From contig NC_086108.1 of NCBI RefSeq assembly GCF_963921235.1, positions 50,718,001-50,782,000 of the forward strand: a stretch of DNA of 64,000 bases, read 5' to 3'. Below, piece by piece: positions 1 through 64,000 of this stretch (position 1 is its first letter; each line of letters starts with the position of its first letter). The notes under the pieces were generated by a model, which was not told the DNA's origin, made no database searches, and saw only the letters and a program-made list of their open reading frames with translations. The stretch is from Mobula hypostoma (lineage: Eukaryota). The position numbers and the translations under genes were made by a program.

Positions 1-86
1 GCACAATATTCGCTACTCTCCAGTCTTCTGGCACCTCATCTGTGGCCAAAAACGATGCAATATCTCTGCCAGGGCTTCCACAGTTC

Positions 87-1353
87 TACGGAAAAGGATC
101 TTGGTGATTATTGGGATGACTTACAGTGGATTGAAAAACTTGATCTTATAGACATTAAGAAAGAGGATGTGCTGGAGCTTTTTGGAAAGCATGAAATTGG
201 ATAAGTCTCCGGGACTGGATGAGATGTACCCCAGGCAACTGTGGGAGGTGAGGGAGGAGATTGCTGAGCCTCTGGCGATGATCTTTGCATCATCAATGGA
301 GACGGGAAACATCCTGGAGGATTGGAGGGTTGCAAAAGTTGTTCCCTTATTCAAGAAAGGGAGTAGGGTTAGCCCAGGAAATTGTAGACCACTGGGTCTT
401 ACTTAAGTGGTTGGTAAGTTGATGGAAAAGCTCTTGAGAGGAAGGATTTATGAACATTTGGAGAGGCATAATATGATTAGGAATAGTCAGCATGGCTTTG
501 GCAAAGGCAGGTCGAGCCTGATTGAATTTTTTTGAGGATGTTACTAAACATGTTGATGAAGGTAGCGCAGTAGATGTAGTATATATGGATTTCAGCAAGG
601 CATTTGATAAGGTACCCCATGCAATGCTTATTGAGAAAGTAAGGAGGCATGGGATCCAAGGGGACATTGCTTTGTGGATCCAGAACTGGCTTGCCCAGAG
701 AAGTCAAAGAGTGGTTGTAGACGGGTCATATTCTGCATGGAGGTCGGTGACCAGTGGTGTGCCTCAGGGATCTGTTTTGGGACCCCCTTCACTTCATGAT
801 TTTTATAAATGATCTGGATGAGGAAGTGGAGGGATGGTTTAGTAAATTTGCTGATGACAGAAAGGTTGGGGATGTTGTGGACAGTGTGGAGGGCTGTCAG
901 AGGTTACAGCGGGACTTCAATAGGATGCAAAACTGGGCTGAGAAGTGGCAGATTGAGTTCAACCCAGAAAAGTGTGAGGTGGTTCATTTTGGTAGGTCAA
1001 GTATGATGGCAGAATATAGTATTAATGGTAAGACTCTTGGCAGTGTGGAGGATCAGAGGGATCTTGGGGTCCGAGTCCATAGGACACTCAAAGCTGCTAC
1101 GCAGGTTGACTTTGTGGTTAAGAAGGCATACGATGCATTGGCTACCATCAACCATGGGATTGAGTTTAAGAGCCAAGAGGTAATGTTACAGCTATATGGG
1201 ACCCTGGTCAGACCCCACTTGGAGAACTGTGCTCAGTTCTGGTCGCCTCACTACAGGAAGGATGTGGAAACTATAGAAAGGGTGCAGAGGAGATTTACAA
1301 GGTTGTTGCCTGGATTGGGGAGCATGCCTTATGAGAATAGGTTGAACGAATAG
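87..1353 (+). mobile_element. CR1 LINE ORF2 fragment (RT), frameshifted
   Basis: ORFs 167-406, 522-812, 754-1353 give KSPGLDEMYPR, YMDFSKAFDKVPH, GVPQGSVLGP, KFADD, LVRPHLE. Confidence 0.95.
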
Positions 1354-1530
1354 GTTGCAGGGTGACAAAACGTGGCAGAAGCCCTTGGAATTTTCCTTAA
1401 TCTTCTCTGCCAGAAGTATCTCATACTCCCCTTTTGCCCTCCTGACTTCCTCCTCCTTTATCCCTTCTACTACTCCAGAGATTTATTTTAACCCAGCTGC
1501 CTGTGTCTAACCCATACCTTCTTTTTCTTG

Positions 1531-2375
1531 CAACACACACAAAATGCTGGAGGAACTCAGCAGGTCAGGCAGCAGCTGCAGAAAAAAGTTCAGTCAACAT
1601 TTCAGGCTGAAACCCTTCAAGAGGACTGGAAAGAAAGAGCTGAGGAGTAGAGTTAAAAGGTGGGGGGAGGGGAGAGAGATAAACAAGGTGATAGGTGCAA
1701 CCTGACGATGGGGGGACGGAGTAAAGAGCTGGGGAGCTGAAGGTGAAAGAGACAAGGTCATGGAAGAAAGAAATGGGGGGAGGAGCACCACAGTGAGTTG
1801 ATGGGCAGGGAAGGAGATAACGTGAGAGAGGGAAATGGTGCACCAGAAGTTCGAGAAATCGATGTTCATGTCATCAAGCTGGAGGCTACCCAGATGGAAT
1901 ATAAGGTGTTGTTTCATCACGGCTGTGGAGGAGGCCATGGATAGACATAAAGAACGAGAATGGGAGGTGGAATTAGAATGGGTGGCCACAGGGAGATCTC
2001 GCTTTTTCTGGCGGATGGAGCATAGGTGCCTGGCGAAGTGGTCTGCCAATCTACGTTAGGTCTCAGCGATATACAGGAGGCCACACTGGGAGCACCAGAC
2101 ACGGTATATGTTCCCTACAGACTCACAGGGGAAGTGTCGCCTCACCTGGAAAGACTGTTTGGGGCCCTGAATGGTAGTGAGAGAGGAGGTGTAGGGACAG
2201 GTGAAGCACTTGCTCTGCTTGCAAGGATAATTGCCAGGAGGGAGATCAGTGGGGAGGGACGAATCGACAAGGGAGTTGCGTAGGGAGCGATCCCAGCGGA
2301 AAGCAGAAAGTGGGGGTTGGGTGGGTGGAGAGGGAAAGATGTGCTTGGTGGTGGGATCCCACTGGAGATGGCAAG
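1531..2375 (-). mobile_element. Penelope-like element 3' part (GIY-YIG, degenerate hammerhead)
   Basis: ADHFARHLCSIRQKKRDLPVATH...HLIFHLGSLQLDDMNIDFSNF. Confidence 0.85.
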
Positions 2376-3992
2376 GCCCAAGGTCTTAATATCTTTTATC
2401 ATTCAGATTTCCCTACTCGAACCAGCTTTGTCCTTCACTCTAAGTGCAGAACTTGAGCTCTCACCATCTCACTTTTAAAAGACTCCCATATGCTTGTTGT
2501 CCTCTCTTTCTTTCATCTTTATTCTGTATCTGGACCTTACCAACCCTGTCCTTCCCTTAGCCATGTTTCTGCAATGGTTATAATGTCTCAGTCCCACATA
2601 GCTATCCAAATCCTAAATTCACCTGCCTTACCTGCCAGATCTCTCACACTGAAATAAAGACAATGTAATCCAATAGGTTTTCCTCACTTACTGCTATTGT
2701 CATGCCTCTTCAACTTGCTGTCACTGAGCTGCATCACTTTCTAGCCTCTCATATGCCTCCCTATAAATCACAGCCCAGCCAATCCAGTTCAAACCCAACC
2801 TGCCTGCCAAGATATTGGTCCCCTTTCAGTACAGATGCAAACTATCCCTCATGTACAGTTCACCCCAATCCCAGAAAAGATACCAATGATCTGAAAATCT
2901 GAATCTCTGTTCTCTTACATCAAATTTTCAGCCATGTATTCACCCTCCTATTTTTCCCCTCCTTCACACATGGCACTGGAAGTAATCCTGAGATTACTGC
3001 CCTCGAGGTCCTGCTTTTTAATTTCTTCCATAGCTCCCTATATTAATGCTGCAGGAACTCATCCCTTTCTGTACATATGTCATTTTTAACAACATGCACA
3101 ATGACTTCTGGCTGCTCACCACCCTCCCTGAGAATGTCCTGTAGCCACTCCATGACATCTTGTTCCCAGGCACCAGGAAGGACACACACCATTCCACAGT
3201 GCCTATTGTGGCCACAGTTCAAAGTTCGAACTAAATTTATTATCAAAGTACATATACTACCCTGAGATTTATTTTCTTGCAGACATTCACAGTAGAACAA
3301 AGAAATACAATGGAATCAATTAAAAACTATATACAGTGCCTATCAAAAGTATTCACTCCCCCCACCCTTCTTTGAAGTTTTCATGTTTTATTGTTTTACA
3401 ACATTGAGTTACAGTGGAGTTCATTTGGCTTTTTTTGACACTGATCAACAGAAAAAGACTCTTTTCAAAGTGAAAACATATTTCTACAAAGTGATCTAAG
3501 TTAATTACAAATGTAAAACACAAAATAATTGATTGTATAAATATTCACCCCCCTCCCCTAATATGACACACCGAATCATCACTGGCAGAGCCAATTGGTT
3601 TTAGAAATCACATAATTAGTTAAATAGAGATCACCTGTGTGCAGTCAAGGTGCTTCAATTGAGTATAGTAAAAATACACCTGTATCTGGAAGGCCCAGTA
3701 TCCTGGCAAAAACTACACCATGAAGACAAAAGATCACTCCAAGCAACTCCGCAAAGAAGGTTATTGAAAAGCATAAATCAGGAGATGAATACAGGAAAAT
3801 TTCCAAGTCAACGAATATCCCTTGGAGTACAGATAAGTCAATCATCAAGAAATGGGAAGAAGGTTCCAGTGACGTCATCGTTCAGAATGGCAGCTTAAAC
3901 CAATAGCTCCGCTGGAAAAACGCATATTTTGCCCCGTTAATCCATCAAATATAAGTTCTTTCGAAAATATCTGAATTGATAAGGGGGCAAGA

Positions 3993-4987
3993 ATGGAGAT
4001 TAAAAAAAACACCACTGCGGAACCTATGGAAGAGAGAGGTGCAATGCGCGGCTGTCCTACACGTGCGCATGGTGGCGAAGCTGACGCTGGGCCTCATTCA
4101 GGCGAAGTGGCAAATATGATAAGGATTTTGGAAGAAATAAGGGAAGTCCAAAGAGATATAAAACAACAACTAAATGAAATCAAGTCAGAGCTCGCCAACG
4201 TCAATCAGAAAATAGCAGTGGCAGAGACTTGAATTGAGAAGGTGGAAGATCACGTGCAAAACGTAGATCAGATACTAAGTAAGATGATAAAAATATTAAA
4301 TCAACAGGAAAGTAAATTGCTTGACCAGGAGGGAAGATCATGATGGAAAAATATCAAGATTTATAATGTTCCCGAAGGAGCGGAGGGATTGTCGATGACG
4401 GAGTTTGTAGAATAGTTGTTGCAGGAAGTGCTGGAGATTCGCCCGACTATGGTGACTGAAATTGAGAAGGTGCATTGTGCGCTCGTCCCGAGGCCTCCCG
4501 GAGACAGAGAAAGTAAGCCACACTCAATAGTACTTAGATTCCTTCGATTCAAGAGCAAGGCGGAGATTCTATGAAGAGCCTGGGGTAAGAAAAGGTGTTT
4601 TGGAACGGGAAGTTAATATACTTTGATCAAGATTACCCCCTGGCAGTACTACAGAAATGGAAGGAATATTCCGAAGCAAAACGAATATTAAAGCAAGAAA
4701 AGATTAAATTCCAAACCTTGTACCCTGCTAAACTGAGGGTATTTTACAAAGAAGGGATACAACTATATCAGACGGTGAAAGAGGCGACTACAGACATGAA
4801 CAACAGAGGGCTGCCCATTAGCGTGGTCAAACCAAGGGAAAGTCTGGCTGAGCAGTTATCCCGATCTGCTTGAGGAATAGTAAGAGAACCGAGAAAGTAG
4901 GGGATGGGAGGAGGACGAGAGAAGGATATTAAGAAGAGATTGTCAATTCTCCGAGGACAGCCCTCACCTCCTCCAGAAGAGCCATAA
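3993..4987 (+). pseudogene. L1 ORF1p remnant
   Basis: Coiled coil, then KNIKIYNVPEGAEG, IYFDQDYP, KFQTLYPAKLRV; several in-frame stops. Confidence 0.85.
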
Positions 4988-5400
4988 GGTTTGGTTAACT
5001 TTAATAGTGCTGATAAACCAAACGGATGCAAAAATAGACAGTGATATATCTATCTCGAGAAATACGTATTATAATGTGGATTTTATATTACTCAATTTTA
5101 AAAAATTCATTCATTCACTCCTTTTTCCCCACCTAAATGAGAATATATACATGGGAGGAATACACAGGGAAATCATTTCTGTGTAATGGACATAGATTTT
5201 TTAACTTACTCTTATAGGTACTGCAGTGGGGGCCCTCAACTCACAGGTAAGAGGGGCTATCCCCCATAGCTAGACGTTTCTTCCAGCTCAATCCAGGGTC
5301 ATCTAGAGACCCCAGCCTTGGAATCACACCTTCATTACCTTTTTTTTTATTATTCGCGTTTCTTGGCTCTTATTTGTTCAGGTAGTAGATCGATTAAGTT

Positions 5401-5893
5401 ATACCTCACTATAGGAAGGATGTGGAAGCATTGGAAAAGGTACAGAGGAGATTTACCAGGATGCTGCCTGGTTTAGAAAGTATGTATTAAGATCAGAGAT
5501 TAAGGGAGCTAGGGCTTTACTCTTTGGAGAGAAGGAGGATGAGAGGAGACATGATAGAGGTGTACAAGATAATAAGAGGAATAGATAGTGGATAGTCAGC
5601 GCCTCTTCCACAGGGCACCACTGCTCAATACAAGAGGACATGGCTTTAAGGTAAGGGGTGGGAAGTTCAAGGGGGATATTAGAGGAAGGTTTTTTACTCA
5701 GAGAGTGGTTGGTGCGTGGAATGCACTGCCTGAGTCAGTGGTGGAGGCAGATACACCAGTGAAGTTTAAGAGACTACTAGACAGGTATATGGAGGAATCT
5801 AAGGTGGGGGCTTATATGGGAGGCAGGGTTTGAGGGTCGGCACAACATTGTGGGCCGAAGGGCCTGTACTGTGCTGTACTGTTCTATGTTCTA
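5401..5893 (+). mobile_element. CR1 3' fragment in the L1 inter-ORF spacer
   Basis: TRGHGFKV..FFTQRVVGAWNALP; GTTCTAT repeat tail. Confidence 0.9.
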
Positions 5894-5934
5894 TATTCTG
5901 CAAATTTCAATGATATACTAACAGATAAATACAC

Positions 5935-8900
5935 ATGGCTAAGGACAAAGTAAAATTCATTTCCTTTAATGTCAGTGGGCTGTTGAATTCAGTCAAGCTC
6001 AGTAAAATTCTATCAAAAATGAAAAAAGAACAAGCCCATGTAGTATATTTACAGGAAACTCACTTAAGTGATAATGAGCATGGAAAATTAAAGAGAATGG
6101 GCTTCACTAATTTGTTTTTCTCCTCATATAAATCAGGACATAGAAGAGGAATTGCTATTCTCATTTCAAGTAAGCTAAATTTTGAAAAAGTATTCAAAAT
6201 GGGAGATAAGGAGGGCAGATATATTCTGGTATGGGGAATATAGATGGAAATCCATTTACTTCATTGAATATATACGCACCCCCAGGAAGTGATATTAGTT
6301 TCTTCCAGAAAATTACTATTAAATTATGGTAATGGAAACAGAAGGTCTCTTGACATGTGGGGGAGACTTAAATTTACAATTACAACCAAAGTTAGACTCT
6401 TCCAATAGAAAAACTTATGAAACAAAGTCCTTACATAAGAAAGTTAAGACTCTTTTTGAGGATGTTGGTCTAACTGATATATGGAGGGACCTTTTCCCCA
6501 ACAGAAGGGATTACACTCATTATTCTGCTCCCCATTCCGTATATACAAGAATAGACTATTTCATAACATTTGGAAAAGATAAAGACAAAATAATCCCCTG
6601 TGGAATTGGGACAATAGATGTAAATGACCATGCACTTATATATTTATCTGTTGATTTTGACCTATAACCAAAAAATACTATTTGGAAACTTAATTCAAGT
6701 CTACTCAATGATCCTTATTTTAAGGAACAAATTTAAAAAGAAATTGGTCTTTACTTAGAATTCAATGATAATGGAGAGATTTCTCCTCCCATTCTATGGG
6801 ATACTCTGAAGGCTGTCTTAAAGAGTGAAAATTATAGCGATATCTTCATGTAAGAAAAAAAAGGAATAAAACATTAGAGGAATTACAAAATAAGCTGAAG
6901 GAACTAGAAAAAACACAAATTGAGTTTGGCACAGGATACGCTAGACGAAATTTAAAAAATTAAGAATGAAATTAATAGTTTGACTACACAAGAAATTTGA
7001 AAAAAATTAATGTTTCTGAGAGACACTATGAAAGTGGATCTCAATCTATGAAAATACTGGTGTGGAAACTGAAAAATAAGATATCAGAAAATACAATTCA
7101 TAAAATTAGGGATCCAAGAACAAAAGTGGTTAAAAAAAATAAGCTAAATGAAATTCAAGAAGCCTTCGAAATGTTTTACAAAACTCTATATTCCAAAGTT
7201 CCAGGGGGAAGCATAACCCAAATTGATACCTTCCTGAATTCTTTGGAGTTATCCACTTTAAGCAAAGAACAAAATAGAACGATGACTGCTGACATAACTG
7301 AAGCTGAACTGGAAACTGCAATTAGTAGGCATAAATTAAGCAAGTCACCAGGATCAGATGGATATACGGCAGAGTGGTATAAGGAGCTTAGAAATGAGTT
7401 AATTCCTGTTTTACTCCCCACACTGAACTGGGCTCTAAGAAAGGCGCAAATGGCATCCAGCTGGAAGAAGGCAATAATCTCAGCTATACCAAAAGAAGGC
7501 AAGGATAAAATGGAATGTGGGTCTTTTAGACCAGTATCTGTTCTTAATGTGGATTATAGAATATTTACCTCCATCATGGCCAAACGATTAGTAGAGTTTC
7601 TACTCACACTGATACATAATGATTAGATAGGTTTTATACAACAATGCCAAACACAGGACAATATATGAAGGACACTTCACATTATGGATCATATACAAAA
7701 AAATGAAATTGAAACAATAGTGATAAGTGTGGACGCTGAAAAGGCATTTGATTCGGTTAATTGGAATTTTCTTTACAGAGTTTTACATAGCTATGGTCTA
7801 CATCACACAATTATTAAAACTATACAGGCGCTATATGACAATCCTACTGCTAGGATTAAAATCAATGAATACTTATCTAATAGTTTTACCCTAGAAAGGG
7901 GCACAAGACAGGGTTGTGCATGGTCACTGCTACTCTTCGCATTATATCTGGAACCATTAGCTCAATAAATCAGACAAAATGTAGATATCAGAGGAATTAC
8001 TATTAAAGGGACAGAGCATAAATTGTCATCTGTTACGCAGATGACATTTTGATCTATCTAGGGCAACTAACATACTCATTACCTAAATTGATGCAGTCCT
8101 TTGAACAATATGGCCAATTATCAGGATACAATATCATCATAGATAAAACCCAACTGCTTTCAATAATCTCTTACTAGTTCTTCCTTCAGTTAGTCCTGAC
8201 GAAGGGTCTCGGCCCGAAAGGTCAACTGTACCTCTTCCTAGAGATGCTGCCTGGCCTGCTGCATTCACCAGCAACTTTGATGTGTGTTGCTTGAATTTCC
8301 AGCATCTGCAGAATTCCTCGTGTTTGCGTACTTTCATATAATTATAGCCCACCAAGAGAAATTGAAAGTAGATATCCTTGGGCATGGCAAACAGAGTCTG
8401 TCAAATATTTGGACATCATAATGCCAAAAGATTTGGCAAAATTATCAGAAAGCAATTATCAGCCTATATATAAAAAAAATTAAGGAAGACATAACAAGAT
8501 GGACCCTAATTCCTTTTCTTGGTCTTAGTTCAAGGATTGAATCTATTAAAATGAATATAGTATCCAGACTACTATATCTCCTTCAGACCCTACCAATAGA
8601 GATTAATCAATTCAATGAATGGAACAAGATGCTATCAAGATATATATGGCAAGGTAAAAGGCCTAGGGTTTGTCTCAAAACTTTGCAATTAGCCAAGGAA
8701 AAGGGGGGATGGGGCCTATCTTCTCTTAGAGATTATTATTTTGCAGCACAGTTGAGAGCTGTGATATGCTGGTGCAACCTATCATATGACACTCAATGGC
8801 AAAACATTGAGGAGAGGATACTTTCCATCCTCGTACAGGCAATTTTGGCTGATAACAACCTACAGAGATACATAAATAATATTGACAACCCATGGGTGAA

Positions 8901-9902
8901 ATGGACTCTTAAAATATGGAAAACTATTATAAAAGAATATAAGCCAGAGAGAGACGTTGCAATTCTTAAATGGTGTGCATATGACTCGGATTTTACGCCG
9001 AGTAAACTGGATGCTAGATTTAAGGACTGGACAGCTAAAGGAATGACAGTTCTTTGCAATATAATGAAAGAAGGAACACTGTTCAGTTTTGAAATGCTCA
9101 AAGAGAAACACTTATTAGAAAAACAAGACTTTTACAGGTATTTACAGATGTGACAGTATGTTAATAGGACAGTTAAAAATGTATCCAAGGCAAGTACATG
9201 TCTGATAGAACTATTTAGAAAAGCATATAATTCAGACAATGGTAGTAGAACCATTTCAAGCATGTATAAGGGTTTGTCAAATCTTAAAACACATTCGACT
9301 TCATACATTAAAACAAAATGGGAGAAGGAAGGAGGTCTAATAATACCTGAGGAAGAATGGACAATAATATGGAGGTATCAATGGAAGTGTACCAGTTCAC
9401 AGAAATGGAGGAAGTTCGGGTGGAAAAACATGATAAGGTATTTTATTACACCCTCTGAGAAATCCCATTATGATAGTAACCCCACCCCCCGTTTGCTGGA
9501 GAAATTGTGGAAATCAAAATGCAAATCATTATCATATTTTCTGGAAATGCCTCGTTATCAAAGACTATTGGAGTGAGATACATAATACCCTACAAGACAT
9601 GTGAAATACCCTTAGAGAGTAAGACCATATATTTTGGGTATATACCTCAAGAATGGTTGAAAAGAGATAAATATTTAATGAATGTACTGCTGGTGGCTGG
9701 TAAAAAGACCCTTACCAGGAAATGGTTATCTCAGGAGAGCCCAACTTTAAATGTATGGATGGAAATTACAATGGACATTTACAAAATGGAGAAGATAACA
9801 GCATCTGTTAATCATAAGTTGGAAGAATTTGATTCGTACTGGAAAAAATGGTTTAACTACATAACACCTCATAGGCCTGATTTTATTCTCGCAAATCAAT
9901 GA
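5935..9902 (+). pseudogene. L1 ORF2p remnant (APE endonuclease and RT)
   Basis: SFNVSGL, YLQETHL, GGDLN, TRIDYF, KSPGSDGY, DAEKAFDSVNW, RGTRQGC, YADD; frameshifts and stops. Confidence 0.95.
8163..8330 (+). mobile_element. Penelope 3' terminal fragment inside L1 RT
   Basis: AGTCCTGACGAAGGGTCTCGGCCCGAAAGGTC; CTTTCA at both flanks. Confidence 0.85.
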
Positions 9903-10380
9903 ATATGTTGTAAAAAAAGATCACTCCCTATTCTGTACATAGTTTTCTTCTTTCGATTGTTCTTTCTTTCCTCTCCTTTCTATAAGTGTATACTTCAGAT
10001 AAATATTATGTGGAGATTTGTGACAAATATGATTATATGATATATATGTACAGTGTCTAAAATACATCTTATGGAAATGATTGTTTGACGATGAAATTCA
10101 ATAAAAAATAAATTACAAAAAAAAAAGAAATGGGAAGAATATGGTACAGCTGTAAATCTGCCTAGAGCAGGCCATCCTCAAAAACTGAGTGACCGTGCAA
10201 GAAGGGGACGAGTGATGGAGGCCACCAAGAGACCTATAACAAGTCTGGAGGAGTTACAAGCTTCAGTGGCTGAGATGGGAGAGACTGCGCATACAACAAC
10301 TGTTGCCTGGGTGCTTCACCAGTTGCAGCTCTATGGGGGAGTGGCAAAGAGAAAGCCACTGTTGAAAAAACTCACATGAT

Positions 10381-11135
10381 TAGGATTAGGAAAAGGGGAG
10401 GTGCAACGAGACCTGGGTGTCATTATACACCAGTCATTGAAAGTGGGCATGCAGGTACAGCAGGCGGTGAAAAAGGCGAACGGTATGCTGGCATTTATAG
10501 CGAGAGGATTCGAGTACAGGAGCAGGGAGGTACTACTGCAGTTGTACAAGGCCTTGGTGAGACCACACCTGGAGTATTGTGTGCAGTTTTGGTCCCCTAA
10601 TCTGAGGAAAGACATCTTTGCCATAGAGGGAGTACAAAGAAGGTTCACCAGATTGATTCCTGGGATGGCAGGTCTTTCATATGAAGAAAGACTGGATGAA
10701 CTGGGCTTGTACTCGTTGGAATTTAGAAGATTGAGGGGGGATCTGATTGAAACGTATAAGATCCTAAAGGGATTGGACAGGCTAGATGCGGGAAGATTGT
10801 TCCCGATGTTGGGGAGGTCCAGAACGAGGGATCACAGTTTGAGGATAGAGGGGAAGCCTTTTAGGACTGAGATTAGGAAAAACTTCTTCACACAGAGAGT
10901 GGTGAATCTGTGGAAATCTCTGCCACAGCAAACTGTTGAGGCCGGTTCATTGGCTGTGTTTAAGAGAAAGTTAGATATGGCCCTTGTGGCTACAGGGGTC
11001 AGGGGGTATGGAGGGAAGGCTGGGTTCTGAGTTGGATGATCAGCCATGATCATAATAAATGGCGGTGCAGGCTCGAAGGGCCGAATGGCCTACTCCTGCA
11101 CCTATTTTCTATGTTTCTATGTTTCTATGTTTCTA
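10381..11135 (+). mobile_element. Young 5'-truncated CR1 in Tc1
   Basis: ORF 10401-11030 nearly identical to the C-terminus of 48225-50834; (TTTCTATG)n tail. Confidence 0.95.
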
Positions 11136-12376
11136 TGAAATCCCAGCTAGAATTTGCCAGAAGGTATGTGGGAGACTGTGAAGTCAGCTGGAAGAAGGTT
11201 CTATGGTCTGATGAAACCAAACTGGGCTTTTTAGCCATCAGACTAAATGCTATGTTTGTCGTAAGCTAAACATCACACATTATCAAAAACACAGCATCCT
11301 TACCGTGAAGCATGGTGGTGGCTGCATCATGCTGTGGGGATGCTTCACTGCAGCAGGCCCTGGAAGGCTTTTGAAGGTAGAGGGTAAAATGAATGCAGCA
11401 AAATACAGGGAAATCATGGAGGAAAACTTGTTACAGTCTGAAAGAGAACTGTGACTTGGGAGAAGGTTTGTTTTCCAGCAAGACAATGAACCAAGCATAA
11501 AGTCAAAGCTACACAGGAATGGCTTAAAAACAACAAAGTTAATGTCGTGGAGTGGCCAGGTCAGTGTCCAGACCTCAGTCTAATTGAGCATTTGTGGCTG
11601 GACCTGCACCAAGACTGACAAACAATCAATGTGCAAAAGAAGACAAACTATGTAAATAAGAATAATAAACATGAGCGGCAGAGCCTAGAAAGTGAGTCCA
11701 TAGGTTGTGGAATCAGTTTGGCATTGAGGTGAGTGAAGTAATCCATGCTGGTTCAGGAGCTTAATGGTTGTAGTTTATAACAGTTCCTGAACCTCCTTCT
11801 CAGTGGTAGCATCGAGACCAGAGCATGCCCTAGAAGGTGAGCCATTGGTGGTGGATGCTTCTTTCTTGTGACAGCAGTCCTTGTAGATATGATCAGTAAT
11901 GGGGAGGGCTTTTCCTATGGTGGACTGGGCTCCATCCAATACATTTTGTAAGCTTTTAATAGTCCTGGGCATCAGTGCTTCCATACCAGACTGTGATGCA
12001 ACCAGTCAGGATACTCTCCACTGTGCATCTATAGAAGTTTGTCAAGGTTTTAGATGACGTACTGAATATACATATCATCTAAGAAAGTAGAGGTGCTGCC
12101 TTGCCTTCTTTCTAATGGCAGGTCCCAGGACAGATCCTCTGAAATGATAATGCCAAGGAATTTTAGGATACGAACCCTCTCCACCTCTGGTAGCCTCATG
12201 AGGACTGGCTCATAGATCCGTATACACAACGACCCCACCCCAACTATCAAATGCTGGAGGAGATCCTCCTGCATTTTGTGTGTGTTGCTCAGATTTCCAG
12301 CAACTGCATATTTTCTCTTGATTCTGTTTTAGCCCCCAACTATCAAGTCCTGTCCGTCCTCATCCTTCCCCACTCA

Positions 12377-13470
12377 GGCTACGTCCACACTATGCCAGAT
12401 AATTTTGAAAATGCCGTTTTCAAGTAAAAACGACAGGCGTTCACACTACGCGTTTTTCAAAATATCTCTGTCCACACCAAAACGGATATTTGGGCGAATC
12501 TACTCCTACTGGGCATACGCAGACACATCTACAGAAAGCAAGTGAAGAGGAAATGGTATAATATTTACGTTTCCGTGGCGGCGTTGTGCTATTTACATAG
12601 AATAAAACTAGAGTACCAACAACAACAGCGACAGAAAGTTTTCAACAATGTCTTCGAGGAATACAAAGAAAGCCTCCGCTGGAAAAATCAGACCGGACTT
12701 CTCCGTTTAGACAGACAATGAGGTCGAGCTGTTTCTGCGAGTTACAAACGACTACAAAGTCAGCAAAGCAGTGGAGATGTTTCATTCCAAATAAACTATT
12801 AACATAGACAGTAAAGTAAACAACACACACATGAAGCCGTCCTCTACCCAAGATCAACAAGTGAGTGGGATCTTTTGCAGCCAGACCTGCACAGTATTTC
12901 TGACATTAATATTTTTAAAGATTGACTCAATCAAATCAATTCAGGGGATCTAGTCAAAAAAGCTCACTTTACAATTTAACTCTCACGCCGTTCACACCGA
13001 CTGCGCGTTATAACAGCGGTGGTCAGTCAGCAACAGTGCCAGCCTGGAGACCCCGGGGTACAGGAGATTGAGGGTATGACCACCGCAGACTGGGAGACCA
13101 GAGGGTACGGGCAGAAGAACAGAGGATGCAAACAGAGAAACCAAGGGGACCAGCTTGAAAGCCACCTTCAGTTTAAATTCCGTGCGGAATATTTTGGAGG
13201 ATCAAGAACCAAGAACAGCCATCCAACAGTGCTTGCGCAGTCCCAAGCAGAAGCAGAAAAAGTATTGTTGTTGTGGTGTTGTCATGACAATGTCTTAAAA
13301 TCTCTCCGTTTACCCCGTACACACTACAATGCGAAACAATTGTTTTCAAATTTACACACTCTGGAGAGTGTTTTCGAAGGATGAGAATACCGGTTCAGTG
13401 TGGACGGAGGGTCAAAAGGAAGAGAAAAAGCTTCGTTTTCAAAATTATCTGGCATAGTGTGGATGTAGCC
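12377..13470 (+). mobile_element. Non-autonomous PIF/Harbinger transposon
   Basis: About 35-bp TIR GGCTACGTCCACACTATGCCAGATAATTTTGAAAA; 3-bp TSD TCA; Myb/SANT-like remnant FSV*TDNEVELFLRVTNDYKVSK at about 12650-12780. Confidence 0.9.
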
Positions 13471-13829
13471 TCAGCCTCAGAACCAGTCCTGGTGCCACAG
13501 ACCAGGCTGCTGCTGCCTTCTCCGGAATGGTCATCCCCCCCAACCCCCATCAGCATCCAAAACGGTATACTTGTTTTTCAGAGGATTCTTGCACTATCTG
13601 TCTACTCCCTTTTCCTCTCCTGGTTATCACCCAGCCACAGCGACCTCACTAAAACTCACATCCATGATACTCTCAGCATCTTGGAAGATCCTGAGTGTGT
13701 CCAGCTCCAACTCCTTCAGGTGGTCAGCCAGGAGCTGCAGCTGGACACCACTCCCACGGGTGTAGTCCTCAGTGATAATGAAAGTCACTCAGATTTCTCA
13801 CATCCTGCAGGAAAAGCAGAGCACTGTTG

Positions 13830-13947
13830 TCTGTTATGCTGGAATTTCAAGCAACGCACATAAAAGTGGCTGGTGAACGCAGTAGGCCAGGCAGCATCTT
13901 TAGGAAGAGGTACAGTCAACGTTTTGGGCCGAGACCCTTCATCAGGA
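13830..13947 (-). mobile_element. Penelope terminal fragment
   Basis: Same terminal repeat as 8163-8330; mutated hammerhead. Confidence 0.8.
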
Positions 13948-15139
13948 ACAGTTCCAAACTACTGCTAGCTCTAACAAGAAAGAATCTTCCCATTTAACTC
14001 TAACAATAGCATTACTGATTCACCCACCATCACTCACTATTAACTAGAAACTCAAATAGACCAGAGGCTAGAGATCCTGTGTCAAATAATTCATTGACAC
14101 TCCAAGGTCCTTGTACCATTAACAACAAACGTTCCTCCGTTCTGCTTTTGTTTGCTTTTCCCACATTACAGTGGCTAGAAGCATGACATTTTTTGCTGTA
14201 GAAACAAGGAATTTATTTGCATGCCTTGTATTTGGAAGAGATGGATCAAGGTTTTTTAACTGAGAAAAGGAAGAAGGTGACAATGGTTAAGATAATTCTT
14301 CATATGAGCAATATGATGAACAAAAGGTTTCGGTGTAAGAAAGATGAGTAACAAACCAACCACTTCTGGAAGATTGTAGCAAAAGAACTAATCTGATGGG
14401 ATTGATTAGATATTTGAAACATTACACAACCTCATACCAAAGCAAAATGGTTCAGGTAGTAGAATATTAAGTAATAAAAGAAAAATAATGAAGACACTCA
14501 AACAAGTCAATCAGTGTTTCTCGTAAGAGAAATGAAATAGTAAAATTAATCAGATTAATAATCTCACATCAGAGCTTTCTGTGCCAAGATCAACAACGTC
14601 AATGGCATTCCTTTCAATAGTCATACTAGAGTGGTCAGAAGTACTCTGGGTATGAAGTTTTCTCACTTCCACAGAAATGATTCACAGTCTACTTGAATCT
14701 TCTTTCATAATCCAGAGAATTAAATTTGTCTGATAAGTGGTAACAATATGGGACTCTTCCTGAGGTCATGTATTCGGGCTGAAGGGGCAATGTTCTGCAC
14801 AAGGAAGCTTCAGTTGTCCTTTGGGTCTTGGCAGTGAATGGATGTTTCCCTAGGCCCTACAAGGAAGGTAAAAAAAAAACTTTATCTTTCAAGGCCAGTT
14901 CTGTCCCCTTATTATTTAACCTCGATTAAATAATAAAAGTTCAAGTTCTAAGAGGTTCTGTTGGTGCCAGGGTCCCATCCATAACACTTTGGGGAGGGGT
15001 TGTTAGCTTAAATGAAAATGTGAAAATGTGGAATGATAGCCTCCAAACATGTCAAAGACAAATATTTATGCAGGGCGAATTTAATTGGCAGTTACAGTCT
15101 CCGTGGAACCAAAGAGGTTAAATGCCCCTCTCCCCCCCC

Positions 15140-15405
15140 CCAACAAAATGTAGCATGTAACACAAGAGATTCTGTAGATGCTAATAATCCAGATCAACAC
15201 ACAAAATGCTGGAGGAACTCAACGGATCAGGTAGCATCTATGGAGGGAAATTAACAGTTGCCGTTTTGGGCTGAGACCTTGCGTCAAAACTGGAAAGGAA
15301 AGGAGAAGAAACCAAAAATAAGAAGGTAGGGAGAGGAAGCTGAGTACAAGCTAGTAGGTGATAGGTGCACCCAGAGGAGGGGAGAGGTAGGTGAGAGGGA
15401 GAGGG
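15140..15405 (-). mobile_element. Old Penelope terminal fragment
   Basis: CACACAAAATGCTGGAGGAACTCA motif shared with the other copies. Confidence 0.7.
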
Positions 15406-15409
15406 GAGT

Positions 15410-15930
15410 ATAGTCAACACTGGCACACCTCCAGGATCCACACTTACCACAATACTCTGCTCTCTATACCCATGACTATGTGATTAGGCAGAGCTCAAAT
15501 GCCACTTATACACTTCGCCAATGAAACTACTATTGTTTGCAAAACTTCAGATGGTGACAACGAGTTAGATGAGCTGATTGAGTGGTGTCGCAACAACAAC
15601 CTTGCACATAACATCAGTAAGAACAAGGAATTGCTTGTGAACTTCGGGAAGGGGAAGTTGAGGGAACATACGCCAGTCATCATTAAGAGATCAAGGTGGA
15701 AAAGGTGAGCATTTTCAAGTTCCTGAGTGTGAACATCTCTGAGGATTTATCCTGGGCTCAATATATTGATGCAATTACAAAGAAGGCACAAAGTGGCTCT
15801 ATTTCATTCGGGGTTTGAGGAGGCTTGGTATGTCACCAGAGACTCAGAAATTTCTACAGATGTACTGTGGAGAGCATTCTAACTGGCTGCATCACCGTCT
15901 GGTGTGGAGGAGCCACAGCACAGGATTGGA
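15410..15930 (+). mobile_element. Rex1/Babar RT fragment
   Basis: FANETTIV, WCRNNNLAHNISKNKELLVNF. Confidence 0.85.
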
Positions 15931-16634
15931 TATTATGGCCTTCATTTGTTACTCTGCTTCATCTGGAATCTGGATTACATCATTATAGACTGCATGGTAG
16001 ATAAATTTACAGCTGTTAATTTAAGTGACAGCAAATATACTGGGGTGGTGTGCTTTGGCATAAAGTCCTTAAAATGAATATTGTCATTAGACTCAATGCT
16101 GCCGTATGACTGTGAGGTCCTCTTGTGTTAAGTGTAGCAGCGGAACGAAAGCATCATGCAGGGTTTGAATGTGGAATTCAGAGAGTTGATGTTGAGTAAC
16201 CAGTGTCTGTGGCAATGGAACAACAGTAGCTCCTGATGTAAATTTATTGGTGTGGCATGGAAATTCAGACATTGACTTTCTGGAAAGTAATTTTTAATTT
16301 TACATTGGCTCAGAAAGATTTGAATAAATACTGTTCAACTTATTCAACTATAAGGAATCATTTCTAAATCCTGGTTTGAATCCCTACTCTACTCATATTG
16401 TTTGCACTGATCCCATGTAGCTTCTGACTATGTTCTGGGGTCCTGCAAGCTTTAGTCAAAAGCTGCATCCTCATTCACTTTAATGTAAGTGGTTGGATTT
16501 TGGTGCAGGGTTAAAAAACAGATACTCTAGATATTGTTTTTCTTCTCTTTTCAAGTGTTAGTAACTGGAGTCAGCTGTTACTTCTTCATGAACCTTAGCT
16601 GTTAACAAATGCAATCCCAGCTAATGGCTACTCA

Positions 16635-17445
16635 AACAGAATACAAGGTGTTGTTCCTCCAACCTGAGTGTGGCCTCAACGCAACAGCGGAGGAGGCCAT
16701 GGGCTGACATCCCGGAATGGGAATGGAAAGTGGAATTAAAATGGATGGCCACTGGGAGATCCCACTTGCTCTGGCGGATGGAGCGTTAATGCTTGGCAAA
16801 GCAGTCTCCCAATCTACGTCAGGTCTCACTGATATACAGGAGGCCACACTGGGAACACTGAACACAGTAATGACCCCCACAATCTCACATGTGAAGTGTT
16901 GCCTCACCTGGAAGGACTGTTTAGGGCACCGAACGCAGTAATTGAACACCAACAGACTCACAGGTGAAGTGTCACCTCACCTGGAAGGACTGTTCAGGGA
17001 GGAACAATACTTAATATTCTGTTTGGGCAGCCTCCAACCTGATGGCATAAGCATTGATTTCTCAAACTTCCACCCTCCCCCTTCAGCATTTTCCATCCCC
17101 TTTTCCCTCCCTCACCTTATCTCCTTTCCCGCTCATCGCCTCCCTCTGGTGCTCCTCCCCCTTTTTTTCTTCCCTCCATGGCCTTCTGCCTCTTTCACCA
17201 ATCAAATTCCCAGCTCTTTACTTCAACCCTCTCCCTCCAGATTTCATCCACCACCTGGTGTTTCTCTCTCCCCTCCCCATACTTTTAAATCTATTCCTCA
17301 TCTTTTTTCCTCCAGTCCTACTGAAGGGCTTCGGCCTGAAGTATCGACCATACTTTCTTCCTTAGACGCTGCCAGGCCTGCTGAGTTCCTCCAGCATTTT
17401 GTGTGTGTTGCTCAGATTTCCAGCTGCAGATTTTCTTTTGTTTGC
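16635..17445. mobile_element. Fold-back Penelope element (minus 16635-16998, plus 16999-17445)
   Basis: GIY-YIG region on minus; EEQYLIFCLGSLQPDGISIDFSNF and 3' end on plus. Confidence 0.8.
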
Positions 17446-17892
17446 ATTTGGGTCTGTGTTATTTGATCTCAGCCATGGGAGATGCTGCACCATTTGTCCC
17501 CAGTTCTCCTTAGCGGAGTAAGGAAGGGAATGTGTGATGGAGCTCCTGATTCAGATTTTCTTCTGCTGATCTGGTATCTAGGGATTAGCTTTAAAACCAG
17601 ATTTGGCTCTTTCATAATCTTGGGAGAAAGAGGCAAGTGAAGGATGCTGAATGAGTGAAAGAGTGTGGTGGCTCTACAGCTGAAGGAGCAGTGAAAGTCC
17701 ATCTAGGGAGAAATAAAAATTTCAAAGTATTAATTACATTCTAGCTCTGGAATAATGGATGGTTTAACAGAAATCCATATGTTTATTCCTTGTGAACAAC
17801 AGCTGCTTAATACAGAGAGCACATTATTGCCTTTGTTAACAATATTAATAAAATCTATATCTGAATACCAGCCAGATATTTGTATTTATAAC

Positions 17893-18620
17893 AGCCTTCT
17901 ATATATTGGCGAGACCCGACGCAGACTGGGAGACCGCTTTGCTGAACATCTACGCTCTGTCCGCCAGAGAAAGCAGGATCTCCTAGTGGCCACACATTAT
18001 AATTCCACATCCCATTCCCATTCTGACATGTCTATCCATGGCCTCCTCTACTGTAAAGATGAAGCCACACTCAGGTTGGAGGAACAACACCTTATATTCT
18101 GTCTGGGTAGTCTTCAACCTGATGGCATGAACATTGACTTCTCTAACTTCCGCTAATGCCCCACCTCCCCCTCGTACCCCATCCGTTATTTATTTTTATA
18201 CACAAATTCTTTCTCTCTCTCTCCTTTTTCTTCCTCTGTCCCTCTGACTATACCCCTTGCCCATCCTCTGGGTTTCCCCCCCCCCTTGTCTTTCTCCCCG
18301 GACCTCCTGTCCCATGATCCTCTCATATCCCCTTTGCCAATCATCTGTCCAGCTCCACCTCATATGATCCTCTCATATCCCCTTTGCCAATCACTCCATC
18401 CCTCCCCCTCTTGTCTTCTCCTATCATTTTGGATCTCTCCCTCCCCCTCCCACTTTCAAATCCCTTACTCACTCTTCCTTCAGTTAGTCCTGACGAAGGG
18501 TCTTGGCCTGAAACGTCAACTGTACCTCTTCCTAGAGATGCTGCCTGGCCTGCTGCGTTCACCAGCAACTTTGATGTGTGTTGCTTGAATTTCCAGCATC
18601 TGCAGAATTCCTGTTGTTTA
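17893..18620 (+). mobile_element. Penelope-like 3' part
   Basis: LLYIGETRRRLGDRFAEHLRSVR (GIY-YIG); hammerhead at 18486-18521. Confidence 0.9.
18486..18521 (+). ncRNA. Minimal type I hammerhead ribozyme motif
   Basis: AGTC-CTGACGA-AGG..CCT-GAAAC-GTC-AACT; core intact, one stem I mismatch. Confidence 0.65.
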
Positions 18621-19565
18621 GATATTTGTAATTTGGATGCTAGCCTGAAACATTATTTCCACATCTTTATAGTATTTGACCCATCAAACTTCCCTTTAGG
18701 AGATTTGCTTTATAATCCTATTTTGTGGTTAACCATAAGAAGCTATTAGGTTAAAAAAAAGTAATCAGGGAAAAGTTCTGCAATGATTTGTGTTAAAATT
18801 AGATTAAGCACCACAAAACATGTTGAAATATAGACTAAACAGCAAAACACCTATTAGAGGTGGCAAAGAGAACAATTTTAAGAGCAAACATTTTTTTAAT
18901 TTCCTTCCAACAGATTTACAAACATTCCAACTAATGCTTTTTACTCTTAGATATTTGTCTTGTATTGTGACTTGATTGGCATATATAACCGGGAGGTCAT
19001 GCTAGACCCTCTACTTTATGTTGTCCCTCCAGTCTGTGGGTTTCCACTGGGACATGTGCCTCTCCCCTTCTGAGGCTCAGAACAACAAATTCCATTCTTG
19101 ACAGAGTTCACTTTAAGTCAACGAGCAAACCACTTGGGAGAGCTAATTAAAGAAACTCAACCTACAGCCTGCTCAGGTTTTATGGGGTTGGAAACTCCTG
19201 GGAAGTTCAAACAGAAGTGATGCAACTCTTCCCAAACACAATTAAACTTTTCCTCCTTATCTGATCCACAGTGACATTTATTTGCAGAAACATTTCAGCC
19301 TGTGTTTGCCTTGTTTCAAGACAATGTGAAAAGTAAATTTGCTAACGGGGAGTGCTGTCTATGTCTCCGATACAAACTTGAGATTAATTTTCTTCTAGGC
19401 ATTTACAGGAAAATAAAGAAATAAAATAGAATTTATGAAAAACCATGCATAAACAAAGATTGACAACCAATATGAAAAGGGAGTCAAATTATGCAAGGAA
19501 AATAATAAAAGAATACAGAGAATGTGAGTTGTAGAGTGCTTGAAAGTGAGTTTGTACTTGAATTA

Positions 19566-20850
19566 ACACACACAAAAAAATGCTGGTGAATGCAGCAGGC
19601 CAGGCAGCATCTATAGGAAGAGGTACAGTTGACGTATCAGGCCGAGACTCTTCGTCAGGACTAACTGAAAGAAAAGATAGTAAGAGATTTGAAAGTGAGA
19701 GGGGGAGGGGGAGATCCGAAATGATAGGAGAAGACAGGAGGGGGAGGGATGAAGCTCAGAGCTGGAAAGTTGATTGGCAAAAGGGATATGAGAGGATCAT
19801 GGGACGAGAGGCCTAGGGAGAAAGAAAGGGGAGGGGGGGAAGCCCAGAGGAGGGGCAAGGAGTATAGTGAGAGAGACAGAGGGAAAAAAAAATAATAATA
19901 AATAAATAATGGATGGGGTATGAAGGGGAGGTGGGGCATTAACGGAAGTTAGAGAAGTCAATGTTCATGCCATCAGGTTGGAGACTACCCAGACGGAATG
20001 TAAGGTGTTGTTCATCCAACCTGAGTGTGGCTTCATCTTTACAGTAGAGGAGGCCGTGGATAGACATATCAGAATGGGAATGGGACGTGGAATTAAAATG
20101 TGTGGGCACTGGGAGATCCTGCTTTCTCTGGCGGACAAAGCGTAGGCGTTCAGTGAAATGGTCTCCCAGCCTGCGTCGGGTCTTGCCAATATATAGAAGG
20201 CCGCATCGGGAGCACCGGACATAGTATATCACCCCAGCCGACTCACAGGTGAAGGGTCGCCTCACCTGGAAGGACTGTCTGGGGCCCTGAATGGTGGTGA
20301 GGGAGGAAATGTAAGGGCATGTGTAGCACTTGTTCCGCTTACAAGGACAAGTGCCGGGAGGGCGATCGGTGGGAAGGGATGGGGGGGACAAATGGACAAG
20401 GGAGTCACGTAGGGAGCAAACCCTGTGGAAAGCCGGGGGGGGGGGGAGGGAAAGATATGCTTAGTGGTGGGATCCCGTTGGAGGTGGCGGAAGTTACGGA
20501 GAATTATATGTTGGACCTGGAGGCTGGTGGGGTGGTAGGTGAGGACAAGGGAAACCCTATTCCTAGTGGGGTGATGGGAGGATGGAGTGAGAGCAGATGT
20601 ACGTGAAATGGGGGAGATGTGTTTGAGAGCAGAGTTGATGGTGGAGGAAGGGAAGCCCCTTTCTTTGAAAAAGGAGGACATTTCCTTCGTCCTGGAATGA
20701 AAAGCCTCATCCTGAGAGCAGATGCGGTGGAGACAGAGGAATTGCGAGAAGGGGATGGAATTTTTGAAAGAGACAGGGTGAGAAGAGGAATAGTCCAGAT
20801 AGCTGTGAGAGTCCGTAGGCTTATAGTAGACATCAGTGGATAAGCTGGAG
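19566..20850 (-). mobile_element. Penelope-like element (RT thumb, linker, GIY-YIG, 3' repeat)
   Basis: TDVYYKPTDSHSYLDYSSSHP; VIYYVRCSRCGLLYIGKTRRRL. Confidence 0.95.
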
Positions 20851-21384
20851 ACCTTGTGCAGATTTTCCTGCATGCACAGTAGTTTTGCTCCAGATAAGTT
20901 GGATTCTGGCTTTGAGAGCTCTAGCTTTTGAGAAAGATATACAGTATGTTCAGTGAGCAGGAATGGTTAGACAGATTAAGTAGACAGCACAGAGCCTGCA
21001 TACACTGTTGTGGAATATGCAGGAATTCACCTCCAATTTGGCTCAAGTCTTCACCCACAGTGTGGTGATGATTCTGTCCACATGGACAGACTGGTCAGTT
21101 CGGTAGAAATACTGCATCAGCAGCCTGTCACTGTCCTCACATAGAGCAAGAGGAACCCACAGGTAGTGCCCGGCAGAATGGGGGAAATGTGGGCAATGCC
21201 AATGCCCTTCTCAGGAGGTCCACACAACCTACTACCCATGGATCCCATGGTTGTCTGCTTTGTTATAATGTGGGAGCAAGGTACACTGCTTGTTGAACTG
21301 GTCTTAGAAATCTGGCAGGTTGGGGCACTAGGGATGACTGTGCCTTCCGCTGTAACCTCCCCCCTCCCAGCTCATTCGCGAGTG

Positions 21385-21608
21385 GTGGAACGTCAACTCA
21401 GACCATGAGAGGCCTGCGTCGGGCATTTTCATGCCTTACAAGGTGCAGATTGGAAGTCTGTGTGGGGCACCACTCTTTGCACAGACACTAGAGCAATGTG
21501 TGGTTAAGTGCCTTGCTCAAGGACACAAACACGCTGCCACAGCTGAGGCTCGAACTAGTGACCTTCAGATCACTAGACGAACGCTTTAACCATTTGCCAC
21601 GTGCCCAA
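21385..21608 (-). mobile_element. tRNA-derived SINE with CORE-like segment
   Basis: Minus strand: A box, B box AGTTCGAGCC, then GTGTCCTTGAGCAAGGCACTTAACC. Confidence 0.8.
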
Positions 21609-21829
21609 CACAAACTCTAGGAGTGGTCCTAGAGGCAAATCCCTCATGCCGTGCACTATGCTATAAGCACTAAGCTGGATGGTTGTGATAGCAGGATTCT
21701 CATTGCAGATCTGTTGTACTGTCAAGCATAGATCTTTGACAAGTGTCCTCTGTCCTCTATATTAACCAAATAATTCCACTTAGATAGAGAATGCCAAATA
21801 TCAACTACCCTTTGCATTAAACAAGTTAT

Positions 21830-22680
21830 TCTCATTGCCATCTTGAAAGGCCTCCACCTAATCTGAGAGTGTGAATCCTGGTTCTAGATATCCCAGCAAC
21901 AAAAAACTTCAATTCGATATAACACCATAAGATATAAGATCAGAATTAGGCCATTTAGCCCATTGAGTCTGCTCTGCCATTTTATCATTTTCCTCTCAAC
22001 CCCAGTCTCCTGCCTTCCCCCTGTATCCCTTCATGCACTGACTAATCAAGAACCTATCAACCTCTGCCTTAAATATACCCAATGACTTGGCCTCCACAGC
22101 CACTTGTGGCAATGAATCCAATCGATTCAGCACTCTCTGGCTAAAGACATTCCTCTTCATCTCTATTTTAATTTGACATCCCTCTATTCTGAGTCTGTGT
22201 CTTTTGGTCCTAGACTCACTTGTGATAGGGAATGGTCAGCACATCCTTTCTTAGATAAGGGGCCTAAGACTGCTCACAATACTCCAAGTGAGGACTCATC
22301 AGTGCTCACTATTACATCACTGCTTCTATATTTTAGTCCAGTCAAAATGAATGCTAACATCACATTTGCCTTCCTCACCACTGACTCAACCTGTAAATTA
22401 ACCTTTAGGGACTCCTGCACGAGCATTCCTGTGTCCCTTTGTACCTCATATTTTTGAATTTTTTTTTCTCCATTTATAAAATAGTCTACATTTTCATTCC
22501 ATCTACGACTTCTTTGTCCATTCTTCTAATTTGTCTATGTCCTTCTGTAGCCTCTCTGCTTCCTCAAAACTACCCACCCCTGCACTTTTCTTCATATCAC
22601 CTGCAAAATCAACGCGAAAGCCATCAATTCCATCATCCAAATCATTGACATATAATGTAAAAAGAAGCAGTCCCAAACAC
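21830..22680 (-). mobile_element. Decayed CR1 3' fragments
   Basis: LLFTLYVNDLDDGIDG..AERLQKDIDKLEEW. Confidence 0.8.
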
Positions 22681-22755
22681 AGACCTCTGTCCTGCAAGAC
22701 TGGCTTCCTGGTGTGCTGCTGTGCTCTGCATGACCCTTCATTATTCAACACAACA

Positions 22756-22770
22756 TGGTGTCAGAAGTGG
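22756..22770 (+). promoter_or_regulatory. tRNA-Leu-type primer binding site after an LTR end
   Basis: ...CAACA|TGGTGTCAGAAGTGG. Confidence 0.65.
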
Positions 22771-23173
22771 TTGATCATCAAAAAGTTTGTACTACAGACC
22801 AAGTGAGATCCCCAAGAAGAAAGACTTAATTGTAAGACAGTTTTTGTTTGTATATACCTATGAAAAATATTCAAAAACTTATCAACCTAAACTGCCTATG
22901 CTAGTTTGCTGTATGGACCATGAGGCTGAGTTGACAACTGGCCAGAGTTGCTAGCCAACACCTTCAGGCTGCACGCAAGAATCTATATTGTAATAATCTG
23001 TGGGCCACTAGACTGGCAGAGTGCACAGAGACACAGACACAGATACATCAGAGAAGTCTGAGAAGGTAGTCAAACTCTCAGGGAGAGAAAACAAGACTTT
23101 TGTACTCAATATAAATAAAATAATAAATAAATAACAAATGGGAAAATGGAGAAATACCTATACTACCTACATA

Positions 23174-23400
23174 GGTGGCATGGTGGGGCAGTAGTGAGCA
23201 CAACACTTTATAGTACCAGTGACCTAGGTTCAATTCCCACCACTGCCTGCAAGGGGTTTGTACGTTCTCCCTGTGATTGCATGGGCTTCCTCCTACAGTC
23301 CAATTGGTATACCAATTGGTAGGTTAATTTTTCATTGTAAAATTCCCTTTATTGGGCTAGGGTTAAATCGGGGACATTCAAAATGGTCACTGGGGCAGAT
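23174..23400 (+). mobile_element. HE1/V-SINE-like SINE
   Basis: A box, B box GGTTCAATTCCC, V-domain-like GTTTGTACGTTCTCCCTGTG. Confidence 0.75.
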
Positions 23401-24141
23401 TGTCACAGCCATCCCCAAATGTCTATTCACAGAACTGGTAAAGGAAACAGGCATTATGCTAAATCCAACAAAGGAAGTGCTCATTGGGCCAGGGAAACAG
23501 AAGCTCAGTGTGAAAGGAATGTTTCCTACTTCCATCGGTAAAGCTGAGAAACTGTCGTTCAGAATCCCTTTCACTACTGCTGGGCTGACATGTGTTAAAG
23601 TGGATTTTTTTGGGTAGACTATCTGTTTACACTTAAAATGACTTTGGCCACCAGACTTCTATTTTAACTGTTTGACAAAGGACTGTGGATTGAGTCCACC
23701 GCAATGGGCTTCCTAAAAGGTGTAAATACCAGATGCTTCTGGCTCCTGATGCTGTAGTTTCGAAGACAGTCTTATCTATACATTACAAATATTAATTGTC
23801 TTCTATGTTAGCACGTAAAATGCCAAATAAATGTATTGTGGATTGAACAAAAAGCTGTGGATACCAACCCAGACATGTTGACGTCGGAGGGGAAGGATGA
23901 AATCTGAAGATGTGATATTTGTATGTAGCTTCAAGAGGAAGCATTGTCTATAACTTTTAAGTAGCGATTGCCTTTGTGTTTAGCATATAAATATCGAGCC
24001 CACATTGAGCTAACAGTTCTCTCTGCGAAAAGCGTCTCCGTCCGTTAAGATGCCTGCTGTACCTTGTTGTGTCAAATAAAGAAGCTGCTTTGTATCTACC
24101 AGTGACTCTGTCTCTCCGGTAATTTCATCCACGCTACAACA
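23401..24141 (+). mobile_element. Solo LTR related to the ERV LTR at 37261-37768
   Basis: TG...CAACA; TGCCTGCTGTA..TCAAATAAAGAAGCTGCTT..CTACCAGT matches the reverse complement of the ERV LTR; left boundary uncertain. Confidence 0.7.
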
Positions 24142-24292
24142 ACATGCCATCAAGAAGGAGAACTTAATTATAAGGTTGGATTCACTAAACAATGTTCAGT
24201 GGTGGGAGAAGTACCCGGAGTTGTTCACAAGCCTGGGGACACCGGTAGAAGAGTACCTCATCCTACTAAGGACAGGAGTGACGGCCTAATTC

Positions 24293-25064
24293 AGATTATT
24301 ATCTGAATGGTGGCCGATTAGGAAAAGGGGAGGTGCAACGAGACCTGGGTGTCATTATACACCAGTCATTGAAAGTGGGCATGCAGGTACAGCAGGCGGT
24401 GAAAAAGGCAAATGGTATGCTGGCATTTATAGCGAGAGGATTCGAGTACAGGAGCAGGGAGGTACTACTGCAGTTGTTCAAGGCCTTGGTGAGACCACAC
24501 CTGGAGTATTGTGTGCAGTTTTGGTCCCCTAATCTGAGGAAAGACATCTTTGCCATAGAGAGAGTACAAAGAAGGTTCACCAGATTGATTCCTGGGATGG
24601 CAGGACTTTCATATGAAGAAAGACTGGATGAACTGGGCTTGTACTCGTTGGAATTTAGAAGATTGAGGGGGGATCTGATTGAAACATATAAGATCCTAAA
24701 GGGATTGGACAGGCTGGATGCAGGAAGATTGTTCCCGATGTTGGGGAAGTCCAGAACGAGGGGTTACAGTTTGAGGATAGAGGGGAAGCCTTTTAGGACC
24801 GAGATTAGGAAAAACTTCTTCACACAGAGAGTGGTGAATCTGTGGAATTCTCTGCCACAGGAAACTGTTGAGGCCAGTTCATTGGCTATGTTTAAGAGGG
24901 AGTTAGATATGGCCCTTGTGGCTATGGGGGTCAGGGGGTATGGAGGGAAGGCTGGGGCGGGGTTCTGATTTGGATGATCAGCCATGATCATAATAAATGG
25001 CGGTGCAGGCTCGAAGGGCCGAATGGCCTACTCCTGCACCTATTTTCTATGTTTCTATGTTTCT
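24293..25064 (+). mobile_element. Young 5'-truncated CR1
   Basis: ORF 24333-24968, same subfamily as 48225-50834. Confidence 0.95.
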
Positions 25065-25231
25065 AATCTTTGACCACAGCGAGGCATGTACTAGTCCCAT
25101 TGAAGAACAAAGTTAAAGCTGAACTTGAGAGAGTGGAGGCACTTGACATCATAACTAGAGTGAATGGATCTACTGGCTATATGCAGGCACTGTTCCTGTT
25201 CCCAAGCAATGATCCCTGTCATTTGTAATGA

Positions 25232-25872
25232 CCAGTGTGTGGTGCCCAGTGACAACGACATGTGTACACTGAATTATAAATATAGAGGTATTCATTTAAA
25301 CAGGTAGCAAAGCACTGTTGATAAGAACTTCGCTCTCTTCTGGTTTTGATAGTTTTTGCTCTTGTTCATCTGCAGTCTCAGAAGACATACGCAGCAGGCC
25401 TGTTGCGGGCAATGAAGGAATTCCTTGCCGGAGCTTTTGCACACTGGCCATATGTGATTTGCTTGATAAGTGACGCTTTAAAAAGTCAAGTTTCCGAATA
25501 TCACTCCACTTCTTCCCCCCTGCAAATTCTCCAGCTATTTTTTCATCGCAACAAAACACACAAGTAACACCAGTTTCTGTATTTCACATAAATATTTCTC
25601 ATAGCTGCACGTTCCTGACCTTATAAACTTTCAGTGTAGCAGTTACTTCTGGTTTCATTAAGCCATTCCGCTATAAATGAACTAGCATTCATTGCTTCTT
25701 TGGAATTTGACAGAGCGAATTAATAAATGTCTCCAACAAAAACTGTATAAATAAGCCAGTTCTAAAACCTGCAGGCAAATTGTCGTGCACTCCATGTTGT
25801 CAACATTTTCTGCATCAGAAACAGGAAAAGGAAATGTGATTGTGCACATGTATCTACCTTAGAGGGAACATT
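25232..25872 (-). mobile_element. hAT-like (ZNF862-type) transposon fragment
   Basis: FAGGKKWSDIRKLDFLKRHLSSKSH zinc-finger-like segment; end AATGTTCCCTCTAAG. Confidence 0.6.
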
Positions 25873-27190
25873 TTTTCCAAGCCAGATTGCAAAGTGAGGA
25901 TCTGTGTTGATATAACAAAATTGAATAATGCAGTGAGGTGGGAGAAGTTTATTCTGCTCTCTCCTGAGCACATAAGGGAATGCTGGGTGGAGCAAAAATC
26001 TTCATGAAACTAAATGCAAACTCAGGGTTCTGGCAAGTCCATTTAGCTCTTGAGTCACAGAAGCTCACAACCGTTATCATACCATGTAGACACTGGGCCT
26101 TCAAGAGACTCCCTTTTGGTGTCTCATCAGCCCCTGAATTCTTTTAGATGAGGATGAATCAAATTTTGGAGGGTCTGGAAGTGGTAGTCTGCCACATGGA
26201 TGTTAAACTCATCTTCAGAAGCTCAAGGAGCATGTCAAGACAGTGGAAGCTGCCTTGGGACAGTGGAAGCTGCCTTGGAGAAACTGAAAAAAGCTTGAAT
26301 CATCCTGAACAAAAAGGTGTATGAACTTCAAAGTTAGAGGTGAAGTTCTTAAGCCACCAACTCTCCTCAGAGGGAGTAGAACCAGATTCAGACAAACTGG
26401 CATAAGTTCAGAACATGGAAAAGCCTATGAATATATTAGAGATCAACAGTTCCCTTCACATGGTAAACTAGCCGGGAAAGTTCATTCCAGATATGGCAGA
26501 GAAAACAAAGCTACCCCATGATCCCCTCTCTCAGAGAAACATTTGGACCTGGGAGAAGACTTTCTGATCACCTACAGCAGTGCTTATCTCTCTGCCAACA
26601 TTGGCGTTCTTTGGTCCAAACAAAGCAACCAAGGTCTCAGCAGATGCCTCTTCTTTTGGCCTAGGGGGAGTGCTCATGCTATACTGCAGTGGTGTATGGA
26701 AACCAGTGGCATATGCATCATGAGCACTGACTCCTACTGAACAACGTTATGCCTAAATTGAAAAGGAGATACTGGCTCTCGTGTGGGCTTGTGATCACTT
26801 CAGTTACTACTTGATAGGCAATAAATTCCTACATCAAACAAACAACAAGCTACTTGTCAGCCTCCTCAGCTCGAAACACTTGGATAACTTACCTCCACGT
26901 CTGCAAAATTTCAGAATGAGGCTAATGCGATACCATTATGACACTGAACATGTCCCCGGCAAATCTTTCACAACACCTGACACTCTGTCAAGGACATCAT
27001 GCCAAAGTGAGTGGACGGAAGCTGAACCTGCCCTCATGGGAGATACTAACATCTATACATTAGACACATCAGATACGTGAAAGCTTTCCTGCATCACAGA
27101 GTAAATGGGACGAAATTTGCACGGTTGAAAAAGGACCACATCTGCAGCAGGGTCATGCAATACTCTGAGCATGGATGGCCAGCTGTTCCA

Positions 27191-28772
27191 GAATTGAATT
27201 GAATTAACTTTAGTACTTACATCCTTCACATACATGAGGAGTAAAAATCTCCTTCTACATTTGCAATGTGCAATTTATCATAATTTGTAATAAATAGTAT
27301 GTACAATAGGACAGTCAATATAACATAGAAATACAATTGTACTAGTATGAATTAATCTGATGGCTTAGTGGAAGAAGCTGTCCTGGAGCCTGTTGGTCCT
27401 GGCTTTTATGCTGCGGTACCGTTTCCCGGATGGTAGCTGCTGAAATAGTTCATGGTTGGGGTGACTCGGGTCCCCAGTGATACTTCAGACCCTTTTTACA
27501 CACCTGTCTTTGTAAATGTCCTGAATAGTGGGAAGTTCATATCTACAGATGTGCTGGGCTGTCCGCACCACTCTCTGCAGAGCCCTGTGATTGAAGGAAG
27601 TACAGTTCCCATACCAAGCAAGTGATACAGCCAGTCAGAATGCTCTCAGTTGTGCCCCTGTAGAAAGTTCTTAGGATTTGGAGGCCCATACAAAATTTCT
27701 TCAACCATTTGAGGTGAAGAAGGTGCTGTTGTGCTTTTTTCATCACACAGCCGGTATGTACAGACCTTGTGAGGTCCTCGGTGATGTGTATGCCAAGGAA
27801 CTTAAAGCTGTTTATCCTCTCAACCCCAGATCCATTGATGTCAATAGGGGTTAGCCTGTCTCCATTCCTTCTGTAGTCCACAACTGGCTCCTTTATTGTT
27901 TTCTTGACACCACTGTGACAGAGAGATGACATCGTCTCTGTAGGATGCTTCATTACTATTTGAGATTAGGCCAATCAATGTAGTATCGTTAGCAAATTTA
28001 ATTAGCAGATTGGAGCTGTGGGTGGTGACACAGTCATGGGTATACAGAAAGTAAAGGAGGGGGCTTAGGACAGCCCTGAGGGGCACCTGTGTTGAGGGTC
28101 AGAGGGGCAGAGGTGAGGGATCCCACTCTTACCACCTACTGGTGATCTGACGGGAAGTCCAGGATCCAGCTACACAAGGCAGGGTGAAGGCCGAGGTCTC
28201 TGAGCTTCTAGCCAAGCCTGGAGGGAATTATGGTGTTGAATGTTGAACTGTAGTCCAAGAACAGCATTCTCACATAAGCATCCCTCTTCTCCAGATGTGC
28301 AAGGACGGTGTGTAGGGCTGTGGTTATAGTATCATCTGTCGATTGGTTGTGTCAGTAGGTGAATTGTAGGGGGTCCAGTGTGGGTGGGAGCATGCCGCAG
28401 ATGTAGTCCTTGACCAGCCTCTCAAAGCATTTGCTTATTATTAAGGTGAGTTTGACAGGACTCCGGTCGTTCAGACATGTTACCTTGGTCTTTTTAGGTA
28501 CAGGAACAATGGTGGATGTTTTGAAGCAGGGTGGTACTCTAAACTGGGAGAGGGAGAGACTAAAAATGTCTGTAAACACACCTGCCAGTTGTGCTACACA
28601 CATCCTGAGTACCCGCCCTGGGATGCCGTCTGGTCCCACAGCCGTGCCACTGTCCACTCGTTGGAAACACCTGTGTACTTCAGCCTCAGAGATGACCAAG
28701 GTGCAGGTCGCGTCAGCGGCTCTCAGTGGCTCAATGTTGATGACTTTGAACAAAGCATAAAAAAGATTTAGC
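27191..28772 (-). mobile_element. Rex1/Babar LINE
   Basis: [39 protein letters not shown]; (GAATT)n tail. Confidence 0.95.
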
Positions 28773-30076
28773 TCATGGACTCAAGAACTCAGACCTTATT
28801 GACTTGAAAGAGACAGACTCACTTTTCTTGATGGTTTGCTGCTAAAGGGCTCCAGACTCGTCATTCCTGTTTCTATTCATGCTAAATTCATCAGTCAAAA
28901 CCACCAAGGATATCAAGGCATCGAGAAGTGTTGCCAAAGGGCAAGGCAATTCACGTGGTGCCCTGGTATGAGTACACAGATAGTAGATTATACAAAGCAA
29001 TGTGAAGCATGCACAAAAATCATGCTGAACCTCTCTTTCCCACAGAATTCCCAGACTTTCCATGCCAAATTGCAGGTACAGACATTTCTGAGCTGAAAAG
29101 AGACAAATGTCTTCTCACTGGGGATTACTACTCACAGAATGTTGAGGTGTCCAAACCGTCCTCTGCATCCTCAGCAGCAGTTATACAGCAGCTGAAAACT
29201 GTATTTGCTCATCATTGAACACCAGAGGCACAGACATATTGTCTCAACAGGCCACAATTCAGCTGCTCAGAATTCAAAACCTTTGCAAGGGTCTTGGCAT
29301 TCAAACATCTGACAAGCAGTCCACAGTACCCACAGGCAAATGGAGAAGTGGAAAGAGCAGTGCAAACTGTTAAGAGTCTCCTACTCAAGGCAAAAGACAC
29401 ATACAAAGCACCTGCTGTAGGCTCTCACCCCAAAATGTCGACTGTACCCTTTTCCATAGATGCTGTCTGGCCTGCTGAGTTCATCCAGCATTTTGCGTGT
29501 GCTGCTTGTATTTCCAGCATCTACAGATTTTCTCCTGTTTTTGTCTGAGTACAAAACACTGCTAGTTTATTGCTCCACACCTCTTGTGAATGGTTAAGTC
29601 CATCAGAGCTGTCAATGGACCGAGAAAAAGCCTCAGTCCATTCTCCAACCTCACTTACAGGATAGTCAACTGCTCTTGATTGGTAACTCTGCTGTACAAC
29701 TCTGGTGGAGGTGGCCGTTTGTTGGGGGACAGCATAGGCGACACAGAATAAACTGTATACAAGTAACCAACAAGGTACGTGCATACAGGTGACTATATAC
29801 GAGACTTCATCATTTGAAAGTTTGGGTTGTTTACATCCTTGCTGTTATAGATGTTTTTTCTTCTTCCTAATGCATTGACTCTTGAGACTACAGCTTTGGT
29901 TTAGGGTTTGAACTGTCAAAGCAAAGGAATTATCCTGAATTATAGACCAATGAGAAAGTACTGTGCCTCTTTAGCCAATAGACAAGTCTTTTTTGCTGTT
30001 TTAAGAGATGTCCCTTTAAAGCAAAGTGAGGGCAAGAAAAACAGCCCTATCAAGTATGTTTTACCATTTTTCAATA

Positions 30077-33000
30077 TCAGAATCAGGTTTACTATCACTG
30101 ACATATGCCGTGAAATTTGTTGTTTTGCGGCAGCGGTACAGTACAATACATAAAATTACTGTAAGTTACAATAAGATATATAAAAAAAAGTAGTGCAAAA
30201 AGAGAGCGAAAAGTGAGGTAGTGTTCATGGCCATTCAGAAACCTGATGGCGGAGGGAAAGAAGCATTCAGTGTTCATCTTCAGGCTCCAGCTCCTCCTCC
30301 CTTTGGTAGCAATGAGAAGAGTTCATGTCTCCCAAGGTAAGGGCCCTTAATAATGGAAGCTGCCTCCCTGATGTACCACCTTTTGAGGATGTCCTCAGTG
30401 GCCAACTGGCCAAATTTACAATCCTCTACAACGATTCTGTTCATCAGTGCCTCCATACTAGACAGTGTTGTGACCAGTCAGGATATTCTCCACAGTACAT
30501 CTAGAGAAACCTAATTGAATCTTTGGTGACACACTGAACCTCCTCAAACATCTAATGAGATATATCTGCAGATGTGCCTTTTTCGTAATTGTTAGGCCCA
30601 GGATAGATCTTCAGAGGTGTTGACACCCAACACCTTGAAACTGGCATTCTCTTAATATTCCTAACTGGGCAGAAGCATGGGGAAAAGGTAAAATTGCATT
30701 TTTGTTTATATCAGAGTACTAGTCTTTCCTGTTTTTCAGTCATGAAACAGATAACAAATGATCTTAGTTTACTCTGACTATTTCTACGCAATCTTTCAAA
30801 AAGGGAAGCGCAACTTGTTGAAAATTCAATAGAACCTCCCATTCTATTAAAAGTCGGATGAAATCTCCAGCCCAAACAAAAGGAGGAAAATTCTCACTAT
30901 GAACTTTAAATTCCTCCACAGGTTCAACGGGGGAGGGAGAGGGGAATTTAAAAAAAGGCAGAGAGGATGCAAGAAGTGGAAATAGCATTTAAAGGTGGGA
31001 TCAGGATGAAATGAACCAGTTCATTGAGGAACTCTTGAGACAAGAATGCAAGTGAAATGGAGTTGTTGCGTATGTAAAAGAGTGACAATATTCTGACTGC
31101 ATGCGATTCCAGTGATTGCTATTATTTTCTTCTCTTCGACTTACACCTTTATTTGAATGCCAGTAAGTAGGGAAATATATGGAAATGCTACGGTCAGCAA
31201 AGAAACAAGTGTGGTACAGGATTATGCTTCAGTATCAGAATCAGGTTTAATATCAATGCCAGACATATATTAGTTAAATTAAATAAATAGTGCAAAAAAA
31301 AAGTAGTGAGGTAGTGCTGATGGGTTCAATGACCATTCACAAATCTGACAGCAGAGGAGAAGAAGCCGTTTCTGAGTCACTGAGTGTGTGTCTCCAAGCT
31401 CCAGTGCCTCCTCCCTGAGGAAAAGAGGGCATGTCCTGGAAGATGGGGGTCCTTAATGATGGAGGCCGCCTTTTTGAGGCATCGTTCCTTGAAGATGCCC
31501 TGGACGCTATGGAGGCTAGTGCCCGTGATGGAGCTGACTGAGTTCACAACTTTCTGCAGTTTCTTTCGGTCCTGTGCCGTAGCACCACCCGCATTTCCCC
31601 CCTCCAATGCCAGATGGTAAGATTTGCATTTATAAAATGTCATACTTTATTAGGAGTTTAAGAAGATTTGGTGTTCCACCAGAAACTCTTAAAAATGTCC
31701 ACAGATGTGCCATGGAGAGCATTCTGACAGTTGCATCGTCACCTGGTGTGGAGGCTTCAGTGCTGAGGATGGAAAGAGACTGTAGAGGGTTGTGGATTTA
31801 GCCAGGTCCATCATGGGCACAACTCTCACCATCATCAAGGACACCTTCATGAGACAGTGCCCTGGGACGGTGGAGTCCATCGTTAAGAACCCTCACTATT
31901 TTCAAAGGTACATTTAATGTCAGAGAAATGTATACAATATACATCCTGAAATGCTTTTTCTTTGTAACCATCCATGAAAACAGAGGAGTGCCCCAAAGAA
32001 TAAATGACGGTTAAATGCTAGAACCCCAAAGACTGGCCCAGCTCCCCTTCCTCCCTCGTGTAAGCAATGCAATGATCCCATCTCCCCTCCCCAGCAAAAA
32101 AAAACATTGGCACCCAAGCGTGCAGCAAAGGCACAGACTTGCAGTACCCCAAAGACTACTCGTTCACCCGGTATTTGACATACTACAGGCTCTCTCTCTC
32201 CCTCATAAGGGGAAAGCAGTGTCGCCATTTCACAGCGAGAGGGGAGACCTAACAAACAACTCGCTGGTTTACGATGTTAAAAGCCCGTCGCATTGCTTTT
32301 TCCGAGCTCCGTGTCCAAATATCTTGGGTCTCTGGGCACACAAGCCAGAGAACTTCCAACTCCCACGACACATCGATTTCCTGCCGGGACACCGAACTCC
32401 GATTCCCCCCATCTCCAGAGCCAAAAACCTTGGTCTTCCGAAGGTGAGCTAAGCTCTTAGGCCGCATCCTTGGCATGTCGAATAACGGCCAGTCGTGAAA
32501 CCCTGAGAGCAGGTCCCATTCTTTCAAAGAACCGAAGTCAGCGTGTAACTCCAGGTCAGAATCTTCAAAAGAACCCTGAAAGGGAAAAATAGAAATATTA
32601 AAGATGGAAATAGAGCTGCTTTCGAAGATGCAAACAAAGGAGTCGCCATTTAGCGCCATCAAAGCTAAGCTCCACCCTCTTCTCACTGTTTCTGTTATCA
32701 CTGGGGAGGAAATACAGGAGCCTAAAGACCTACACACAACATCTTACGAACAGCTACTTCCCCTCCATCATCTGATTTCTGAATGGTCATGAACCCAAGT
32801 ACTCTATCTCATTATCCCTTTTTGCAATTTTTAGGGTAACTTACGGTAATTTTCATGCCTTATACTGAATCACAAAACAACAGATTTCATAGCAATAAAT
32901 ATGATTCTGACTCTGAAATAGGTAGTTTTATTTTTGGAAAGGAAATAAAATACTTGTTGAGTAGGTTTGTCAAAGTGATTTATTAGCCATAGAAAGCCAC

Positions 33001-33650
33001 TGTGTCTTTTGTGTGACAAGGTGACGCAAATCGTTAAAAGCTCCACCTGACTTGCAACTGTATACTTTGCATCCATTGTATATTTGCAATCAGCAGTAAG
33101 GCACGCAGAGAATGGCAATTCAAACCATGTGAAAAAGGGGCAGAATCTTAAAGGTTACAAATATTTTTAATACAATTGAATTGAATTGACTTTATTACTT
33201 ACATCCTTCATAAACATGAGGAGTAAAAATCTTTACGTTGTGTCTCCATCTAAATGTGCAATGTGCAATTTATAGAAATTTATAATAAGTATTATGTACA
33301 ACAGAATAGTCAATATAACATAGAAATACAGTTGTGTCAGCATGAATTAAGCAGTCTGATGGCCTGGTGGAAGAAGCTGTCCCAGAGCCTGTTGGTCCTG
33401 GCTTTTATGCTGTGGTACCGTTTCCCGGATGGTAACAGCTGGCATAGTTTGTGACTTGGTCTCCAATGATCCTTCAGGCCCTTTTTACACACCTGTCTTT
33501 GTAAATGTCCTGAATAGTCTACAAGCCAGGGTGAAGGCCAAGGTCTCTGAGCTTTTTATCGAGCGGGAGGGAATTATGGTGTTGAATGCTAAACTGTAGT
33601 CAAAGAACAGAATTCTTACATAAGCATCCTTCTTCTCCAGATGTGTAAAT
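30077..33650. mobile_element. Cluster of Rex1 3' fragments (30077-30640 minus, 31232-31610 minus, 31620-32920 plus, 33173-33650 minus)
   Basis: [31 protein letters not shown] motifs; (AGAATC)n and (GAATT)n tails. Confidence 0.8.
31901..32673 (-). mobile_element. Non-autonomous retroelement with GATGGCG 5' end and Rex1-like tail
   Basis: Minus start GGAGCTTAGCTTTGATGGCGCTAAATGGCG; end ATTAAATGTACCTTTGAA; interrupts a Rex1 fragment. Confidence 0.5.
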
Positions 33651-36382
33651 ACTCATTGGTGTGAAGGTCTCATAGGATGGGAGATGACTACTTATGTTTT
33701 CTACAGATGCTTGATTAGTTTTCATTTCTGAATCATTTTTCCATTTTTATATTCAGATGTAGCTGTCATTAGAGATTTTAATTTACAATAGGTTTGCATA
33801 AGAGAAGGGAAATAATGCAGGATGCTGTGAACAAATATTTTTAAATGGAACTGAAAGAATGGGCATGGGATGAAAAGGACCATTGAACAAAAGTAAACTC
33901 CAGAACAGCATTTTGATATTTCTGTTGTTGCATGAATTAATTCACTGGAGAAAAGTACTGGTAGATATGAAGCAGCTTCTTTATTCGACAAAACGCAGTA
34001 CAGCAGGCATTATATTGAGGCCCATATTGAGCCAATTTAACTAAACCGGCTTCGGTCATTTCTTCCTGCACACCTGCAATTTCAATTGCCTCTTGTTCCT
34101 CTGTTTTCCTCAAACTGATGTCTGCCCCCTAATTTCCTTCCTGCTCTTCACTCTCCCCTTTCCAGTGAGCTTTCACTTTAATTGCTGCCACCTCTGCTGT
34201 CAGACTCACTGCTTTAACTGTTGTCGTATTCGGTGCCCGTGCTGAATACCTAACCATATTGAGGTTACAAATCCTCGTCGTGCCCATGTCATCAGATAAT
34301 CACGCCCATCCTGAGGGCAGACTGGCTGTCTGTATATGTATTTATTCATCTACCTTCACTGTAGTGCACCAGTATTGACTTCCATCAGGGCCACCAGTTC
34401 CACTACCTGAGCTGAGCGATCCCTGGCAGTGCTCCTGAAGCTAATTCGTCACCTGTTTGCTTCACCATGGCCTACCCAGTGCGTGGCTTCCCTTCTAAGT
34501 ACCTCTAAGATCCACCTATATAATTTTCCTCTGCTCCCCCTTCCAGATGTGTTTCCTTCACACCAATATCTTCTTCCTGCTCTATTTCCATTTGGCATTC
34601 GTGAGCCTCCCCCTCTGTTCGGATGGTGCTCACGGGATTCATTCATCTGGCCCCCATCTTCCTTCCTCCAGAGTGGCGTTCCTCCTTTAACCAAGGCCTG
34701 GATCAGGGCCACTAGTGCTGAGAATCCTGGTATGAAATTACAGCAGAAATTCAACAGACCCATTACCCTCCTCACTCCCCTTATGTTTACTGGGCAGGGC
34801 CAGAAGCTGATTGCCGAGCGTCTGTCATCTGACATGTCCTTTCTCCCCTGGGAAATGGTGCAGCCTAGGTACTATACAGACTGCTTTCCTACCTGAGCAT
34901 TGTGTGGACTGATTTGAAACCTTTGGCTTGCAGTACTGTATCTCTAAAACACTGGCTTTCACCGTTAAATGATCTGCTTTGTTTTCTGAGGCAATGAGTA
35001 GCTCATCTACTTATTGTAAGATGGTCGACCAGTGGGGCATTAGATTGAGCTTTTCCAAAGTCTGCACCATGACCTTATGATAGATGGCTGGGCTATTGTG
35101 GAATCCCTGGGGTGTCTGGTCCACGTATACTGCCGCCCACCTAGGGTGAAGGCAAATCGGTCTTAGGGCTCAGGTGTTAAGGGGAGCTCCCAAAATCCAT
35201 TATCGATATCCAGAACTGAAAAAACTTTATGTTCTAGAGGCAGGCCATTCAGGATTGTTGCAGGGCTCGCCACGATGTGATGCAATTTTGGTATGGGCTT
35301 ATTACTGGCAGTATAGTCTACAGTTAACTGATACAATCCACCGGGCTTCTTTACTGGCCAAATACGTGAGCTAGTAGTTGATGCAGTCTTTCTGAGTATC
35401 CCCTGGTGTTTTAGTTCCTTCACTGTACCCTGAACAGCTGATAGTGTGGAAGTGTGTCAGTTTTTATAGGGTACTGCTTATGGATTTATGCAGGCCCCTC
35501 CCCTCCATTTTAACTGGGCCCTTCTTTACTCAACCACAATCTTACTTGTGTTTAGCCTACACTGCTGGAACTGCTGCCAAAGTAACCCATAGACGCCGTC
35601 CTGGCTCCAGTCCCTGATGATCAGGCAGCTGTGACTATGCTAGCCAGGTTATATACTCTGCTGCTTGTAGGTATTCACTGCTCCTGGCTTGTCCATATTA
35701 TCTCCCCCTTTCCTGAATCCATAATGGCTCCTGCTTCCCTTGTGACATTTATTCCAAGGACAGGACCCCCATTATTTGGACAGACCCAGAAATACACAGG
35801 AAGCTGAACCCTACCAATTTCGAGTATTTGTGACTCCTTTCACTATTTCTCCTCCTACACCCCGAATATAAGTGGCCCATCCATTTGTTGGCAAGAGTAG
35901 AACAGTTATCGATACCGAAGCCCCTGTGTCCACTAACATATTGCATTGCCGGCCCTCTAACAATGCTGTTGTGTACATTCATGGGTTAACAGCACTGGCA
36001 GTGGGGGTTGCCAGCACATCTTCTTCTGACATAGAAGCCACCTTCACCAGCTCTACGATCTGATCGACAGTCAGATTAGTCCGACTGGATGCTGATAGGG
36101 TGAGAGATTGCGTGTCTGCCATGACTTCAACCTGTTTTGATTTCCTCATTTTTGGATCTTGCCTCCAACCATGTCCCAATATGCCACAGCTGTAGCACAT
36201 AAACTTCCTTACCCTCCCACGTCTATTCCAGCAGTTCCTCGCTTCGTGCCCTGGCTGCTAGCACACAAAACAAACCCTCAGTGATGTCGCTACAGCGGCA
36301 TCCCCAACAGCTACTTTATGATTTCTCCTGCACTTTCTTTGGTCTATCAGCCACTCTTGAGTGCCTGAACTCAATATGCCTG

Positions 36383-36902
36383 TTCATTGAGAGCATACTC
36401 ACCAACTGCATCTCAGTGTGGTATGACAATTGTCCTGTATCGGACCGCAAAGCACTCCAGCGTGTGGTGAAAACTGCCTAGCGAATTATCGGCACCCAAT
36501 TGCCCAACATTGAGAACATCTACCACAAACGCTGCCTGGGCAGGGCGAAAAGCATTATCAGGGATGCATCTCACCCTAACCATGGACGTTTTACTCTCCT
36601 CCCATCTGGTAGGTGCTACAGGAGTCTCCGCTCCCGCACCAGCAGGCACAGGAAGAGCTTCTTCCCTGAGGCTGTGACCCTGCTGAACCTCACATCACAG
36701 CTCTAAGCAGTATTGTACCCATATTGTACTGTCTCAGTACTTTTATATTTGTGTGCTGTAGCACTTACTTTTTATGCGCAGTTATTTTGTAAATAACACT
36801 GTTCTTTGCATTTCTGGTCAGATGCTAACAGCATTTCATTGGCTTTGTACCTGTGCTCGGCACAGTGACAATAAAGTTGAATCTGATCTAATTTAATCTA
36901 AA
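36383..36902 (+). mobile_element. Rex1 3' fragment in ERV gag
   Basis: IESILTNCISVWY..DRKALQRVVKTA; FTLLPSGR. Confidence 0.9.
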
Positions 36903-37237
36903 TTCATTTGCATCACACTCACAAGCTGCATATGCTAAAGTGCAGCTCCCCGAACGCGTGTACACGCCCCTCAACAGCGTCCCGAACCTGCATTAACAAC
37001 CCTTCGCAACTGGTGGCTCCGTCTCACCAAAATAACACACGAAGTTCTGTCTCTTACATAAACGCACATGCACGTGCACACACTGGGTTTATATCTACCC
37101 GTTCAGCTTTCCGCATTCATGATACTTCATATTCCAGTGTACCATCGATCTGAACAGATCCAAGAGTGCTAATTTAAAAAATTCTCACCCACTGAGACTG
37201 TGAAGATCACTGACCACACGATGGGTCACACAAAGAT

Positions 37238-37252
37238 ATCTCACTCCTGACA
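37238..37252 (-). promoter_or_regulatory. Decayed tRNA-Leu PBS of the ERV
   Basis: Minus strand TGTCAGGAGTGAGAT, 8 nt after the LTR end CAACA. Confidence 0.65.
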
Positions 37253-37260
37253 TGAAACGT

Positions 37261-37768
37261 TGTTGCGTAAATGTAGTCATCAGAGATAAGTGCTGGTAGT
37301 TATGAAGTAGCTTCTTTATTTTGACAAAACAAAATACAGCAGGCATCATATTGATGATCTTTCAGATGGAAGGTTTGGCGGGCCCATCGTGGGGCTTGTT
37401 ATTTGATGTGCTAAACATCAAAGGACAATTCCATATTTACAATGTATCTACAATACTTTCTTTGAAACTACACACAGAATTCACAGCTCCTGATCCACAC
37501 CCACACCACAGACAGACATTCAAACGATTTTTGGTCAGCATCGTCTGGTCTGTTATTCAAGGCTTTTAGGAACCTATTGCTCAGAGCAGTATTTTATCTA
37601 CAATTTATATTCAGATTTGAAGATTAGTGGCTTTGGGTTTTGCACATTTACATTTAGCAAGGTCATTTGCTGAACTTAAATGTGCTAAATCCAAAAGTCA
37701 CTCTAGCAATTTTCATTTTGATTTTTCCAGTTTATACTTTCTGCTCAGGCTGTACATTACCCACTACA
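37261..37768 (-). repeat. ERV 5' LTR
   Basis: TGTAG...CAACA on minus with AATAAA; first about 90 bp repeated at 33926-34020. Confidence 0.8.
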
Positions 37769-38339
37769 GTATATCAGTAATAAAAGCTGGGAAAAGCTCT
37801 AATTCAACCAATATTTGCTGAACAAGGAAACCTGTTGTCATACATTTCTGGCCTCTGCATGAACTCAAACTCAAATAATTGGGATTGGTTATTACTTTTC
37901 CAAAGTTGTTTCAAGTAAAAACAGAATAGAATCAGTTAGACCACCCCACAGCAGTTGTTCCATCCTTCCAGAATCAAGCAACTCTGGAAGAGCCTTCATA
38001 AAATCAAAAGAGCAACAAAGTCAAAGTCAGTACCCATAAACCTCATCCTTAACAATGGATTCCAACATTGAACTCTATTAAAATGCTGGAATACTTTTGT
38101 TACCTCCAGCAGGCAACCTGATCTGCAACATTTCATGTTTGTCTCAGCCATTGACAGAATGTTGCAGCTATCCTAACAAACTAATGTCACTGATGGTGAC
38201 CACACAGGTTGTTACCTCGTATGACGTGCCCTCAGTTCAATCAGGTAATAATGTTCCACAAAGTCGAAGAAATGTATTTGATCTTTTATTAGCAAGTAAC
38301 AAAACATACAATCTTGAAGCGATGAAACAATGGTAACTC

Positions 38340-39390
38340 AGAATCAGGTTTATTATCTCCGGCATGTGTCATGAAATTTGTTAATTTAGCAGCAGTAGTT
38401 CAATACAATACATAATATTAGATTAGATTAGATTATGAGGGCATGCAATCCCCTTTTATTGTCATTTAGTAATGCATGCTTTAAGAAATGATACAATGTT
38501 TTTCCAGAATGATATCACGGAAACACATGACAAACCGACTTAAGAACTAACAAAAACCGTATAATTATAACATATAGTTACAACAGTGCCAACAATACCG
38601 TAATTTGATAAGAACAGACCATGGCACAGTAATAGTCTCAAAGTCTCTCGAAAGTCCCATCAACAATGGTTGTATCATCAGTATCAGCCAATTTATAGAT
38701 GGTATTTGAGCTATGCTTAGCTACACTGTGTTGGGTATAGAGAGAGTAGAGCAGTGGGCTAAGCACACACCCCTGAGGTCCACCAGTGTTGCTTGTCAGT
38801 GAGGAGGATATGTTATCACCAATCTGTACAGATTGTGGTCTTCTGGTTAGGAAGTCGAGGATCAGTTGCAGAGGAAGGTACAGAGGCCCAGGTTCTGTAC
38901 TTCTCAGTCAGGATTGTGGGGATGATGGTGTTAAAAGCTGAGCAATAATCAATGAATAGCATCCTGACATAGGTGGTTGTATTGTCCACGTTGTCTAAGG
39001 CTGTGTGAAGAGCCATTGAGACTGTGTCTGCCATTGACCTATTGTGGTGACAGGCAAATTGCAGTGGGTCCAGGTCCTTGCTGAGACAGGAGTTCAGTCT
39101 AGTCGTGACCAACCTCTCAAAGCATTTTATCACTGTAGATGTGAGTGAAGCTGGGCGATAGTCATTAAGGCAGCTCACATTATTCTTCTTAGGCACTGGT
39201 ATAATTGTTGCCTTTTTGAAGTAGGAACTTCCACCCGTAGCAGTGAGAGGTTGAAAATGTCCTTCAATTCTCCCACCAGTTGGTTGCAACAAATTTTCAG
39301 AACCTTACTAGGTACTCTGTCGGGGCCTTCTGCCTTGTGAGGGTTCACCCTCTTTAAACACAGCCTAACATCGGCCTCCAAGACAGAGAA
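38340..39390 (-). mobile_element. Rex1/Babar fragment in BEL LTR
   Basis: [28 protein letters not shown]. Confidence 0.9.
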
Positions 39391-39669
39391 TAAATTGAGC
39401 ATAGCTAAGCGATCATGAAAGATATGACACCCAGTGGGCCCCAGCTCCAAACTGCCCCAGAACAAAGCACAAATATATAACTGATCCCTTTCACTTTTAC
39501 CAGGCCTCCACACACGTGACTCGTTACCACAGTAAATGCAACACAGAATATAATGCAGATAGAGAGCAGATACATGCTGCTACATTCCTGCCCCCCAATT
39601 ATTCTTCTAGAATATTTACAACTATTCTGAAGAGCAATGCTGACATCAATTTTTTGAAGATCTTCTAAA

Positions 39670-42510
39670 TCAAACCGTCTCATTTGACAGGAATGTGATT
39701 AACAACATTCCAACACAGCCCGTTGATGACTCCCTAAGCAAAATACCAATACTTGAAGAAGTCAAGGAAGCCATCAAAACCTTGAAAAACAACAAGGCCG
39801 CTGGACTCGATGGAATACCAGCCGAGGTCTACATAATTGGAGGTAACCCGCTTCATTATCAACTGCATCAACTTCTCATCAAGATCTGGATAAATGAAGA
39901 CGTACCAGCAGACTTTAGAGACTCAGCAATCGTTACCACCTACAAAAGGAAAGGCGATCAATCTGAATGCAGAAACTATCGTGGAATTTCCATGTTAGCA
40001 ACAGCAGGAAAGATCCTCACCCGTATCATGTACAACCGGCTGAAGCCTTTAGCTGTAAGATCCTTCCGGAGACACAAGCCGGTTTTAGGCCATCACGTGG
40101 AGCAATTGACATGATCTTCACAATGCAACAACTACAAGAAAAATGTCGTGAACAACTTCAACCTTTGTACATGGCATTCATCGACCTACCAAAGCCTTTG
40201 ACTCGGTATCAAGGGAACTCCTTTGGGATGTCCTATCCACCTATGGATGCCCTGAAGAGTACATTTGAATCCTGTGACTCCTCCACAATGGCATGCTTGC
40301 CACAGTCATGGTCAGCAACAGTAACTGTGAGCCTTTTCAAGTTAGATCAGGAGTAAAACAGGGATGTGTGATTGCCCCAACTTTGTTCACCACCTTCATT
40401 GCGACAATCATCCACATTATCAAGGACAACCTACCCCCAGGAATCGAAATTGTCTACAGAACTGATGGCAGACTTTTCAATCTTGCCCGTCTCAAGTCCA
40501 AAACGAAAACATCCACGAGTTCCCTCATTGAGTTCCAATATGCAGATGACAATAGTGTTGCAGCTCTTTCAGAAAACCACCTACAACATTCTGACTGCCT
40601 TCAACCGTGCATAGACGAAACTTGGACTTACCATCAATTCCAAGAAGACTCAGATCATCTATCAACCGTCACCAACTGAGACAAATTGGATAGAAACATC
40701 ATTTCAACTTGGCGAAACAACCCTGGAAAACGTAGACTACTTTCCGTACCTTGGAAGTCACCATCTCCTCCAATGTCGACCTTAATGACGAGATCCAACA
40801 TCGTCTTAAATGCGCTGGAATGGCTTTTGGACGTCTCCATGCAAGAGTCTTTCATGATTGTGACATCCGAACAGACACCAAAATGTTAGTGTACAAAGCC
40901 CTGGTGATCCCAACACTCCTGTATGCATCAGAAACCTGGACAACATACCGACGACATCTGAAGGCACTTGAAAAGTTCCATCAACGCTGCCTTTGAAACA
41001 TAGTCATAGTCATACTTTATTGATCCCGAGGGAAATTGGGTTTCGTTACAGTTGCACCAACCAAGAATTGAGTATAAATATAGCAATATAAAACCATAAA
41101 TAATTAAATAATAATATGTAAATTATGCCAGGAAATGAGTCCAGGACCAGCCTATTGGCTCAGGGTGTCTGACCCTCCAAGGGAGGAGTTGTAAAGTTTG
41201 ATGGCTACAGGCAGGAATGACTTCCTATGACGCTCAGTGTTGCATCTCAATGGAATGAGTCTCTGGCTGAATGTACTCCTGTGCCCAACCAGTACATTAT
41301 GTAGTGGATGGGAGACATTGTCCAAGATGGCATGCAACTTGGACAGCATCCTCTTTTCAGACACCACCGTCAGAGAGTCTAGTTCCATCCCCACAACATC
41401 ACTGGCCTTACAAATGAGTTTGTTGATTCTGTTGGTGTCTGCTACCCTCAGCCTGCTGCCCCAGCACACAACAGCAAACATGATAGCACTGGCCACCACA
41501 GACTCGTAGAACATCCTCAGCATCGTCCGGCAGATGTTAAAGGACCTCAGTCTCCTCAGGAAATAGAGACGGCTCTGACCCTTCTTGTAGACAGCCTCAG
41601 TATTCTTTGACCAGTCCAGTTTATTGTCAATTCGTATCCCCAGGTATTTGTAATCCTCCACCATGTCCACACTGACCCCCTGGATGGAAACAGGGGTCAC
41701 CCAGTGCCTTAGCTCTCCTCAGGTCCACCACCAGCTCCTTACTCTTTTTCACATTAAGCTGCAGATAATTCTGCTCACACCATGTGACAAAGTTTCCTAC
41801 CGTAGCCCTGTACTCAGCCTCATCTCCCTTGCTGATGCATCCAACTATGGCAGAGTCATCAGAAAACTTCTGAAGATGGCAAGACTCTGTGCAGTAGTTG
41901 AAGTCCGAGGTGTAAATGGTGAAGAGAAAGGGAGACAAGATAGTCCCCTGTGGAGCCCCAGTGCCGCTGATCACTCTGTCTGACACATCTTAAATATCAG
42001 CTGGGAAGATAGAAGAACCAATGTCAGTGTGCTAAATGAAGCAAAAACAACAAGCATTGAAGCCTATGTCATCAAGAACCAACTAAGATGGAGCGGTCAT
42101 GCTGTTCGGATGAAAGACAAAACAAATCTTCTACTCCCAGCTTAAAGAAGGCAAACGTAAAAGAGGCGGACAACAGAAGGGATACAAAGACGTCTCAAAA
42201 GCCAACATGAAGAAAAGTAACATTGACATCAACAATTGGGAAACCAATGCCAAGGACAGGAAACTCTGGCAAGCCATCATCCAAGAAGGAACAGCAACTT
42301 TCGAAGCCAACAGATGTGCAGAGTTAGAAGAAAAGAGAAGAAAATGGAAAGAGAGGCAGCAACAACCATCTGCCATCTGGAACTTCCTGTCCTGAATGTG
42401 GAAGAACTTTCAAAGCCAAGATTGGACTCATAAGCCACTTGAGAGCCGATAAGTAGATCAACAGAATGAAGACCATCATCCTTGACCTCGAGGGATAGCC
42501 ACGACGACGA
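39670..42510 (+). mobile_element. RTE-clade LINE, 5'-truncated
   Basis: KAAGLDGIPAE, NYRGISML, GVKQGCVIAPTLF, QYADD, LLYASETW; C-terminal CPECGRTF..H. Confidence 0.92.
41002..41981 (-). mobile_element. Rex1/Babar fragment inside RTE
   Basis: GAPQGTILSPFLFTIYTSD, KFSDDS, YKYLGIRIDNKLDW. Confidence 0.92.
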
Positions 42511-42588
42511 ATTACAACTACATACCACCAAAACACAGGAGACATGAAATCTTAAAATTCACACAAATATCCTCCTTCTGGTAAGCAG

Positions 42589-43203
42589 TGTAATGCGCTG
42601 CAATGGCTTCTCTGTAATGTTTCACTGCTAAGGCTAATGAAATGGATTCTTTGTAATGTTCTCTGCTGAAGTAACAGTTTCTCTGTAGTAGCAATGTTTG
42701 GGTTATGGCTGGAGGTAACAGGACTATGGTTATACATGTTAGCCAATCAGGATTTTGTTGCCCTGTCTTGTGAATCTGGAAAGAGTTGATTGCGCGGACT
42801 TTTGCCAGAGAGAGAGATGAGGAGAGAAGATGCGAATGGAGAGATTTGATAGACCGCCAGATGGTGTGGACTTGGAGCGAGGGTCCGAAGGGTAGCGACG
42901 ATCGGAGGAGGTCGATGGTGAACGATAGGCTTATCAGTGAGCTCCAACTTTGCGCACAGACTGTTTAATAAGATTGGGCCCTTTTTTTCTTTTATTTCAT
43001 TTCTCTACTAATCATATAGTCAAAGTAAGAGTTATAAAGCTTACTCGTTTAATAGCATATTACTTACTGTTTGTTATTTCAGGGTACTGATTTGTAACAG
43101 GGGACACCTCACATAGCATCCACCCAAATGAGATTTCTTAAGTTCGGCTGGGCCGGGGGTTATCACCCCCTATATTAAGCCGCTAGGTGAAGCAAGAGTT
43201 ACA
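42589..43203 (+). mobile_element. Solo LTR
   Basis: TGTAA...TTACA with 4-bp TSD GCAG. Confidence 0.8.
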
Positions 43204-43924
43204 GCAGTCTATCCTGCCTGGATCGTGATCTTCTCTTGACAAACCGGGTTGTTCCCAATGACGGCATTCAGGGAAATCTGTCCTGAAAGGCTGCTGTCAA
43301 AGCTTATCCAAGTTCAAAACTGAAATCCAGTTTACTGTCAGCTCTGACTGAGCGTAGTCTCTTCCACCATCACAGTCTCCTTTCAATGGTCTATTAAGAG
43401 TCCAACCCACCATTGTTCTGATTGCATGATATCCATCACTAACACTGGGAGTCACTTGCAACAGCTCCAATGCTTGAGGTACATTTGCCCCTATTTGCAG
43501 CTCCATTCCTAAATCAATTTCCGGCAAAAGAAAATGCTTCAGGTGAGACCATTCCTGAAGATTTCTCCGACAAGGAATGTTCCCTTTGTGGCAGGCATAC
43601 GTTCCTGCGTATAGATGTTAGGTAGTTCACAATAGTTCAAACTATCTAAACCAGCCACTTCCAATCCTGAAATGACAGAGCTTTCATAACCTTCTGACCC
43701 ACGCTGCGTAAGAGGATGTGTCTTCTTTCTCCTGTTGAGCTTGTTCATGAGGCTTACTGTAGAGAACACTGCTGTACTTCCCTGATCTTGGAAAGCATAA
43801 CCTCTGTCTTGTAACTCTTCTGAGACTTCACCTGAACTGGAATTACAGGAAGTTTACAAGCATGATCACCGGCCTCCGTAAGGCCATTGGATACCAGGGT
43901 GTTACTCACTGCTGTGTTTGATTT

Positions 43925-44187
43925 TTTTACGCAAACAACAGGAATTCTGCAGATGCTGGAAATTCAAGCAACACACATCAAAGTTGCTGGTGAACGCAGC
44001 AGGCCAGGCAGCATCTCTAGGAAGAGGTACAGTCGATGTTTCGGGCCGAGACCCTTCGTCAGGACTAACTGAAGGAAGAGTTAGTAAGAGATTTGAAAGT
44101 GGGAGGGGGAGGGGGAAATCCAAAATGATAGGAGAAGACAGAAGGGGGAGGGATGGAGCCAAGAGCTGGACAGGTGATTGGCAAAAA
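43925..44187 (-). mobile_element. Penelope terminal fragment
   Basis: Same terminal repeat family. Confidence 0.85.
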
Positions 44188-44463
44188 TCGTTCACCATCT
44201 GTGCCATGTCAACATTGGAACTCTCACCATTGAACTGTCCTGCTGGAGCATAATTAGCACCCACAGCATTAGAAGCCTTCAGTGCTTTCACTTTGGCCAT
44301 CTTGGCTGTAATTTCTTTCTGCAAATTAAGCTGCTCCATCTTTCTTCATAGCTGCTCCTGGCTTCTCCGAAGCTATTCTGCCATCTGTTCCGCCTGTCCC
44401 TCCAATACATGTTTATCCTTCAATATTTGTTGACTTGTGCATAACTCAGTTAATTCAGCCTCT

Positions 44464-44589
44464 CACGAGGAAATCTGCAGATGCAGATGCTGGAAATTCC
44501 TGACAAGGGGTCTCGGCCTGAAACACCGACTGTACCTCTTCCTATAGATGCTGCCTGGCCTGCTGCGTTCACCAGCATTTTTTGTGTGT
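44464..44589. mobile_element. 126-bp fold-back Penelope mini-insertion
   Basis: 15-bp TSD GTTAATTCAGCCTCT. Confidence 0.85.
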
Positions 44590-47500
44590 GTTAATTCAGC
44601 CTCTGTTCTAACACGTGCCAAGTAGGTATCAAGACACACTGGATGCGGACAACAATTGAACCTGCTGCATGCACGTTAGACACGCTGTCATCCTGAAAGT
44701 TTATACGTGATCACAGCATGCTCGGTGCTTTATAATTATTTTCATTTCCTCCAGCAACCTGACCTTCAACATTGCATGTTTGTTTCAGCCATTATCAGCC
44801 TCTGCTGTGACTGTATTATTAAGTGTATCAATATTTGCATTGGTTTTGGTTTGTTTATCTTGCTCTGAGATAGGCATTAAAGGCAATAGCAAGTTATGTT
44901 ACTTAGCAACATCTTCACAAAGATCTTTTAAATTACCCAAATGAGACCGCACTCACAAGACATCTTGCTCTTCTGATTCTAATTAACGGTACTAAATCAT
45001 TTATCTTCTTAGCAATTTTATTATACTTCCTTTGAACACTGCCAATCCTAACCACCAAACTGGGAAACCATCCTTTCCCAGTAAGTTTAATTTCTTTTTT
45101 AGTCCTGACTTCCACGTCACTGTCTCCAGCTTGACTCATGCTGTTTCCCACGTGCTTGAGCAAGACAAAACAATGGCCTTCACTTGACAATCGAAATATT
45201 TCAGCATTTCAATGGAACCAAGTGCTGAACTCCTAGGTAAATACCACACTACAGAGCTCTTGGTCAGCAATGACCATTCCAAACTGTGTTCTAAACCCAA
45301 ACACACACCATGAATCAACAAAAGGGGTTGTTACTTGCCATAAACTGCTCCTGACTGCAGTGCTCCTAATTTCACTGGCACGACCAAATGCTGGTATTTG
45401 TTTGGTGTAACTGTCCAAATCTTTTGTTGACAGAATGTAGCAGCTATTCTAACAAACTAATGCCACTGCCAGTGACCACTTGGGTTGTTATATCCAGTAA
45501 TAGTATTCCACAATGTCAAAGAAATGTACTCGATCCTTTATTAGCATCTGGCAAAAAAAATCTTGAAGCAATGATACTTAAGTGTAATTAAGTATAAATT
45601 AAGCGTAACTAAACGAACAACGAAAGATATGACACCTGAAAGTCCCCTGAACCAAACTACCCAGAACAATGCACGAATATGTAACTTATTCCCTTTGCAT
45701 ATACCGGGCTCCCACTCACGTGACTAACTGCCATAAGGAACGCCCAACACAGAATGCAATGTAGATAGAGAACTGATGCATGCGTCCTACAGGGTCCATG
45801 TTTTGTTTTAGACCTACAGACTTTGTGTCTCTCTACTGAGTAAATACATTTCTTTTTCTCCATGCACAAGTGACATGCTGATCTTCAAGAGGCCAAATTT
45901 TGTCCCTTGCTACCTTTTTGCTCTTAATATGTCTGCAGAAGCCCCTGGAATTCTCCTTCGCCTTGACGACCAGAGCAACCTGATGTCTCCTTTTAGCCTT
46001 CCCCATTTCCCTCAGACGTTCTCTTGATTTTCTTATACATCCCAATACTTCATTTGCTCCTTGCTGCCTCTACCTGCTCTGCATCTCCTTCTTCTTCTTA
46101 ATCAGGGCCTCAATATCTCTGGAAAACCGAGATTCCCTGAACCATTTAGCCTTATTTTTAATTGGTGATTGTGGAGGAGATGTTGCTGGCAATGCTTACT
46201 GACTGGGCTCTGCAAGTGAGGAAATTGAGGTTCTAATTGCACAAGAAGGTATAGTGGCCCAGGTCCTGGAGCTTAGTGATGAGTTTTCAGGGGATAATAG
46301 TTTGAATATTGAGTAGAAATCAATGAAGACTTCTGATGTATGCATCTTCATTGCCCAAGTGTACCATAGATGAGTGAAGGGCCAATGAAATGGCATCTAC
46401 AGTTCACCTCTTGTGATGGTCTCTGGAACTGAGAATTCCAGTGTCTCACAGCCTTCATCTTAAACAGATGATCCATTACTCTGAAACTATGTCCCCTGGT
46501 TTTAGATTCCCTAAGAAGGGAGACATCCACACTCTTCTATTCATCTATTCTTGCATCATCTATCCTCTCAAGACCCTTCTAGATTGTACATATTTCAATA
46601 AGAACATCCTTCTTTCTTCCAAAATTGAAATGAGTATGGGCTCAAACTCTCCTTACATGACCTTTCACTCCAGGAATCAACCTTCTGAGTAATCTCTGAA
46701 TTACATTCGATACGACTACAGTGGACTCTGGTTAATTGGGGCATCAGTTAGATGGGACAGCCGCTTTCATGGGACAATGCTTAAAGAACAACGACTTATC
46801 CAGAAAATAGCTCGGACTCTCTTCACTTATTTGAGACATGATACCACTTAATTGGGACAGGAGACTGTTGCTGATCGGTTTCTAACTTGCGTCAGTCACC
46901 AGCACTTGTGTGGCCATTAGACACTACACTGTCCTTAGAATGAGCAGTTTTAAAATAGCATCAGTTATGTGTGCTTGTATTATATAATCCACTTGGGCCA
47001 ATGGAGGCCAATTCAAAAGGCAGTGATTTTTGATAATTCAGTTTTTATTTTGACTTAAAAAGTTTCAAGCTCTTGCTGAGATGCCACTAAAAGATTTGAC
47101 ACTGGCAGAAAAAAAATTCCCTACTGGACCAAATTAAAAGCCATCTGCCTAACACCACTTATCATCAGCTGGAAAAGATAACTGGAGTGCCAAGGTCTAC
47201 AACTGCATACTTGATACATCAACAAGAGAGGAATGGGCATTAAGAGAGGGGCAACAGGGAACATCCCAAAAATGAAAGGATCCGGATGTTGAACGAGCCC
47301 TCAATCAATGGTTTTCCATTGTAACTGGACAAGGTGTGCGTGCCAGTGAACCAATGTTAAAAAAAAAAGTCAGAGGAGCTAGCTAAGAAGCTGATCATGA
47401 ACATTTTAAGGTGTTAGGTGGCTGCTTCGATGGAAATCTTGGCCCAACATTAAATTCAAGAAAACACACAGTGAGAAAGATAGTGCTGATGTCGTAAGTG

Positions 47501-47782
47501 CAGAAATATGGAAATCTACAAAATCTCCCCAATTTGCTTCCTAAATCTAGTGCTGATAAAACAGACCTCTTGCATCGTGCAACACTAAATGGTTCCTCAG
47601 TAAACATGCAACACCCTCAGCTTTAAGAAAGCAATGGATCATATAATGGATTGATTATCTGCATTAAGGTGGGTGCACTGATTTTCCTCATTTACAGTCA
47701 GTCAAAAGAACATGGCAGCATACTCTGGGTGAATTCCTTTGTCCATAAACCTTAGAAACTAATACCCAGTTTTATACTACTA

Positions 47783-48130
47783 GGTGTATAAGATGATGAG
47801 AGGCATTGATCTGGGGGATAGTCAGAGGCTTTTTCCCAGGGCTGAAATGGCTAACACGAGAGGGCACAGTTTAAAGATGCTTGGAAGTAGGTACAGAGGG
47901 GATATCATGGGTAAGTTTTTTTACGCAAAGAGTGCATGGAATGGGCTGCTGGCAACGGTGGTGGATGCGGATACGATAGGGTCTTTTACGAGACTCCTGG
48001 ATAGGTACATGGAGCTTAGAAATATAGAGGGCTATGGGTAACCCTAGGTAATTTCTAAAGTAGGTATATGTTCAGCAGAGCATTGTGGGCCAAAGGGCCT
48101 GTATTGTGCTGTAGGTTTTCTATATTTCTA
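47783..48130 (+). mobile_element. CR1 3' fragment
   Basis: YKMMRGID..TRGHSLK. Confidence 0.85.
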
Positions 48131-48206
48131 CTGTCGTAGTATTTGTAATATTCTAATATTTTTTGTATTTCATTTAAGTACATAATAACGTATTTCATTT
48201 AAGTAC

Positions 48207-50932
48207 GAAGGAAGGGGAGGTGGGGTGGCGTTGCTGGTTAAAAAAGAGATTAACGCAATAGAAAGGAAGGACATAAGCCGGGAAGATGTGGAATCGATAT
48301 GGGTAGAGCTGCGTAACACTAAGGGGCAGAAGACGCTGGTGGGAGTTGTGTACAGGCCACCTAACAGTAGTAGTGAGGTCAGAGATGGTATTAAACAGGA
48401 AATTAGAAATGTGTGCAATAAAGGAACAGCAGTTATAATGGGTGACTTCAATCTACATGTAGACTGGGTGAACCAAATTGGTAAAGGTGCTGAGGAAGAG
48501 GATTTCTTGGAATGTATGCGGGATGGTTTTTTGAACCAACATGTCGAGGAACCGACTAGAGAGCAGGCTATTCTGGACTGGGTTTTGAGCAATGAGGAAG
48601 GGTTAATTAGCGATCTTGTCGTGAGAGGCCCCTTGGGTAAGAGTGACCATAATATGGTGGAATTCTTCATTAACATGGAGAGTGACGTAGTTAATTCAGA
48701 AACAAAGGTTCTGAACTTAAAGAGGGGTAACTTTGAAGGTATGAGACATGAATTAGCTAAGATAGACTGGCAAATGACACTTCAAGGATTGACGGTGGAT
48801 ATGCAATGGCAGGCATTTAAAGGTTGCATGGATGAACTACAACAATTGTTCATCCCAGTTTGGCAAAAGAATAAATCAAGGAAGGTAGTGCACCCGTGGC
48901 TGACAAGAGAAATTAGGGATAGTATCAATTCCAAAGAAGTAGCATACAAATTAGCCAGAGAAAGTGGCTCACCTGAGGACTGGGAGAAATTCAGAGTTCA
49001 GCAGAGGAGGACAAAGGGCTTAATTAGGAAGGGGAAAAAAGATTATGAGAGAAAACTGGCAGAGAACATAAAAACGGACTGTAAAAGCTTTTATAGATAT
49101 GTAAAAAGGAAAAGACTGATAAAGACAAATGTAGGTCCCCTGCAAACAGAAACAGGTGAATTGATTATGGGGAGCAAGGACATAGCAGACCAATTGAATA
49201 ATTACTTTGGTTCTGTCTTCACTAAGGAGGACATAAATAATCTTCCAGAAATAGTAAGGGACAGAGGGTCCAGTGAGATGGAGGAACTGAGCGAAATACA
49301 TGTTAGTAGGGAAGTGGTGTTAGGTAAATTGAAGGGATTGAAGGCAGATAAATCCCCAGGGCCAGATGGTCTGCATCCCAGAGTGCTTAAGGAAGTGGCC
49401 CAAGAAATAGTGGATGCATTAGTGATAATTTTTCAAAACTCGTTAGATTCTGGACTAGTTCCTGAGGATTGGAGGGTGGCTAATGTAACCCCACTTTTTA
49501 AAAAAGGAGGGAGAGAGAAACCGGGGAATTATAGGCCGGTTAGCCTAACGTCGGTGGTGGGGAAACTGCTGGAGTCAGTTATCAAGGATGTGATAACAGC
49601 ACATTTGGAAAGCGGTGAAATGATCGGACAAAGTCAGCATGGATTTGTGAAAGGAAAATCATGTCTGACGAATCTCATAGAATTTTTTGAGGATGTAACT
49701 AGTAGAGTGGATAGGGGAGAACCAGTGGATGTGGTATATTTGGATTTTCAAAAGGCTTTTGACAAGGTCCCACATAGGAGATTAGTGTGCAAACTTAAAG
49801 CACACGGTATTGGGGGTAAGGTATTGGTGTGGGTGGAGAATTGGTTAGCAGACAGGAAGCAAAGAGTGGGAATAAACGGGACCTTTTCAGAATGGCAGGC
49901 GGTGACTAGTGGGGTACCGCAAGGCTCAGTGCTGGGACCCCAGTTGTTTACAATATATATTAATGACTTGGATGAGGGAATTAAATGCAGCATCTCCAAG
50001 TTTGCGGATGACACGAAGCTGGGTGGCAGTGTTAGCAGTGAGGAGGATGCTAAGAGGATGCAGGGTGACTTGGATAGGTTGGGTGAGTGGGCAAACTCAT
50101 GGCAGATGCAATTTAATGTGGATAAATGTGAAGTTATCCACTTTGGTGGCAAAAATAGGAAAACAGATTATTATCTGAATGGTGGCCGATTAGGAAAAGG
50201 GGAGGTGCAACGAGACCTGGGTGTCATTATACACCAGTCATTGAAAGTGGGCATGCAGGTACAGCAGGCGGTGAAAAAGGCGAACGGTATGCTGGCATTT
50301 ATAGCGAGAGGATTCGAGTACAGGAGCAGGGAGGTACTACTGCAGTTGTACAAGGCCTTGGTGAGACCACACCTGGAGTATTGTGTGCAGTTTTGGTCCC
50401 CTAATCTGAGGAAAGACATCTTTGCCATAGAGGGAGTACAAAGAAGGTTCACCAGATTGATTCCTGGGATGGCAGGTCTTTCATATGAAGAAAGACTGGA
50501 TGAACTGGGCTTGTACTCGTTGGAATTTAGAAGATTGAGGGGGGATCTGATTGAAACGTATAAGATCCTAAAGGGATTGGACAGGCTAGATGCAGGAAGA
50601 TTGTTCCCGATGTTGGGGAGGTCTAGAACGAGGGGTCACAGTTTGAGGATAGAGGGGAAGCCTTTTAGGACCGAGGTTAGGAAAAACTTCTTCACACAGA
50701 GAGTGGTGAATCTGTGGAATTCTCTGCCACAGCAAACTGTTGAGGCCAGTTCATTAGCTATGTTTAAAAGGAAGTTAGATATGGCCCTTGTGGCTACAGG
50801 GGTCAGGGGGTATGGAGGGAAGGCTGGGTTCTGAGTTGGATGATCAGCCATGATCATAATAAATGGCGGTGCAGGCTCGAAGGGCCGAATGGCCTACTCC
50901 TGCACCTATTTTCTATGTTTCTATGTTTCTAT
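48207..50932 (+). mobile_element. Young CR1 LINE, 5'-truncated within the endonuclease
   Basis: Uninterrupted ORF; 3' UTR stem GAAGGGCCGAATGGCCT and (TTTCTATG)n tail. Confidence 0.97.
48225..50834 (+). CDS. CR1 ORF2 (partial APE endonuclease and RT), 869 codons, natural start missing
   Basis: VYRPP, GDFN, SDH; LDFQKAFDKVPH, GVPQGSVLGP, KFADD. Confidence 0.9.
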   Translation: MALLVKKEINAIERKDISREDVESIWVELRNTKGQKTLVGVVYRPPNSSSEVRDGIKQEIRNVCNKGTAVIMGDFNLHVDWVNQIGKGAEEEDFLECMRDGFLNQHVEEPTREQAILDWVLSNEEGLISDLVVRGPLGKSDHNMVEFFINMESDVVNSETKVLNLKRGNFEGMRHELAKIDWQMTLQGLTVDMQWQAFKGCMDELQQLFIPVWQKNKSRKVVHPWLTREIRDSINSKEVAYKLARESGSPEDWEKFRVQQRRTKGLIRKGKKDYERKLAENIKTDCKSFYRYVKRKRLIKTNVGPLQTETGELIMGSKDIADQLNNYFGSVFTKEDINNLPEIVRDRGSSEMEELSEIHVSREVVLGKLKGLKADKSPGPDGLHPRVLKEVAQEIVDALVIIFQNSLDSGLVPEDWRVANVTPLFKKGGREKPGNYRPVSLTSVVGKLLESVIKDVITAHLESGEMIGQSQHGFVKGKSCLTNLIEFFEDVTSRVDRGEPVDVVYLDFQKAFDKVPHRRLVCKLKAHGIGGKVLVWVENWLADRKQRVGINGTFSEWQAVTSGVPQGSVLGPQLFTIYINDLDEGIKCSISKFADDTKLGGSVSSEEDAKRMQGDLDRLGEWANSWQMQFNVDKCEVIHFGGKNRKTDYYLNGGRLGKGEVQRDLGVIIHQSLKVGMQVQQAVKKANGMLAFIARGFEYRSREVLLQLYKALVRPHLEYCVQFWSPNLRKDIFAIEGVQRRFTRLIPGMAGLSYEERLDELGLYSLEFRRLRGDLIETYKILKGLDRLDAGRLFPMLGRSRTRGHSLRIEGKPFRTEVRKNFFTQRVVNLWNSLPQQTVEASSLAMFKRKLDMALVATGVRGYGGKAGF

Positions 50933-51391
50933 AATTTGTTACTCAGTTAAACATAGTTTGTCTTTTTTATACCTTTTTGAACTATTTCCATGAAACTTTG
51001 GCTAATTAGGATGGCCATTTAATTGGGCCAAAAGTATTGGTTTTGATGTGTCCCAGTTAACCAGAATCCACACTAGGTCCTTCCTAAAACAGATGCAGCT
51101 TACCAATGTATTTTTCAGTTGTAACAAAACTCATCAGCGTTACAAGATCTAACCATATTGTTAACATCTTTCCTTACTTTAAGATTAATGAAGACAAGTT
51201 GTAAAATAACTTGTTGCCCAGTTGACTGCATCAGGAAACAGTCTGAATATATTCTATTATATTTGCATTTCAAAATACATTTCCTAATTTGAATTGGGGC
51301 TAAAATTAAAGTCATTATTATAGTATCATCTCTACTACAAGCTCTCTTATTTCCTGTCTCTCTTTCAACAACTCAGTCAATGGCTTTGTCT

Positions 51392-51517
51392 GACGAAGGG
51401 TCTCGGCCTGAAACGTCGACTGCACCTCTTCCTACAGATGCTGCTTGGCCTGCTGCGTTCACCAGCAACTTTGATGTATGTTGCTTGAATTTCCAGCATC
51501 TGCAGAATTCCTGTTGT
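51392..51517 (+). mobile_element. 126-bp Penelope mini-insertion starting within the hammerhead core
   Basis: 15-bp TSD TCAATGGCTTTGTCT (51377-51391, 51518-51532). Confidence 0.88.
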
Positions 51518-52520
51518 TCAATGGCTTTGTCTCTTTATTTTCTGTTATCCCCACCCATACTGAATCTATTTCCTTTTGAACAGCTTTAGGCCATGCTTCA
51601 TTATTCGAGTTTTGTTGCTTCCTTTTCACTTCTGTCTTTCCTCTCTAAACTAAACCTGATAGTTTACCTTATACCTCAATCACTGGAGTAACTATTAGCC
51701 CATTTATTTTTGCATGTGCTGTTCATTCCATCAATGAGTTATGAATGCTTTTTTGTAATTAAATGCCTTTAGTTCTTATTTTGTTTCCATTTCTCTTTGA
51801 TTTGCTTTTGCTCACTGATACACTATTTCCGCTAATTTCCCATTACTTTCTGCTATGCTGTACTTACCATTAGCCAAATTATCACTTAACTAGCTTTAGC
51901 TTTCTGCTTAACTAGGTCACCTCCTGGCACTCATTCATTCTTGTTAGTATGAAGCTTTTTCTACATCTCAAGTGATCCAAATATGCATGAAACTAGTATT
52001 TGGCTTGAATGGAGCCCACGTCAGCTCTTCTTTCTCAGAACTGACACATTCTGCCCAGCGTATCTAAGAAATCTAGACAGCTTGATATCAAAAGTTAAAT
52101 TCCAAGTCATGCAAATTTGTGGCACAGAATGGATTGTTAGGTATGAACTGTGACATGGTTTCAGTATTGCCTCAAGCATATTAAATCACAATGAACAAAG
52201 GCAGGACCTACCACTGACATGCAATATGCTTTCAGCAAAATTTTATAGAATATCCCTCTGGTCTCAGGATATATTTAGTTCTATGAGTGAGTAAAATATT
52301 CCCACATTTGAAATGAAAGTAAGTTTTAGTCTGATGAAGCTGGGAAACTCAAAGTTATTGATCTAACCATGTTAAATATCCATAATCATCCTTTATTATA
52401 AAATATTAGGTGAATGAATGGAGACATCCAAAATGTTGACTGGATTTTTCAGTGGAATACTGACTGCACAGAATGGAACTGCTGACAAAACTAGAGCCAC
52501 AGCTACCACTTAGGTCTTAC

Positions 52521-52591
52521 CTCTGGAATTTCTAGCACTTTTGACCGGAAAGACAGACCAATTGCAACAGGGCCATGTATATTCAGGGAAG
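52521..52591 (-). other. Candidate exon of an unidentified gene
   Basis: ttttgttacag| ... CCAGAG|gtaag; 71 nt; open as SLNIHGPVAIGLSFRSKVLEIPE. Confidence 0.3.
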
Positions 52592-53088
52592 CTGTAACAA
52601 AACCACCCTCAATACAAGAATGAAAAGAATGGCAAGCAAGTCAGATTATAGATCTGTAGATGGCTCTGAACCATTACAGCTTTACAGAAACTGTAAGACA
52701 GAAATAAAATCAGTACATCTCCAAACTTCCTTCACTGTAACGACCTTCTGAGATTTTAAAATAACCAGTACATCAACTTCTTAAAAAACAAAAAAGGCGA
52801 AAGACAATATGGGACAAGAATACTAAGTTGCTGTAGATGATATGCAATAAGTGAAGGGATCAAGAGATCGAAACAAAATCATATTGCCAATGTTAACAAA
52901 TTAAAGTTCCACTTTCGACTATATTCAGTTAGTTTGCCCCTTACAATTGTTGTTCGTTACTTGACAGGATGGGAGAATACTCTTGGTGTACTGGCCTTCT
53001 TACATCTGTTTCCAAACTATCTGCCTTATTCCAAAGCAGTTCTACATAATTACTAAGGCTATGATATTTTCAGATTCAGTTGTGTTAG

Positions 53089-53316
53089 TGTGGTAAACCA
53101 TGTATATATGTTGTAACTCGGTTACCTGTCTGGACACGCCCCTCTGCTGACTGCCCCGTGGCTCCTCCCACAGAGTCCTGTATAAAGGTGTTCGCCTTGC
53201 CCCTCCCCCTCAGTCCGGGGGCAGACACTCACTGTGGAGGTCGTATTGTACAGCGAATAAAAGCCTTTCAGTATTTTACCAAACCTCAGTCTTTTGGAGT
53301 AATTGAAGGTGCTTCA
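53089..53316 (+). mobile_element. Short solo LTR (228 bp)
   Basis: TG...CA, TATAAA, AATAAA, 5-bp TSD GTTAG. Confidence 0.88.
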
Positions 53317-54179
53317 GTTAGTAAATGATTAAAACTGTTACTTCTGTTTCTATATGCCTATGAATCAAAAAAAGTTAGAAATTAGTGGCAACATCACCTC
53401 ACTAATTGTGATATAAACTGTTTTAACATTTGAAAGAAAACCTTCAACATTCAGCTGCAACACTGATCTGAGTTGAACCTTTGCTTGCTGAGCAAGCATG
53501 ATTTCCAAATGTGTTCATTTCCTGAATTAGGTTCAATGACATTTGTTACTAATAACAAAGTTAAATAAATTGAACTGCTAATAATTTGTTCATAATTGTA
53601 CCCGAAATGAATTTATATCTTCATTATTTATACCAGACAATTTGCCTTTGATCATGATATAAAGTCCCACGCCTGTGGGTTCTGGAACTTTAAGCTTTAG
53701 GTAAGAAAATGTGATGACAAATGCTCACTGACAATGATGTAAGCTCCTAATCTAAATATTTGTGACATAGAAGATGACTGATGTACACTTACTTTCATTT
53801 AGAGTAGCTATACAAATAATTGGAATGTAATCCACTTTTCCAAGACCAGTCCCAGAGCTATTTGTGCATAAACAGATGGTTCACGGTCAAAAGTTTCTAA
53901 AAGGAATCTGTAATTGTAGGTCGTCTGTATATTTTAGTTACTGACATTGCAAATATACCTCCCACAAACTAACGTTTGCATACCACTGTGAAAGAATGGT
54001 GAGTGAATGAGAGTGTGTGTGCGTCTGCCTGTGTGGTAGAGGGGGAGGGAATTGTGTGACTGGAGCAGTGCCCTGGGCTTACCAATCATAACTAAATGCA
54101 TTAATAATGCACATATCAAGAATATGTCTACTAAAGATGCTCCTCATAAAGAGTCATGTTTACATTCCTGAATGATTGT

Positions 54180-54420
54180 GCGAGAGAACGTGGGTAGAGA
54201 AATGGAGAACGTGTGAAGAGGGACAGAACAGAGAGTAAGGAGACAGTGAGAGAAGAGAAGGGAGTAAGAAAGAGGGGGGAGAATGCGAAGGAGGGTGGGT
54301 GAGAGAAGAGCAAGAAGCAGGGTGGGGGGGGCGCGAGAGAGGGGGAGAGGTGAGAGAGTAGCGAAGCGGGAGAGGAAGGTCAGAGAGGGGAGGGCCAGAG
54401 TGGGCAGCAGGCAAAGGGAT
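54180..54420. repeat. Purine-rich low-complexity tract
   Basis: GA-rich run. Confidence 0.8.
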
Positions 54421-54567
54421 CAGAGACAGAATCACGTTTATTATCACTGACATATGCTGTGAATTTTGTTGTTTTGTGGGAGAAGTGTAAAGTAATACAT
54501 AAATACCATATAAACTGCAATCAGAAATTATATATATACACACACTCGGTGGCCACTTTGTTAGGTA

Positions 54568-55449
54568 CAGTGCCTATAAAAAGCATTTCCCCCTTTGGAA
54601 GATTTTATGTTTTATTGTTTTACAACATAGAGTTTAATTTGTGCTCTTTTGACACTGATCAACAGGAAAAGACTTTCGTAATTTTCTTTTCTCAACAGTG
54701 GCTTTCTCTTTGCCACTCTCCCCTAAAGCTGCGACTGGTGAAGCACCCAGGCAACAGTTGTTGTATACGCAGTCTCTCCCATCTCAGTTACTGAAGCTTG
54801 TAACTCCTCCAGAGTTGTCACAGGTCTCTTGGCGGCCTCCCTTACTAGCCCCTTCTTGCTTGGTCACTCAGTTTTTGAGGACAGCCTGCTCTAGGCAGAT
54901 TTACAGCTGTGCCATGCTCTTTCCAGTTCTTGATGATTGACTTATCTGTACGCCAAGGGATATTCATTGACTTGCAAATTTTCCTGTATCCATCTCCTGA
55001 CTTATGCTTTTCAATAACCTTTTTATGGGGTTGCTTGGAGTGTTCTTTTGTCTTCATGGTGTAGTTTTTTCTAGGATACTGACTCACCAGCAGTTGGACC
55101 TTCCAGATACAGGTGCATTTTTACCACAATCAATTGAAATACCTTGACCACACACAGAGGATCTACATTTAACTAATTATGTGACTTCTAAAACCAGTTG
55201 GCTGCACCAGTGATGATTTGGTGTGTCATATTAAAGGGGGTGAATACTTATGCTGATCAATTGTTTTGTATTTTAAATTTGTAATTAACTTAGATCACTC
55301 TGTAGAGATCTGTTTTCACTTTGACATAAAAGAGTCTTTTTTCTGTTGATCAGTGTCAAAAGAGCCAAATTAAATCAACTGTGATTCAATGGTGTAGAAC
55401 AATAAAACAAGAAAATTTTGGGGGGGGGGGGTACTTTTTATAGGCACTG
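54568..55449 (-). mobile_element. Internally deleted Tc1 (same family as 3334)
   Basis: TIR CAGTGCCTATAAAAAG at both ends, TA TSD; MKTKEHSKQ..HKSGDGYRKI..NLPRAGCPQKLS. Confidence 0.92.
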
Positions 55450-55662
55450 TATCTCCTGTACCTAATAAAGTGGCTATTGAGTGTATGTTCGTGGTCTTCT
55501 GCTGCTGTAGTCCATAGCCCATCAGCTTCAAGGTCCTCCGTGTTCTGCTCTTCTGCACACCACAGTCGTAATGCGTGATTACTTGACTTACTGTCAGTTT
55601 GATCCAGGTTAGCCATTCTCTTCTGACCTCTCTCATTAACAAGACTGTTATGCCATTGAACT

Positions 55663-56707
55663 CAAAAAACAGGAATTCTGCAGATACTGGAAATTCAAGC
55701 AACACACATAAAAGTTGCTGGTGAACGCAGTAGGCCAGGCAGCATCTCTAGGAAGAGGTGCAGTCGACGGTTCAGGCCGAGACCCTTCGTCAGGACTAAC
55801 TGAAGGAAGAGTGAGTAAGGGATTTGAAAGTGGGAGGGGGAGGGGGAGATCCAAAATGATAGGAGAAGACAGGAGGGGGAGGGATGAAGCCAAGAGCTGG
55901 ACAGGTGATAGGCAAAAGGGATACGAGAGGATCATGGGACAGGAGGTCTGGGAAGAAAGATAAGCGGGGGGGGGACCCAGAGGATGGGCAAGAGGTATAT
56001 TCAGAGAGACAGAGGGAGAAAAAGGAGATTGAAAGAAAGAATGTGTGTATAAAAATAAGTAACAGATGGGGTACGAGGGGGAGGTGGGGCATTAGCGGAA
56101 GTTAGAGAAGTCGATGTTCATGCCATCAGGTTGGAGGCTATCCAGACAGAGACATGTCAGAATGGGAATGGGATGTGGAATTAAAATGTGTGACCACTGG
56201 GAGATCCTGCTTTCTCTGGCAGACAGAGCGTAGATGTTCAGAGAAGCGGTCTCCCAGTCTGCGTCGGGTCTCGCCAATATATAAAAGGCCACATCGGGAG
56301 CACCGGATGCAGTATATCACCCCAGCCGACTCACAGATGAAGTGTTCGCGGTATATCACCCCAGTCGACTCACAGGTGAAGTGTTTTTCTCCCTCTGTCC
56401 CTCTGAATATACCCCTTGCCCATCCTCTGGGTCCCCCCCCCCACTTGTCTTTCTTCCTGGACCTCCTGTCCCATGATCCTCTCGTATCCCTTTTGCCTAT
56501 CACCTGTCCAGCTCTCGGCTCTATCCCTCCCCCTCCTGTTTTCTCCTATCATTTTGGATCTCCCCCTCCCCCTCCAACTTTCAAATCCCTTACTCACTCT
56601 TCCTTCAGTTAGTCCTGACGAAGGGTCTCGGCCTGAAACGTCGACTGCACCTCTTCCTAGAGATGCTGCCTGGCCTGCTGCGTTCACCAGCAACTTTTAT
56701 GTGTGAC
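55663..56707. mobile_element. Fold-back Penelope element with inverted termini
   Basis: About 320-bp inverted repeat; 11-bp TSD GCCATTGAACT (55652-55662, 56708-56718). Confidence 0.92.
56611..56646 (+). ncRNA. Minimal type I hammerhead ribozyme (best copy)
   Basis: Stem I AGTC/GACT; CTGACGA; stem II AGG/CCT; GAAAC; GTC cleavage triplet. Confidence 0.75.
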
Positions 56708-56924
56708 GCCATTGAACTGCTGCTCACTGGATTTGTTTTTGCTTTTTGCTCCATTCTTTGTAAACTCCATTGAATTGTGCCAGAAATTCCCAGGAGATCA
56801 GCAGTTTCCAAGATACTCCAACCACCCCGTCTGGCAACAACAATCATTCCACGGTCAAAGTCACCTAGGTCACATTTCTTTTCTATTCTGACATTTGGTC
56901 TGAACAACAACTGAACCTCTTGAG

Positions 56925-57520
56925 CATGTTGGAGTTGGAGGAAATGAGGTGGTGGACATCCTAGCCGAGAAATCACTTAAAATTAAGGATGTAAATGTAG
57001 CGATGGCTTTGCATAAAGGGGAGGTGAAAGCCAAGATTAAAAACTCTATTCAATCACTGTAGCAATTAAGTTCTGGGACCTCAAATGGCAGAGGGGTATA
57101 AAAGGAGAGAAGTGGTTACAATTACACGTGTACGTATTGGACATATTAGGTTGAATAATTCCTTACGCAGAATTAATATGCATGATAGGGGTATTTGTAG
57201 GGAGTTCTCTCGACAAGAAACAATGCAGCATACTGTATGTTGTTTGACTGCAGCTCCTGTGAGGTGCAAAGGAAACATCTAATTGCTAAAGTGAGATAAC
57301 CGTACAGACGCAGTTTAGCATGGAAAGTTTGTTAGGATATCACTGCATTTGGCTTTCTGAAAAGCATTAGACCTTTTGGCATCATTTGAGTTGTTCTGGG
57401 GGGACAGGAGGAATTTAGTGGGTATACGTCCTATCTTTTTGCTCCACACTCCAACTCAACAGATGGCAGCAATGCTCCTAATGTTGGCCTGCCAAGCACC
57501 ATTAAGATTTACAAGAAGAA
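56925..57520 (+). mobile_element. Nimb/I-clade LINE 3' fragment (RNase H end and zinc knuckle)
   Basis: HVGVGGNEVVDILA; RREVVTITRVRIGH..GIC..QETMQH; AAG-repeat tail. Confidence 0.7.
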
Positions 57521-58029
57521 AATAGTGAGGTAATGCTCACGAAATGCTAGAGGATCTCAGCAGGTCAGGCAGCATCTATGGAAATAAATAAATAGTCGAT
57601 GTTTTGGGCCGAGACCCTTCTTTAAGACTGGCAAGGAAGGGGAAAATTCCCAGAATAAAAGGTTGGGGGGAGGGGAGGAGAATGAGCTGAAAGGTGATAG
57701 GTGAAGCCAGGTTAGGTGGGAAAGGTAAAGGGCTGGAGAGGAAGGAATCTGATAGGAGAGAGGAGTGGACCATAGGAGAAAGGGAAGAAAGGAAGGTGAT
57801 AGACAGTTGAGAAGATGAGGTAATTGGCTAATGTGGGGAAAAGACAAAGAGGGAAGGGGGAGGGTTTTTTTTAATCCAGAAGGAGAAATCGATGTCTATG
57901 CCATCAGGTTCGAGGCTACCTACACAGAATAAGAGTTGTCGTTCATCCACCCTGAAAGTGGCCTCATCGTGGCAAAAGAAGAAGCCAGCGGCTGACATGT
58001 TGGAATAACAACGGAGATGGGAATTAGAA

Positions 58030-59880
58030 TCGCAATCAGAATCAGGTTTACTATCACCAGCATGTGACGTGAAATTTGTTAGCAGCAGCAGTTCAATGCA
58101 ATACATAAACTAGCAGAGAAAAAAAGGAAATAATAATAATAATAAATAAAATAAAAATAATAATAAATAAACAAGTAAATCAATTACAGTATTTGTATAT
58201 TGAATAGATTTTTAAAATGTGCAAAAGCAGAGATACTGTATATTAAAAAAAAGTGAGGTAGTGTCCAAAGATTCAATGTCCATTTAGGAATCGAATGGCA
58301 GAGGGGAAGAATCTGTTCCTGAATCGCTGAGTGTGTGCCTTCAGGCTTCTGTCCCTCCTATCTGATGGTAACAGTGAGAACAAGGTATGCCCTGAGTACT
58401 GGAGGCCCTTAATAATGGACTCCGCCTTTCTGAGACACCTCTCCCTGAAATGTCCTGGGTACTTTGTAGGCTAGTCCCAAAATGGAGCTGACTAGATTTA
58501 TAACCTTCTGCAGCTTCTTTCGGTCCTGAACAGTAGCCCCTCCATACCAGACAGTGATGCAGCCTGTCAGAATGCTCTCCACAGTACATCTATAGAAGTT
58601 TTTGAGTGTACATGTTGACATGCAAAATCTCTTCAAACTCTTAATAAAGTATAGCCACTGTCTTGCCTTCTTTATAACTACATCGATATGTTGGGACCAG
58701 GTTCGATCCTCAGAGATCTTGACACCCAGGAACTTGAAGCTGCTCACTCTCTCCACTTCTGATCCCTCTATGAGGATTGGTATGTGTTCCTTCTTCTTAC
58801 CCTTCCTGAAGTCCACAATCAGCTCTTTCATCTTACTTACGGTGAGAGCCAGGTTGTTGCTGTGGTACCACTCCACTAGTTGGCATATCTCACTCCTGTA
58901 TGCCCTTTTGTCACCACCTGAGATTCTACCAACAATGGTTATATCATCACTAAATTTATAGATGGTATTTGAGCTATGCCTAGCCACACAGTCATGTGTA
59001 TATAGAGTACAGAGCAGTGGGCTAAGCACACACCCCTGAGGTGCGCCAGTGTTGGTTGTCAGCGAGGAGGATATGTTATCATCAATCCGCACAGATTGTG
59101 GTCCTCCGGTTAGGAAGTTGAGGATCCAATTACAGAGGGAGGTACAGAGGCCCAGGTTCTGCAACTTCTCAATCAGGATAGTGGGAACGATGGTATTAAA
59201 TGCTGAGCTATAGTCGATGAACAGCATCCTGACATAAGTTTTTGTGTTGTCCAGGTGATCTAAAGCCGTGTGAAGAGCCATTGAGATTGCGTCTGTCGTT
59301 GACCTATTGTGGCAATAGGCAAATTGCAATGGGTCCAGGTCCTTGCTGAGGCAGGAGTTCAGTCTAGTCAAAACCACCTCTTAAAGTACTTCATCACTGT
59401 CGATGTGATTGCTACCGGGCGATAGTCATCAAGGCAGCTCACATTATTCTTCTTAGGCACTGGTATAATTTTTGCCTTTTTGAAGCAAGAGGGAACTTCT
59501 GCCCATAGCAGTGAGAGGTTGAAAATATCCTTGAATATTTCCGCTAGTTGGTCAGCACAGGTTTTCAGAGCTTTACCAGGTACTCCATCAGGACCTTCTG
59601 CCTTGCAAGGGTTCACTCTTTTTAAAGGCAACCTAACATCGGCCTCCAAGACAGAGATTTCAGGGTCACCAGGTGCAACAGGGATCTTCACAGCTGTAGT
59701 TGTGTTCTCTGTTTCAAAGCGGGTATAGAAGGCGTTGAGTTCATCTGGTAGTGAAGCATCGCTGCCATTCACGCTATTGGGTTTCGCTTTGCAGGATGTA
59801 ATGTCTTGCAGACCCTGTCAGAGCTGCCACGCATCCGATGTCACCTCCAACATCGTTCGAAATTGTCTCTTCACCCTTGA
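58030..59880 (-). mobile_element. Rex1/Babar LINE
   Basis: ORFs 59368-59772 and 58409-59377 with [28 protein letters not shown]. Confidence 0.95.
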
Positions 59881-60128
59881 AATTAAAATGGTTGGCCACT
59901 GGGAAATTTTTCGTCTGATGGATGGAGTGCAAGTGCTCAACAATGTGGTCCCCCAGTGTATGTCGGGTCTCGCCAATATAGAGGAGGTTGCATTGGGAGT
60001 TCCGGGATACAACAGACACCACCAACAGATTCACAGATGAAGTGTTGCCCCACTTTGGAGGACTATTTGGGGCCCTGAATGGAGGTGAGGGAGGAGGTAA
60101 ATGGGCAGGTATAGCTCTTTTGCCACTT

Positions 60129-61105
60129 AGATTAGATTATGAGGACACTCAGTCCTCATTTATTGTCATTTAGAAATGCATTAAAAATTGATACAACGTT
60201 CCTCCAGTATGATATCACAGAAACACAAGACAGACCAAGATTAAAACTGACAAAAACCACATAATTATAACATATAATTACAACAGTGCAAAGCAATACC
60301 GTAATTTGATAAGAGCAGACCATGGGCACGGTAAAAAAAAAGTCTCAAAGTCCCAAACATGGGGAATTCTGCAGATGCTGGAAATTCAAGCAACACACAT
60401 GAAAGTTACTGGTGAACGTAGCAGGCCAGGCAGCATCTCTAGGAAGAGGTACAGTTGACGTTTCGGGCCGAGACCCTTCGTCAGGACTAACGGAAAGAAG
60501 AGATAGTAAGAGATTTGAAAGTGAGAGGGGGAGGGGGAGATCCGAAATGATAGGAGAAGACAGGAGGGGGAGGGATGGAGCCAAGAGCTGGACAGTTAAT
60601 TGGCAAAAGGGATACGAGAGGATCATGGGACAGGAGGCCCAAGGAGAAAGAAAAGTGATGGGGGGGAATCAAAGTCCCGATAGCCCCAACATCTCACACA
60701 GACGGTAGAAGGAAGAAACTCTCCCTGCTATGAGCTTCCAGTGCCGCAAACTTGCCGATGCAGCACGTTGGAAGCACCCGACCACTCTGAATCCATCTGA
60801 AAACTTCGAGCCTCCAACCAGCCCTCCGACACCGAGCACTGAGCACCATCTCTGCCGAGCGCTTCGACTCTGCCCCGGCCACCAAGCAACAGGCAAAGCC
60901 GAGGATTTGGGGCCTTCCCCTCCGGAGATTTTGGATCACACAGTAGCGAAACAGGCGTTTCAGAAGTTTCACCAGATGTTCCTCCGTGCTCTCACGTCTG
61001 CCTCCATCAAATCAGAATTGTGCACGGCACCCTACTTGACAGATAACAAAGATTCATCACCGGAGAGGCCGTGCGCGCTGCATCGCACTGCCATCTTCTC
61101 CTCCC
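60129..61105 (-). mobile_element. Non-autonomous element with AAGATGGC 5' end and (TCTAA)n tail
   Basis: 7-bp TSD GCCACTT; partial second copy at about 38418-38660. Confidence 0.7.
60355..60668 (-). mobile_element. Penelope terminal fragment (hammerhead at 60453-60488)
   Basis: 10-bp TSD TCAAAGTCCC; core CTGACGA..GAAACGTC intact on minus. Confidence 0.88.
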
Positions 61106-61827
61106 GCCACTTGCAGGGATAAGTGCCAGAAGGGAGATTAATTGGGAGGGACGAATGGATAAGGGAATCATGGAGGGAGTGATCTCTGTGGAAAGCAAAG
61201 AGAGGGGTGAGATAAAGATGTGCTTGGCAGAAGTTGTGAAGAATGATTTGTTGGATGTGGAGGCTTGTGGGGGGGATGGAGAGGAGGGTGCATCGGGAGC
61301 ACCAGGATACAATAGACAACACCTGTGAGAACTCTATCCCTGTTAAGGCCACGGGAAGATGGGGTGAGCACAAATGTCTAGGAAATGCAAGAGATGTGGG
61401 TGAGGGCAGATTCAATGGTGGAAGAAGAGAGAACTCTCTGTTCTTTGAAGAAGGAGGACTCTCTGATGTACTGGAAAGGAAAGCCTCATCCTGGGAACAG
61501 ATGTGGCAGAGACAAAGGAACAGAGAGAAGGGAATAGCATTTTACAGGAAACGGTGGGAAGAGGTACAGTCAAGATAGCTGTGGGTATTGGTAGGTTTAT
61601 AAAATACGTCAGTTGACATTTCCAGAGATGGAGACAGAGAGATCAAGAAAGGAAAGAGATGTGTCAGGAATTGACCAAGAGAATTTAAGGGCAAGGTGGT
61701 AATTGGAGGCAAAGTTGATGAAATTGATGAAAATTACCAGGGAAGGCTTGGAACATTGATGGCTCTACTTAGCCAACAAAAAGGTAGGCATAACTGGGGC
61801 CCATGTGAATGCCCATGGCTACCCCTT

Positions 61828-62140
61828 GAGTGAGTGAGTGAGTGAGAGTGTGAGTGTGAGTGTGAGTGTGAGTGTGAGAGTGAGAGAGAGAGAGAGAGAG
61901 AGATGGAGGGAGAGAGAGGGAGAGGGAGAGGGAGAGGGAGAGGGAGAGGGAGAGGGAGAGGGAGAGGGAGAGGGAGAGGGAGAGGATCAGAAGGGAGGGA
62001 GAGGAGAGTGGGAGAGAGGGAGGACAGAGGAAGAGACGAGAGGTAGAGAGAGGCATGTGGGAGACAAAGGGTGAGAAGGAGAGAGGGGGAGAGGGAGGGA
62101 AGAGGGTGCGGAGACAGAGGGCAAAGGAAGGGGTAGTGGG
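61828..62140. repeat. Compound microsatellite (GAGT)n-(GTGAGT)n-(GA)n-(GGGAGA)n
   Basis: Direct reading. Confidence 0.95.
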
Positions 62141-62250
62141 TGGGGGATCTCTGAAGGAATCATTGTGAATTTTATAGTTAGTGAAAAAATATTATCAAAT
62201 GTTGATGAAAGGTAATGGAAAATGTAGGACAAATATCTCAGTTATCTTAC

Positions 62251-63093
62251 TGTCACAATGGGGGCGCTGGTAGCGGACCCAAATGCAAGACACAAACACC
62301 TCTTGCGGTTAACTTAAATTGAGTTTATTGCTAGTTACAAGGAGAGCAAAGCAGAAGCTGGGATAGCGTAACGGACAAGGACTCAGGCCTAGGACTAGCC
62401 AGGGACTAAGGGTCTGGGCTAGGACTCGGAATCACGGACCACCAGGGCCAGGACTTGAGACTTGGAGCTGCCGGGGCCGGGACTTGAGACTTGAAACCTC
62501 CAGAGCCAGGACTTGAGACTTGGAGCCTCCGGAGCCAGGGACTCTTCTTATTCACGGGACAGACTCAGGCACAGGACATAAAACATAGAGCCGGGAATCC
62601 TCCTTAGACACAGGATGGAGTCGGGACTCTTCTTGACACAGGGTCAGGACCCTTCCAGGGTACAGGGCCAGGACCCCTTTTAGACGCACGATATGGATAC
62701 AGAGACCACACAACGATGGACAGAACTATAACCAGGCTCAAGTACGCTCCAAGCCGCGGCGAGCTCTAGACTCTCCCCAGCAGGTTAACTTAGACTGACC
62801 CGTACTGCCAAGGGAAGGCGGCTTGCTGGCACTTGCTTCGGGAGGAGACTAGGCTTGCTCCGGCCAGGTGACGTTGGCTCGCAGTCCTTCAGTGACTTTG
62901 TTAATGCTCTCGCGCTGAACGGCTGAAAGCCAGAGATGTATAAACTGCCGGTTCAGCTGAGAGTAAATTGCCTCCAATCACCAAGCCCGAGGGACACGAG
63001 AAAACAGGGAACCAAAGGGAAGCAGGAAGTCAACGGTCCGGATCGTAACACAAACAAAGTAAATTTAAAAGGACCTCGATCCGGACCATGACA
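62251..63093 (-). mobile_element. Solo LTR with internal tandem repeats
   Basis: TGTCA...TGACA, 5-bp TSD CTTAC, AATAAA on minus. Confidence 0.88.
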
Positions 63094-63414
63094 CTTACTG
63101 GTTCATTGGGTTAGGTTGGTGCATGAAAAATATTTGTTCCTGTAAGAACATTGAAGCAACAAAATATTTTGCCTTGAGGGCTATTTGTCATACCAGATTG
63201 AACTCTGTGTTCTATTTTGTTCCCAGCTGAAATCCTGTAGAAATAAATGCTGCACTTTGTTAATTATTTTAATGTGTCAATACTATTAGAATCTTCTAGT
63301 TTCATATTTAATTATCAGTTGAGCACTGGGATAAAGGAAAACACATCATTGCATAAAGAATGTTATTATTTCAGAGGACCTGTCCTGGCCCCAGCACGTA
63401 AGTGCAATTATGAA

Positions 63415-63935
63415 GGGCCAGCATGGTAGCAGAGCTCTTTACAGTACCAGCAACCCGGGTTCACTTCCTGCCACTGCCTGTAAGGAGTTCATAGTCCAAA
63501 GACATACCGGTTGGTGGGTTAAATAAAAAGTCTGTCCCGAGCCTTATAGGCTCATCAGGCTGGTGCTTATGCCAGTTTCCGTGGTGTGAAGCGACTGAAC
63601 GTACAAGACTCCCCCTCGGATAGGACACCAGTCTATCGCGAGGTTAACCCCCAGCATTTTGCTGGTACCCATTTTCAGCTGAGTGGGCTAGAGAAATGCG
63701 TGGTTAAGTGCCTTGCTCAAGGACACAACACACTGCCTCGGCTGGGGCTCGAACTCACGACCTTCAGATCGCGAGTCCAATGCCTTAACCACTTGGCCGC
63801 GTGCCACACAGGTGCATTAATTAGTTATTGTAAATTGTTCTGTGATTAGGCTAGGGTTAAATTGTGGTTACTAGGAGGCACGACTCAAATGGCCAGAAGT
63901 GCCTACTGCATGCCGTATCTCAATAAATAAATAAG
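63415..63935 (+). mobile_element. HE1/V-SINE-like SINE interrupted by another SINE
   Basis: Homologous to 23174-23400; (AATA)n tail. Confidence 0.7.
63522..63810 (-). mobile_element. tRNA-derived SINE with CORE-like and Nin-like segments
   Basis: A box GGCCAAGTGG, B box AGTTCGAGCC; GTGTCCTTGAGCAAGGCACTTAACC; terminal GAGCC-TATAA-GGCTC hairpin. Confidence 0.75.
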
Positions 63936-64000
63936 TAAGAAAGCATGGAAATACCTCTACTTCCTTAGGCCTTTGTGCAAACACAAAAAGAAAGAAAAAG

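Follow-up and report, generated by a model that had tools for sequence, protein, structure and literature searches.

A defective endogenous retrovirus of Mobula hypostoma and its very probable place in an unnamed lineage of sharks and turtles

The closest known relatives of the element reported here come from sharks, turtles and teleosts. Two shark proteins, XP_078069418.1 of Mustelus asterias, which is included in the P0154 cluster of our comparison, and XP_067870587.1 of Heterodontus francisci (P0004), are its nearest named relatives in the databases, where both are annotated as uncharacterized. Four turtle consensus ERVs (ch_my_ERV12, ch_pi_ERV20, ma_te_ERV13 and pe_si_ERV12) are found in S2 Data of Xu et al. 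2018 (PMC6001957), and a teleost group comprises Pimephales promelas elements together with those that Wang and Han 2023 (PMC10435555) called Grar.ERVi and Rrut.ERVi. The lineage of the sharks and turtles was neither named nor described, nor reported from cartilaginous fishes, in the open-access papers searched, Repbase lying outside this search; nor was it described in the parts consulted of PMC8227577 and PMC10699275.

The window, that is the whole stretch of 64,000 nucleotides of Mobula hypostoma contig NC_086108.1 that was analysed, contains on its minus strand a dead, defective endogenous retrovirus bounded by two LTRs, whose ends align over 96 bp with 81% identity (E 2.5e-21). In the 5′ LTR (37258..37768, minus strand; AATAAA at 37320) the 3′ end is firm and the 5′ start is uncertain, at approximately 37708-37768. 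The start proposed at 37768 is not established, because none of the 19 candidate TG starts showed an exact target-site duplication of 4 bp, the length typical of class I, or of 5 or 6 bp, and because the cover by multiple copies ends by ~37731, short of that position. Of the 3′ LTR only the terminal 96 bp are present (33923..34018, minus strand), as delimited by the LTR-LTR match and by copy comparison; its end is backed by 109 and 104 contigs that run on into unlike flanks. This multi-copy comparison comprised four of the 24 listed runs, and depth was not used as copy number. The divergence of the LTRs (K2P 0.22 over 96 sites) corresponds to ~50 My at 2.2e-9 or to 220 My at 0.5e-9, an age on which we do not rely, since 96 sites are too short and a target-site duplication is lacking. 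Two nucleotides past the LTR end begins a candidate PBS of the tRNA-Leu type (37238-37255, minus strand), which matches 14 of 18 positions of the Leu 18-mer, the basis of the assignment being what we take to be a Leu(CAG/CAA)-type primer; matches of PBS grade occur at only two places on both strands of the window. The adjoining leader (36902..37237, minus strand) possibly holds a gag scrap, and its comparison with the Gag of four relatives gave no detectable match. Beyond it (36385..36901) a high-copy non-LTR retrotransposon (LINE), presumably Rex/Babar-like, has left its 3′ end, inserted on the plus strand, opposite to the element, with a 6-bp flanking repeat. The family is represented by a second, diverged LTR on the plus strand at 23701..24144, which matches over 249 bp with 69% identity and is apparently solo. 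An Rfam search of the stretch returned no matches.

Parts of gag and pol are preserved between the LTRs, all on the minus strand. Gag is reduced to its nucleocapsid end (35979..36384), matrix and most of the capsid being absent. The initial annotation had noted a single Gag zinc knuckle; a knuckle is indeed present (36156..36197, decayed; Pfam zf-CCHC E 0.041), but it is the second of two, the first and better-kept CCHC lying at 36231..36272 with a stop inside it (E 0.013). The frame of the knuckles is also that of the aspartic protease (35700..35978), which is frameshifted. Fingers, palm and thumb of the RT follow at 34680..35476, with stops, frame changes and a damaged active-site motif. Next to the RT, at 34643..34679, lies the junction of an internal deletion in which ~150 tether codons were lost: residues 368 and 519 of P0154 meet there, and other copies have extra sequence at both edges. 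The tether tail and a second, retroviral-type RNase H occupy 34090..34642 in a decayed state, the RNase H being almost complete, with its N-terminal part at 34421-34540 included. The RNase H-integrase spacer (34019..34089) is cut short where a deletion has removed most of the 3′ LTR as well as the integrase and any env. Integrase and env had rightly been called absent from this copy, and of the tether, which had been listed with them, most is gone and ~20 tail residues survive. As for the peptides initially listed, all 15 motifs searched were recovered on the minus strand at 34165-36197, inside the span assigned to the element. The FAFT...NSP string crosses a frame change. Pol as a whole has accumulated 13 stops and at least nine frame changes, and with most of gag and of the tether and all of integrase and env missing, and a LINE inserted as well, the copy is incapable of replication; there was no sign that the host makes use of it.

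The element very probably belongs to the lineage found in sharks and turtles, and is a new member of a lineage already sampled but unnamed. Its RT is 59% identical to that of P0154, 57% to the P0155/P0254 group and 48% to P0004; the values are 42-44% for the teleost group, 38% for SnRV, 32-37% for class I, 31-32% for foamy viruses, 30-34% for Loki and 21-26% for Gypsy. Four RT-based trees united it with P0154, P0155/P0254 and P0004 at 99/90, 99/99, 97/99 and 100/100, and the RNase H tree recovered the same relatives at 98/97. The teleost sister group was joined to this lineage at 97/92 (RT+tether) and 84/93 (one RT tree), and the RTs of Grar.ERVi and Rrut.ERVi match P0156 by eye. The turtle ERVs, which stood outside our trees, have diagnostic RT stretches in common with P0154/P0155 when compared by eye, and in the N-terminal half of the RT 64 of 108 residues (~59%, hand count) are identical between ch_my_ERV12 and the element. 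A word-indexed search with the RT piece yielded no relatives among 192 candidates, and there were none among five pattern matches when the piece was compared with viral contigs. Intact relatives contain RVT_1, RT_RNaseH_2, RNase_H, Integrase_H2C2 and rve; tether and second RNase H are whole in P0251/P0254, and P0254 carries a GPY/F-like motif. Two knuckles are found in the Gag of P0004, the nearest Atlas clusters being Gag_p24/Gag_p30 with zf-CCHC. No env was seen in the shark clade itself. In the teleost sister group, locus L003 encodes a TLV_coat env (E 1e-20), and at L001 and L004 a single stop is all that separates gag from pol, the two sharing one frame, in which foamy loci differ.

The trees comprised a first one, from which 79 of 151 homologues were dropped as too short, and later ones of 71, 67, 49 and 46 hand-picked rows. 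Four trees placed the RT inside the Retroviridae, apart from Loki and Gypsy, at 100/99, and the RT trees bore out the earlier proposal of a deep-branching lineage outside the named genera. The cartilaginous-fish host that had been supposed with it is likewise supported as probable. The RT also fell outside the gamma+epsilon clade (100/99) and outside the gar/Astyanax/Alosa clade basal to class I. In the RT+tether mixture tree, which contained no class II rows, the lineage and the teleost group were sister to class I at 91/89 (unstarred) with foamy viruses apart, whereas three RT-only trees put the lineage beside foamy viruses at 91/87, 93/87 (LG+G4) and 92/86 (mixture), none of them starred; given this disagreement the deep position is unsettled. 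The RNase H tree separated the element from Loki and foamy viruses and assigned it to the class I side with support of 87/87. The integrase tree of the relatives, built without CGIN1, to which Loki integrase is close, gave no resolution at this depth and no grouping with foamy or Loki rows, and a foamy-basal arrangement was not rejected by the AU test (p 0.19). Class I affinity is favoured by RT+tether, by the RNase H, by the two-knuckle Gag and the gag-pro frame, and by the TLV_coat env of the sister group. Judged from these sequence comparisons, the most likely position of the lineage is as stem class I, immediately outside the gamma/epsilon viruses, a placement that we hold to be reasonably probable.

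The element is almost certainly neither Loki nor Gypsy. LTR, PBS and knuckles also occur in Gypsy, and a copy without env would suit a Gypsy LTR retrotransposon; yet such an identity is hardly credible, as the RT was not nested in Gypsy in trees run with spuma, ERV-L, snakehead, Loki and Gypsy references and the AU test argued against it (p 2.8e-5), both in agreement with the retrovirus-type identity first assigned. Besides the low RT identity to Gypsy rows, a search of solved structures with the RT gave foamy RT as the best match (63 bits), with MLV at 47 and Ty3 at only 22, and the element has a second RNase H after the tether where Gypsy has a single one. That it is a lokiretrovirus, or Odin-like, and extends that lineage to cartilaginous fishes is very improbable. 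It resembles Loki in its layout with two RNase H domains and in the NGFW motif; LDxxNGFW, however, which had been taken as a foamy-like mark, does not discriminate, because it is common to foamy, Loki, snakehead-like and the present lineage. The loki-like reading of the initial annotation fell on several counts: the Loki RT signature around primer grip and active site is absent, the RNase H falls outside the Loki/foamy type (group I), and the RT lay in five of five trees outside the Loki rows, which formed their own clade (99-100) outside the Retroviridae and had been labelled by motif match to the published alignment. AU p values were 1e-86 for the query alone and 5.7e-9 for its clade, and where knuckles would be expected for a match, descriptions of Bik-1, the Loki Gag, give a glycine-rich tail. 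The accompanying statement that lokiretroviruses were reported mainly outside cartilaginous fishes is supported, since Wang and Han 2021 (PMC7947760 Fig. S1) reported them in none of six chondrichthyan genomes. Odin, a sister of Loki according to PMC9040795, is probably excluded as well, which we infer from that relationship and from the Loki AU test.

It is unlikely, too, that the lineage is a short-branched sister of the foamy viruses which keeps an orthoretrovirus-like Gag, RNase H and env, the foamy traits (no knuckle, separate pol) being derived. The RT-only trees that join the two, and foamy RT as the top PDB match, point that way, but foamy branches are long and the two separate once the tether is added, the AU test of the shark clade with foamy viruses alone gave p 0.04, and neither the RNase H nor the integrase of the relatives groups with foamy viruses. 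Moreover, fish foamy-like ERVs are without Cys-His boxes and have mostly Lys primers (PMC5210030), and Xu et al. reported no element of clade Tu (foamy-related) in reptiles, yet their data hold the four turtle members (PMC6001957). We likewise doubt that, among short-branched groups, the lineage of sharks and rays, turtles and teleosts stands closest to foamy viruses while keeping a knuckled Gag, read-through Pol, class I-type RNase H and gamma-type env; if it did, it would bridge Spumaretrovirinae and Orthoretrovirinae, and foamy viruses would derive from within orthoretrovirus-like ancestors and would not be basal. Equally doubtful is membership of clade Huo, as an element of snakehead-retrovirus or class III type akin to CmiERV lineage I of the elephant shark. 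By eye, the RT motifs are nearer to SnRV than to Loki; CmiERV lineage I clusters with SnRV (Han 2015, PMC4422223), most cartilaginous-fish ERV RTs have been binned as clade III (bioRxiv 2023.10.17.562709), and in the RNase H tree SnRV belongs to the broad group that also holds the element (82/88). Against this stand the AU tests under LG+G4, with p 0.019 when SnRV was the only partner and p 0.0013 when five SnRV-like rows were grouped with it, a branch at 96-98/94-98 that parts the element from SnRV, ERV-L and ERV4-like rows in RT trees, the RT identity to SnRV of only 38%, and CmiERV scaffold 2, which by eye has one knuckle and a different PBS. A snakehead-like reading made at the outset from motifs by eye was dropped after the trees and AU tests.

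For a shark and turtle lineage that branches just outside class I, as we prefer, the mode of life would have been that of an orthoretrovirus. The PBS and LTRs suggest that an LTR-bounded genome would have been reverse transcribed from a tRNA-Leu primer. Gag would have carried the two-knuckle nucleocapsid preserved here, and Pol, in the frame of Gag, may have been made by stop read-through, in the order RT-tether-RNase H-integrase seen in intact relatives and partly in this copy. A gamma-type envelope, known from the teleost sister group only, is probable for the element's family. The family spread to many sites; the present copy later shed integrase and env along with the greater part of gag, tether and 3′ LTR, received a LINE insertion and decayed. 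The locus amounts to a single decayed copy, and its family is typical of a host group in which many deep-branching ERV RTs are known. It directs attention to a lineage, as yet unnamed, whose RT branches are short and which cartilaginous fishes, turtles and teleosts have in common; its place is at the parting of foamy, class I and snakehead-like viruses. Including this lineage in retrovirus trees matters for the rooting of the Retroviridae and for the order of acquisition of knuckle, RNase H and env types. The RT of the element is about as distant from shark members as from turtle members, which hints at a jump between host classes, a pattern of which Xu et al. (PMC6001957) had given a general report.

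Among known systems, the two named shark relatives, XP_078069418.1 and XP_067870587.1, agree with the element in a two-knuckle Gag and in RT-tether-RNase H, are less decayed, and represent separate families at 48-59%. The teleost group has the same Pol layout and differs in its recent activity and in the one knuckle of L001/L004. Foamy viruses and fish foamy-like ERVs use other primers (Lys/Asn/Thr), whereas the element is of the Leu type, and they differ as well in the RNase H and in the frame of pol. The lokiretrovirus env is like a paramyxovirus fusion protein; env is deleted from the present copy, and in the teleost sister group (L003) it is TLV_coat. SnRV and CmiERV lineage I are similar in their fish hosts, RT motifs, CCHC Gag and one-frame gag-pol. 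ERV1 elements are characterized by one to two zinc fingers and GPF/Y, absent from ERV3/ERV4 (Chong et al., PMC4299795); in contrast to ERV3/ERV4, with neither Gag zinc finger nor GPY/F, the element has the knuckles and its relative P0254 the motif. With class I/ERV1 (gamma, and epsilon with WEHV1) the likeness covers the Gag knuckles, the TLV_coat env of the teleost sister group, the GPY/F-like motif (in P0254), the RNase H type and the one-frame gag-pol.

The minus-strand element between 33923 and about 37768 is a new, decayed member of a retrovirus lineage that lacks a name and had previously been sampled in turtles and teleosts. It retains LTRs, a primer-binding site (PBS), two knuckles, a protease, RT, a tether tail and a second RNase H, and it belongs to a multi-copy family. 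All 15 of the initially annotated motifs that were searched for were present, between 34165 and 36197. A homologue search against 1.84 billion representatives yielded 1101 matches, the top 150 of which were listed, and a follow-up search with the horn shark (Heterodontus francisci, XP_067870587.1) protein gave 67. Among the matches listed, the closest RT was that of P0154, a cluster including Mustelus asterias XP_078069418.1 (59% identity to the element), and the values for P0155 and the horn shark protein (P0004) were 57% and 48%. RT identity was 40-44% to the teleost sister group, 38% to snakehead retrovirus (SnRV), 30-34% to lokiretroviruses (Loki) and 31-32% to foamy viruses. The row labelled SnRV (P0012) agrees with the RT of that virus as printed in PMC7947760 and also with a viral record of 10,688 nt; feline foamy virus is P0138, and WEHV1 is P0033. 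The Loki label was given to rows whose motifs matched a published alignment, and rows were assigned to delta, beta, lenti, gamma, ERV-L and Gypsy from motifs and tree position.

Every RT tree placed the element inside Retroviridae, at 100/99 in the careful trees, in agreement with the deep-branching retrovirus proposed in the initial annotation. Its more specific suggestion, a lokiretrovirus-like identity, is ruled out: the element lay outside Loki in all RT trees, AU tests under LG+G4 rejected the union of its clade with Loki (p 5.7e-9), and its RNase H did not group with Loki. As the element is not Loki, the surprising host-range claim falls with it. Gypsy identity is likewise ruled out, as the RT did not nest within Gypsy (AU p 2.8e-5) and the RT identity was 21-26%.

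The most likely position of the lineage is on the stem of class I (gamma/epsilon). An RT+tether tree (mixture model, no class II rows) united the shark and teleost groups at 97/92 and made this clade sister to class I at 91/89, and RNase H fell on the class I side (87/87). The RT-only trees, which joined the lineage to foamy viruses at 91-93/86-87, would instead make the two sisters; we regard this as improbable, since the RT+tether tree favours class I, RNase H did not group with foamy viruses, and the AU test weakly rejected the clade with foamy viruses alone (p 0.04). Union with five SnRV-like rows (p 0.0013) and with SnRV (p 0.019) was rejected, and the classical arrangement, with foamy viruses basal and the lineage with class I/II, was not (p 0.19); because the groupings with SnRV, foamy viruses and class I were chosen with the trees already in view, their p values are lenient guides. 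The integrase tree of the relatives did not resolve the placement. A well-supported gar/Astyanax/Alosa fish clade (P0002, P0160, P0161, P0163, P0164) branched between the lineage described here and epsilon/gamma retroviruses (100/99). Another deep-branching intact Pol (P0162/P0285, on an 8-11 kb contig) fell near foamy viruses, SnRV and the lineage without support, and may be a further unplaced lineage.

The PBS is followed on the minus strand by a 336-nt leader, and a 517-nt LINE 3′ end, opposite in direction to the element and with a 6-bp flanking repeat, separates leader from gag remnant. Only 112 nt lie between this insertion and the first Gag knuckle, against about 385 residues ahead of the first knuckle in the nearest relative with Gag, so matrix and most of the capsid are missing. 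The CCHC knuckle noted initially is present, but there are two. The protease lies downstream in their frame, and the RT occupies 35476-34680 (minus). Residues 368 and 519 of P0154 are adjacent in the alignment, which puts the deletion at about 150 tether codons; the reported tether loss is thus partial, the tail being kept. The order beyond is tether tail, nearly whole RNase H, spacer to the integrase start and LTR remnant. Integrase and env probes matched nothing anywhere in the window, as the deletions initially described predict. Across 11 hand-set pieces, pol contains 13 stops, and of its 10 frame changes one coincides with the deletion; the RT and RNase H catalytic motifs are damaged. This copy is inert, and nothing suggests host use.

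The upstream LTR end (37259-37354) is 81% identical to 33924-34018 along 96 bp. Two bases past the LTR end begins an 18-mer that agrees with a Leu-type primer site at 14 of 18 positions; the two strands of the whole window together contain two matches of that quality. Reverse transcription would have been primed by tRNA Leu. The downstream end, 33923, is firm: 109 contigs of run X1 and 104 of run X5 depart there into unlike sequence. The upstream end is not firm, because none of 19 TG starts tested had an exact TSD and contig cover falls to flank level above about 37731. In all four runs compared (4 of 24 listed; four organisms), contigs connect the LTR with its upstream flank; the insertion is therefore common to those organisms and older than their split. 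One of the runs, X1, may derive from the source organism. Other copies carry additional sequence on each side of the tether deletion, while a single X9 contig crosses the junction in the same form as the element. Spread would have been driven by integrase. A second, diverged LTR of the family lies at 23701-24144 (plus), with an internal duplication of ~75 bp and a CR1 fragment directly downstream; a solo LTR would have formed via recombination.

Almost all of the window derives from transposons, and its 47 long frames included no recognised host exon. Together with 3′ fragments of high similarity at 10380-11030 and 24282-24968, a near-intact CR1 LINE ORF2 (48189-50834, plus; 881 aa without a stop) suggests a young CR1 family. 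When 118 of the 120 matches listed for this ORF2 were compared over one stretch, the closest named vertebrates were Chiloscyllium punctatum, at 77%, and Mobula birostris, at 66%, and the best named tetrapod reached 57%. Taken with the shark elements closest to the ERV, this points indirectly to a chondrichthyan as the likely host. A CR1 ORF2 labelled Carnobacterium maltaromaticum (P0324) is probably host DNA within a bacterial assembly. A repeat presumed Penelope-like (GIY-YIG-type) is present in many copies (1594-2055, 16942-18749, 19939-20966, 55648-56612).

Intact relatives possess RT, tether, RNase H and integrase. In teleost-group loci L001 and L004 one stop splits gag and pol, both in a single frame; Pol of the element may have been made by read-through. 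Metagenome contigs of this group (L003, 162-5825, and L004) carry open gag-pol and a TLV_coat env, the latter present in L003, and their RT motif scan gave no standard YxDD string. The founder of the element's own family presumably carried an envelope. A teleost sister-group element (L001, 1112-6457, and L002; cluster of 30 members) has gag and pol open, and the 115-373 nt that remain of the contigs contain no env; it may lack env and have been active recently. The horn shark Gag is similar to clusters of Gag_p24/Gag_p30 (best 0.94), a likeness that is a lead because the structural TM was under 0.5.

Our literature search found no paper naming the lineage, although subscription papers, supplements or Repbase may contain one; it also drew on the available portions of PMC5210030, PMC5512871, PMC9040795, PMC12440569, PMC8227577, PMC10699275, bioRxiv 2024.03.25.586437 and bioRxiv 2023.10.17.562709. 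The accessible text of PMC7947760 defines Loki by its RT clade, an RNase H of group I, an integrase resembling CGIN1 and an F-like env, and reports it in none of six chondrichthyan genomes. Retrovirus class traits and unplaced intermediates are treated in the available part of PMC4299795, and that of PMC4422223 describes two epsilon-like lineages and one SnRV-like lineage in elephant shark. As far as the accessible text of PMC6001957 goes, reptiles have no clade Tu, and four of its turtle consensus ERVs belong to the lineage described here; three cyprinid ERVi in the available part of PMC10435555 agree with its teleost sister group.
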